Positions 1 to 42,693 of a stretch of 42,693 nt of DNA are shown piece after piece. This DNA comes from Candidatus Deferrimicrobiaceae bacterium. GTDB taxonomy: Bacteria; Desulfobacterota; Deferrimicrobia; Deferrimicrobiales; Deferrimicrobiaceae. Under the pieces are notes generated by a model, which worked only from the letters and a program-made list of their open reading frames with translations, was not told where the DNA came from and did not search any database. How positions within the stretch are numbered: position 1 is the first letter of the stretch; the number at the start of each line of letters is the position of its first letter. Where the stretch lies: assembly GCA_036390495.1 (NCBI GenBank), contig DASWBR010000305.1, forward strand, positions 1-42,693, in the 5' to 3' direction. The translations under genes were made by a program, and so were the position numbers.

Positions 1-1
1 G

Positions 2-1021
2 GGGGAGGCCGAAGCGCCCTACGAACTCGTCAAGACGATGCGCGCGTCCGTCCTCGTCCTGGGCCCCCTGCTGGCGCGATACGGGCGGGCACGGATCTCC
101 CTGCCGGGAGGGTGCGCCATCGGACCCCGGCCCATCGACCAGCACCTGAAAGGTCTGGAACTCCTGGGGGCGAGGACCACCCTCTCGGAAGGGTACATCG
201 AGGCGACGGCGGACCGCCTCCGGGGGGCTCCCGTCTACCTCGACATGAAAACCGTCACGGGGACGGAGAACCTGATGATGGCCGCGGTCCTCGCGGAGGG
301 GACGACGGTCCTCAAGAACGCGGCGCGGGAGCCCGAGGTGTGCGACCTGGCGCGCCTACTGCGGGCCATGGGAGCGGACATCGAGGGGGAGGGGACCGAC
401 GAGATCGCGATCCGCGGCGTGCGCTCCCTTCGGGGCGCGCGGCACGAGGTGATGGCCGATCGGATCGAGGCCGCCACTCTCCTGCTCGCCGGGGCGATCA
501 CCGGCGGGGACGTGACGGCCCTGGGAGCGGACGGCGGCGCGATGGACGCAGTGCTGGAGAAGCTCCAGGAAAGCGGGGCCGATGTCGAGGTTTCCCCCGG
601 CGCAGTGCGCGTCCGGCGGGCCGGGACGATCCGGTCGGTGAACGTGAAGACGGCGCCGTACCCCGGATTCCCGACGGACGTGCAGGCCCAGTTCATGGCG
701 TACATGTGCCTGGGGGACGGCTTCAGCATCGTGTCGGAGACGATCTTCGAGAACCGGTTCATGCACGTGGCGGAACTGCGGAGGATGGGGGCCCGGATCG
801 ACGTCTCGGGGAACACCGCCGCCGTCAAGGGGGTCCAGGGACTGTCCGGGGCCCCGCTGATGGCGACGGACCTGCGGGCCTCGGCGTCCCTCGTGCTGGC
901 GGGGCTGACCGCCTCCGGGACCACCGAGGTGCTCCGGATCTACCACCTCGACCGCGGCTACGAGTCGCTGGAGAACAGGTTGTCCTCCCTGGGCGCGGAC
1001 ATCGCCCGGGTGAGGGAATAG
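2..1021 (+). CDS. murA: UDP-N-acetylglucosamine 1-carboxyvinyltransferase, 5' end outside window
   Basis: The ORF 38..1021 stays open in frame back to nt 2 ([16 protein letters not shown]...). It has the MurA active-site loop [16 protein letters not shown] and the C-terminal YHLDRGYE motif. Confidence 0.95.
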
Positions 1022-1033
1022 GAGGTCCCGGGG

Positions 1034-2329
1034 ATGCGGTGGTACCGATCGGGAACGGCGGGCTTCCGCGAAGCGCTGGCGCGTGCGGAAAACCGGGGGG
1101 CGACGGACTCCGCGAAGGTCGCCGGCGTGGTGGCCGAGGTGATCGCGCGGGTCCGGGAGGAGGGCGACGCGGCGGTCGCGGAATACACCCGCCGCTTCGA
1201 CCGGTTCGACCCGGGGGAAAAGGGGTTCGCGGTCCGGCCGAAGGAAATCGACGCCGCGTGGCGGAGGGTGCCCGCCCCGCTCCGGGCGTCCCTCGCGAAG
1301 GCGGCGGAGCGGATCGAGTCGTTTCACCGGAACCAGCTGGACGACGGCTTCACGGCTTCCCTCCCCGGCGCCGCCCTGGCCCAGCGGGTTCTTCCCGTTT
1401 CCCGGGCGGGCGTCTACGTCCCCGGGGGGAAGGCCGCGTACCCGTCCACCCTGCTGATGAACGCCCTGCCGGCGAGGGTCGCGGGGGTCCCCGAGGTGTT
1501 GGCCGCGTGTTCCGCTCCCGGCGGAACCGTGCCGGACGTGGTGCTGGCGGCGGCGCGGATCGCCGGCGTGTCGGCGGTGTACCGGGTCGGGGGGGCGCAG
1601 GCGATCGCCGCGCTGGCCTTCGGGACCCGTTCCATCCCCCGGGTGGAGGTGATCGCCGGGCCCGGGAACGCCTACGTGACAGAGGCGAAACGCCAGGTCT
1701 TCGGCGCCGTCGGGATCGACATGCTGGCGGGTCCGAGCGAGCTGGTGGTGCTGGCGGACCGTTCGGCGGTCGCGGCGTACGTCGCCGCGGACCTCCTCTC
1801 CCAGGCGGAGCACGACGAAGACGCGTACGTGGCCCTGGTGACCGACTCGGAGGAACTGTCCCGCGGAGTGGAGCGGGAGCTCGCACGGCAGGCCCGCCTC
1901 CTGCCACGGAAGGGGATTCTGGCGGCTTCCCTCTCCCGCGCGGACGGCTTCCTCGTCCGGAGCCGGAAGGAAGGGATCGCAGCGGTGAACCGGCTGGCGC
2001 CGGAGCACCTGAGCATCGCCACCGCCGATCCGTGGAGAACCCTGGACGGAATCCGCAACGCGGGAACGGCGTTCCTCGGACCCTACAGCCCCGTGGCGGT
2101 GGGGGACTACCTCGCGGGGATCAACCACACCCTTCCCACGGGCGGGGCGGCGCGTTTTTCCTCCCCCCTGGGAGTGGCCAATTTCCTCAAGAAAACCAAC
2201 GTGGTATCATATGAGTTTTCCGCGCTCCGGTCCGACGCCCCGCACGTGGTCCGGCTCGCGCGGAAGGAGGGCCTCGTCGCGCATGCGCAGGCGGTCCTGC
2301 AACGCACCCGGGGGAAGGGGAGGCGGTGA
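1034..2329 (+). CDS. hisD: histidinol dehydrogenase
   Basis: 431-aa ORF with HisD-like blocks ([36 protein letters not shown]). It heads a his gene run. Confidence 0.95.
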
Positions 2330-2919
2330 TGGTGAGGGAAGGGCAGGTCGAGCGGACCACGAAGGAGACGGGCATCAAGCTCTCCCTGCGTCTCGAGGGG
2401 GAGGGATCCGCGAAGATCGGGACCGGGGTCCCGTTCCTCGACCACATGCTCACCCTCTTCTCGCGACACGGACTGTTCGACGTCACGGTGGCCGCGAAGG
2501 GGGACATCGACGTCGATTTCCACCACCTGGTGGAGGACGTGGGGATCTGCCTTGGCGAGGCGTTCCGGCGTGCCCTCGGGGACATGAAGGGGATCCGGCG
2601 CTACGGACACGCGGTCGTGCCGATGATCGAGGCGCTGGCTGCGGTGACGGTGGACGTTTCGGCCCGCCCGCACCTCGTCTACAACTCCCCCCTGGGGAAC
2701 GAGAAGGTGGGGACGTTCGACGTGGAGCTCGTGGAGGAGTTCCTGCGAGCCTTCTCGCAGGCATCCGGGACGTGCGTCCACGTGAACGTGTCCTACGGCT
2801 CCAACGCGCACCACACCGTGGAGGCCGTGTTCAAGGCCCTCGGGCGGGCGATGTCGGAAGCGGTGCGGCTGGACCCCCGCGTCAAGGGCGTCCCCTCCAC
2901 GAAGGGGGTGCTCGGATGA
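2326..2919 (+). CDS. hisB: imidazoleglycerol-phosphate dehydratase (monofunctional, no phosphatase domain)
   Basis: 197-aa ORF with [20 protein letters not shown] and [10 protein letters not shown] motifs. ATGA overlap with hisD. Confidence 0.95.
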
Positions 2920-2932
2920 GGAGTCGTCTCCC

Positions 2933-3586
2933 GTGACCCGGAAGGACGCCATCGGCGTCGTGGATTACGGGATGGGGAACCTGCGATCCGTGAGCAAGGC
3001 GCTGGAGTCGCTGGGATACCCGACTTCGGTTAGCGGGGACGCCCGCGCCCTGTCGTCGTGCCGGGGGGTCGTGTTCCCCGGCGTCGGTGCATTCCGGGAC
3101 TGCATGGGGAACGTGGCGCGGCAGGGGCTGCTCCCGTTCCTCAGGGAATACCTCGCCTCCAATCGGCCGTTTCTCGGGATCTGCGTGGGGATGCAGCTCC
3201 TCTTCGCGGAGAGCGAGGAGTTCGGTCGGCACGAGGGGATCGGGTTCTTCCCCGGGAAGGTGGTGCGTTTCCCCGGGGACATGCCGGCCCCCGGCGGCGG
3301 GGTGCTGAAAGTGCCGCACATGGGGTGGAACGCGGTGGAGGTCCTCTCGGACCATCCCGTCCTGCAGGGGATCCCCTCGGGCACGTACTTCTACTTCGTC
3401 CACTCCTACTACGCGGTCCCCGGGGAGCCCGGGATCGCCGCCTGCCGCGCCGAGTACGGCCTGCCGTTCACCGCCGCGGTGGGGAAGGGAAACCGGCTCG
3501 CTGTCCAGTTCCACCCCGAGAAGAGCCAGTCGGCAGGATTGCGGCTGCTCGGGAATTTCGGCCGCCTGTGCGCCGCGGCGGCGTGA
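2933..3586 (+). CDS. hisH: imidazole glycerol phosphate synthase, glutamine amidotransferase subunit
   Basis: 217-aa ORF with a GTG start. Class I GATase motifs GICVGMQLL (catalytic Cys) and FHPEKS. Confidence 0.95.
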   Translation: MTRKDAIGVVDYGMGNLRSVSKALESLGYPTSVSGDARALSSCRGVVFPGVGAFRDCMGNVARQGLLPFLREYLASNRPFLGICVGMQLLFAESEEFGRHEGIGFFPGKVVRFPGDMPAPGGGVLKVPHMGWNAVEVLSDHPVLQGIPSGTYFYFVHSYYAVPGEPGIAACRAEYGLPFTAAVGKGNRLAVQFHPEKSQSAGLRLLGNFGRLCAAAA

Positions 3587-3599
3587 GGGGACGCAGGCC

Positions 3600-4331
3600 A
3601 TGGCGTTCCAGGTGATCCCGGCGATCGACATCCAGGGGGGAAAGGCGGTCCGCCTGCGCCAGGGGCGCGCGGAGGACGCCACGGTCTTCTCGGACTCCCC
3701 CCTCGACGTGGCGCGCCGCTTCGCCGCCGCCGGGGCCACGTGGCTCCACGTGGTGGACCTCGACGGGGCGTTCCTGGGGAAACCCGTCAGCGCCGACATC
3801 ATCTGCCGGATCGCCTCCGCCGCCGGGGTGCCGGTGCAGGTCGGAGGCGGGGTGCGGAACTTCGAGACCGCGTCCCGCTACTTCGCCGCCGGGGTTTCCC
3901 GCGTGATCCTCGGAACGTCGATCGTCCGGGACCCGGAAGAGGTGACCCGGATCACCCGGGCGTACCCCGGGAAGGTGGCCGCCGGGATCGACGCCCGCGA
4001 CGGTCGCGTCGCGATCCGGGGGTGGGTGGAGGTGACCGGCGTGATGGCCGTGGACCTCGCCCGGCAGATCGGGGAGGCCGGGGTCTCCTGCTTCATCTAC
4101 ACCGACATCGCGCGGGACGGGATGATGGTGGGCCCCAATTTCGACGCCATCCGGGATTTCGCCCGGGGGGTGTCCACCCCGGTGGTGGCTTCCGGAGGGG
4201 TGACGACCCTGGACGATCTCCGCCGGCTCAAGGCGATGGAGGGGGAGGGGGTGGCCGGGGCGATCATCGGACGCGCCCTGTACGACGGGTCCATCGACCT
4301 GGCCGAAGCCCTGAAGGTGGAGCGGGAGTAG
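3600..4331 (+). CDS. hisA: 1-(5-phosphoribosyl)-5-[(5-phosphoribosylamino)methylideneamino]imidazole-4-carboxamide isomerase
   Basis: 243-aa ORF. N-terminus [15 protein letters not shown] and a (beta/alpha)8 HisA/HisF-type repeat pattern. Sits in the his run. Confidence 0.95.
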
Positions 4332-4334
4332 TCA

Positions 4335-4497
4335 AGTGCCTCAATTCATCCATACGGTCGCATTCGAGCGCCGCTGCATCCGCTCCTGCTGCGTTGCGTT
4401 CCCTGCGGCGTACTGTAAAGTACGCCTCGGTCACGCGCCTTGCCGGCGCGGCGCATCGACGCTCTCGGTGCAGACCGTATGGATGAACTGAGGCACT
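4335..4497 (+). repeat. Structured intergenic repeat, copy 1 (long hairpin: 25-bp closing stem, conserved interior)
   Basis: 4335-4359 pairs with 4473-4497 (25 bp, one A/C mismatch), and the stem continues inward at 4360-4364/4467-4471 and 4366-4368/4464-4466. It aligns without gaps to 36435-36546 at an offset of exactly 32100. The strand shown is that of the host operon; the functional strand is undetermined. Confidence 0.85.
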
Positions 4498-4501
4498 CGG
4501 G

Positions 4502-5275
4502 ATGCTCGCAAAGCGCATCATCCCGTGCCTGGACGTGAAGGACGGCCGGGTCGTGAAGGGGGTCCGGTTCGTCGACCTCCGGGACGCGGGGGACCCGGTG
4601 GAGATCGCGAGGCGGTACGACCGGGAGGAGGCGGACGAACTCGTCTTCCTCGACATCACGGCGTCCCACGAGAAGCGGGACATCCTGATCGAGGTGGTGC
4701 GGAGGACGGCGGAACAGGTCTTCATGCCACTGACCGTCGGCGGCGGCGTGCGCACGATCGGGGATATCCGGGCGCTCCTGCTGGCGGGAGCGGACAAGGT
4801 GTCGATCAACACCGCGGCGGTGGCCGACCCCGACTTCGTCCGAAGGGCGGCGGAGCGGTTCGGCAGCCAGTGCACCGTAGTGGCGATCGACGCCCGGTCG
4901 GTCCCCGGGGATTCGGGGCGCTGGGAGGTGTACACCCACGGCGGGCGCCGTCCCGCAGGGCTGGACGCCGTGGCGTGGGCCCGCAGGATGGAGGAGTGCG
5001 GTTCCGGGGAAATCCTGCTGACGAGCATGGACCGCGACGGGACGCGGAACGGGTACGACATCGCCCTGACCCGGGCGATCGCGGACGCGGTGCGGATCCC
5101 GGTGATCGCGTCCGGGGGAGTGGGCACCCTCGGGCACCTGCTGGAGGGGCTGACGGCGGGCGGCGCGGACGCGGTGCTGGCGGCCTCGATCTTCCACTAC
5201 GGGGAGCACACCGTGGGGGAGGCGAAGGAGTACCTGCGGCGACACGGCGTTCCGGTCCGGCCCGCTGCGGGCTGA
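4502..5275 (+). CDS. hisF: imidazole glycerol phosphate synthase, cyclase subunit
   Basis: 257-aa ORF with the typical HisF N-terminus [20 protein letters not shown] and ASGGVG near the C-terminus. Confidence 0.97.
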
Positions 5276-5282
5276 AAGCTTA

Positions 5283-5337
5283 GGGGGACACTCCTCGGTT
5301 TGTTTCCCCCCTGGGACGAAGGGGAAGAGTGTCCCCC
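5283..5337 (+). other. Intergenic stem-loop between hisF and hisI (11-bp perfect outer stem plus 6-bp inner stem)
   Basis: GGGGGACACTC (5283-5293) is the exact reverse complement of GAGTGTCCCCC (5327-5337). The inner pair is TTCCCC (5304-5309) with GGGGAA (5321-5326). No T-tract follows. Confidence 0.7.
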
Positions 5338-5356
5338 GCCAACGACGGGAGGCGAA

Positions 5357-5707
5357 GTGACCGCAGACGACCTGATCGGGTTGGTCAAGTTCGACGAGCG
5401 GGGCCTGGTCCCCGTGGTGACGCAGGACGCGGTGGACAACGTGGTCCTCATGGTGGCGTGGGCGAACGGGGAGGCGATCCGGAACACATTCGCCTCGGGC
5501 CACGCCACCTACTGGAGCCGATCGCGGAAGTCCCTCTGGGTGAAGGGGGAAACCTCGGGCCACTTTCAGGACGTCCAGGAGGTCCTGTACGACTGCGACG
5601 CGGACACGCTGCTGTACCGCGTCCGGCAGCGGGGTCCCGCCTGCCATACGGGGGAGCGGACCTGTTTCTATCGAAGCGCATACCGGCGAGGAGGGGAGAC
5701 CGCATGA
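5357..5707 (+). CDS. hisI: phosphoribosyl-AMP cyclohydrolase (monofunctional, no HisE domain)
   Basis: ORF 5300..5707. I prefer the GTG at 5357, which is preceded by GGGAGG (5347-5352). HisI blocks [17 protein letters not shown] and DCDADTLL are present. The N-terminal extent is uncertain. Confidence 0.9.
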
Positions 5708-6051
5708 GCGAGGAGTGCATTTTCTGCAGGATCGCACGGAAAGAGATGCCGACGCAGCCCATCTACGAGGACCACGACCTGATCGCCTTCGCCGACATCC
5801 ACCCGGTGGCACCGGTGCACGTGCTCATCGTTCCCAAGGAGCACATGGTCAACCTCAACGAGGCCGGGAAGAACGACGTACCCGTCCTGGGCAAGGCGCT
5901 CCGCCTGGCGGCGAAGATCGCCGACGAGAAGGGGGTCGCCGAGTCGGGGTACCGGGTCGTGGTGAACAACGGGGAGCAGGGGGGGCAGGTCGTGCCGCAC
6001 CTCCACCTCCACCTGATCGGCGGAAGGGCGCTCGACCCCAAAATGGGCTGA
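5704..6051 (+). CDS. HIT-family (histidine triad) nucleotide hydrolase
   Basis: ATG at 5704 (ATGA overlap with the hisI stop). The 115-aa product carries the HLHLHLIGG histidine triad. Confidence 0.9.
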
Positions 6052-6063
6052 CCGGGAGGGGGC

Positions 6064-6339
6064 TTGAAGCACAACCGGTATTTCGACGGCAGGGTCCAGT
6101 CCCTGGGATTCTCGGATGCCGGGGGAGCCGCCACGGTCGGCGTCATCGACCCCGGGGAGTACGCCTTCGGGACCTCCCAGGAGGAGCGGATGACCGTCGT
6201 GGCGGGGGTTCTCTGGTACCGGATCCCCGGAAAGCCGTGGCTGTCGGCTGCCGAGGGGGAGGGGTTCACCGTTCCCGCGGGGGTCACGTTCGAGGTGAAG
6301 GCGGAAGGACCGGTGGCATACCTCTGCAGGTACCGGTGA
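6064..6339 (+). CDS. ppnP: pyrimidine/purine nucleoside phosphorylase PpnP (DUF1255, cupin)
   Basis: 91-aa ORF with a TTG start. [11 protein letters not shown] ... GEYAFGT ... matches my recollection of the YaiE/PpnP family. Confidence 0.75.
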
Positions 6340-6360
6340 GCGGGAGCCGTGCCTGTTTTT
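6327..6360 (+). terminator. Intrinsic terminator ending the his-HIT-ppnP transcription unit
   Basis: Stem 6327-6336 / 6347-6355 (CAGGUAC(C)GG with CCGUGCCUG; one bulge, one G-U), a 10-nt loop, then TTTTT at 6356-6360. It overlaps the ppnP stop codon. Confidence 0.7.
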
Positions 6361-6361
6361 C

Positions 6362-6389
6362 TTGACGGAATCAGAAAAAAGCGTAATAT
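6362..6389 (+). promoter_or_regulatory. sigma70-type promoter of the rpsU-yqeY-dnaG-rpoD operon
   Basis: TTGACG (6362-6367), a 16-nt spacer, then TAATAT (6384-6389), set in a locally AT-rich patch about 50 nt upstream of the rpsU ATG. Confidence 0.7.
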
Positions 6390-6436
6390 ATAGTAATTTT
6401 CGGCTTCTATTCGGCACAGGAAGGGGTGATTCATCG

Positions 6437-6634
6437 ATGCCGGGCGTCCGGGTGAAGGAAGAGGAGCCCTTCGAGAGCGTACTGAAGCGATTCAAGAAGC
6501 AGTGCGAGAAGGCCGGGATCCTGTCGGAGATCCGCAAGCGGGAGCATTACGAGAAACCCAGCGTCAAGAGGAAGAAGAAGACGCTGGCCGCCAGGAAACG
6601 GGCCTTGAAGAAAATGAAGAAGATGAGCCGGTAG
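6437..6634 (+). CDS. rpsU: 30S ribosomal protein S21
   Basis: ATG at 6437 follows AGGAAGGGG. The 65-aa basic product is [42 protein letters not shown]... Confidence 0.95.
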
Positions 6635-6636
6635 CG

Positions 6637-7107
6637 TTGGGTCTGAAGGAACAGCTGCAGGTGGACATGCGGAAGGCGGCCAAGGAGCGGGACTCCTTGG
6701 CCCTTTCTGCTTTGCGGATGGCCGTGGCGGCGATCCAGAACCGGGAGATCGACGCGGTCACCCGGAAGGAGATGCCGTCCGGGGGCGTCCTGCCCGACGA
6801 GGCGATCTTCAAGCTGATCGTCACGATGGTCAAGCAGCGGCGCGAGGCCATCGAACTCTACGTCAAGGGGAACCGCCCGGAACTGGCGGCGAAGGAGGAG
6901 GGGGAGATCGCCGTCCTGGAGAGGTACCTCCCGAAGGCCCTTTCCGCGGCGGAGGTCGAGGCGCTCGTCCGCGAGGCGATCGCGGAGACAGGGGCCAAAG
7001 CCGCGTCCGACATGGGCCGCGTCATGAAGGCCCTCATGCCGAAGGTGGCGGGCAGGGCCGACGGGAAGGCGGTCAACGAGGCGGTCCGGCGGCTCCTGGC
7101 GGGGTAG
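6637..7107 (+). CDS. yqeY: GatB/YqeY domain-containing protein
   Basis: TTG at 6637, 2 nt after the rpsU stop, gives (M)GLKEQLQVDMRKAAKERD..., a typical YqeY N-terminus. Position after rpsU matches Bacillus. The start codon choice is inferred. Confidence 0.8.
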   Translation: MGLKEQLQVDMRKAAKERDSLALSALRMAVAAIQNREIDAVTRKEMPSGGVLPDEAIFKLIVTMVKQRREAIELYVKGNRPELAAKEEGEIAVLERYLPKALSAAEVEALVREAIAETGAKAASDMGRVMKALMPKVAGRADGKAVNEAVRRLLAG

Positions 7108-7128
7108 CGGGGAACGAACGGGGATCCG

Positions 7129-7159
7129 TCCCGGCGACGGTGTCGCGCGGGATTTTTTT
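7129..7159 (+). terminator. Internal intrinsic terminator/attenuator between yqeY and dnaG
   Basis: 10-bp GC-rich stem 7129-7138 / 7142-7152 (one bulged G at 7147), loop GGT, then TTTTTTT at 7153-7159. Confidence 0.75.
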
Positions 7160-7224
7160 CTTTCCCCCCCGGGGCGGCCGGCGGGACGGCGGCACGGGGC
7201 GCACGGGATGCTTCAGGGAGGCCC

Positions 7225-8976
7225 TTGGGAGGACGCATCTCCGAGAGCACGATCCGGGAGGTACGGGACCGGACGGACATCGTCGAGGTGGTCTCCGAGA
7301 CGGTGCCCCTGACCCGCGCCGGCGCGAATTTCCGCGGGCTGTGCCCGTTCCACAGGGAAAAGACCCCGTCCTTCTTCGTGCACCCCACCCGCCAGGCGTT
7401 CAAGTGCTTCGGTTGCGGGGAGGGAGGCTCGGTTTTCCACTTCCTCATGAAGGCCCGGAACCTCTCTTTCGCCGAGGCGGTCGAGGAGCTCGCCGAGCGG
7501 TACGGGGTTTCGGTGCAGTACGAGGGGGGCAGGGGCGGGGACCGGCCGAAGGAGGACCTGTACCGGATCCTCCGCGTGGCGGCGGAGACGTACCGCGGCC
7601 TTCTCCGCTCTCCCGCCGGGAAGGCGGGACGCGAGTTCCTCCGGCGACGCGGGGTGACCCCCGGGGCGGAGCAGGAGTTCGCCCTCGGCTGGGGCGGGCA
7701 GGGAAACGACCTCCTTGCCGCGCTGGAAAAGGAAAGGGTGGACCTTGCCCGGGCGGAAGCGGCGGGGCTGCTGTTCCCGGCCGAAAAAGGGCGCCGGGAG
7801 CGGTTCCGGGGCCGGGTGATCTTCCCGATCGCGGACGCCCGGGGCCGGATCTGCGGCTTCGGGGGACGGGCGGTGGACGATGCCGTGCCGAAGTACATCA
7901 ACTCTCCCGAGTCCGAACTGTACCGGAAGAGTTCGCTGCTGTACGGACTCCACCAGGCCCTCCCCGCCATTCGGAACGAGGGGCGGGTGGTGGTGGTCGA
8001 AGGGTACATGGACCTGATCGGCCTGTGGCAGAAGGGGGTCCGGGGGGTCGTGGCGACCTGCGGGACCTCCCTCACCGAGAGCCACGCGAGGACGCTGAAG
8101 CGGTTGTCGGAGAACGTCATCCTATTCTATGACGGCGACGTGGCCGGAAAGATGGCCGCCGTGCGGGGGGGGGGGCCATTGTACGCTTCCGGCGTCAGCC
8201 CGAAAGTCCTCTTCCCGCCCAGGGGGATGGACCCGGACGACTGGGCGAAGGCGTCCCCGCCGGAGGAGATCTCCCGTCGCATCGCGGCCGCCGTTCCCCT
8301 GATGGAATCCATCGAGCGGGGGGCCGCGAGGAAATACGACCTCGGCACAATCCAGGGAAAACTCTCCTACGTCCGGCTGATGGAGAAATACCTGCGCTGG
8401 ATCGCGGACCCGGCGGAACGCGAGCTCTACGTCCAGCGGGTGGCCCAGTCCGCGGGGCTCCCGGTGGAGACGATCCACCGGCAGCTGGGCGAGCCGAAGG
8501 CCCCCGGGCCGCCCGTCCCGTCCCCTCCCCGGGAGAGGGAGGGTCTACCGGAGGAGAGCCTCCTGCTGCAGCTCCTGGTGGCGGCCCCCGACCTGGCTGC
8601 CGTCGCGCGGCAGGATGGAGTCGAACAGCTGCTGACGGAGCCGGACGCGAGGGAGGCCGTGGCGTACCTCTGCGCGCGGGCGGGGGGCCTGGGAGCGGCG
8701 GACCCGGACGCCCTGCTCGGCGAAGGGCTCCCGGATGGGGCGCGGAAGCGGCTCTCCGCGGGGGTCGTGCTCGCCGACGTGTCCCCCGAGGAGGCGCGCA
8801 GGCGGTACCCGGAGATGCTCCTGTCCCTGCGGACCGCGAAGGCCCGCCGGGAGGTCGAGGAGCTGCAGGGGAAGGTGAAGGAGGCGTCGGGGGAGGCGGC
8901 GGAGGAACTGTTCGCCCGCGTCCTGGCGGCGAAGAAGGAGCTCGAGCGGCTGTTGTGGTCGCGCAGATCCCGCTGA
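7225..8976 (+). CDS. dnaG: DNA primase
   Basis: 583-aa ORF with a TTG start after GGGAGG. Zinc finger CPFHREKTPSF...CFGCGEGG and TOPRIM block VVVEGYMDLI. Confidence 0.95.
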   Translation: MGGRISESTIREVRDRTDIVEVVSETVPLTRAGANFRGLCPFHREKTPSFFVHPTRQAFKCFGCGEGGSVFHFLMKARNLSFAEAVEELAERYGVSVQYEGGRGGDRPKEDLYRILRVAAETYRGLLRSPAGKAGREFLRRRGVTPGAEQEFALGWGGQGNDLLAALEKERVDLARAEAAGLLFPAEKGRRERFRGRVIFPIADARGRICGFGGRAVDDAVPKYINSPESELYRKSSLLYGLHQALPAIRNEGRVVVVEGYMDLIGLWQKGVRGVVATCGTSLTESHARTLKRLSENVILFYDGDVAGKMAAVRGGGPLYASGVSPKVLFPPRGMDPDDWAKASPPEEISRRIAAAVPLMESIERGAARKYDLGTIQGKLSYVRLMEKYLRWIADPAERELYVQRVAQSAGLPVETIHRQLGEPKAPGPPVPSPPREREGLPEESLLLQLLVAAPDLAAVARQDGVEQLLTEPDAREAVAYLCARAGGLGAADPDALLGEGLPDGARKRLSAGVVLADVSPEEARRRYPEMLLSLRTAKARREVEELQGKVKEASGEAAEELFARVLAAKKELERLLWSRRSR

Positions 8977-8991
8977 CGAGGTGAGGGGAAG

Positions 8992-10779
8992 ATGGCGAGG
9001 CGGAAGCACCCGGAAGGCATCGAGGGGCTGGTGGAGAAGGGGCGTGCGCAGGGGTACGTCACCTACGACGAGATCAACAGCGCCCTCCCCCCCGACATTC
9101 TCACGGGGGACCAGATCGACGACGTCATGGAGATCTTCGGGGAGAACGCCATCGAGGTGGTGGACGACTTCCAGAAGGTCCCCGTGCCCGGAGCGAACCT
9201 GCTGATCGGGGAGGAGGAGGCCGAGGAGGAAGAGGCGTCCGTCGAGGAGGAGCCCGCCGTCGAGGAGGAGGAGGAGTTCGACTACCCGGGCGGGATCAAG
9301 GGGAACGACCCGGTCCGGCTCTACCTGAAGGAAATGGGCGCCATCCCGCTGCTGAACCGGGAGGGGGAAGTGAACCTCGCGAAGCGGATCGAGGACGGGG
9401 AGCGCGAGATCGTCTCCTCCGTGAAAGGGTGCTCCATCGCCCTCGACGAGCTGTTCAAGGTGGGGGAGAAGCTCAAGGCGGGGGAACTTCAGGTACGGGA
9501 CGTGATCAAGGACCTCGACGAGGACTCCACGGACGAGGAGGAGAAGGCCGCCCTGGAGAAGGTGCTCCGGAGCGTCCAGCGCGTGCGGAAGACGTACCAG
9601 TCCGCGCAGGAGGCCGAGCAGCGCCTCCGCCGCGGCGGAATCCGGGAGAAGGAGCGCGCCGCGCTGAAGAACCGGCTTGCCGTCCTGAACGAGCGCGTCG
9701 TGGAGTCGATCCAGGAAATCCACCTGAAGGAACGCCAGATCGAGATCATCGGCGACAAGATCCGACGGTACGCGGATCTGGTGGTGGCCGCGGAGGCGCG
9801 CATCCGGGAGTGCTCCGACCGGATGAGGCTTCCCGAAAAGGATCTCGTCCGCCTGTTCCGGGAGATCCATTCCCGGAAGGACGGCCTGGCGAAGGCCGCC
9901 TCGAAATACCACATCAAGAAGGAGAGGCTCCTCGGGATGGAGGAGACCGTCCGGGAGGCCCGGGGCACCATCCGGAAGGTGGAGCGCGAGTCCGGTCTGT
10001 CCTCCGCGGAGATCCAGGAGACGGTTGCGGCCATCGAGCGGGGGGAGCGGAAGGTCCGGGAGGCGAAGCGGGAGCTCGTCGAGGCGAACCTCCGGCTGGT
10101 GGTCTCCATCGCCAAGAAGTACACCAACCGGGGGTTGCAGTTCCTGGACCTGATCCAGGAGGGGAACATCGGCCTGATGAAGGCGGTGGACAAGTTCGAG
10201 TACCGCCGGGGGTACAAGTTCTCCACCTACGCCACGTGGTGGATCCGCCAGGCGATCACGCGGGCCATCGCCGACCAGGCGCGCACGATCCGGATCCCCG
10301 TCCACATGATCGAGACGATCAACAAGCTGATCCGCACCTCCCGCTACCTGGTGCAGGAACTCGGGCGGGAGCCCACCCCCGAGGAGATCGCCGAGCGGAT
10401 GGACATCCCGCTGGAAAAGGTTCGCAAGGTTCTCAAGATCGCGAAGGAGCCGATCTCCCTCGAGACGCCGATCGGGGAGGAGGAGGACAGCCACCTCGGG
10501 GACTTCATCGAGGACAAGAACACCGCCTCCCCCGTGGACTCGGTGATCAACATCGACCTTGCGGAGCAGGTGGACAAGGTGCTCGGGAGCCTGACCCCCC
10601 GGGAGGAGAGGGTCCTGCGGATGCGCTTCGGCATCGGGGAGAAGTCGGACCACACCCTCGAGGAGGTGGGGCAGGACTTCGAGGTGACGCGGGAGCGGAT
10701 CCGGCAGATCGAGGCGAAGGCGCTCCGGAAGCTGCGGCACCCCAGCCGGAGCAAGCGGCTGCGGACGTTCCTGGAGTAG
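8992..10779 (+). CDS. rpoD: RNA polymerase primary sigma factor (sigma70)
   Basis: 595-aa ORF with an acidic spacer ([14 protein letters not shown]). Region 2 is [27 protein letters not shown] and region 4.2 is [30 protein letters not shown]. Confidence 0.97.
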
Positions 10780-10803
10780 GAGCAGGGAAACCGCCGGCCG
10801 CGG

Positions 10804-10832
10804 TTGACACCTGTTCGGGCGGAGAGGATAAT
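10804..10832 (+). promoter_or_regulatory. sigma70-type promoter for the tRNA gene
   Basis: TTGACA (10804-10809), a 17-nt spacer, then GATAAT (10827-10832), about 28 nt upstream of the mature tRNA 5' end. Confidence 0.75.
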
Positions 10833-10859
10833 AGCAGGATTCGATGGAGTTTTTCGGCG

Positions 10860-10936
10860 GGGCCCATAGCTCAGTTGGTCAGAGCCACCGGCTCATAACC
10901 GGTCGGTCCCTGGTTCGAGGCCAGGTGGGCCCACCA
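10860..10936 (+). tRNA. tRNA with anticodon CAT; elongator type, probably tRNA-Ile2 (lysidine-modified) rather than tRNA-Met
   Basis: Cloverleaf: acceptor GGGCCCA/TGGGCCC, D arm GCTC-AGTTGGTC-AGAGC, anticodon stem ACCGG/CCGGT with loop CTCATAA, T arm CCTGG-TTCGAGG-CCAGG, and an encoded CCA. The G1-C72 pair excludes an initiator. C4-G69 and C5-G68 resemble E. coli ileX. Confidence 0.9.
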
Positions 10937-10989
10937 GCGAAGACGTTGCCATGCAACCGAACATAGCCGTTACGGAAGCGACGGGCGGG

Positions 10990-11018
10990 AAAAATGCACC
11001 GGGGATCGGTGCATTTTT
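10990..11018 (+). terminator. Intrinsic (potentially bidirectional) terminator after the tRNA
   Basis: Stem TGCACCG (10995-11001) / CGGTGCA (11007-11013), loop GGGAT. It is flanked by AAAAA upstream and TTTTT (11014-11018) downstream. Confidence 0.8.
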
Positions 11019-11039
11019 ATTTGGCGGAGCGGCAGGGGA

Positions 11040-12194
11040 GTGAGCCGCGCCGGCCCCGTCACCGTGAGGGACGTCTGGTGTGCGCTGGACGACCATTTTC
11101 CTTTCGCGCACCGGGCCGACTGGGACAACGTCGGCATCCTGGTCGGGGACCCCGGAGCCCCCGTCCGGTCGGTCCTGGTCGCGCTGGACGCGACCCCCGC
11201 GGTCCTCTCCGCCCTCCGCCGTCGCCCCGCGGATCTGCTGGTCACGCACCACCCGGTGGTCTTCCGGCCCCTCCCGGCCATCCGCCCGGATCGCCCGGAG
11301 GCCGCCGCCGCGTATGCGCTGCTGCGCGCGGGCGTTGCGGCCATATCCGCCCACACGAACGCCGACGTCGCGCCGCGGGGGGTATCGCACGCGATGGCGC
11401 GCCGCCTGGGGCTCCGGGGAATCCGCCCGCTGATCCCGGGGGAGCCTTCCTCCGATGCCTGCAAGGTGGTGGTCTTCGTCCCCGGCTCCCACGCGGACGC
11501 GGTCCTCGCCGCCGCCGCGGGGGCGGGAGCCGCCCGGATCGGCGACTACCAGCGGTGCTCGTTCCGGTCCGAAGGGACGGGGACGTTCCTCCCCCGGGAG
11601 GGCGCGGACCCGTACCTCGGGGCGGCCGGGCGGGAGGAGCGGGTCCCGGAAGTCCGGCTGGAGACTGTTGCGGCGGGGAGCCTCCTGCCCGCGGTGCTGC
11701 GCGCGGTGCGGGCGGCCCACCCGTACGAGGAACCCGCGATCGACGTGGTCCCCCTGCGCGGCGCCGCGCTCGGCGGCGGCGTCGGGGCGGTGGGCGACCT
11801 TCCGGGGCCGGAACCGCTCGCCGGCGCGCTGGAACGGGTGCGGCGGGCGTTGCGCCCGTCCTGGATACGGGTCGCGGGACCCCGCCGGAAGACGGTCCGC
11901 CGGGTGGCGATCGTGGGCGGAAGCGGGGCGGAGTTCGCCGGGGCCGCCCGCGAGGCGGGGGCGGACCTGTACGTCACGGGGGACGTGAAGTACCACCAGG
12001 CCCTTGAGGCGGAAGCCGCGGGAATGCCCGTGGCCGACATCGGCCACGGTTCGGGGGAGCGCTGGATCCTGCCGGAGTTCCGACGGATTCTCCGGGCGAG
12101 GTTCCCGGGCGCGCTGGGAGTACGCGTCTTGATGGAAGAAGAGCCCCTGCGGGCGGTTCCGGCGGGGCGGACACGGGGAGGGACACGATCTTGA
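11040..12194 (+). CDS. Nif3-like dinuclear metal-centre protein (YbgI/YqfO family, DUF34)
   Basis: 384-aa ORF with a GTG start. Has DWDNVGILVG near the N-terminus and TGDVKYHQA...DIGHG near the C-terminus. Its length implies an inserted central domain. Confidence 0.85.
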   Translation: MSRAGPVTVRDVWCALDDHFPFAHRADWDNVGILVGDPGAPVRSVLVALDATPAVLSALRRRPADLLVTHHPVVFRPLPAIRPDRPEAAAAYALLRAGVAAISAHTNADVAPRGVSHAMARRLGLRGIRPLIPGEPSSDACKVVVFVPGSHADAVLAAAAGAGAARIGDYQRCSFRSEGTGTFLPREGADPYLGAAGREERVPEVRLETVAAGSLLPAVLRAVRAAHPYEEPAIDVVPLRGAALGGGVGAVGDLPGPEPLAGALERVRRALRPSWIRVAGPRRKTVRRVAIVGGSGAEFAGAAREAGADLYVTGDVKYHQALEAEAAGMPVADIGHGSGERWILPEFRRILRARFPGALGVRVLMEEEPLRAVPAGRTRGGTRS

Positions 12195-12919
12195 TGGAGC
12201 AGGTGAGGATCCTGATCGATCTCCAGGAGGTCATGAGCCAGACACGCCGGCTCGAGGACGAGAAGCGGAAGATCCCGCTCGAGGTGGCGGATCTCAAGAG
12301 CCTCTTCGAGGAGCGGGAGGCGAGGTACCTTGCGACGGAGCAGGAATTCGAGGCGCTCCGCAACCAGCGACGGGAGAAGGAGCGGGAGATCGAGGAGGAG
12401 CGCGACAAGGTCGAGCGGGCCAAGGCCAAGCTCATGTCGATCAAGACGAACAAGGAATATTACGCCATGCTCAAGGAGATCGAGGGGACGCGCCGGACCA
12501 CCGCCGCGCGGGAGGAGGAACTCCTCGCGCTGCTGTCCCGGTACGAGGAGACGGAGAAGCGCCTCGCGGAGCAGAAGGCGGAACTCGACGAGGTCACCGG
12601 GAAGTATCGGGAGAGGATGGTCGAGGTGGAAGCGCGGATGGGGTCCTTCGACGGGGACATCGGGAAGTACCTTGCGCGCAAGAGGCAGGTTTCCTCGGCG
12701 CTGGAGCCCGGCCTGGTGCGGCGGTTCGAGATGATCTTCGAGCGGCGGGGCGGCATCGCCATCGTGCCGGCCCGGAACTACTCCTGCACGGGGTGCCACA
12801 TGCACATCTCTCCGCAGCTGTTCAACCTGCTGCAGCGGGAGGACCGGGTCCACACCTGTCCCAACTGCAACCGGATCCTCTATTACGAGCCCGCGGAGAA
12901 CGAGGCCGCGGGCGGGTGA
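12194..12919 (+). CDS. C4-type zinc-ribbon / coiled-coil protein (COG1579, DUF164; HP0958-like)
   Basis: About 190 aa of charged heptad-like coiled coil, then CTGCHMHI...CPNCNRILY. TGATG overlap with the nif3 stop (a TTG at 12191 is the alternative start). Confidence 0.8.
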   Translation: MEQVRILIDLQEVMSQTRRLEDEKRKIPLEVADLKSLFEEREARYLATEQEFEALRNQRREKEREIEEERDKVERAKAKLMSIKTNKEYYAMLKEIEGTRRTTAAREEELLALLSRYEETEKRLAEQKAELDEVTGKYRERMVEVEARMGSFDGDIGKYLARKRQVSSALEPGLVRRFEMIFERRGGIAIVPARNYSCTGCHMHISPQLFNLLQREDRVHTCPNCNRILYYEPAENEAAGG

Positions 12920-13332
12920 GCGACCGGGGCGTCACCGTGCGGGTCGACGGCGCGAGCCGGGGGAACCCGGGGCCCGCCGGCATCGGGGCGGTTGTCGAGT
13001 TCGCCGACGGCCGTCCGGCCCGGGAGCTGTCCGCCTACATCGGCGAGGCGACGAACAACGTGGCGGAGTACCGGGCCCTCCTGATGGCCCTCGAGGAGGC
13101 GGGGCGTCACGGGGCGCAAAGCATCACCGTGTACTCCGACTCGGAGCTCCTTGTGCGGCAACTGAACGGGGAGTACCGGGTGAAGGCGGCGCACCTGCGG
13201 CCCCTCCACCTCGAGGCCCGGCGCCGGTTGCGCGCCTTTCCGGCGGTCCGTATACTGCATGTAGTGCGCGAGGAAAACCGGAGGGCGGACCTCCTGGCGA
13301 ACCTCGCGATCGACCAGTACGCGAAGAAATAA
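12916..13332 (+). CDS. RNase HI-family (type 1 RNase H fold) protein
   Basis: GTG at 12916 (GTGA overlap with the upstream stop). Blocks DGASRGNPGPAGIG, EATNNVAEYRALL, YSDSELLV and ENRRADLLAN fit the RNase H D-E-D-D pattern. Confidence 0.85.
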   Translation: MSDRGVTVRVDGASRGNPGPAGIGAVVEFADGRPARELSAYIGEATNNVAEYRALLMALEEAGRHGAQSITVYSDSELLVRQLNGEYRVKAAHLRPLHLEARRRLRAFPAVRILHVVREENRRADLLANLAIDQYAKK

Positions 13333-13336
13333 GGCG

Positions 13337-13738
13337 TTCCGAGGAGGCCAGGCGGCCGCCGGTCCCCCGAGCGGGGACGGGAGGAAAGTCCGGGCTCCGC
13401 AGGGCAGGGTGCCGGGTAACGCCCGGTGGGGGCGACCCCGAGGACAGTGCCACAGAAAACACACCGCCTCCCGCCTCGGCGGGCGGCAAGGGTGAAATGG
13501 TGAGGTAAGAGCTCACCGCGCGGCGGGCGACCGCCGTGGCACGGCAAACCCCACCCGGAGCAAGACCGAATAGGAGGGCGATCCCGGGGGTGGCGACACC
13601 CCCGGGAGAAGGGCGGCCCGCCCGGGGCCCTCGGGTCAAGGTCGCTCAAGGCGCGCGGCGACTCGCGCCGTAGAGAAATGGCCGCCCCGCGGCGCCTCCG
13701 GCGCCGCGCACAGAACCCGGCTTACGGCCTCCTCGGAA
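13337..13738 (+). ncRNA. rnpB: RNase P RNA, bacterial type A
   Basis: P1 pairing TTCCGAGGAGGCC (13337-13349) with GGCCTCCTCGGAA (13726-13738). Universally conserved P4 strands GGGAGGAAAGTCCGGGCTCC and ACAGAACCCGGCTTA are present, as are AGGGTGCCGGGTAACGCCCGG and GGTAAGAGC. Confidence 0.93.
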
Positions 13739-13785
13739 CCCTGTTCCCCTCCACCAATCCCGCCGGCACCGGCAAACGACGTTTC

Positions 13786-13810
13786 CGCGGAATCCCCTCC
13801 GCGCGTTTTT
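13786..13810 (+). terminator. Intrinsic terminator after rnpB
   Basis: CGCGGA (13786-13791) / TCCGCG (13798-13803), loop ATCCCC, then CG plus TTTTT (13806-13810). Confidence 0.6.
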
Positions 13811-13834
13811 CCCCGCATAACCTCCCAAATTTCC

Positions 13835-13862
13835 TTGACACGCTCCGGTGCCCCGATAAAAT
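13835..13862 (+). promoter_or_regulatory. sigma70-type promoter of the dcw cluster (Pmra equivalent)
   Basis: TTGACA (13835-13840), a 16-nt spacer, then TAAAAT (13857-13862), 48 nt upstream of the mraZ ATG. Confidence 0.75.
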
Positions 13863-13871
13863 ACAGCACAA

Positions 13872-13896
13872 GTGGGTAATAGTGGGGAAAGGTGGG
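13872..13896 (+). promoter_or_regulatory. MraZ operator: three direct GTGGG repeats at exact 10-bp spacing
   Basis: GTGGG at 13872-13876, 13882-13886 and 13892-13896 (GTGGGTAATAGTGGGGAAAGGTGGG), between the -10 box and the mraZ start codon. Confidence 0.8.
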
Positions 13897-13909
13897 TTAA
13901 CGGGTTGTC

Positions 13910-14362
13910 ATGATCTTCCGGGGACGCTTCGAATACGCCATCGACCCCAAAGGTCGCGTCAACATCCCCGCCCCTTTCCGCGAACGCCTCCAGGAGTCCG
14001 GCCAGGAGTCGTTCGTCCTCACCAACTTCTCGGGATGCCTCTACGCGTTCCCCGCGGACGACTGGGCTCGCATCGAGGAGAGGCTGTCCCAGGTTCCCAG
14101 CACGGACCGGAGGAAGAACGCCTTTGTCCGGTTCTTCGTGGGGGGAGCCGTGGAAGCCATCCCTGACAAGCAGGGTCGAATCCTGATCCCCCCCTCCCTG
14201 AGGTCTTACGCCGGGCTGGAGAAGGACGTCGTCATACAGGGGATGCCCAACCGCTTCGAGATCTGGTCCCACGCCCGGTGGCAACAGGAGATCGGGCGGT
14301 TCGAGAAGGAAGTGCTGGAAGACGCGGAGCTGGCGCGGGAGATCAGCGAACTCGGGATCTGA
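13910..14362 (+). CDS. mraZ: transcriptional regulator MraZ
   Basis: 150-aa ORF MIFRGRFEYAIDPKGRVNIP... with two SpoVT/AbrB-type halves (DPKGRVNIP and DKQGRILIP). First gene of the dcw cluster. Confidence 0.95.
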   Translation: MIFRGRFEYAIDPKGRVNIPAPFRERLQESGQESFVLTNFSGCLYAFPADDWARIEERLSQVPSTDRRKNAFVRFFVGGAVEAIPDKQGRILIPPSLRSYAGLEKDVVIQGMPNRFEIWSHARWQQEIGRFEKEVLEDAELAREISELGI

Positions 14363-14365
14363 CCG

Positions 14366-15286
14366 TTGGCCCCGGGGCACATCCCCGTTCTTTTACAAGA
14401 GACGCTCACGCTGCTCGCTCCTTCGCCCGGCGAGGTCTTTCTGGACGGGACGACGGGCGCCGGAGGCCATGCGGCCGAGCTCGCGCGAAGGGTCGGCCCG
14501 GACGGACTCCTGGTCTGCGCCGACGCCGATCCGGCGATGCTCGCGGTCGCCGCGGAGGGGCTCTCGCGGTTCCCCTGGGTCCGGCTGGTCCACGCGGACT
14601 TTTCGGATCTCGAAAGACTGGGGGAGGCCGCGGGGGGGAGGCCGTTCGACGGGGCCCTCCTGGATCTCGGGATCTCCTCCCTTCAGCTGGACGATCCCGG
14701 AAGAGGTTTCACGTTCCGCGAGGAGGGGCCCCTGGACATGCGGCGGGACCCGGGTTCCGGCGGGCCGACGGCGGGGGAGATCCTCCTGCACACGAGGGAG
14801 AAGGATCTGGCCGACCTCTTTTACCGCTTCGGGGAGGAACGGTTCTCCCGGCGGATCGCCCGGGAGGTGGCGGAACGGCGGCGGAAGGCGCCGCTCGGGA
14901 CCACCTCGGAGCTCGCGGCGCTGGTGGCCGCGGCGATCCCCCGAAGGGCGTGGCCCCGGAACATCCACCCGGCCACGCGCGTGTTCCAGGCGCTGCGGAT
15001 CGCCGTGAACCGGGAGGTCGATTCGCTGGCCGCGTTCCTCGAGGCGATCCCCGCGCACCTCTCCCCCGGGGCACGCGTGGCGGTGATCAGTTTCCACTCC
15101 CTGGAGGACCGCCTCGTGAAGGAGGCGTTCCGGAAGCGGCCCGGGGAGGAGGGTGGAAGGGCGGCGCTGGTGGCACTCACCCGCAAGCCGGTGATCCCGT
15201 CGGAGCGGGAAGTGCGGGAGAACCCCAGGGCGCGCAGCGCGAAACTCCGCGTCGCGCGCTGTCCCGAGGAGGAGGATCCCCTGTGA
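14366..15286 (+). CDS. rsmH: 16S rRNA (cytosine1402-N4)-methyltransferase
   Basis: 306-aa ORF with a TTG start. Has HIPVLLQE, FLDGTTGAGGH, DLGISSLQLD and the C-terminal ENPRARSAKLR. Confidence 0.95.
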   Translation: MAPGHIPVLLQETLTLLAPSPGEVFLDGTTGAGGHAAELARRVGPDGLLVCADADPAMLAVAAEGLSRFPWVRLVHADFSDLERLGEAAGGRPFDGALLDLGISSLQLDDPGRGFTFREEGPLDMRRDPGSGGPTAGEILLHTREKDLADLFYRFGEERFSRRIAREVAERRRKAPLGTTSELAALVAAAIPRRAWPRNIHPATRVFQALRIAVNREVDSLAAFLEAIPAHLSPGARVAVISFHSLEDRLVKEAFRKRPGEEGGRAALVALTRKPVIPSEREVRENPRARSAKLRVARCPEEEDPL

Positions 15287-15291
15287 CGAGA

Positions 15292-15615
15292 ATGACGGTG
15301 GGAAACGGAGTGTACATCATCACGGAAATCCGGCGGGAGCCGCCGGCGATCCCGGTGGTCCCGCGCCGGGGCCGGCTGGCCGCGCTGGCCGCCGTCCTGC
15401 TCGGCATCGGGCTGTGCAACGTGTGGCTCTCCGGACAGTACATCCGGACCGGATACCGGGTCTCCTCCGCGCTGGAGGAGAAACGCACCCTCCAGAAGCA
15501 GCAGGAGCTCCTCCGCACGGAAATCCTCACCCTCAAGAGCCCCGCACGGATCAACGCCATCGCGCGCGCGCAGCTCGGGATGGTCCCCGCCCAGATGGAC
15601 CGGGTGATCCGTTGA
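15292..15615 (+). CDS. ftsL: cell division protein FtsL-like (bitopic, coiled coil)
   Basis: About 107 aa with one TM segment (LAALAAVLLGIGLCNVWL) and then a leucine-rich helix. It lies in the canonical slot between rsmH and ftsI. An in-frame GTG at 15283 is the alternative start. Confidence 0.7.
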   Translation: MTVGNGVYIITEIRREPPAIPVVPRRGRLAALAAVLLGIGLCNVWLSGQYIRTGYRVSSALEEKRTLQKQQELLRTEILTLKSPARINAIARAQLGMVPAQMDRVIR

Positions 15616-15616
15616 G

Positions 15617-17641
15617 ATGAACCCCCGCGCGCGCATCATCCTCGGCGTCCTCCTGTCCCTCTACGCCCTGGTCGTCCTGCGCGCGTTCCACATCCAGGTG
15701 CTGGGGGTGAAGGGGATCCGGGAGCGCGGGGAGAAGCAGTACGCCACGACCATCCCCCTGATTCCGAAGCGCGGCGTGATCCTCGACCGGACGGGAAGCG
15801 AGCTGGCCGTGAGCGTCGCCACGAAATCGCTGTTCGTCCAGCCCGGCAAGCTGAAATCCCCCGAACTGGCCGCCGACCTGCTCGCCCCGCGCGTCTCCCG
15901 CCCGGCGGCGGAGCTGCGCAAGCTGTTCGCCGCCGAGAAGGGGTTCGTCTGGGTGCGTCGGCAGATGCCCTCCACCTCGGCGGACGAGGCGGTCCGGGAG
16001 GTGAAGGAGGCGCTGGCGGCGAGGGACCCGGACCTTCGCGGGAAGGCCTCCGCCGTCGACGGCATCGGAACCGTCGAGGAGCCCAAGCGGTTCTACCCGA
16101 ACCGGGAGCTGGCCTCCTCCCTCGTCGGATTCACGAACCTCGACAGCGAGGGGATGGAGGGGATCGAGCTGTCCCTGAACAAGTACCTCCGCGGGGAGCG
16201 GGCGTGCCTCTCGTGCGAGCGGGACGCCCGCGGCCGGCTCATCGTTCCCGCGAGTTCTCCCGTAGACGTCAACCCGAAGGGACATTCCGTCACCCTCACC
16301 ATCGATCGGAACGTACAGCACGTGGCGGAGAGCGAGCTGCAGGCGGCGGTCGAGCGGCATCGCGCCAAGGGCGGCATGGCGCTGGTCCTCCGGCCCGGGA
16401 CGGGGGAGATCCTCGCGATGGCCACGGCCCCCTCCTTCAATCCGAACGCTCCTGCCGGCGCTCCCCCGGAGACGCGGAAGAACCGGTCGGTGACGGACAG
16501 CTTCGAGCCGGGCTCCACCTTCAAGGTGTTCACCCTTGCATCGGCCCTCGAGATGGGCGCGGTGGGCACGGGGGAGAAGTTCTTCTGCGAGAACGGTGCG
16601 TACCGCTACGCGGGGAAGGTGCTCCACGACACCCACCGGTACGGGTGGCTCACGGTGCCGGACGTGATCAAATATTCGAGCAACATCGGGATCACCAAGA
16701 TCAACGAGCGGATGGACCCCGGCCGGTTCCACGAGATGATCCGCGCCTTCGGCTTCGGGACGCGCACGGGAATCGAGCTCCAGGGGGAGGTGGGGGGACT
16801 GGCGCCGTCCCGGAGCGCGTTCGACAGCCGGATTCGCCGCGCCACCATATCCTTCGGCCAGGGAATCTCCGTGACCCCCCTCCAGCTGGCCACCGCGATG
16901 TCCGCCGTCGTCAACGGCGGGAAGGTGATGAAGCCGTACGTGGTCCGGGAGGTGATGGATCCCGAGGGGAAGACGGTGTTCCGCGGGGAGCCCACGGAGC
17001 TCCGGAGGGTCCTCTCCCCGAAGACCTCGGCGACGATGCGGGAAATCCTCGGGAAGGTGGTGCAGGAGGACGGGACCGGAACGCAGGCGCGCATCAAGGG
17101 ATTCCTCGTGGGGGGAAAGACCGGCACGGCGCAGAAGGTCGAGGTCGGGACGGGGAAATACTCCCCCACCAAGCGGGTCGCCTCCTTCATCGGCTTCCTC
17201 CCCCTGCAGAACCCCGAGCTGTTGATCCTCGTGGTGATCGACGAACCCCGGGGGCAGGTGTACGGCGGCGTGGTGGCGGCCCCCGCGTTCAACCAGATCG
17301 CCGTCAAGACGGCATATTACCTCGGCATCCCGCCGACGGAGGCCCTGGCTGCCGCCCCCTTGCGGGCGCAGCCCCCCTCTCCCGGCGGCGTGAGGTCCAC
17401 GCAGGTGTCCACGTCCCGCCCGGAGAGCCCCGTGGTCATGCCCGATCTCGCGGGCCTCTCCATGGGGCGCGTGGTCGATGTCATGGGACGGTACTCGGTG
17501 AGGCTTTCCCTCCAGGGGAGCGGGGTGGCGCGCGCGCAGACACCCCTCCCCGGCGCGTTCCTGGTCCCCGGGACGGAAGTGGCGGTGACGTTCGCGGCGG
17601 AACCCCCGGTGGTCGCCGCCGCGGGCAAGGGGAAACGGTGA
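15617..17641 (+). CDS. ftsI: class B penicillin-binding protein / peptidoglycan D,D-transpeptidase FtsI, with a C-terminal PASTA domain
   Basis: 674-aa ORF with an N-terminal TM segment and the transpeptidase motifs STFK (GSTFKVF), SSN (YSSNIG) and KTGT (GGKTGTA). The PASTA-like tail is encoded at 17432-17596. Confidence 0.93.
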   Translation: MNPRARIILGVLLSLYALVVLRAFHIQVLGVKGIRERGEKQYATTIPLIPKRGVILDRTGSELAVSVATKSLFVQPGKLKSPELAADLLAPRVSRPAAELRKLFAAEKGFVWVRRQMPSTSADEAVREVKEALAARDPDLRGKASAVDGIGTVEEPKRFYPNRELASSLVGFTNLDSEGMEGIELSLNKYLRGERACLSCERDARGRLIVPASSPVDVNPKGHSVTLTIDRNVQHVAESELQAAVERHRAKGGMALVLRPGTGEILAMATAPSFNPNAPAGAPPETRKNRSVTDSFEPGSTFKVFTLASALEMGAVGTGEKFFCENGAYRYAGKVLHDTHRYGWLTVPDVIKYSSNIGITKINERMDPGRFHEMIRAFGFGTRTGIELQGEVGGLAPSRSAFDSRIRRATISFGQGISVTPLQLATAMSAVVNGGKVMKPYVVREVMDPEGKTVFRGEPTELRRVLSPKTSATMREILGKVVQEDGTGTQARIKGFLVGGKTGTAQKVEVGTGKYSPTKRVASFIGFLPLQNPELLILVVIDEPRGQVYGGVVAAPAFNQIAVKTAYYLGIPPTEALAAAPLRAQPPSPGGVRSTQVSTSRPESPVVMPDLAGLSMGRVVDVMGRYSVRLSLQGSGVARAQTPLPGAFLVPGTEVAVTFAAEPPVVAAAGKGKR

Positions 17642-19137
17642 GGCTTTCGGGGGTTCTTTCCACGGCGGCCCCCGGGGCCGCCGGCTCCGCGGGAGACATC
17701 GAAATCGGTGGCATCGCGGTGGATTCCCGGGACGTGCGGCCGGGAGACCTGTTCGTGGCGCTCCGCGGGACGAGGGCGGACGGCCACGACTTCCTCCTCT
17801 CCGCGGCGCGCGCGGGCGCGGCAGCGGCGCTCGTGGAACGGGAGCCCACCTCGTTGCCGATCCCCGTGGTCCGGGTTTCCTCGACGGCGGCGGCGCTGCC
17901 GATGGTCGCGGTGGCGTTCCACGGCGACCCCTCGGCCTGCCTCCGCGTGACCGGCGTCACGGGCACGAACGGGAAGACCACCTTCACGTACCTCCTGGAG
18001 GGGATCCTCTCCGCGGCCGGCCGCACCCCCGCGGTGGCGGGCACGATCGAATACCGGGTGGCGGGGAGGCGCATCCGGAAGGGATTGACGACCCCGTTCC
18101 CCCACGAACTCCAGCGCGTGATGGCGGAGGCGCTTGCCGCGGGCGCGACGGATTTCGTCATGGAGGTCTCCTCGCACAGCGCCGCCCAGGGCCGGATCGA
18201 GGGGGTGCGGTTCGACGTGGGAGTCTTCACCAACCTCAGCCGGGATCACCTCGACTTCCACGGGGACATGGAGTCGTATTTCGCGGCAAAGGCCCGCTTC
18301 TTCCGAGAGTACCTGCCCGCGGGGGGGAAACGCATCCGCGCGGCGCTGAACGGCGACGACGCGCACGGGGAACGCCTCGCGCAGGAATTCCCTTCCGCCA
18401 CGACCTTCGGTTTCTCCCGCGCGTGGGACGTCCACCCGGTGGAGATGGAAATGGCGTGGGACGGGACCCGGATGCTCCTCGCCACGCCGTCGGGCCCCCT
18501 CGCCCTCCGGTCGCGCCTGATCGGGGCGCACAACGTGTCCAACATCCTGGCGGCCGTCTCCGCGGCTCTCCTCCTCGACATTTCCCCGGGGGCGGTCGCC
18601 GCGGGGATCGGGGCCGTCGGGGTGATTCCGGGCCGGCTGGAGCCGATCGAGAATTCCCGGGGGCTCCATGTGTTCGTCGACTACGCCCACACCCCGGACG
18701 GAATGGACCGTGTGCTGACCACCCTGCGGGGGCTGTCGGACGGCCGGCTGATCACCGTGTTCGGGTGCGGGGGGAACCGGGACCGCGGGAAACGCCCGGA
18801 GATGGGGCGGGTCGCGGCGCTCCGGTCCGAGGTGGTGGTGGTGACGTCCGACAACCCGCGGAACGAGGATCCGGAGGCGATCCTGGCGGAAATCGTGCCC
18901 GGGCTCTCCTCGGAGGGTTTCGTGGAGGCGCGGGGTCCGGTGCCGTGGCGCGAGGGGTTCTTCCTGGTGCAGTCCGACAGAAAAGCGGCGATCGCCGCCG
19001 CCCTCTCCCTCGCGGAGCCGGGAGACACCGTGGCGATCGTCGGGAAAGGACACGAAGATGTCCAGATCATCGGGGACCGGCGCCTGCCGTTCGACGACCG
19101 GCAGACGGTCCGGGACGTGCTTGGCGCAGGGCGGTAG
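17638..19137 (+). CDS. murE: UDP-N-acetylmuramoyl-L-alanyl-D-glutamate--2,6-diaminopimelate ligase
   Basis: GTG at 17638 (GTGA overlap with the ftsI stop). Has the Mur ligase P-loop GVTGTNGKTT and the DNPR motif (TSDNPRNEDP) typical of meso-DAP-adding enzymes. Confidence 0.93.
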   Translation: MRLSGVLSTAAPGAAGSAGDIEIGGIAVDSRDVRPGDLFVALRGTRADGHDFLLSAARAGAAAALVEREPTSLPIPVVRVSSTAAALPMVAVAFHGDPSACLRVTGVTGTNGKTTFTYLLEGILSAAGRTPAVAGTIEYRVAGRRIRKGLTTPFPHELQRVMAEALAAGATDFVMEVSSHSAAQGRIEGVRFDVGVFTNLSRDHLDFHGDMESYFAAKARFFREYLPAGGKRIRAALNGDDAHGERLAQEFPSATTFGFSRAWDVHPVEMEMAWDGTRMLLATPSGPLALRSRLIGAHNVSNILAAVSAALLLDISPGAVAAGIGAVGVIPGRLEPIENSRGLHVFVDYAHTPDGMDRVLTTLRGLSDGRLITVFGCGGNRDRGKRPEMGRVAALRSEVVVVTSDNPRNEDPEAILAEIVPGLSSEGFVEARGPVPWREGFFLVQSDRKAAIAAALSLAEPGDTVAIVGKGHEDVQIIGDRRLPFDDRQTVRDVLGAGR

Positions 19138-19138
19138 G

Positions 19139-20536
19139 ATGACGCTCCCGGAGGTCATCGGGGCGATCCACCCGCTCCGGGAGGCCGGGGATATCCCGTC
19201 CCGGGAGCCGATCGGGTCCGTCGTCACCGACAGCCGCGAGGCGGGGCCTGGAAGCGTGTTCGTGGCCCTGCCGGGGGAGCGGGCCGACGGCGCGGACTTC
19301 GTCGGCGAAGTGTTCGGGAAGGGCGCCATCGCCGCGATCGTGTCCGAGGCCGGGGCCCGGAAGGTCCCCGGGGCGGTGGCGCGCACCCGCCCCGTCTTCG
19401 TCGTGCGGGACCCGGTGGAGGCGCTGGGGGACCTGGCCCGCGCCCACCGCCTGCGGCATCGCGGCATTCCCCTCGTGGGGATCACCGGCAGTTCGGGGAA
19501 GACGACCACCAAGGAGATGCTGTACTGCCTCCTCTCCGCCTCGCGCCGCGTGCTGCGCAACCCCGGGAACCGGAACAACCTCATCGGCATGCCCCTGTCG
19601 CTCCTCACCCTCTCCGGGGAGCACGACGTGGCGATCATGGAGATGGGGACCAACGCCCCCGGGGAGATCGCGCGGCTGGCCGGGATCGCTTCCCCCGACG
19701 TCGCGGTGATAACGAACATCGCCCCGGCGCACCTCGAGGGGCTCGGCACGATGGAAGGGGTGGCGCGCGAGAAGGGGGATCTCTTCCGGGCCCTCCCCGA
19801 CGCGGGCGTCGCCGTGGTGAACGCCACCGACCTCCGCGTGGTCCGGGAAGCGGGGAGGTGCCGGGCCGAGAAGGTGTATTACGGCGTGGCGATGAACGAA
19901 TTTTCCGGGCGGATCCTCTCGATGGGCGACGAAGGGATGCGGATCGCCGTGCGCACCCCCGCGGGCGAATTCACATCCGCGCTCGCCGTCACGGGGGAGC
20001 ACCACCTGCTGAACGCCATCGCCGCCACGGCGGTCGCGTTCACGCTGGGCCTGCGCCCGCACGACCTGGAGGAGGGTCTTGCCGGCTTTTCCTCCGTCCC
20101 GGGCCGGTTCCACGCCCGGCCCCTCCGGGGCGGCGGACTGCTCCTCGACGACAGCTACAACGCGAACCCGGCCTCCACCGAGGCCGCGCTGCGGAGCCTG
20201 TCGGCCCTCTCCCGCGGCCGGCGGACGGTGGTGATCTTCGGGGACATGCTGGAACTGGGGCAGAGCGCCCCGGCCTCCCATTTCCGCATCGGTCACCTGA
20301 TGGCCGCGTTGAAGGTCTCCCGGTTCCTCGCTTTCGGCCGGGGAGCGGCGCAGGCGGCCCGGGGAGCGCTCGACGGGGGGATGGATCCCGCGGCCGTGCT
20401 GCACACCGACGACAAGGGAAGGCTGCGGGAGGCGGTCCGGGAACTCCTCTCGGAGGGGGACGTGGTGCTGGTCAAGGGGTCGCGGGGGATGCGGCTGGAC
20501 GAGGTGGCGGCGGACATCGCGGAGGACTGGGCGTAA
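19139..20536 (+). CDS. murF: UDP-N-acetylmuramoyl-tripeptide--D-alanyl-D-alanine ligase
   Basis: ATG at 19139 directly follows the murE stop. P-loop [13 protein letters not shown]. Canonical dcw position. Confidence 0.93.
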
Positions 20537-20540
20537 CCGG

Positions 20541-21617
20541 ATGCTCTACCACCTCCTATACCCGCTCCACGAGAGCTTCTCGTTCTTCAACGTCTTCCGG
20601 TACATCACGTTCCGCACGATCTACGCCGCCATCTCGGCGCTCCTCATCTGCTTCCTCGTCGGTCCGTGGATGATCCGGCTGCTCGGGAAGCGGCAGATCG
20701 GACAGATGGTCCGCCGGGACGGGCCCGAGAGCCACCTCGCCAAGGAGGGGACCCCCACGATGGGGGGGATCCTCATCGTCCTGGCCGCGGTCGTTCCCAC
20801 GCTGCTGTGGGCCAACCTCGAGAACGGCTACATCTGGATCGCCGTGTTCGTGACGCTGGGATTCGGCGCCATCGGCTTCGTGGACGACTACAAGAAAGTC
20901 ATCCGGAAGGACTCGAAGGGATTAAGCCCCCGGCGGAAGCTCGCCGCCCAGTTCGCCCTCGCGGCGGCCGCGGCGGCGCTCATCTACGTGGACGTCGGCA
21001 TCAAGGACACGGTGAACGTCCCCTTCTTCAAGAACGTGCGGCCGAGCCTGGGAATCCTCTATGTCCCGTTCATCGTCCTGGTGATCGTGGGGGCCTCCAA
21101 CGCGGTGAACCTCACCGACGGGCTGGACGGGCTGGCGATCGGCCCTTCCATCATCGCCGCGGGGACGTACATGTTCTTCGCCTACCTCGCGGGACACGTC
21201 AAGATCGCGAACTACCTCCAGATCCAGTACGTGCCGGGCGTGGGCGAGCTCACGATCTTCTGCGGCGCCCTCGCGGGGGCCGGGCTGGGGTTCCTCTGGT
21301 TCAACGCGTACCCGGCCCAGGTGTTCATGGGGGACACCGGTTCCCTCTCCCTGGGGGGGGCCCTGGGCGTGGTGTCGGTGATGGTGAAGCAGGAGATCGT
21401 CCTCGCCCTGGTGGGAGGGATCTTCGTCGTGGAGGCTCTCTCGGTGATCTTCCAGGTGACCTCCTACAAGACGCGGAGGAAGCGGATCTTCCGCATGGCG
21501 CCGATCCACCACCATTTCGAGCTCCAGGGATGGGCGGAGCCCAAGATCATCGTCCGGTTCTGGATCATCTCCATCATCCTCGCGCTGCTGGCGCTCAGCA
21601 CCCTGAAGATCCGGTGA
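20541..21617 (+). CDS. mraY: phospho-N-acetylmuramoyl-pentapeptide-transferase
   Basis: 358-aa polytopic membrane ORF with [13 protein letters not shown] and [11 protein letters not shown] motifs. Confidence 0.97.
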
Positions 21618-21619
21618 GC

Positions 21620-22966
21620 ATGGACACCCTCTCGGGAAAGCGCGTGGCGGTGGCGGGGGCGGGGCGCTCCGGCCTGCTCTCCGCGCGCCTTCTCCTTCTG
21701 GAAGGGGCGCGGGTCACCCTGTGGGACGACCGGCCGCGGGCCGCGGTCGAGGCGTCGCCGGGGGAGCCGGTTCCCGCAGGGGCCGATTTCCGGGAAGGGA
21801 TGCCGGGCGAGGCCGACGTCCCGCGGATCGACCTGGTCGTCCTGTCGCCTGGCGTGCCGGGCGCGAGGCTTCCGCTCGCGGCGCTCCGCGCCGCGGGAGT
21901 GCCCCTGTGGGGGGAGCTGGAACTCGCGTACCGGCGGTTCGACGGAAGGGTGGCGGCGATCACCGGGACCAACGGGAAATCCACGGTGACCACCCTCGTG
22001 GGGCGGATGGCCGCGCGGGCGTTCCCGAGGGTCTTCGTCGGGGGAAACCTGGGGACGCCGTTCGTCGCGGCTGCCGGCGTCCCCTTCGACTGGGGGGTGG
22101 TGGAGGTCAGCAGCTTCCAGCTCGAATCGGTGGAGGCGTTCCGGCCGGCGGTCGCGGCCCTCCTGAACATCACCGAGGACCACAGCGACCGGTATGCGGG
22201 TTTTGCCGATTACGCCGCGGCGAAGATGGCGATCTTCCGGAACCAGGGCCCCAGGGACGTCGCGGTGGTCAACGCGGACGACCCCGAGGTGGCTTCCCGC
22301 ACCGCCGGCATCCGCGCGCGGCTCGTTCCGTTCTCCTCCTCGCGCCGTCTCCCCCGGGGAGCGTTCCTCGAGGGGCAGGACATGGTCCTCCTCGTGGAGG
22401 CCGGCCCGGAGAGGTACCCCCGGGACGTCCTCCGGATCCGGGGGCTGCAGAACGCGCAGAACGCCCTCGCCGCGATCGCCGTGGCGCGGGCGATGGGGGT
22501 GGCCCGGGAACACGTCCTCGCGGAACTCGCGGAATTCCCCGGGCTGCCGCACCGCGTGGAGTTCGTCGGGTCGGTCCGCGGCGTGACGTACGTGAACGAC
22601 TCGAAGGGGACCAACGTGGGTGCGGTCCTCGCGGCGCTGGAGGGATTCCCGGAGCCGGTGGTGCTGATCGCGGGGGGAAAGGACAAGGGAGTGGATTTCC
22701 GTCCCCTCCGGGAGCCCCTCGCCCGGAAGGCGCGGGCCGTGGTCCTCCTCGGCGAGGCGAGGGAACGGATGGCCCGGGAACTGGCGGGCGCGGCGCCCAT
22801 CGCGGTCGCCGGCTCGCTGCCGGAGGCGGTCCGGGAGGCCGCGGCGGCCGCCCGCGAGGGCGACGTCGTCGTCTTCTCCCCGGCCTGCTCGAGCTTCGAC
22901 ATGTTCCGAAACTTCGAGGAGCGCGGGGAGGCGTTCCGTGAGGCGGTGAGGAGGCTGGCCGGATGA
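21620..22966 (+). CDS. murD: UDP-N-acetylmuramoylalanine--D-glutamate ligase
   Basis: ATG at 21620. Rossmann-type N-terminus VAVAGAGRSG and P-loop AITGTNGKST. Confidence 0.93.
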   Translation: MDTLSGKRVAVAGAGRSGLLSARLLLLEGARVTLWDDRPRAAVEASPGEPVPAGADFREGMPGEADVPRIDLVVLSPGVPGARLPLAALRAAGVPLWGELELAYRRFDGRVAAITGTNGKSTVTTLVGRMAARAFPRVFVGGNLGTPFVAAAGVPFDWGVVEVSSFQLESVEAFRPAVAALLNITEDHSDRYAGFADYAAAKMAIFRNQGPRDVAVVNADDPEVASRTAGIRARLVPFSSSRRLPRGAFLEGQDMVLLVEAGPERYPRDVLRIRGLQNAQNALAAIAVARAMGVAREHVLAELAEFPGLPHRVEFVGSVRGVTYVNDSKGTNVGAVLAALEGFPEPVVLIAGGKDKGVDFRPLREPLARKARAVVLLGEARERMARELAGAAPIAVAGSLPEAVREAAAAAREGDVVVFSPACSSFDMFRNFEERGEAFREAVRRLAG

Positions 22967-24144
22967 AGATCGGGAAACGCCACGAGAACATGATCCTTGC
23001 GCTGTGCGCCCTGTTCCTGACGGTGCTGGGGCTGCTCATGATCTACAGCGCGACGAACGTCATGGCGGGGTCGTCGGCCCGGTACGGGTACGACCCCGCG
23101 TACTTCTTCAAACGGCAGATCCTTTTCCTGTTCGTGGGCGTGTCGCTGGCGGTGGGGCTCTCCCGGGTCGACCACGACTTCTACCGGAGGAGGATCGCGC
23201 TCCTTCTCGGGGGCACCTTCCTCCTGCTCCTCCTGGTGTTCGTGCCGGGAGTGCGGCACACGGCGAACGGCGCCTCCCGGTGGATCAACCTGCGGCTCTT
23301 CACCTTCCAGCCCTCCGAGCTGGCGAAGTTCGTCCTCCTCATCTACGCGGCCTGGGCCATCGACCGGAAGGGGGAGAACCCCCGGGAGGGGCACCGGGCG
23401 TTCCTCCCCATGCTCGCGGTGATGGGGCTCTTCGTCGCCGTGATCATCAAGGAGCCCGATTTCGGGATGGCGGTGGTGATCCTCCTGTCCTTCCTGGCCA
23501 TCGTCTTCATCGCCGGGTTCCCCTGGAAGCTCCTGGCGGTCCTTGCGGCCGGGGGAATCGCGGGCGCGGCGGCCCTGATCGCGGCGAAGCCTTACCGGGT
23601 GGCGCGCCTGCAGGCGTTCATCGACCCGTACTCGCAGGCCCAGTCCGCGGGGTACCAGGTGGTGCAATCGCTGATCGCCTTCTCCAACGGGGGGCTCCTC
23701 GGGACGGGGGTGGGCGGCGGGCGCCAGAAACTCTTCTACCTCCCGGAGATGCACACGGACTACATCATCTCGGTGATCGGCGAAGAGCTGGGGTTCGCAG
23801 GCGTCGTCCTGGTGGGAGCGCTGTTCGTCACCATGGTGTGGGTCGGATACCGGGTCGCCCGCCGCGCGCGGGACCCGTTCGGGAAGTATCTCGCAACGGG
23901 CGTTTCCTCCGTCATCGGCATCCAGGCGCTGATGAACATGATGATCGGGCTGAAGATGCTCCCGCCGAAAGGGATGGTGCTCCCGTTCCTGAGCTACGGC
24001 GGGAGTTCCCTGATCCTCCACCTGGCGGCGATCGGTGTTCTGATGAACGTATCCCTGAAGGGGGCGGATGGCCTTGTCGACGCGGATGATCGTCGCCGGG
24101 GGAGGGACCGGCGGGCACGTCTTTCCGGGGATTGCGCTTGCTGA
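22963..24144 (+). CDS. ftsW: SEDS-family peptidoglycan glycosyltransferase FtsW
   Basis: 393-aa polytopic ORF with ATGA overlap to murD. SEDS-like blocks (HTDYIISVIGEELGF, LPFLSYGGSS). Its 3' end overlaps murG. Confidence 0.9.
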   Translation: MKIGKRHENMILALCALFLTVLGLLMIYSATNVMAGSSARYGYDPAYFFKRQILFLFVGVSLAVGLSRVDHDFYRRRIALLLGGTFLLLLLVFVPGVRHTANGASRWINLRLFTFQPSELAKFVLLIYAAWAIDRKGENPREGHRAFLPMLAVMGLFVAVIIKEPDFGMAVVILLSFLAIVFIAGFPWKLLAVLAAGGIAGAAALIAAKPYRVARLQAFIDPYSQAQSAGYQVVQSLIAFSNGGLLGTGVGGGRQKLFYLPEMHTDYIISVIGEELGFAGVVLVGALFVTMVWVGYRVARRARDPFGKYLATGVSSVIGIQALMNMMIGLKMLPPKGMVLPFLSYGGSSLILHLAAIGVLMNVSLKGADGLVDADDRRRGRDRRARLSGDCAC

Positions 24145-25168
24145 GGCGTTCCTCTCCCTCTGCCCCGGAGGCGCCGTCTCGTTCGTCGGCACCGAGGAGG
24201 GGCTGGAGGCCCGGGCCGTGCCGGCCCGGGGGCTGCCGATCGACTTCGTCCCCTCCGGACAGGTCCGCGGCCGCGGCGTGCGGGCCGTTCCGGGAGCCGC
24301 CCGGATGGCCCTCGGAATGTTCGAGGCGGTGGCGGTCGTGAGGCGGCGTCGCCCGGACCTCGTCTTCGGAGTGGGCGGGTACGCTTCCGTTCCGGTCGCC
24401 GTGGCGGCGCGGTTGCTGCGCGTTCCCCTGTTCCTGCAGGAGCAGAACAGCGTACCGGGGCGGTCGAACCGGCTCCTCGCCCGGGGGGCCGTCCGGGTGT
24501 TCACGGGTTTCTCCGGGGCGATCCGCTTCTTCCCGCCGGGCAGGGCGGAGGCGACCGGGAACCCGGTCCGGGAGGAGATCGTCGCCGCCGCGGACGCGCT
24601 GCACGGGTCGTTCCCGCCCGACCGGCCGTTCACGGTGCTGGCCCTCGGCGGGTCGCAGGGGGCCCGGGCGATCAACGCGCGGGTCCTCGGGATGGCCCGG
24701 CGTGCGAAGCGGGAAGGAAGGGCGGTGCGTTTCCTCCTGCAGACGGGAGGGAAGGAGTACGACGCGGTGGCCGGGACGGTCGGGACGGAGGCTCTGCCCG
24801 TGGAGGCGTTCCCCTTCACGGAACGGATCGGGGAGATGTTTCCGCGGTGCCACGTCGTCCTGATGCGCGCGGGAGCGCTCTCCATCGCGGAGGCTGCGCT
24901 CTTCGGCCGGCCGTGCGTCCTGGTCCCGTACCCGTACGCCGCGGACGGCCACCAGGCCCGCAACGCCGAGGAGTTCTGCGACGCGGGGGCGGGGAAGTGG
25001 ATGCCGGAAGGGGAGGCCACCGAGGAGGCGGTCTGGGACGCCCTGTGGGCGCTGGGGGGGGATCCGGAGGCGCGGGAGGGGGCGGGAAGGGCGGCGCTCT
25101 CCTTTGCCCGGCCGCATGCGGCGGTCGACACGGTCCGCAAGGCGCTCCGGCTGGCGGGGAGGGCGTGA
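24068..25168 (+). CDS. murG: undecaprenyldiphospho-muramoylpentapeptide beta-N-acetylglucosaminyltransferase
   Basis: 366-aa ORF with the N-terminal [17 protein letters not shown]. An ATG at 24086 is an alternative start. Confidence 0.95.
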
Positions 25169-25169
25169 A

Positions 25170-26537
25170 ATGTACCGGAAGGGGCTCCCCATCCACTTCG
25201 TCGGGATCGGCGGGATCGGAATGAGCGGCATCGCGGAACTCCTGCTGAACCTCGGGTACCGGGTGTCGGGCTCCGACCTGCGCCGGTCCGACACGACCGA
25301 CCGCCTCGAGCGGATGGGGGCCGCGGTCTACCTGTCGCACGCGCCGGGGAACGTCCCGGTGGACGGTCACGTCGTCGTGGTCTCCTCCGCGGTTCGCCCC
25401 GACAACCCGGAGGTTCTCGAGGCGCACCGCCGGAAAATACCCGTGATCCCCCGCGCGGAGATGCTCGCGGAGCTCATGCGGATGAAGTACGGCATCGCCA
25501 TCGCGGGGACCCACGGCAAGACCACGACGACGTCCATGGTGGCGACGGTGCTCGCCGCCGCGGGGTGGGACCCGACGGCGGTGGTGGGGGGGAAGCTGAA
25601 CAGCCTCGGCTCCAACGCGAAGCTCGGACAGGGCGACTTCCTCGTGGCGGAGGCGGACGAGAGCGACGGCTCGTTCCTGAAGCTCTCCCCGACGGTGGCC
25701 GTGGTGACGAACATCGACCCGGAGCACCTGGACTTCTACTCCGGGATCGGGCAGATCAAGGAGACCTTCCTCCACTTCATCAACAAGGTTCCCTTCTACG
25801 GGTTCGCGGTGCTGTGCATCGACCACCCCAATGTCCAGGAACTCCTCCCCTCCGTGGAGAAGACCGTGGTGAGCTACGGCTTCTCCCGCCACGCGGATTA
25901 CCGGGCGGACCGCGTGGCCGCGTCCGGAATGGAGAGCGGTTTCGAGGTGCACGCCCGGGGGGAACGCCTCGGGGAGGTTCTCCTGCGCGCGCCGGGGCGC
26001 CACAACGTGAGCAACGCCCTCGCGGCCGTCGCGGTGGCGTCGGAGCTGGGAATCCCCTTCGGGAAGATCCGGGAGGGGCTGGCCGACTATCGCGGGGTTG
26101 TCCGTCGGTTCCAGGTGAAAGGGGATGCGGGGGGGGTCACGGTGGTGGACGACTACGGTCACCACCCCGCGGAGGTCCGGGCGACCCTCGCGGCGGCGCG
26201 GGAGGTGTGGCCCGGGCGCCGGATCGTCGTCGGCTTCCAGCCGCACCGGTTCACCCGGACCCAGGCGCTGTTCCGGGATTTCCAGTCGGCTTTCCACGAC
26301 GCGGACGTGCTGCTGGTGTTCGACGTCTATTCCGCCGGGGAGGAGCCGATCGAGGGGGCCACGGGGGAACGGCTGTGCGAGGGCGTCCGGGGCCACGGGC
26401 ACAGGGAGGCCCACTACGCGGGCAAGGCCGGGGAGGCGCGGGAGGCGGTCCTGTCCCGGCTCCGCCCCGGGGATGTCTTCATCACGATGGGGGCCGGGGA
26501 TGTCTGGAAGCTGGGAGAAAGCCTCCTCCCGCGGTAG
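25170..26537 (+). CDS. murC: UDP-N-acetylmuramate--L-alanine ligase
   Basis: ATG at 25170. Has [18 protein letters not shown] and P-loop [10 protein letters not shown]. Confidence 0.95.
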
Positions 26538-26568
26538 CGGGAGCGGAGGCCGGGGGGCGACGGCGGGA

Positions 26569-27453
26569 ATGCGCAGCATCGAGGTCTCCTTCCACGTGAA
26601 GATGCGCGACTACACGACGATCGGCATCGGAGGCGCGGCGGACCGCGTGGTGTTCCCCCGGTCCCCCGCCGAGGTCCGGGAGCTCCTCGGCGCCGAGCTC
26701 CGCGCGGGCCGGCGGGTGCACTTCCTCGGCGCGGGGAGCAACCTGCTGGTCTCGGACGGCGGAGTGGGCGGCACCGTCCTCTGCACCAAGAAACACCTCT
26801 CCAAGGTGGTGTTCCTCCCCGACCGGTCGGTGGTGGCGGAGGCGGGCGTGATGCTCCCCCGCCTCGCGGTCCTTTGCGCCCTCTCCGGGCTTTCCGGGAT
26901 GGAGCCCCTCTCCGGGATCCCGGGCACGGTCGGGGGGGCGCTGACGATGAACGCCGGCGCCTTCGGCCGGAGCGCCGGCGAACTGGTGGAGTGGGTGGAG
27001 GTGGCCGGGGAGTCCGGGGAGATCCACCGCGTCGAGGCGCGCGCCATCCGGTTCGGCTACCGGGAGGCTTCGTTCCCCGTCCAGGGCGTCATCGTCCGGG
27101 CAGGGTTCCGCTTCGCCGCGGGAACGCGGGAGGCCGTGTTCGGGGAGATGCGCCAACTGAACGAAAGGCGGCGGGCGAGCCAGCCCTGGGGGGAGAAGAC
27201 CTTCGGGTCCGCGTTCCGGAACCCTCCGGGGGGGGAGAGCGCCGGCCGGCTGCTGGAGCGGGCGGGGATGAAGGGCCGTTGCGAGGGGGACGCCTGCTTC
27301 TCTCCGATGCACGCCAACTTCCTGGTGAACCGGGGTCGGGCCACGGCGGCCGATGTCCGGCGGCTGATGGCCCGGGGACGGGATGCGGTGAAGGCGTCGG
27401 CCGGCGTCCTCCTCGTCCCCGAGGTGAAGATGTGGGGGGAATTCGATGTCTGA
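26569..27453 (+). CDS. murB: UDP-N-acetylenolpyruvoylglucosamine reductase
   Basis: ATG at 26569. Has an FAD-binding PCMH-type N-terminus (YTTIGIGGAADRVVFP, LGAGSNLLVSD) and a C-terminal GSAFRNPPG. Confidence 0.9.
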   Translation: MRSIEVSFHVKMRDYTTIGIGGAADRVVFPRSPAEVRELLGAELRAGRRVHFLGAGSNLLVSDGGVGGTVLCTKKHLSKVVFLPDRSVVAEAGVMLPRLAVLCALSGLSGMEPLSGIPGTVGGALTMNAGAFGRSAGELVEWVEVAGESGEIHRVEARAIRFGYREASFPVQGVIVRAGFRFAAGTREAVFGEMRQLNERRRASQPWGEKTFGSAFRNPPGGESAGRLLERAGMKGRCEGDACFSPMHANFLVNRGRATAADVRRLMARGRDAVKASAGVLLVPEVKMWGEFDV

Positions 27454-28375
27454 TCGCGTGCGGTTCCACGGCAGCACGGTGGGGGTTTTCTACGGCGGGG
27501 TCTCGGCGGAACGGGAAGTGTCCCTCCGCACGGGGGCGGCGGCCTCGGCGGCCCTTCGCCGGAAGGGATACGCCGTCCGGGATATCGACATCCGCGAGGA
27601 CTGGCTGGGCGCTGTGCGCGGTGCGGGGGTGGACGTGGCGTTCCTGGCCCTGCACGGGCGATACGGGGAGGACGGCTGCATCCAGGCGGCGTGCGAGCTC
27701 GCCCGCCTCCCCTACACCGGCTCCGGCGTGGCGGCCTCCGCCATCGCCATGAGCAAGCTCTTCGGGAAGCGGATGGCCGCGTCGGAGGGGGTGCCGTGCG
27801 CTCCGGACGCGGTCTACGAGGGCCCCTTCCTCGAGGGCGCGAAGCCGCCGGCTTTCGGGTTCCCCCTGGTGGTCAAGCCGGACCGGGAGGGGTCCACCGT
27901 GGGGATCACGATCGTCCGGGAACCGGCCCGGTGGGAGGCGGCCCTTGCCGAGGCCGCCCGGCACGACGCCCGGGTGCTCGTCGAAGGGTACGTGCCGGGG
28001 CGCGAGATCACCGTCGGGATCGTCAACGGGCGGATCCTCCCGGCCATCGAGATCGTCCCGAAGTCCGGGTTCTACGACTACCACTCGAAGTACACCGCGG
28101 GGCAGACCGAGTACGTGATCCCCGTGCCGATGGACCGCGACATCCTCCTGCGCGCCGCGGAGTACACCCGGCGGGCGTCGCACGCGATGGGGCTGCGGGG
28201 GGCCGCGCGGCTCGACTACCGCGTCGACCCCGCGGGGAACGTCTTCTTCCTGGAGGCGAACACCATTCCCGGCATGACGGAGACGAGCCTGCTGCCCAAG
28301 GCGGCGAAGTTCGACGGGCTTCCCTTCGACGACCTGGTCGAGGAGATCCTCTCCGACGCGGGGTTGTCCAAGTAG
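27446..28375 (+). CDS. ddl: D-alanine--D-alanine ligase
   Basis: 309-aa ORF with HGRYGEDGCIQ, an ATP-grasp core (VVKPDREGSTVGI) and LEANTIPGMTETS. Confidence 0.95.
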   Translation: MSDRVRFHGSTVGVFYGGVSAEREVSLRTGAAASAALRRKGYAVRDIDIREDWLGAVRGAGVDVAFLALHGRYGEDGCIQAACELARLPYTGSGVAASAIAMSKLFGKRMAASEGVPCAPDAVYEGPFLEGAKPPAFGFPLVVKPDREGSTVGITIVREPARWEAALAEAARHDARVLVEGYVPGREITVGIVNGRILPAIEIVPKSGFYDYHSKYTAGQTEYVIPVPMDRDILLRAAEYTRRASHAMGLRGAARLDYRVDPAGNVFFLEANTIPGMTETSLLPKAAKFDGLPFDDLVEEILSDAGLSK

Positions 28376-29218
28376 ATGCTCGAGTACAAGGCATACCACC
28401 GGACGGACGGCGGGAGGCGCGGGCGCAAGGGCCGGTCCGTCCGGAAGCGGGAGAAGGGGAAGAAGGGAGGGAACGGGGGAATGCCGCCGCGGGCCCGGCT
28501 GCACCTCGCGGGGTGGATCGCCGCCGCGCTGGTGGCCGCGGTCCTCGTCGGGGTCGCCGGGGCGTCCGCCCGGTCCTGGCTCACACGCTCCCCTCTCTTC
28601 TCGGTGCGGAGCATCGATCTCAACCCGTGCGCCCACGTGACCCAGGAAGAGGTGTGGGCGATCGTCCGGGGCGGCGGGCGCGGGAGCATCTGGTCCGTAC
28701 CGACCCGGGAGGTGGCGCGGCGGCTGTCGGACCACCCGTGGGTGCGGTCCGCCTCCGTCCGCAAGGCGTTCCCCGACCGCCTCGTGGTGCGGATCGACGA
28801 GCGCCGGCCCGTGGCGATGGTGAACCTGGACGCGCTGTATTACGTGGACGCGGAGGGGAGCCCCTTCAAGCGCCTTACGGCGTACGACGCGAAGGAGTAC
28901 CCGATCCTCACCGGCTTTTCCCGGGAAGACCTTCTCGCGAGGGACGCCGTGACGCTGCGGAACTTCCGGAAGTCCCTGGAGCTGTTGCGGATGGCCGAGG
29001 CAGGTCCTCTCCGGCAGAACCTCTCCGAGGTCCACTTCGACGCGCAGGACGGGTATACCCTGGTGACCCGGGATTCGGGGCTCCAGCTCAAGGTGGGCGC
29101 GACGGATTTCCGGGAGGCGATGCGGCGGATCGAGGAGGCCATGCCCCGCCTGTCGGGTCTCGGAGCCTCCGCGGGGATCGTCGATCTGAAGACCAGCGGC
29201 CGAATCTTCGTGAGGTAG
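28376..29218 (+). CDS. ftsQ: cell division protein FtsQ (POTRA domain)
   Basis: ATG at 28376 abuts the ddl stop. The product has a basic Gly/Lys/Arg-rich N-terminus, one TM segment and a POTRA-like block (FSVRSIDLNPCAHVTQEEV). An ATG at 28481 is the alternative start. Confidence 0.8.
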   Translation: MLEYKAYHRTDGGRRGRKGRSVRKREKGKKGGNGGMPPRARLHLAGWIAAALVAAVLVGVAGASARSWLTRSPLFSVRSIDLNPCAHVTQEEVWAIVRGGGRGSIWSVPTREVARRLSDHPWVRSASVRKAFPDRLVVRIDERRPVAMVNLDALYYVDAEGSPFKRLTAYDAKEYPILTGFSREDLLARDAVTLRNFRKSLELLRMAEAGPLRQNLSEVHFDAQDGYTLVTRDSGLQLKVGATDFREAMRRIEEAMPRLSGLGASAGIVDLKTSGRIFVR

Positions 29219-29227
29219 GGGGAGGCA

Positions 29228-30457
29228 ATGAACACGGCGCAGGACCAGGTGATCGCGGGGCTGGACGTCGGCTCGTGCAACGTGACGACGGTTCTCGGGA
29301 GGAAGACCCCGGACGGCGTGGAGATCCTCGGCATGGGGGAGTGCCCCACCGAGGGGATGCGGAAAGGGGCCGTGGTGAACGTGGACGCCACCGTGAAGTC
29401 GATCCGGCAGAGCGTCACCGAGGCGGAGCGGATGACGGGGCTGACCGTCGAGTCGGTGTACGTGGGCATCTCCGGCCCCCTCATCAAGTCGTTCAACAGC
29501 CACGCGGCGATCTCCGTGAAGAACGAGCGCGAGGTCACCGACGGCGACTTCTCGAGGGTCCTGGAGATCGCCCGGACCGTGGAACTTCCCAACGATCGGG
29601 AGATCCTGCACGTCCTGACGCAGGAGTTCATCGTCGACGACATGGCGGGGATCAAGGACCCCCGCGGGATGACCGGTATCCGCCTCGACGCGCGGGTCCA
29701 CGTGGTCACGAACGACGTCCCCGGGGCGCGCAACCTGCAGCGGTGCGTCGAGAAGGCGGATCTCGAGGTGGAGTCGTTCGTCCTCTCCCCCCTGGCGTCC
29801 GCCGACGCGGTGCTCACCCCGGAGGAGCGCGAGGTGGGCGTGGCGCTGATGGACTTCGGCGGCGGGACCGTGGAGATGGTGATCTTCTTCGACGGCGCGC
29901 TGCGGCACACCTACGTGCTTCCCCTCGGGGGGACCAACATCACCTCCGACGTCGCGATCGGCCTGAAGCTGCCGTACGCCGACGCGGAGACCCTGAAGAT
30001 CGCCTCGGGGTGCGCCATGATCCAGAAGGTGCGGCGGGACGAGCTGGTGGAACTGCCCGGGGTGGGGGGCCGCCTCCCGCGGCCGATCCGCCGGCAGTAT
30101 CTGAGCGAGATCGTCGAGCCGCGGGCGGAGGAGATCTTCTCCCTCGTGCGGAAGGAGATCCTGCGCTCCGGGTACGAGGACAGCCTGGGGGCGGGCGTGG
30201 TGCTCACCGGCGGCGGATCGATGCTGGACGGCCTCACCGAACTCGGCGAGCGGGTGTTCCGCTTCCCGGTCCGGCGGGGAAGCCCGATCGGCATCGGCGG
30301 CCTGGTGGAGGTCGTCAACAGCCCTTCCTGCGCCACCGCGGTGGGGCTCGTCCTCTACGGCGCCCGCGCGGCGGAGAACGTGGTGACGCGCCACGACGAG
30401 ACGGAGGAGGGGGGGTTCCTGGGCAGGGTCAGGCGATATCTGTCGGAGTTCTTCTGA
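29228..30457 (+). CDS. ftsA: cell division protein FtsA
   Basis: 409-aa actin-like ATPase with [15 protein letters not shown] and VLTGGGSML motifs. Confidence 0.95.
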
Positions 30458-30488
30458 TACGGGAAACGGGGGAAAGGAGGAGGCGCGA

Positions 30489-31685
30489 ATGTCCGGTACG
30501 GAGAGGAGAACGAGGATGTTCACGATCGTCGAGGAGAACCGCTGCCACGCCGTCATCAAGGTGTTCGGGGTGGGTGGTGGCGGCGGCAACGCCATCAACA
30601 CCATGATCGAGGAGGGACTGCAGGGCGTGGAGTTCATCGCCGCCAACACCGACTCGCAGGCCCTCTCCCGGAACCTCGCACCGCTGAAGCTCCAGCTGGG
30701 CGCCCGGCTCACGAAGGGCCTGGGCGCCGGAGCCAACCCGGATATCGGGCGGCAGGCGGCGGTCGAAGACCGGGACATGCTCCGGGAGGCGCTGGCCGGC
30801 GCGGACATGGTGTTCATCACCGCGGGGCTCGGCGGCGGGACCGGCACGGGGGCCGGCCCCGTGGTGGCCGAGGTGGCGAAGGAGGTCGGGGCGCTGACCG
30901 TCGCGGTGGTGACCCGCCCCTTCTCCTTCGAGGGGCAGACGAGGAAGCGGCAGGCCGACGGGGGGACCAAGGAGCTGCGCGGGCTTGTGGACACGATCAT
31001 CGTCATCCCGAACGAGAAGCTCCTCCTGATCGCCGGGAAGGAGATGCGCTTCGTCGACGCGTTCCGCAAGGTGGACGACGTGCTGTTCCAGGCGGTCCGG
31101 GGGATCTCCGAGCTCGTGACGCGGCCCGGGTACATCAATCTCGACTTCGCGGACGTGAAGACGGTCATGTCGGGAATGGGCGTGGCGCTCATGGGCACGG
31201 GGGCGGCCACGGGGCAGAACCGGGCGATGGCGGCGGCCGAGAAGGCGATCTCCAGCCCCCTGCTGGAGGACGTGTCGATCCGCGGCGCCCGGGGCGTCCT
31301 GATCAACATCACCGCCGGAGCCTCCCTGTCGCTTTCCGAGGTGAACGAGGCGGCGAGCCTGATCCGGGAGGAGGCGTCCGACGAGGCGAACATCATCTTC
31401 GGCACGGTGATCGACGAGTCGATGGGGGACGAGCTGAAGGTCACGGTCGTGGCCACGGGGTTCGAACCGAACGTGGCCGAGGGGCCCTGGAAGAACCCGC
31501 GCAAGGGGATCAAGCTGGCCAGCCGGGCGGAGGATCTGCAGAAGCCGGCATTCCTCCGCAACGCGGCCCAGCGGGGCGCGGTCGAGGAGCGCGTGGAGGA
31601 GCTCCCGCTGATCGACAAGGAGAACGAGATCGAGTCGCTGGACGAATTCGAGATCCCGACGTTCCTCCGCCGTCGGGGGGAGTAG
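30489..31685 (+). CDS. ftsZ: cell division GTPase FtsZ
   Basis: Has [15 protein letters not shown] and the tubulin signature [13 protein letters not shown], plus the C-terminal conserved peptide [11 protein letters not shown]. An ATG at 30516 is the alternative start. Confidence 0.98.
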
Positions 31686-31697
31686 CCGGCAGAACGG

Positions 31698-33428
31698 ATG
31701 TCGCGGGGGGACCGCGGGCGAAGGAAGGCGGGGCCGGCAGGCGAGATCGGGGCCGTCCGCAAGGAGTGGGGTGGAAAAATCCGGGTCGCGCTGATCTACC
31801 CCAACCGGTACGCGGCGGGGATGTCCAACCTCGGGTTCCTGCTCGTGCACGCAGGGATCAACGCCCGGCCCGACGCCCTGTGCGAGCGGGTCTTCCTTGG
31901 CGGGCCGGGGGGGCGACCGGGCGTCGCCCCCCCGGGAGGGCGCGGCGGGATCTCCACGGGGGGCCCGGCCGGAGGCCGCACCCTGGAAAGCGGCCGCCCC
32001 CTGTCCGACTTCGACGTCGTCGCGTTCTCCCTCTCCTACGAGAACGACCTCCTGAACGTCCCCCCGATCCTCGCGGCCGGCGGGGTGCCCCCGCTCCGCG
32101 AGGACCGATCGTCCTCCGGCTCCCGGCACCCCCTCGTCGTCGCGGGCGGTTTCGCCGCGTCGCTCAATCCGGAGCCGTCCGGAAGCCTGGCCGACGCGGT
32201 GGTGGTCGGGGACGGGGAGCGGGCCGTCGACACCCTCCTCGACCTCGGGGATTTCCGCCCCGCCGATCCCGGCTTCCTGCGCGACCTGTCCCGGATCCCG
32301 GGGGTCTACGTGCCGGCGGGATACCGGCCGGAGTTCCGGCAAGCCCCCGGAACTCCGCGCGGCTTCCCGCGGCTCCTTTCCCTCCGCGCACTGACGGGAT
32401 TCCCCGGCCGCGTGGCGCGGGAATCCCTCGACCTCCGGGTCCTCCCCCCGCCCCCGCCGATCGCGCTGGCGGAGGAAACCGAGCTGGGGAGCATGTCCCT
32501 CGTCGAGACCTCCCGCGGCTGCCCGCGCATGTGCGGGTTCTGCGCCGCGTCGCACGCCTGCCCGGATTTCCGGGAATTCCCCCTGGAGCGCGTCCGGGCC
32601 GCGGTGGACGCATCGTGGCCCTACCGGAAGAAGGTCGGACTGATCGGGGCGGCGGTGCTGGACTGGCGTCCCTTCCGCGCCCTTTCCCGGGAGATCCTCG
32701 CGCGCGGCGGCACCGTCTCCCCCGCCTCCGTCCGGGCGGACCTCGTGGACCCCGAGGTGGCGGAGATCCTCTCCCGCAGCGGCCACCGCACCGTGGCGCT
32801 CGCCCCGGAGTGCGGCACGGAGCGGCAGCGGGCGCGGGTGGGGAAGTGGCTTCCGGACGAGACCCTCTTCCGGGCCGCGGAAACGCTGGTCCGGGCGGGA
32901 ATCGTCTCCTTCAAGCTCTACTTCCTCCTGGGGGTGCCCGGCGTCTCCCGGGAGGAGGAGGCCGGAGGGATCGCGTCGTTCCTTGCGGGATTCCGGAAGC
33001 GCGTCCTCGCCGCGGCACGGGGGGTCGGGCGCATGGGGAACATCACGGTGGTGCTCTCCCCGTTCGTGCCGAAGCCGTTCACTCCCCTTCAATGGGCGCC
33101 GATGGCCCCGGAGGAGGAACTGGCGGCGAGGGGGCGGGATGTCGCCGCCGCGGTACGGGGGGTGCCCAACGTGCGGCTGTCCGGGGATCGCCCCGCGCAG
33201 GCGGTCGCGCAGGGATATCTCGGACTCTCGGACCGGCGCGTGGCGGCAGACCTCGTCGCCGCGCGCCGCGGAAGGCTCCCCGGGGACAGGCCGGGGTTCG
33301 AGGAGGCCCTTTCGTCGGTCGTCCACCGCGAACGCGATGCCGAAGAGTACTTTCCGTGGGACGTCGTGGACGGGGGACCGGCGAAGCCGACGCTGCGGGC
33401 GCGTTACGAGGCCCTTACGGGAAGATAG
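31698..33428 (+). CDS. radical SAM protein of unknown function
   Basis: 576-aa ORF with a CX3CX2C cluster motif in ETSRGCPRMCGFCAAS. The N-terminal region resembles the TIGR03960-type family as I recall it. Contains a Gly/Pro-rich insert. Confidence 0.75.
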   Translation: MSRGDRGRRKAGPAGEIGAVRKEWGGKIRVALIYPNRYAAGMSNLGFLLVHAGINARPDALCERVFLGGPGGRPGVAPPGGRGGISTGGPAGGRTLESGRPLSDFDVVAFSLSYENDLLNVPPILAAGGVPPLREDRSSSGSRHPLVVAGGFAASLNPEPSGSLADAVVVGDGERAVDTLLDLGDFRPADPGFLRDLSRIPGVYVPAGYRPEFRQAPGTPRGFPRLLSLRALTGFPGRVARESLDLRVLPPPPPIALAEETELGSMSLVETSRGCPRMCGFCAASHACPDFREFPLERVRAAVDASWPYRKKVGLIGAAVLDWRPFRALSREILARGGTVSPASVRADLVDPEVAEILSRSGHRTVALAPECGTERQRARVGKWLPDETLFRAAETLVRAGIVSFKLYFLLGVPGVSREEEAGGIASFLAGFRKRVLAAARGVGRMGNITVVLSPFVPKPFTPLQWAPMAPEEELAARGRDVAAAVRGVPNVRLSGDRPAQAVAQGYLGLSDRRVAADLVAARRGRLPGDRPGFEEALSSVVHRERDAEEYFPWDVVDGGPAKPTLRARYEALTGR

Positions 33429-33435
33429 CCGGGGG

Positions 33436-33837
33436 TCACCCCGGGGAAACCCGGACCATCACGTTCCGGGTCCGTGGACCGTCGAACTCGCAGAGGAAGA
33501 TCGACTGCCAGGTCCCCAGCACGAGCTGGCCGGCTTCGACGAAGACCACGAGGCTCGCGCCCACGATGCTCGACTTGATGTGGGCGTGGGAATTCCCCTC
33601 GGAGTGCAGGTAATTTCCGGACGAGGGGGCGATCTCCTCGAGGCGGTTCAGGATGTCCTTCCGCACGTTCGGGTCGGCGTTCTCGTTGATCGTCACCGCC
33701 GCGGTGGTGTGGGGGACGAAGATGTGGCAATCCCCGCTCTTCACGCCGCTCTCCCGGACCACCAGCCGCACCTGCTGGGTGATGTCCACGAACTGCTGCG
33801 CGATGTCGGTCTTCACCGCGATCGTCCTGAACGCCAT
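33436..33837 (-). CDS. yjbQ: YjbQ/UPF0047 family protein (secondary thiamine-phosphate synthase-like)
   Basis: This is the last 133 codons of the long minus-strand ORF 33436..35454. MAFRTIAVKTD...HTTAAVTINENADPNV...EGNSHAHIKSS is typical of the family. ATG at 33837-33835 follows GGGAG. Confidence 0.85.
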   Translation of the reverse strand: MAFRTIAVKTDIAQQFVDITQQVRLVVRESGVKSGDCHIFVPHTTAAVTINENADPNVRKDILNRLEEIAPSSGNYLHSEGNSHAHIKSSIVGASLVVFVEAGQLVLGTWQSIFLCEFDGPRTRNVMVRVSPG

Positions 33838-33911
33838 CCCCGCTCCCGTCCGCAAAGGTGCTTCCTTCTTACCACGGCGGGGCGGGAAGGGCAAGCGGAT
33901 GCGGGCACGGT

Positions 33912-33941
33912 TTGCCCACGGAGAGGGGATTCCCCTATAAT
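33912..33941 (+). promoter_or_regulatory. candidate sigma70 promoter for the maf-yggS-proC-yggT operon
   Basis: Perfect TATAAT at 33936-33941, with a weak -35 TTGCCC (33912-33917) and an 18-nt spacer. The -10 ends only 8 nt before the maf GTG. Confidence 0.5.
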
Positions 33942-33949
33942 GCAATCCC

Positions 33950-34579
33950 GTGAGCCCGACGGCCCGCCTGATCCTCGCCTCCGGGTCCCCCCGCCGCCGG
34001 GAGCTTCTCTCCGCGGTGGGCATCCCGTTCCGCGTCCTCCCGTCGGGAGTCGACGAGACGCCGCTGCCGGGCGAAACCCCGGCGCGTTTCGCCCGGCGGG
34101 CCGCGATGGACAAGGGGCGGAACGTTGCGGCCCGGCATCCCGGGGCGTACGTCCTCTCCGCGGACACGATCGTGGTGGCGGGGGACAGGATCCTGGGGAA
34201 ACCGCGGGACCGGGCGGAGGCGCGGCGGATGCTCTCGTTCCTCGCCGGAAAGGAGCACCGCGTGTACACGGCCGTGTGCCTGCTCTGCGCGGGACGCGGA
34301 TACCGGGATGCCGGTACCGAGGTCACCCGGGTGCGGTTCCGCGCACTCACGCCGCCGGAGGTGGCGGCGTACGCCCGCACGGGGGAAGGGGACGACAAGG
34401 CCGGGGCGTACGCGGCGCAGGGAGCTGGGATGCTCCTGATCGAGCGGGTCAGCGGCTCCTTCACGAACGTCGTGGGGCTTCCGATGACCCGGGTGGTGGC
34501 CATGCTGCGGCGGGCCGGGTTGATCCGGGTCGCCGGACGGGGGCCGTCCTGGTACGCGGCGGCGGGCGGGAAGGGATGA
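33950..34579 (+). CDS. maf: Maf-like nucleoside triphosphate pyrophosphatase
   Basis: 209-aa ORF with a GTG start. Has LILASGSPRRRELL and GAYAAQG motifs. Confidence 0.9.
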   Translation: MSPTARLILASGSPRRRELLSAVGIPFRVLPSGVDETPLPGETPARFARRAAMDKGRNVAARHPGAYVLSADTIVVAGDRILGKPRDRAEARRMLSFLAGKEHRVYTAVCLLCAGRGYRDAGTEVTRVRFRALTPPEVAAYARTGEGDDKAGAYAAQGAGMLLIERVSGSFTNVVGLPMTRVVAMLRRAGLIRVAGRGPSWYAAAGGKG

Positions 34580-35295
34580 GCATCCGCGGGTCGGCGCCCG
34601 GGGAAGGCGCACCGATCCGGGATCGGGTGGCGTGGGTCCTGGACCGGATCGCGGAGGCGGAGCGGCGATCCGGGCGTCCCCCGGGGGCGGTGAAGCTGGT
34701 GACGGTGTCCAAGACCCAGCCGCTGTCCCGGATCCGGGAGGCGCACGCGGCCGGGCTCTCCGTCTTCGGCGAAAACTACGTCCAGGAGGCGGCGGAGAAG
34801 GTCCCGGCGCTCCCCGGCGCCGAGTGGCACCTGATCGGGAAGCTCCAGGGGAACAAGGTGCGCAAGGCGGTTTCCCTGTTCGCTTGGATCCAGACGGCGG
34901 ATTCGGCGAGGCGCCTGGCGGAGATCTCCCGGTGCGCCGTCGAGGCCGGGAGGGTCGTTCCGGCGCTGATCGAGGTCAACCTCGGCGGAGAGGAAGGCAA
35001 GGCGGGCGTCTCCCCGGAGGATCTGGGGCAGGTCGTCGCGGCATCCGGGCCGCTTCCCGGAGTGCGGGTCGAGGGGTTGATGGCGATCCCCCCGTATTCC
35101 GGGGACCCGGAGGCGACCCGTCCGTATTTCGAGCGCCTCCGGGAGCTGCGGGCCAGGCTTGCGCGGGAGACCGGGGCCGCGCTGCGGGAGATGTCGATGG
35201 GGATGTCCAACGATTTCGAGGCGGCGATCGAGGAGGGGGCGACGATGGTGCGCGTCGGGACCGCGATCTTCGGGAGCCGCCAGGGAAGGGGATGA
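34576..35295 (+). CDS. yggS: YggS-family pyridoxal phosphate homeostasis protein
   Basis: ATG at 34576 (ATGA overlap with maf). Has LVTVSKTQP (PLP lysine), FGENYVQE and MGMSNDFEAAIEEGATMVRVGTAIFG. Confidence 0.9.
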   Translation: MSIRGSAPGEGAPIRDRVAWVLDRIAEAERRSGRPPGAVKLVTVSKTQPLSRIREAHAAGLSVFGENYVQEAAEKVPALPGAEWHLIGKLQGNKVRKAVSLFAWIQTADSARRLAEISRCAVEAGRVVPALIEVNLGGEEGKAGVSPEDLGQVVAASGPLPGVRVEGLMAIPPYSGDPEATRPYFERLRELRARLARETGAALREMSMGMSNDFEAAIEEGATMVRVGTAIFGSRQGRG

Positions 35296-36101
35296 CCATG
35301 GGTCTGGGTTTCCTGGGTGCGGGGAACATGGGGGAGGCGATGATCCGCGGCGTCCTCGCGGCAAAGCTGCACCCGCCGAAACGGGTCGTCGTGTTCGACG
35401 CAGCCCCGGGGCGGGGGGAGGATCTCCGGGCCCGGTACGGGATCTCGGTCGCAACTTCGGCGGGGGACCTGCTCAAGGCGTGCGACATCGTGGTGGTCGC
35501 GGTCAAGCCGCAGCTCCTGGAAGCCGTCCTGGGCGGCATACCGAAGGCCTCGGCGCGGGGGAAGACGTTCGTCTCCGTCGTGGCGGGGGCGAGGGTCGAA
35601 CGGTTCGTCCGGGCCCTCGGCGAAGGTGCACGGGTGGTCCGGACGATGCCGAACACTCCGGCACAGGTCGGAATGGGGAGCACGGGGATCTGGTTCCCCC
35701 CCGACGTGGACGAGGCGACCCGGGGGAAGGTTCGCGCCCTGTTCTCCTCTTTCGGCGCGGTGGCAGAGGTTCCCCGGGAGGAACTCCTCGACGTCGTGAC
35801 GGCGCTCTCGGGCTCCGGCCCCGCCTACGCCTTCCTCTTCCTCGAAGCGCTGGCCGACGGCGCGGTGCGCGCGGGGATGGGACGGCAGGAGGCGATCCTC
35901 CTCGCCGCGTCGACCCTCGAAGGGGCGGCCCGGATGGTCCGGCAGACCGGGAAGCACCCCGCCGAGCTCAAGGACATGGTGATGTCCCCCGGCGGCACGA
36001 CCGCCGCCGGCGTGGCCGCGCTGGAGCGGGGGTCCTTCCGCGCGACGGTCATGGACGCGGTGATGTCCGCCTGGCAACGTTGCCGCGAGCTGTCGGGCTG
36101 A
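35292..36101 (+). CDS. proC: pyrroline-5-carboxylate reductase
   Basis: ATG at 35292 (ATGA overlap; an ATG at 35298 is the alternative). Has GFLGAGNMGEAM, MPNTPAQVG and SPGGTTAAG. Confidence 0.93.
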   Translation: MTMGLGFLGAGNMGEAMIRGVLAAKLHPPKRVVVFDAAPGRGEDLRARYGISVATSAGDLLKACDIVVVAVKPQLLEAVLGGIPKASARGKTFVSVVAGARVERFVRALGEGARVVRTMPNTPAQVGMGSTGIWFPPDVDEATRGKVRALFSSFGAVAEVPREELLDVVTALSGSGPAYAFLFLEALADGAVRAGMGRQEAILLAASTLEGAARMVRQTGKHPAELKDMVMSPGGTTAAGVAALERGSFRATVMDAVMSAWQRCRELSG

Positions 36102-36115
36102 AGGGGGTGCCGGGA

Positions 36116-36415
36116 ATGTTCGTCGCGAGGAACCTCGTCACGGCGCTGGCCACGGTGATCGACTACGCACTGTGGGCCTACATGTGGGCCTTCATCATCC
36201 GGGCGGTCCTCTCGTGGGTCAGCCCCGACCCGTACAACCCGATCGTGCGCGCCCTCTACTCGATCACCGAGCCGGTCCTTTCGTTCCTGAGGAGGAAGCT
36301 CCCGCTGTTCGCGGGGTCGATCGACTTCTCCCCGATGGTCGCCATCCTTGTCATTCTCTTCCTGCAGCGCTTCGTGGTGCGGACGCTGTTCGACCTCGCA
36401 CTGCGGATGCCGTGA
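36116..36415 (+). CDS. yggT: YggT-family membrane protein
   Basis: 99-aa two-TM ORF. IIRAVLSWVSPDPYNPIVRALYSITEPVL is characteristic of YggT/Ycf19. Confidence 0.85.
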   Translation: MFVARNLVTALATVIDYALWAYMWAFIIRAVLSWVSPDPYNPIVRALYSITEPVLSFLRRKLPLFAGSIDFSPMVAILVILFLQRFVVRTLFDLALRMP

Positions 36416-36434
36416 CCGGCCGGACCGTCCCCCT

Positions 36435-36599
36435 GGTGCTGCGTTTCACAAATACGGCTGCATTCGAGTGCCGCTGCATCCGCCCCGGCTTCGTTGCGCT
36501 CCCTCACTGTCCTTGCCCGGTACGCCTCGGTCGTGCGCCTTGCCGGATGCGGCGCATCGACCTTCTCGATGCATCGCCGTATTTGTGAAGCGCAACACT
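36435..36599 (+). repeat. Structured intergenic repeat, copy 2
   Basis: 36435-36458 pairs with 36576-36599 (two G-T and one C/A non-Watson-Crick positions). After a 2-nt bulge the stem continues at 36459-36463/36569-36573 and 36465-36468/36565-36568. The interior blocks are near-identical to copy 1. Confidence 0.85.
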
Positions 36600-36874
36600 C
36601 CGCCACCCTCTCCGTCCGGGTGGTGCCGCGATCCCCGCGGGAGGGGGTCGCGGAGTACGCGGGAGGGGTGTTGCGGATCCGCCTGAACGCCCCCCCCGTC
36701 GAGGGGCGGGCCAACGCGGCCCTGGTCCGGTTCCTGGCGAGGGCCCTCGGCGTTCCCCGGTCGCGGGTGTCGCTGCTGTCCGGGGAGACCGGGCGGAACA
36801 AGATCGTCCGCATCGCCGGCATCTCGCGGGAGGAAGCCCTCGAGGCGCTCGGGGTGCAGCAGCCGGCGGAGTAG
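36569..36874 (+). CDS. yggU: DUF167 (YggU) family protein
   Basis: The core TLSVRVVPRSPREGV...LRIRLNAPPVEGRANAALVRFLA...GETGRNKIVRI fits YggU. The only canonical in-frame start upstream of the first conserved strand and near it is the ATG at 36569, which lies inside the repeat's 3' arm. An ATG at 36494 is the ORF-track alternative. Confidence 0.8.
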   Translation: MHRRICEAQHSATLSVRVVPRSPREGVAEYAGGVLRIRLNAPPVEGRANAALVRFLARALGVPRSRVSLLSGETGRNKIVRIAGISREEALEALGVQQPAE

Positions 36875-36888
36875 CAGGCCGGGACGCG

Positions 36889-36920
36889 GCGCATCCCCCG
36901 AAGAGGGTCGGGGAATGCGC
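36889..36920 (+). other. Stem-loop just downstream of yggU (possible terminator/stabiliser without a U-tract)
   Basis: GCGCAT-CCCC (36889-36898) pairs with GGGGAATGCGC (36910-36920), with one bulged A. Confidence 0.45.
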
Positions 36921-36951
36921 GCACAGGCGGGAGACAGTGGGAAAAAGGGGG

Positions 36952-36994
36952 GCCGGAGGGTTTTTCTGGGGTGAGAAAGTTGCAACCCTCCGGC
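36952..36994 (-). terminator. Large stem-loop in the convergent yggU/ilvE spacer; possible ilvE terminator
   Basis: 11-bp perfect stem GCCGGAGGGTT (36952-36962) / AACCCTCCGGC (36984-36994) with a 21-nt loop. Read on the minus strand it is followed by CCCCC then TTTTT (36946-36942). The T-tract is not adjacent to the stem. Confidence 0.4.
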
Positions 36995-37008
36995 TGGGGG
37001 CAGGGAAG

Positions 37009-37036
37009 CGCTGCGTTTTCACGCCGCGCATCCGCT
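37009..37036 (+). repeat. Possible truncated fragment of the structured repeat
   Basis: GCTGCGTTTTCAC matches the copy-2 left arm GCTGCGTTTCAC. The directly adjoining GCCGCGCATCCGC matches the conserved core GCCGCTGCATCCGC. Confidence 0.35.
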
Positions 37037-37164
37037 ACGTCAATAAATAAAGCAACTTTGATGCCGATTCATCGAGTTCGGAAAGGGTTCGTATTATCAG
37101 GGAATTCGGAACATGCCCTCGCGGCGACATCCCGCAGGTGCGGGAAAAACCCCACGTCCTTCGG

Positions 37165-38238
37165 TCATTCCACCCTTTGGACCCACCGGTGGCGGTCCTC
37201 GATCTCCCCGTACTGGATGCCGGTGATCTCCCGGTGAAGTCTCCGCGCGAGTTCCCCCACCCGGCCCCGGTTGACCAGCGCCTCCTCCCCCTGCCACGAG
37301 AAGGCGCCCACGGGAGAGATGACCGCTGCAGTGCCGGTTCCGAAAGCCTCGGACAGGGACCCGTCCGCCGCCCCCCGGATCACCTCGTCGATCGTCACGG
37401 GTCTCTCCGCAACCTGGATTCCCCACTCCCGCGCAAGCGTGATCACGGAGTCCCGGGTCACGCCGGGCAGGATGGAGCCGGAGAGGGGAGGCGTCACGAG
37501 CTCTCCCCCGAAGAGGAAGAAGATGTTCATCGTGCCCACCTCCTCCACGTACCGGCGCTCGCCGGCGTCGAGCCAGAGGACCTGGTCGAACCCCTCGGCC
37601 CGCGCGGCCCTGGCGGCCAGCAGGCTCGCGGCGTAGTTCGCACCGGTCTTCGCTTCGCCCAGCCCCCCCCTGGCGGCGCGGACGAACCGCTCCTCCACGA
37701 GGATGCGAACGGGCTCGAATCCCCGCGCGTAATACGCCCCCACGGGGCCGGTGATGACGAAAAAGAGGTTCTCCGCCGACGGGCGCACTCCCAGCGCTTC
37801 TTCCGTGGCGATCATCACCGGCCGAATGTACAGCGACGCGCCGCGGGCCCTCGGGATCCAGTCCCGGTCGGTGCGCACGAGCGCACGGATCGCCTGGAGC
37901 TGGTCCGCCACGGGGATCTCCGGCATGCAGAGGCGGGCCGCAGACCGGTTCAGCCGCTGCGCGTTCATCCCGGGGCGGAAGAGGCAGACCGAGCCGTCCA
38001 CGGCGTAGTACGCCTTGAGCCCCTCGAAGATCTCCTGCCCGTAATGGAGGACCATCGCGGCGGGCTGGAGGGGAAGGGAACCGTACGGCACGATGCGGGC
38101 GTCTCGCCACCCCGCGCCCTCGCGGTGATCCATGAGGAACATGTGGTCCGAGAAATGGATCCCGAACCCGAGCCCCTCCGCGGCCGCGGGCTTCTTCCGG
38201 CGCCGGTCGGGCGGTGCGATCGTGACGGCGATCTCCAT
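37165..38238 (-). CDS. ilvE: branched-chain amino acid aminotransferase
   Basis: ORF 37165..38340 (-). I prefer the start at the internal Met (38238), giving MEIAVTIAPP...LGFGIHFSDHMFLMDH, a typical class IV BCAT N-terminus. GGLGEAKTGANYAASL carries the PLP-lysine region. Confidence 0.92.
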   Translation of the reverse strand: MEIAVTIAPPDRRRKKPAAAEGLGFGIHFSDHMFLMDHREGAGWRDARIVPYGSLPLQPAAMVLHYGQEIFEGLKAYYAVDGSVCLFRPGMNAQRLNRSAARLCMPEIPVADQLQAIRALVRTDRDWIPRARGASLYIRPVMIATEEALGVRPSAENLFFVITGPVGAYYARGFEPVRILVEERFVRAARGGLGEAKTGANYAASLLAARAARAEGFDQVLWLDAGERRYVEEVGTMNIFFLFGGELVTPPLSGSILPGVTRDSVITLAREWGIQVAERPVTIDEVIRGAADGSLSEAFGTGTAAVISPVGAFSWQGEEALVNRGRVGELARRLHREITGIQYGEIEDRHRWVQRVE

Positions 38239-38372
38239 GGGGTATCTATATACCTCAATCCCGCATTCCCGGGAAGGCGGAGCGGCGCGGAAACCGTTTA
38301 ATGTTTCCTCCGCCCGCGTGTAAAATAGCAGGGTTACCAACCCACCGGCGGTCGCCGGAAAGGAGCGCGAGG

Positions 38373-39065
38373 ATGAAGCACCTGGTGGCGGTGGCGCTGT
38401 GCGCCGCCTTGGCGGTGTCCGGGGCGGCTTTCGCCGCGGACGCGCCGGAGTTGAAGGGGGAGAAGGAGAAACTCAGCTACAGCGTCGGCATGGACATCGG
38501 GGGGAACCTCAAGCGGCAGTCCATCGAGGTGGACCCCGACCTGCTAGCGAAAGGGTTCAAGGACTCCTACACCGGCGGGAAGACCCTCCTCACGGAGGAG
38601 GAGTCCCGCCAGGCGATCCAGAACTTCCAGAAGCAGCTGATGGCGAAGCAGGCGGAGGCCGCGAAGCAGCAGGCGGAGAAGAACAAGGCGGACGGGGAGA
38701 AATTCCTCGCGGAGAACAAGGGGAAGGACGGGGTGAAGACGACCGCAAGCGGGCTCCAGTTCAAGGTGATCCAGGAAGGCAAGGGCGCCACCCCCACGGC
38801 GGACAACACGGTGGAGGTCCACTACAAGGGGACCCTGGTCAACGGGACCGAGTTCGACAGCTCCTACAAGCGGGGCCAGACGGCGACGTTCCCGGTTTCC
38901 GGCGTCATCCCCGGCTGGACCGAAGGGCTACAGCTGATGAAGGAGGGGGGCAAGTACCAGCTGTTCGTCCCCCCGGGCCTGGCGTACGGGGAGCGGGGGG
39001 CCGGCAAGGACATCGGGCCGAACGCCACGCTGATCTTCGAGGTGGAGCTGATATCCGTCAAGTGA
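38373..39065 (+). CDS. secreted FKBP-type peptidyl-prolyl cis-trans isomerase (Mip/FkpA-like)
   Basis: ATG at 38373 follows AAAGGAG. The product has a signal peptide MKHLVAVALCAALAVSGAAFA/ADAP, a long helical linker and the FKBP domain VHYKGTLVNGTEFDSSY...IPGWTEGLQLM...LIFEVELISV. Confidence 0.9.
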   Translation: MKHLVAVALCAALAVSGAAFAADAPELKGEKEKLSYSVGMDIGGNLKRQSIEVDPDLLAKGFKDSYTGGKTLLTEEESRQAIQNFQKQLMAKQAEAAKQQAEKNKADGEKFLAENKGKDGVKTTASGLQFKVIQEGKGATPTADNTVEVHYKGTLVNGTEFDSSYKRGQTATFPVSGVIPGWTEGLQLMKEGGKYQLFVPPGLAYGERGAGKDIGPNATLIFEVELISVK

Positions 39066-39093
39066 CCGGCACCTCCCGCCGGAGGAGGGGCGG

Positions 39094-40305
39094 GTGAACC
39101 GCTGGTACCGGGTCGCCGGAGGCGTCGCGATGAACCTCTGCCTCGGCGCCGGGTACGTGTACAGCGTGTTCCTCACCCCCCTCCAGCGCGAGTTCGGGTG
39201 GACGCGCTCGCAACTCTCCGCCGCGTTCACGATATTCATCGCGTGCATCGCCGCGGGGGTCCTCGCCGGGGGACGCTGGCAGGACCGCCGGGGACCGGCC
39301 GCCGTTTCCCTCACCGGGGCCCTCCTCTTCTCATCGGGCATCTTCCTCTCCCGGTACACGAACGGTCTTGCCTGGCTGTACGGCTGCTTCGGGGTGCTGG
39401 TGGGATTCTCGAGCGGGGTCGCCTACACGTGCCCCCTCTCCGTCGGCATGAAATGGTTCCCCGAGCGCAGGGGCCTTGTCACCGGGATCATGGTGATGGG
39501 ATACGGGGCCGGGGGGGCGCTGGTCGCGCCACTGGCGGGGTACCTCATCCACCGGTCCGGGTGGCGGGAGACGTTCGCCATCCTCGGCGCGGGATTCCTC
39601 GCGGTGACCGTCTCCGGCGCTTTCCTGATGAGGAACCCGCCCGTGGACTGGAAGCCCCCGGGCTGGACCCCGCCGGCGGGCGAAGGTGGCGGGACCCGCC
39701 CTGGCCGGGAGTTCCTCCCCGCGGAGTTGGTCCGCACCGGGGTCTTCTACCGCATGTGGATCGCCTACGCGTTCGGCACCGCCGCCGGGCTGATGGTGAT
39801 CGGGCACCTCGCCGCCTTCGCGCAGGGAGCCGGTTTCTCCGACCGGGACGCGGCGATCGCCGTGGGGGTCCTCTCCGTCGGGAACGGGTGCGGCCGGGTC
39901 GCGTCGGGCTGGATGTCGGACCACATCGGGCGGCCCCGGACGCTCGCGCTGGTGATGGCCGCCACCGCCCTGCTCCTGCCGCTCGTCCCGGGGATCTCCA
40001 CCCGTTTCCTGCTCTTCCCCGCGGTGTTCCTCATCGGGTACTGCTACGGGTCGCAGCTCGCCGTGTTCCCGTCCACCACCGCCGACTTCTTCGGGATGCG
40101 GAACCTTGGAAACAATTACGGGCTGCTCCTGACGGCGTGGGGGACGGCGGGGATCATCGGGCCGATGGCGGGGGGGTGGGTCTTCGACGCCACCCGGTCC
40201 TATTCGGCGGCGTTCCGGACCGCCGCACTGCTCGCCCTGGTCGCGTGCGCGGTCATGGCGACCGTGAAGGCGCCGGACCGCGACCGACAACGGATTTTCG
40301 CTTGA
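39094..40305 (+). CDS. MFS transporter, oxalate/formate antiporter (OFA)-like
   Basis: 403-aa ORF with a GTG start and about 12 predicted hydrophobic spans. The N-terminus NLCLGAGYVYSVF...GW is typical of the OFA subfamily. Substrate is unknown. Confidence 0.8.
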   Translation: MNRWYRVAGGVAMNLCLGAGYVYSVFLTPLQREFGWTRSQLSAAFTIFIACIAAGVLAGGRWQDRRGPAAVSLTGALLFSSGIFLSRYTNGLAWLYGCFGVLVGFSSGVAYTCPLSVGMKWFPERRGLVTGIMVMGYGAGGALVAPLAGYLIHRSGWRETFAILGAGFLAVTVSGAFLMRNPPVDWKPPGWTPPAGEGGGTRPGREFLPAELVRTGVFYRMWIAYAFGTAAGLMVIGHLAAFAQGAGFSDRDAAIAVGVLSVGNGCGRVASGWMSDHIGRPRTLALVMAATALLLPLVPGISTRFLLFPAVFLIGYCYGSQLAVFPSTTADFFGMRNLGNNYGLLLTAWGTAGIIGPMAGGWVFDATRSYSAAFRTAALLALVACAVMATVKAPDRDRQRIFA

Positions 40306-40379
40306 CTGCGTGACGGGTTTTGTATACAGCATACATTGGATCGCGTGTCCGTCGAAACGGTGGTCGCCTTCTACAATAA

Positions 40380-42629
<2,250 letters not shown>

Positions 42630-42693
42630 GGAGGCCCCCGGGGGCTCGAGTGCCCCCTTCGGCGCCAAACGGGAGGGATCGGGAAAGGACGGG

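Follow-up and report, generated by a model that had tools for sequence, protein, structure and literature searches.

The hairpin that separates hisA from hisF in a contig of a Candidatus Deferrimicrobiaceae bacterium is best explained, with a probability of about 0.7, as a member of a large, apparently unnamed family of non-autonomous, MITE-like mobile DNA palindromes of about 160-165 bp. Several features of a MITE are present in its relatives: they are short and non-coding, carry terminal inverted repeats, and occur as dispersed copies with presence/absence differences. The family is new, but its kind is familiar; the novelty rests on the lack of matches in Rfam and in plasmid, phage and viral collections, and on the uncultivated hosts. 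It represents no new class of RNA, and strictly speaking it is not a REPIN either.

The window, by which we mean the whole 42,693-nt stretch of DNA analyzed, encodes hisA (3600-4331) and hisF (4502-5275) on the plus strand, both identified by His_biosynth matches. From the hisA stop codon (4329-4331) to the hisF ATG at 4502 the spacer measures 170 nt, as given in the preliminary description of this DNA, and is filled by a long imperfect hairpin. This element, copy 1, is a palindromic repeat of the form GTG...CAC at 4336-4496 on the plus strand (168 bits, model positions 1-169), beginning 4 nt past the hisA stop codon and ending 5 nt ahead of the hisF ATG. Its outer variable stem, the terminal inverted repeat, pairs a left arm at 4336-4359 with a right arm at 4472-4496. 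Counted from G4336/C4496, 23 of the first 24 ungapped pairs are Watson-Crick, the lone A.C mismatch falls at pair 9, and the predicted helix extends further inward past the outer stem. The 25-bp closing stem with one A/C mismatch proposed earlier is the same structure, drawn one base wider at each end to include an extra A-T pair, which is immaterial. The RNA minimum free energy of copy 1 is -99.8 kcal/mol, and none of 200 shuffled sequences folded equally well. The transcript of the his operon probably includes copy 1 as a hairpin with a stem of roughly 25 bp. The right arm contains GAGG, a putative Shine-Dalgarno sequence for hisF; because this motif lies within the stem and 8 nt upstream of the ATG, initiation at hisF may require that ribosomes finishing hisA open the stem.

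A covariance-model scan of the whole window recovered copy 1 and one further element, both on the plus strand, at 168 and 165 bits versus 47 and 35 bits on the opposite strand. Copy 2 (36436-36598, plus strand, 165 bits) belongs to a different subfamily and lies between a YGGT-family gene upstream (36113-36415, plus strand) and a DUF167 (YggU) gene downstream (36620-36874, plus strand). The DUF167 frame can be read upstream into the element without a stop codon and includes an ATG at 36569 and GTG codons at 36620 and 36623. At the related locus L119, a GTG is the likely DUF167 start to judge by the sequence, and the window carries CTC at the equivalent place. Two conserved blocks of 24 and 27 nt are present in the window at copies 1 and 2 only, with none expected from shuffled sequence. 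Copy 2 aligns with copy 1 at an offset of exactly 32100 along the left 69 nt, where identity is 80%, in agreement with the earlier placement of a second copy at this offset; over the whole element the two are 73% identical (previously estimated at about 72 percent), and the alignment has indels. Within the closing stem we counted seven double changes from one Watson-Crick pair to another, at pairs 5, 6, 8, 14, 15, 16 and 23 from G4336. These are the seven compensated pairs of the preliminary description, numbered there 6, 7, 9, 15, 16, 17 and 24. One further pair changes from A.C to T.G. Wherever it could be checked, the preliminary observation proved correct.

Because the two copies belong to different subfamilies, what separates them is the difference between subfamilies and not evolution in place. 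For the same reason, namely that such differences lie between subfamilies of a large family, the covariation of two copies alone could not show selection on pairing. The nearest sampled relatives of the window copies are 84% and 89% identical to them. The flanks of copies 1 and 2 are unrelated to each other, and neither copy has a recognizable flanking duplication; read from the sequence, both appear to be old passengers whose flanking duplications have faded beyond recognition.

The family was collected with a pattern scan using TTCGAGNGCCGCTGCATCC (18 specified bases) over one genome per GTDB species, which gave at least 120 matches. Most of the matches listed are full hairpins of 160-165 nt (typically about 162) with the same architecture and a G+C content of about 60%. 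A covariance model built from 71 full copies recovers copies at 100-187 bits and adds copies lacking the exact pattern inside the same 8-kb loci. No reading frame is conserved between copies, given their indels, and the elements have no coding capacity, which bears out the earlier view of copies 1 and 2 as non-coding. The hosts are nearly all metagenome-assembled genomes (MAGs), mostly of uncultivated bacteria, and span at least five phyla. Those near the lineage of the window comprise Ca. Deferrimicrobiaceae and 'Deltaproteobacteria' bins and Ca. Deferrimicrobiota (MBNT15); others belong to Actinomycetota (Solincola and KR13 bins), Gemmatimonadota, Planctomycetota and Polyangiaceae. Mis-binning cannot explain this spread, since copies sit in contigs of 0.1-3 Mb, including a Gemmatimonadota contig of 3.1 Mb and long contigs of Planctomycetota, Actinomycetota and Polyangiaceae. 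By blastn, plasmid and phage collections contained no match to the element, and four pattern matches in IMG/VR included no real copy according to the covariance model. The search beyond the window that had been proposed as a check thus found copies in at least five phyla, with their stem changes compensated. The occurrence of only two copies in the window would suit a palindrome that arose by chance or a segment of this genome that was duplicated recently, but the fold z-scores of -8.7 for copy 1 and -6.7 for copy 2, their unrelated flanks, and more than 100 copies in unrelated contexts and phyla leave this explanation a practically negligible probability. The preliminary description had already argued against a decaying segmental duplication, and rightly so.

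Nearly all copies have an outer stem of about 25 bp tipped by GTG...CAC; the rest of its sequence is subfamily-specific, with double changes in 19 of 19 pairs across the family. The stem encloses two stretches of roughly 35 nt each, which form a core of about 70 nt that is conserved across phyla (GCATTCGAGCGCCGCTGCATCC..GCGTTGC on the left, CGCCTTGC..GCGGCGCATCGACGCTCTCGGTGC on the right) and whose imperfect pairing includes bulges, mismatches and U-G pairs at fixed places. In copy 1 the halves of the core lie at 4360-4397 (GCATTCGAGCGCCGCTGCATCCGC ... GCGTTGC) and 4434-4471 (CGCGCCTTGCCGG..GCGGCGCATCGACGCTCTCGGTGC) on the plus strand. The invariance of the left half is partly an artefact, 18 of its positions having been forced by the collecting pattern, whereas the right half was unforced and is still at least 90% conserved across phyla. 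A variable tip closes with a short covarying hairpin. In the RNA fold of copy 1 this apical hairpin is GGCGTACT GTAA AGTACGCC (4407-4426, plus strand; family helices 6 and 7), and the same region in other copies is a variable covarying tip and the seat of nested inserts.

Sequence variation in the outer and apical stems is compensated, and no helix varies without covarying. Across the 71 copies, double changes occur in 34 of the 50 consensus pairs, and 94% of cells at these pairs are paired versus 81.7% in column shuffles, with none of 500 shuffles matching the observed value; pairing falls to 30-47% once the partners are slid against each other. The maintenance of pairing by compensatory change, which had been proposed from the two window copies, is thus a property of the family. 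Mismatches in the outer stem comprise 13 cells changed on one side (mostly G-U) versus 124 non-standard cells, by a manual tally of the per-pair table. Both strands pair about equally, with 59.1 pairs and 3.7 G-U per copy versus 60.9 and 4.5. The strand opposite to the adopted core orientation has the lower RNA energy in 71 of 71 copies, a difference that is not counted as evidence because it stems from the shared core. Folds with DNA parameters are stable on both strands, so that the folding check suggested in the preliminary description returned stable hairpins with RNA and DNA parameters alike.

Comparison of filled and empty sites revealed the mobility of the element. Eight close relatives (L121, L122 and L124-L129; 73-91% HisA identity) have an empty hisA/hisF junction, which measures 8-29 nt in them. 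In a further relative, L130, with 88% HisA identity, a different subfamily fills the junction in the form TAA|GTGG...CCAC|TAA, the left TAA being the hisA stop codon. L119, with a YGGT protein of 86.5% identity, has no element where copy 2 lies in the window. Conversely, L119 carries a copy flanked TTA|..|TTA immediately downstream of the stop codon of an FtsZ-like ORF, a name that rests on the C-terminal peptide only; the window has an empty target site at the corresponding place, near 31695 (31686-31705, plus strand). Furthermore, the L084b copy is missing from a 93%-identical region of L051, and different subfamilies occupy one shared site in L084a and L051. Loci L034 and L045 share one flank and differ at the other.

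The flanks themselves are summarized by the logo YYTA|GTG...CAC|TAGR. Identical 3-nt flanks, mostly TTA/TTA, were observed nine times versus 2.8 expected by permutation (p = 0.0006), and clean 3-nt repeats flank the copies in L130 (TAA) and L051 (TTA). For the commonest flank class, CTA|..|TAG, the only duplication that fits is one of 2 nt, TA, within a CTAG target. Duplication length is accordingly not uniform: CTAG-flanked copies fit 2 nt and others 3 nt (TTA or TAA). Copies adjoin the stop codons of flanking genes on either side, abutting gene 3' ends within 20 nt in 28 cases on the left and 19 on the right, and gene pairs around them are convergent rather than divergent by 8 to 1. Insertion targets contain TA and are typically the TAG or TAA stop codon of a neighboring gene. 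When a copy lands at the TA of a stop codon, its first base, G, completes an in-frame TAG again, and this works on either strand. Rebuilding of the stop would let copies persist inside operons such as hisA-hisF.

Other features are those of a dispersed repeat. Within one MAG, copies from separate loci reach 94-98% identity, and genomes combine several subfamilies that are about 70-77% identical to each other. Truncated copies were found, L096 is a left/right chimera, and two kinds of nested hairpin module occur at the tip (L017, L019, L024, L043, L044 and L045). About 20 of roughly 125 copies, by manual tally, are cut by or adjoin contig ends. All-against-all protein clustering revealed no recurrent neighbor gene, the neighbors being housekeeping genes, and a Pfam search of 84 ORFs beside truncated copies likewise returned housekeeping genes only among the best 25 of 138 families.

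Orientation bears directly on a possible role at the RNA level. Co-directional cases divide evenly into 9 same-sense and 9 antisense, all flanking genes together divide 50 versus 45 (a manual sum of pair categories), and local GC skew gives 39 versus 35; local AT skew carries a weak orientation signal (p = 0.01). A strand-specific cis-regulatory RNA was rejected for want of a fixed orientation relative to flanking genes. Rfam 15, searched in gathering and E-value modes with both window copies and an expanded copy, returned no family match, in keeping with the earlier impression that this is no known RNA family. The best Rfam scores on the elements were to plant microRNA models at E = 0.05 or worse, and elsewhere in the window only RNase P RNA was matched. 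We found no promoter-like or terminator-like site at either window copy. An intrinsic terminator was rejected, as a G+C-rich hairpin followed by a T run is absent at both copies, and resemblances to sigma-54, IHF and Xer motifs were dismissed as weak by eye.

A structured RNA selected by the host could nonetheless use mobility merely as its route of spread, serving as an RNase III/E processing site, a 3'-end stabilizer or a translational coupling device. In its favor, copies are found in spacers that are transcribed, at gene 3' ends and in operon interiors, the core is conserved across phyla, and the GAGG of the right arm precedes the hisF ATG by 8 nt. For ERIC and Correia elements, effects on mRNA stability have been reported (PMC3184786). 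In addition, orthologous copies in L006 and L070 are 97% identical, including one C-G to A-T double change, versus about 88% for their coding flanks. A reading of this excess as purifying selection is weakened by the recurrent insertion or copy replacement at shared sites (L084a/L051 and window/L130). Against a host-selected RNA stand the lack of an orientation preference relative to flanking genes, outer-stem mismatches that are mostly non-wobble, the missing terminator tail and promoter at the window copies, and the frequency of truncated and chimeric copies. Moreover, most close relatives lack an element at the hisA/hisF junction, where the host can therefore do without it. We consider a host-selected RNA quite unlikely. 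Where the preliminary description had weighed a structured RNA against mobile DNA, mobile DNA has stood, on the strength of empty and filled sites, apparent flanking duplications and many copies, and a strand-specific RNA gene or cis-regulator is not supported, given the absence of orientation bias, the similar pairing of the two strands and mismatches that are not enriched in G-U.

If the element is mobile DNA, the manner of its mobilization can be approached from its ends and its surroundings. Across about 1 Mb of loci around copies we found no autonomous IS or transposase with matching ends, and no examined locus contained a parent IS in the form of left and right cores more than 300 nt apart. 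The only orphan terminal repeats were a solo remnant in L110 and another close to the end of L044, and the only long-range inverted repeats were two inverted copies 1.1 kb apart in L084.

One of the two alternatives in the preliminary description was a hairpin-dependent mobile DNA of the REPIN type. In a REPIN-like mechanism the hairpin would be mobilized as single-stranded DNA by an HUH/Y1 enzyme (RAYT or IS200/IS605-type) reading the fixed bulges, and compensation would reflect the need of the single strand to fold. Several observations suit this mechanism: the entire element is a rod-like hairpin whose varying helices all covary, core bulges and mismatches are conserved, a compensatory change separates the orthologous L006 and L070 copies, and DNA-parameter folds are stable on both strands. 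Like REPINs, the palindromes are hairpin-forming, high-copy, extragenic and non-autonomous, and keep their hairpin by compensation. However, HUH transposons of the RAYT/IS200/IS605 type are not known to make a target duplication, and 2-3-nt direct repeats are enriched in the flanks examined here. Nor is orientation biased with respect to local GC skew or gene direction, and neither a Y1 transposase nor a RAYT gene was present among the best 25 of 138 families in the sampled neighbor genes. A REPIN is a pair of short REP hairpins that share a conserved GTAG-type tetranucleotide; such pairs are associated with a RAYT gene and create no target duplication (PMC3184786 and general background). In contrast, the palindrome described here forms a single long rod that has GTG/CAC tips and apparent TA/TWA duplications; by eye it contains no GTAG-type REP units and no evident pair of short REPs, and no RAYT gene was seen in the 8-kb pieces of host genome covered. 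The REPIN label was hence not upheld, and a REPIN-like mechanism seems unlikely.

Imperfect hairpins with conserved unpaired bases and variable stems also recall single-strand recombination sites, such as integron attC or Xer-type sites, which are read as folded single-stranded DNA by a tyrosine recombinase. The right core contains GGCGCATCGA, which we take to be a loose and weak likeness to a XerC half-site. Yet copies are single and dispersed among housekeeping genes in both orientations, with no cassette arrays or dif-like locus, their termini are by eye GTG/CAC and not GTTRRRY, and no integrase was seen nearby. A recombination site of this kind is very improbable.

Among known systems, ERIC and Correia elements appear closest in style, on our best reading by analogy. 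The ERIC/IRU elements of Enterobacteriaceae (about 127 bp) are likewise small, non-coding, whole-length imperfect palindromes with terminal TA at both ends and size variants, found in transcribed intergenic spacers at gene 3' ends and without a known transposase (PMC3184786). Their hosts form one family, whereas the palindromes described here span several phyla and, unlike ERIC, have strongly differing subfamily outer stems around a fixed inner core. ERIC copies with internal inserts are on record, as are copies more conserved than their neutral flanks. No sequence similarity to ERIC emerged from the plasmid and phage collections searched. Correia elements (CREE/NEMIS, Neisseria) resemble the present family in their size of 100-160 bp, long terminal inverted repeats, frequent co-transcription with neighbors and presence or absence between close strains (PMC3184786). 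They differ in being AT-rich and confined to one genus. Correia elements make a TA target duplication and carry promoter boxes and an IHF site, and the window copies of the present family have no promoter-like site.

Two further groups of MITEs invite comparison. Chunjie, from Geobacter uraniireducens, shares an operon location, a related ecological group and a very stable predicted hairpin (about -98 to -130 kcal/mol). Identity with Chunjie was rejected: that element is 178-235 bp long and A+T-rich, with 21-bp terminal repeats and 9-bp direct repeats, in contrast to about 162 bp, about 60% G+C and apparent 2-3-bp duplications here. Nezha and other IS630-derived and IS5-subgroup-derived MITEs are similar in their TA or TNA/YTAR target, 2-4-bp duplication and size of 130-170 bp. 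MITEs of the Nezha type have a known parent IS with matching ends, whereas none was found for this family in the loci examined.

Returning to the MITE-like reading, a transposase gene elsewhere in the genome would supply, in trans, the enzyme that moves the copies. The apparent 2-3-nt TA/TWA duplications and YTAR-like targets observed here would point to a DDE transposase of the IS630/Tc1, IS5-subgroup or IS30 kind. The most likely candidate would be an enzyme of a TA/TWA-duplicating DDE family (IS630/Tc1-like, IS5 subgroups or IS30-like); with no matching transposase near the copies, we infer both the enzyme and its family from the targets. The GTG/CAC tips would be its cleavage sites, and the conserved imperfect core may be recognized by the enzyme or a cofactor. 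Both arms of the outer stem would change together because mobilization requires a foldable hairpin or matching ends. The window copies are probably co-transcribed with their operons as long hairpins, and any effects on mRNA processing or on translation of hisF or DUF167 would be a by-product.

A plain DDE MITE requires matching termini only. Three features exceed such simple needs, namely compensation along the whole rod, an imperfect core that spans phyla, and L006/L070 identity above that of the flanks. They leave room for a hairpin-dependent, single-stranded DNA step or for an RNA-level role of the ERIC/Correia type. More speculatively, the core of about 70 nt could itself be the payload, a folded single-stranded DNA or RNA module for a conserved protein that has been moved among at least five phyla by exchanging outer stems to suit local enzymes. 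We regard this proposal as tentative and rather unlikely. If true, selection on folding would keep the hairpin beyond the demand for matching transposon ends, and the family would be a cross-phylum, cargo-like structured element on a MITE chassis, more than the deletion derivative of one IS.

Overall, the odd 170-nt gap in a tightly packed his operon is best explained by transposon insertion and not by a regulatory RNA. The palindrome family opens no long-standing question by itself, and it could be mistaken for a novel non-coding RNA in comparative screens. A covariance model and alignment now exist for a repeat that breaks MAG assemblies of Ca. Deferrimicrobiota/MBNT15, Gemmatimonadota, Planctomycetota and Actinomycetota. 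With its re-use of stop-codon sites, rebuilding of the stop and phylum-spanning core, the family offers a useful case for studying harmlessness within operons and constraint on the interior of a mobile element.

Several copies of the mobile palindromic repeat in other genomes are longer than the usual ~160-165 nt. In five fetched loci (L017:2861-3109, L019:3743-3990, L024:3548-3758, L044:4536-4782 and L045:210-496), the element is expanded by an insert of ~80-90 nt that reads GGAGTTGTGCCCC...GGGGTACCCCAGGGAGCGTATTTCGTCCGGGAG..GGGGC and occupies an identical internal position in each copy. This insert is highly structured in its own right, had no match in Rfam, and may represent a second small element nested inside the first. 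We also observed a second, different nested hairpin module of ~55 nt (GGGGGGACACTCC...GGAGTGTCCCCCC), which replaces or extends the element tip in L043:4734-4944 and again in L045:210-496. Longer, insert-bearing element variants are also present in L020, L031 and L083.

The copy at L096:6606-6774 is chimeric, with a left arm of the CCAGAG/GGATCC-type subfamily and a right arm of the GTGCACCG-type subfamily. The arms of these two subfamilies, which differ in outer-stem sequence, are joined within the conserved core. The chimera suggests recombination between element copies. A solo terminal-repeat-like sequence at L110:3132-3190 (GTGCTTCAATTCATGAATCC), after which comes an unrelated short hairpin, is probably the leftover of an element copy; the genes on either side of it appear to encode AdoHcyase and S-AdoMet synthetase.

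Comparison of related loci revealed structural differences around the element. Two related metagenome-assembled genomes match at 93-94% identity on both sides of an intergenic region, but the element there (L047:250-418 and L048:6045-6213) lies in opposite orientation and the adjacent sequence is rearranged. In a second pair, L034:3079-3248 and L045:210-496, the gene downstream (right) of the element is common to both and 96% identical, a putative AcrB-like transporter as judged from its N-terminal sequence, whereas the flanks left of the element are unrelated. Either rearrangement or a join introduced in assembly at the repeat accounts for this one-sided match. Finally, L084 carries an inverted pair of copies, 2025-2194 (-) and 3293-3462 (+), around ~1.1 kb, which resembles a composite arrangement but may be a coincidence.

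Within the window, the sole Rfam match at gathering score is a full-length bacterial class A RNase P RNA at 13340-13739 (+), with 257.9 bits. A GAGGAG-rich repeat with an 18-nt period lies inside a coding region at 9206-9274 and 9515-9547 (+), and would encode an acidic Glu-rich stretch.

At copy 2 of the window (36436-36598), the reading frame (36494-36874, +) of the neighboring DUF167 gene extends upstream into the element, with in-frame codons at 36494 (TTG) and 36569 (ATG). In L119, a close relative in which this site is empty, a GTG is the likely DUF167 start; the window has CTC at that position, and the GTG codons that follow in this frame lie at 36620 and 36623. Insertion of copy 2 may have shifted the DUF167 start.
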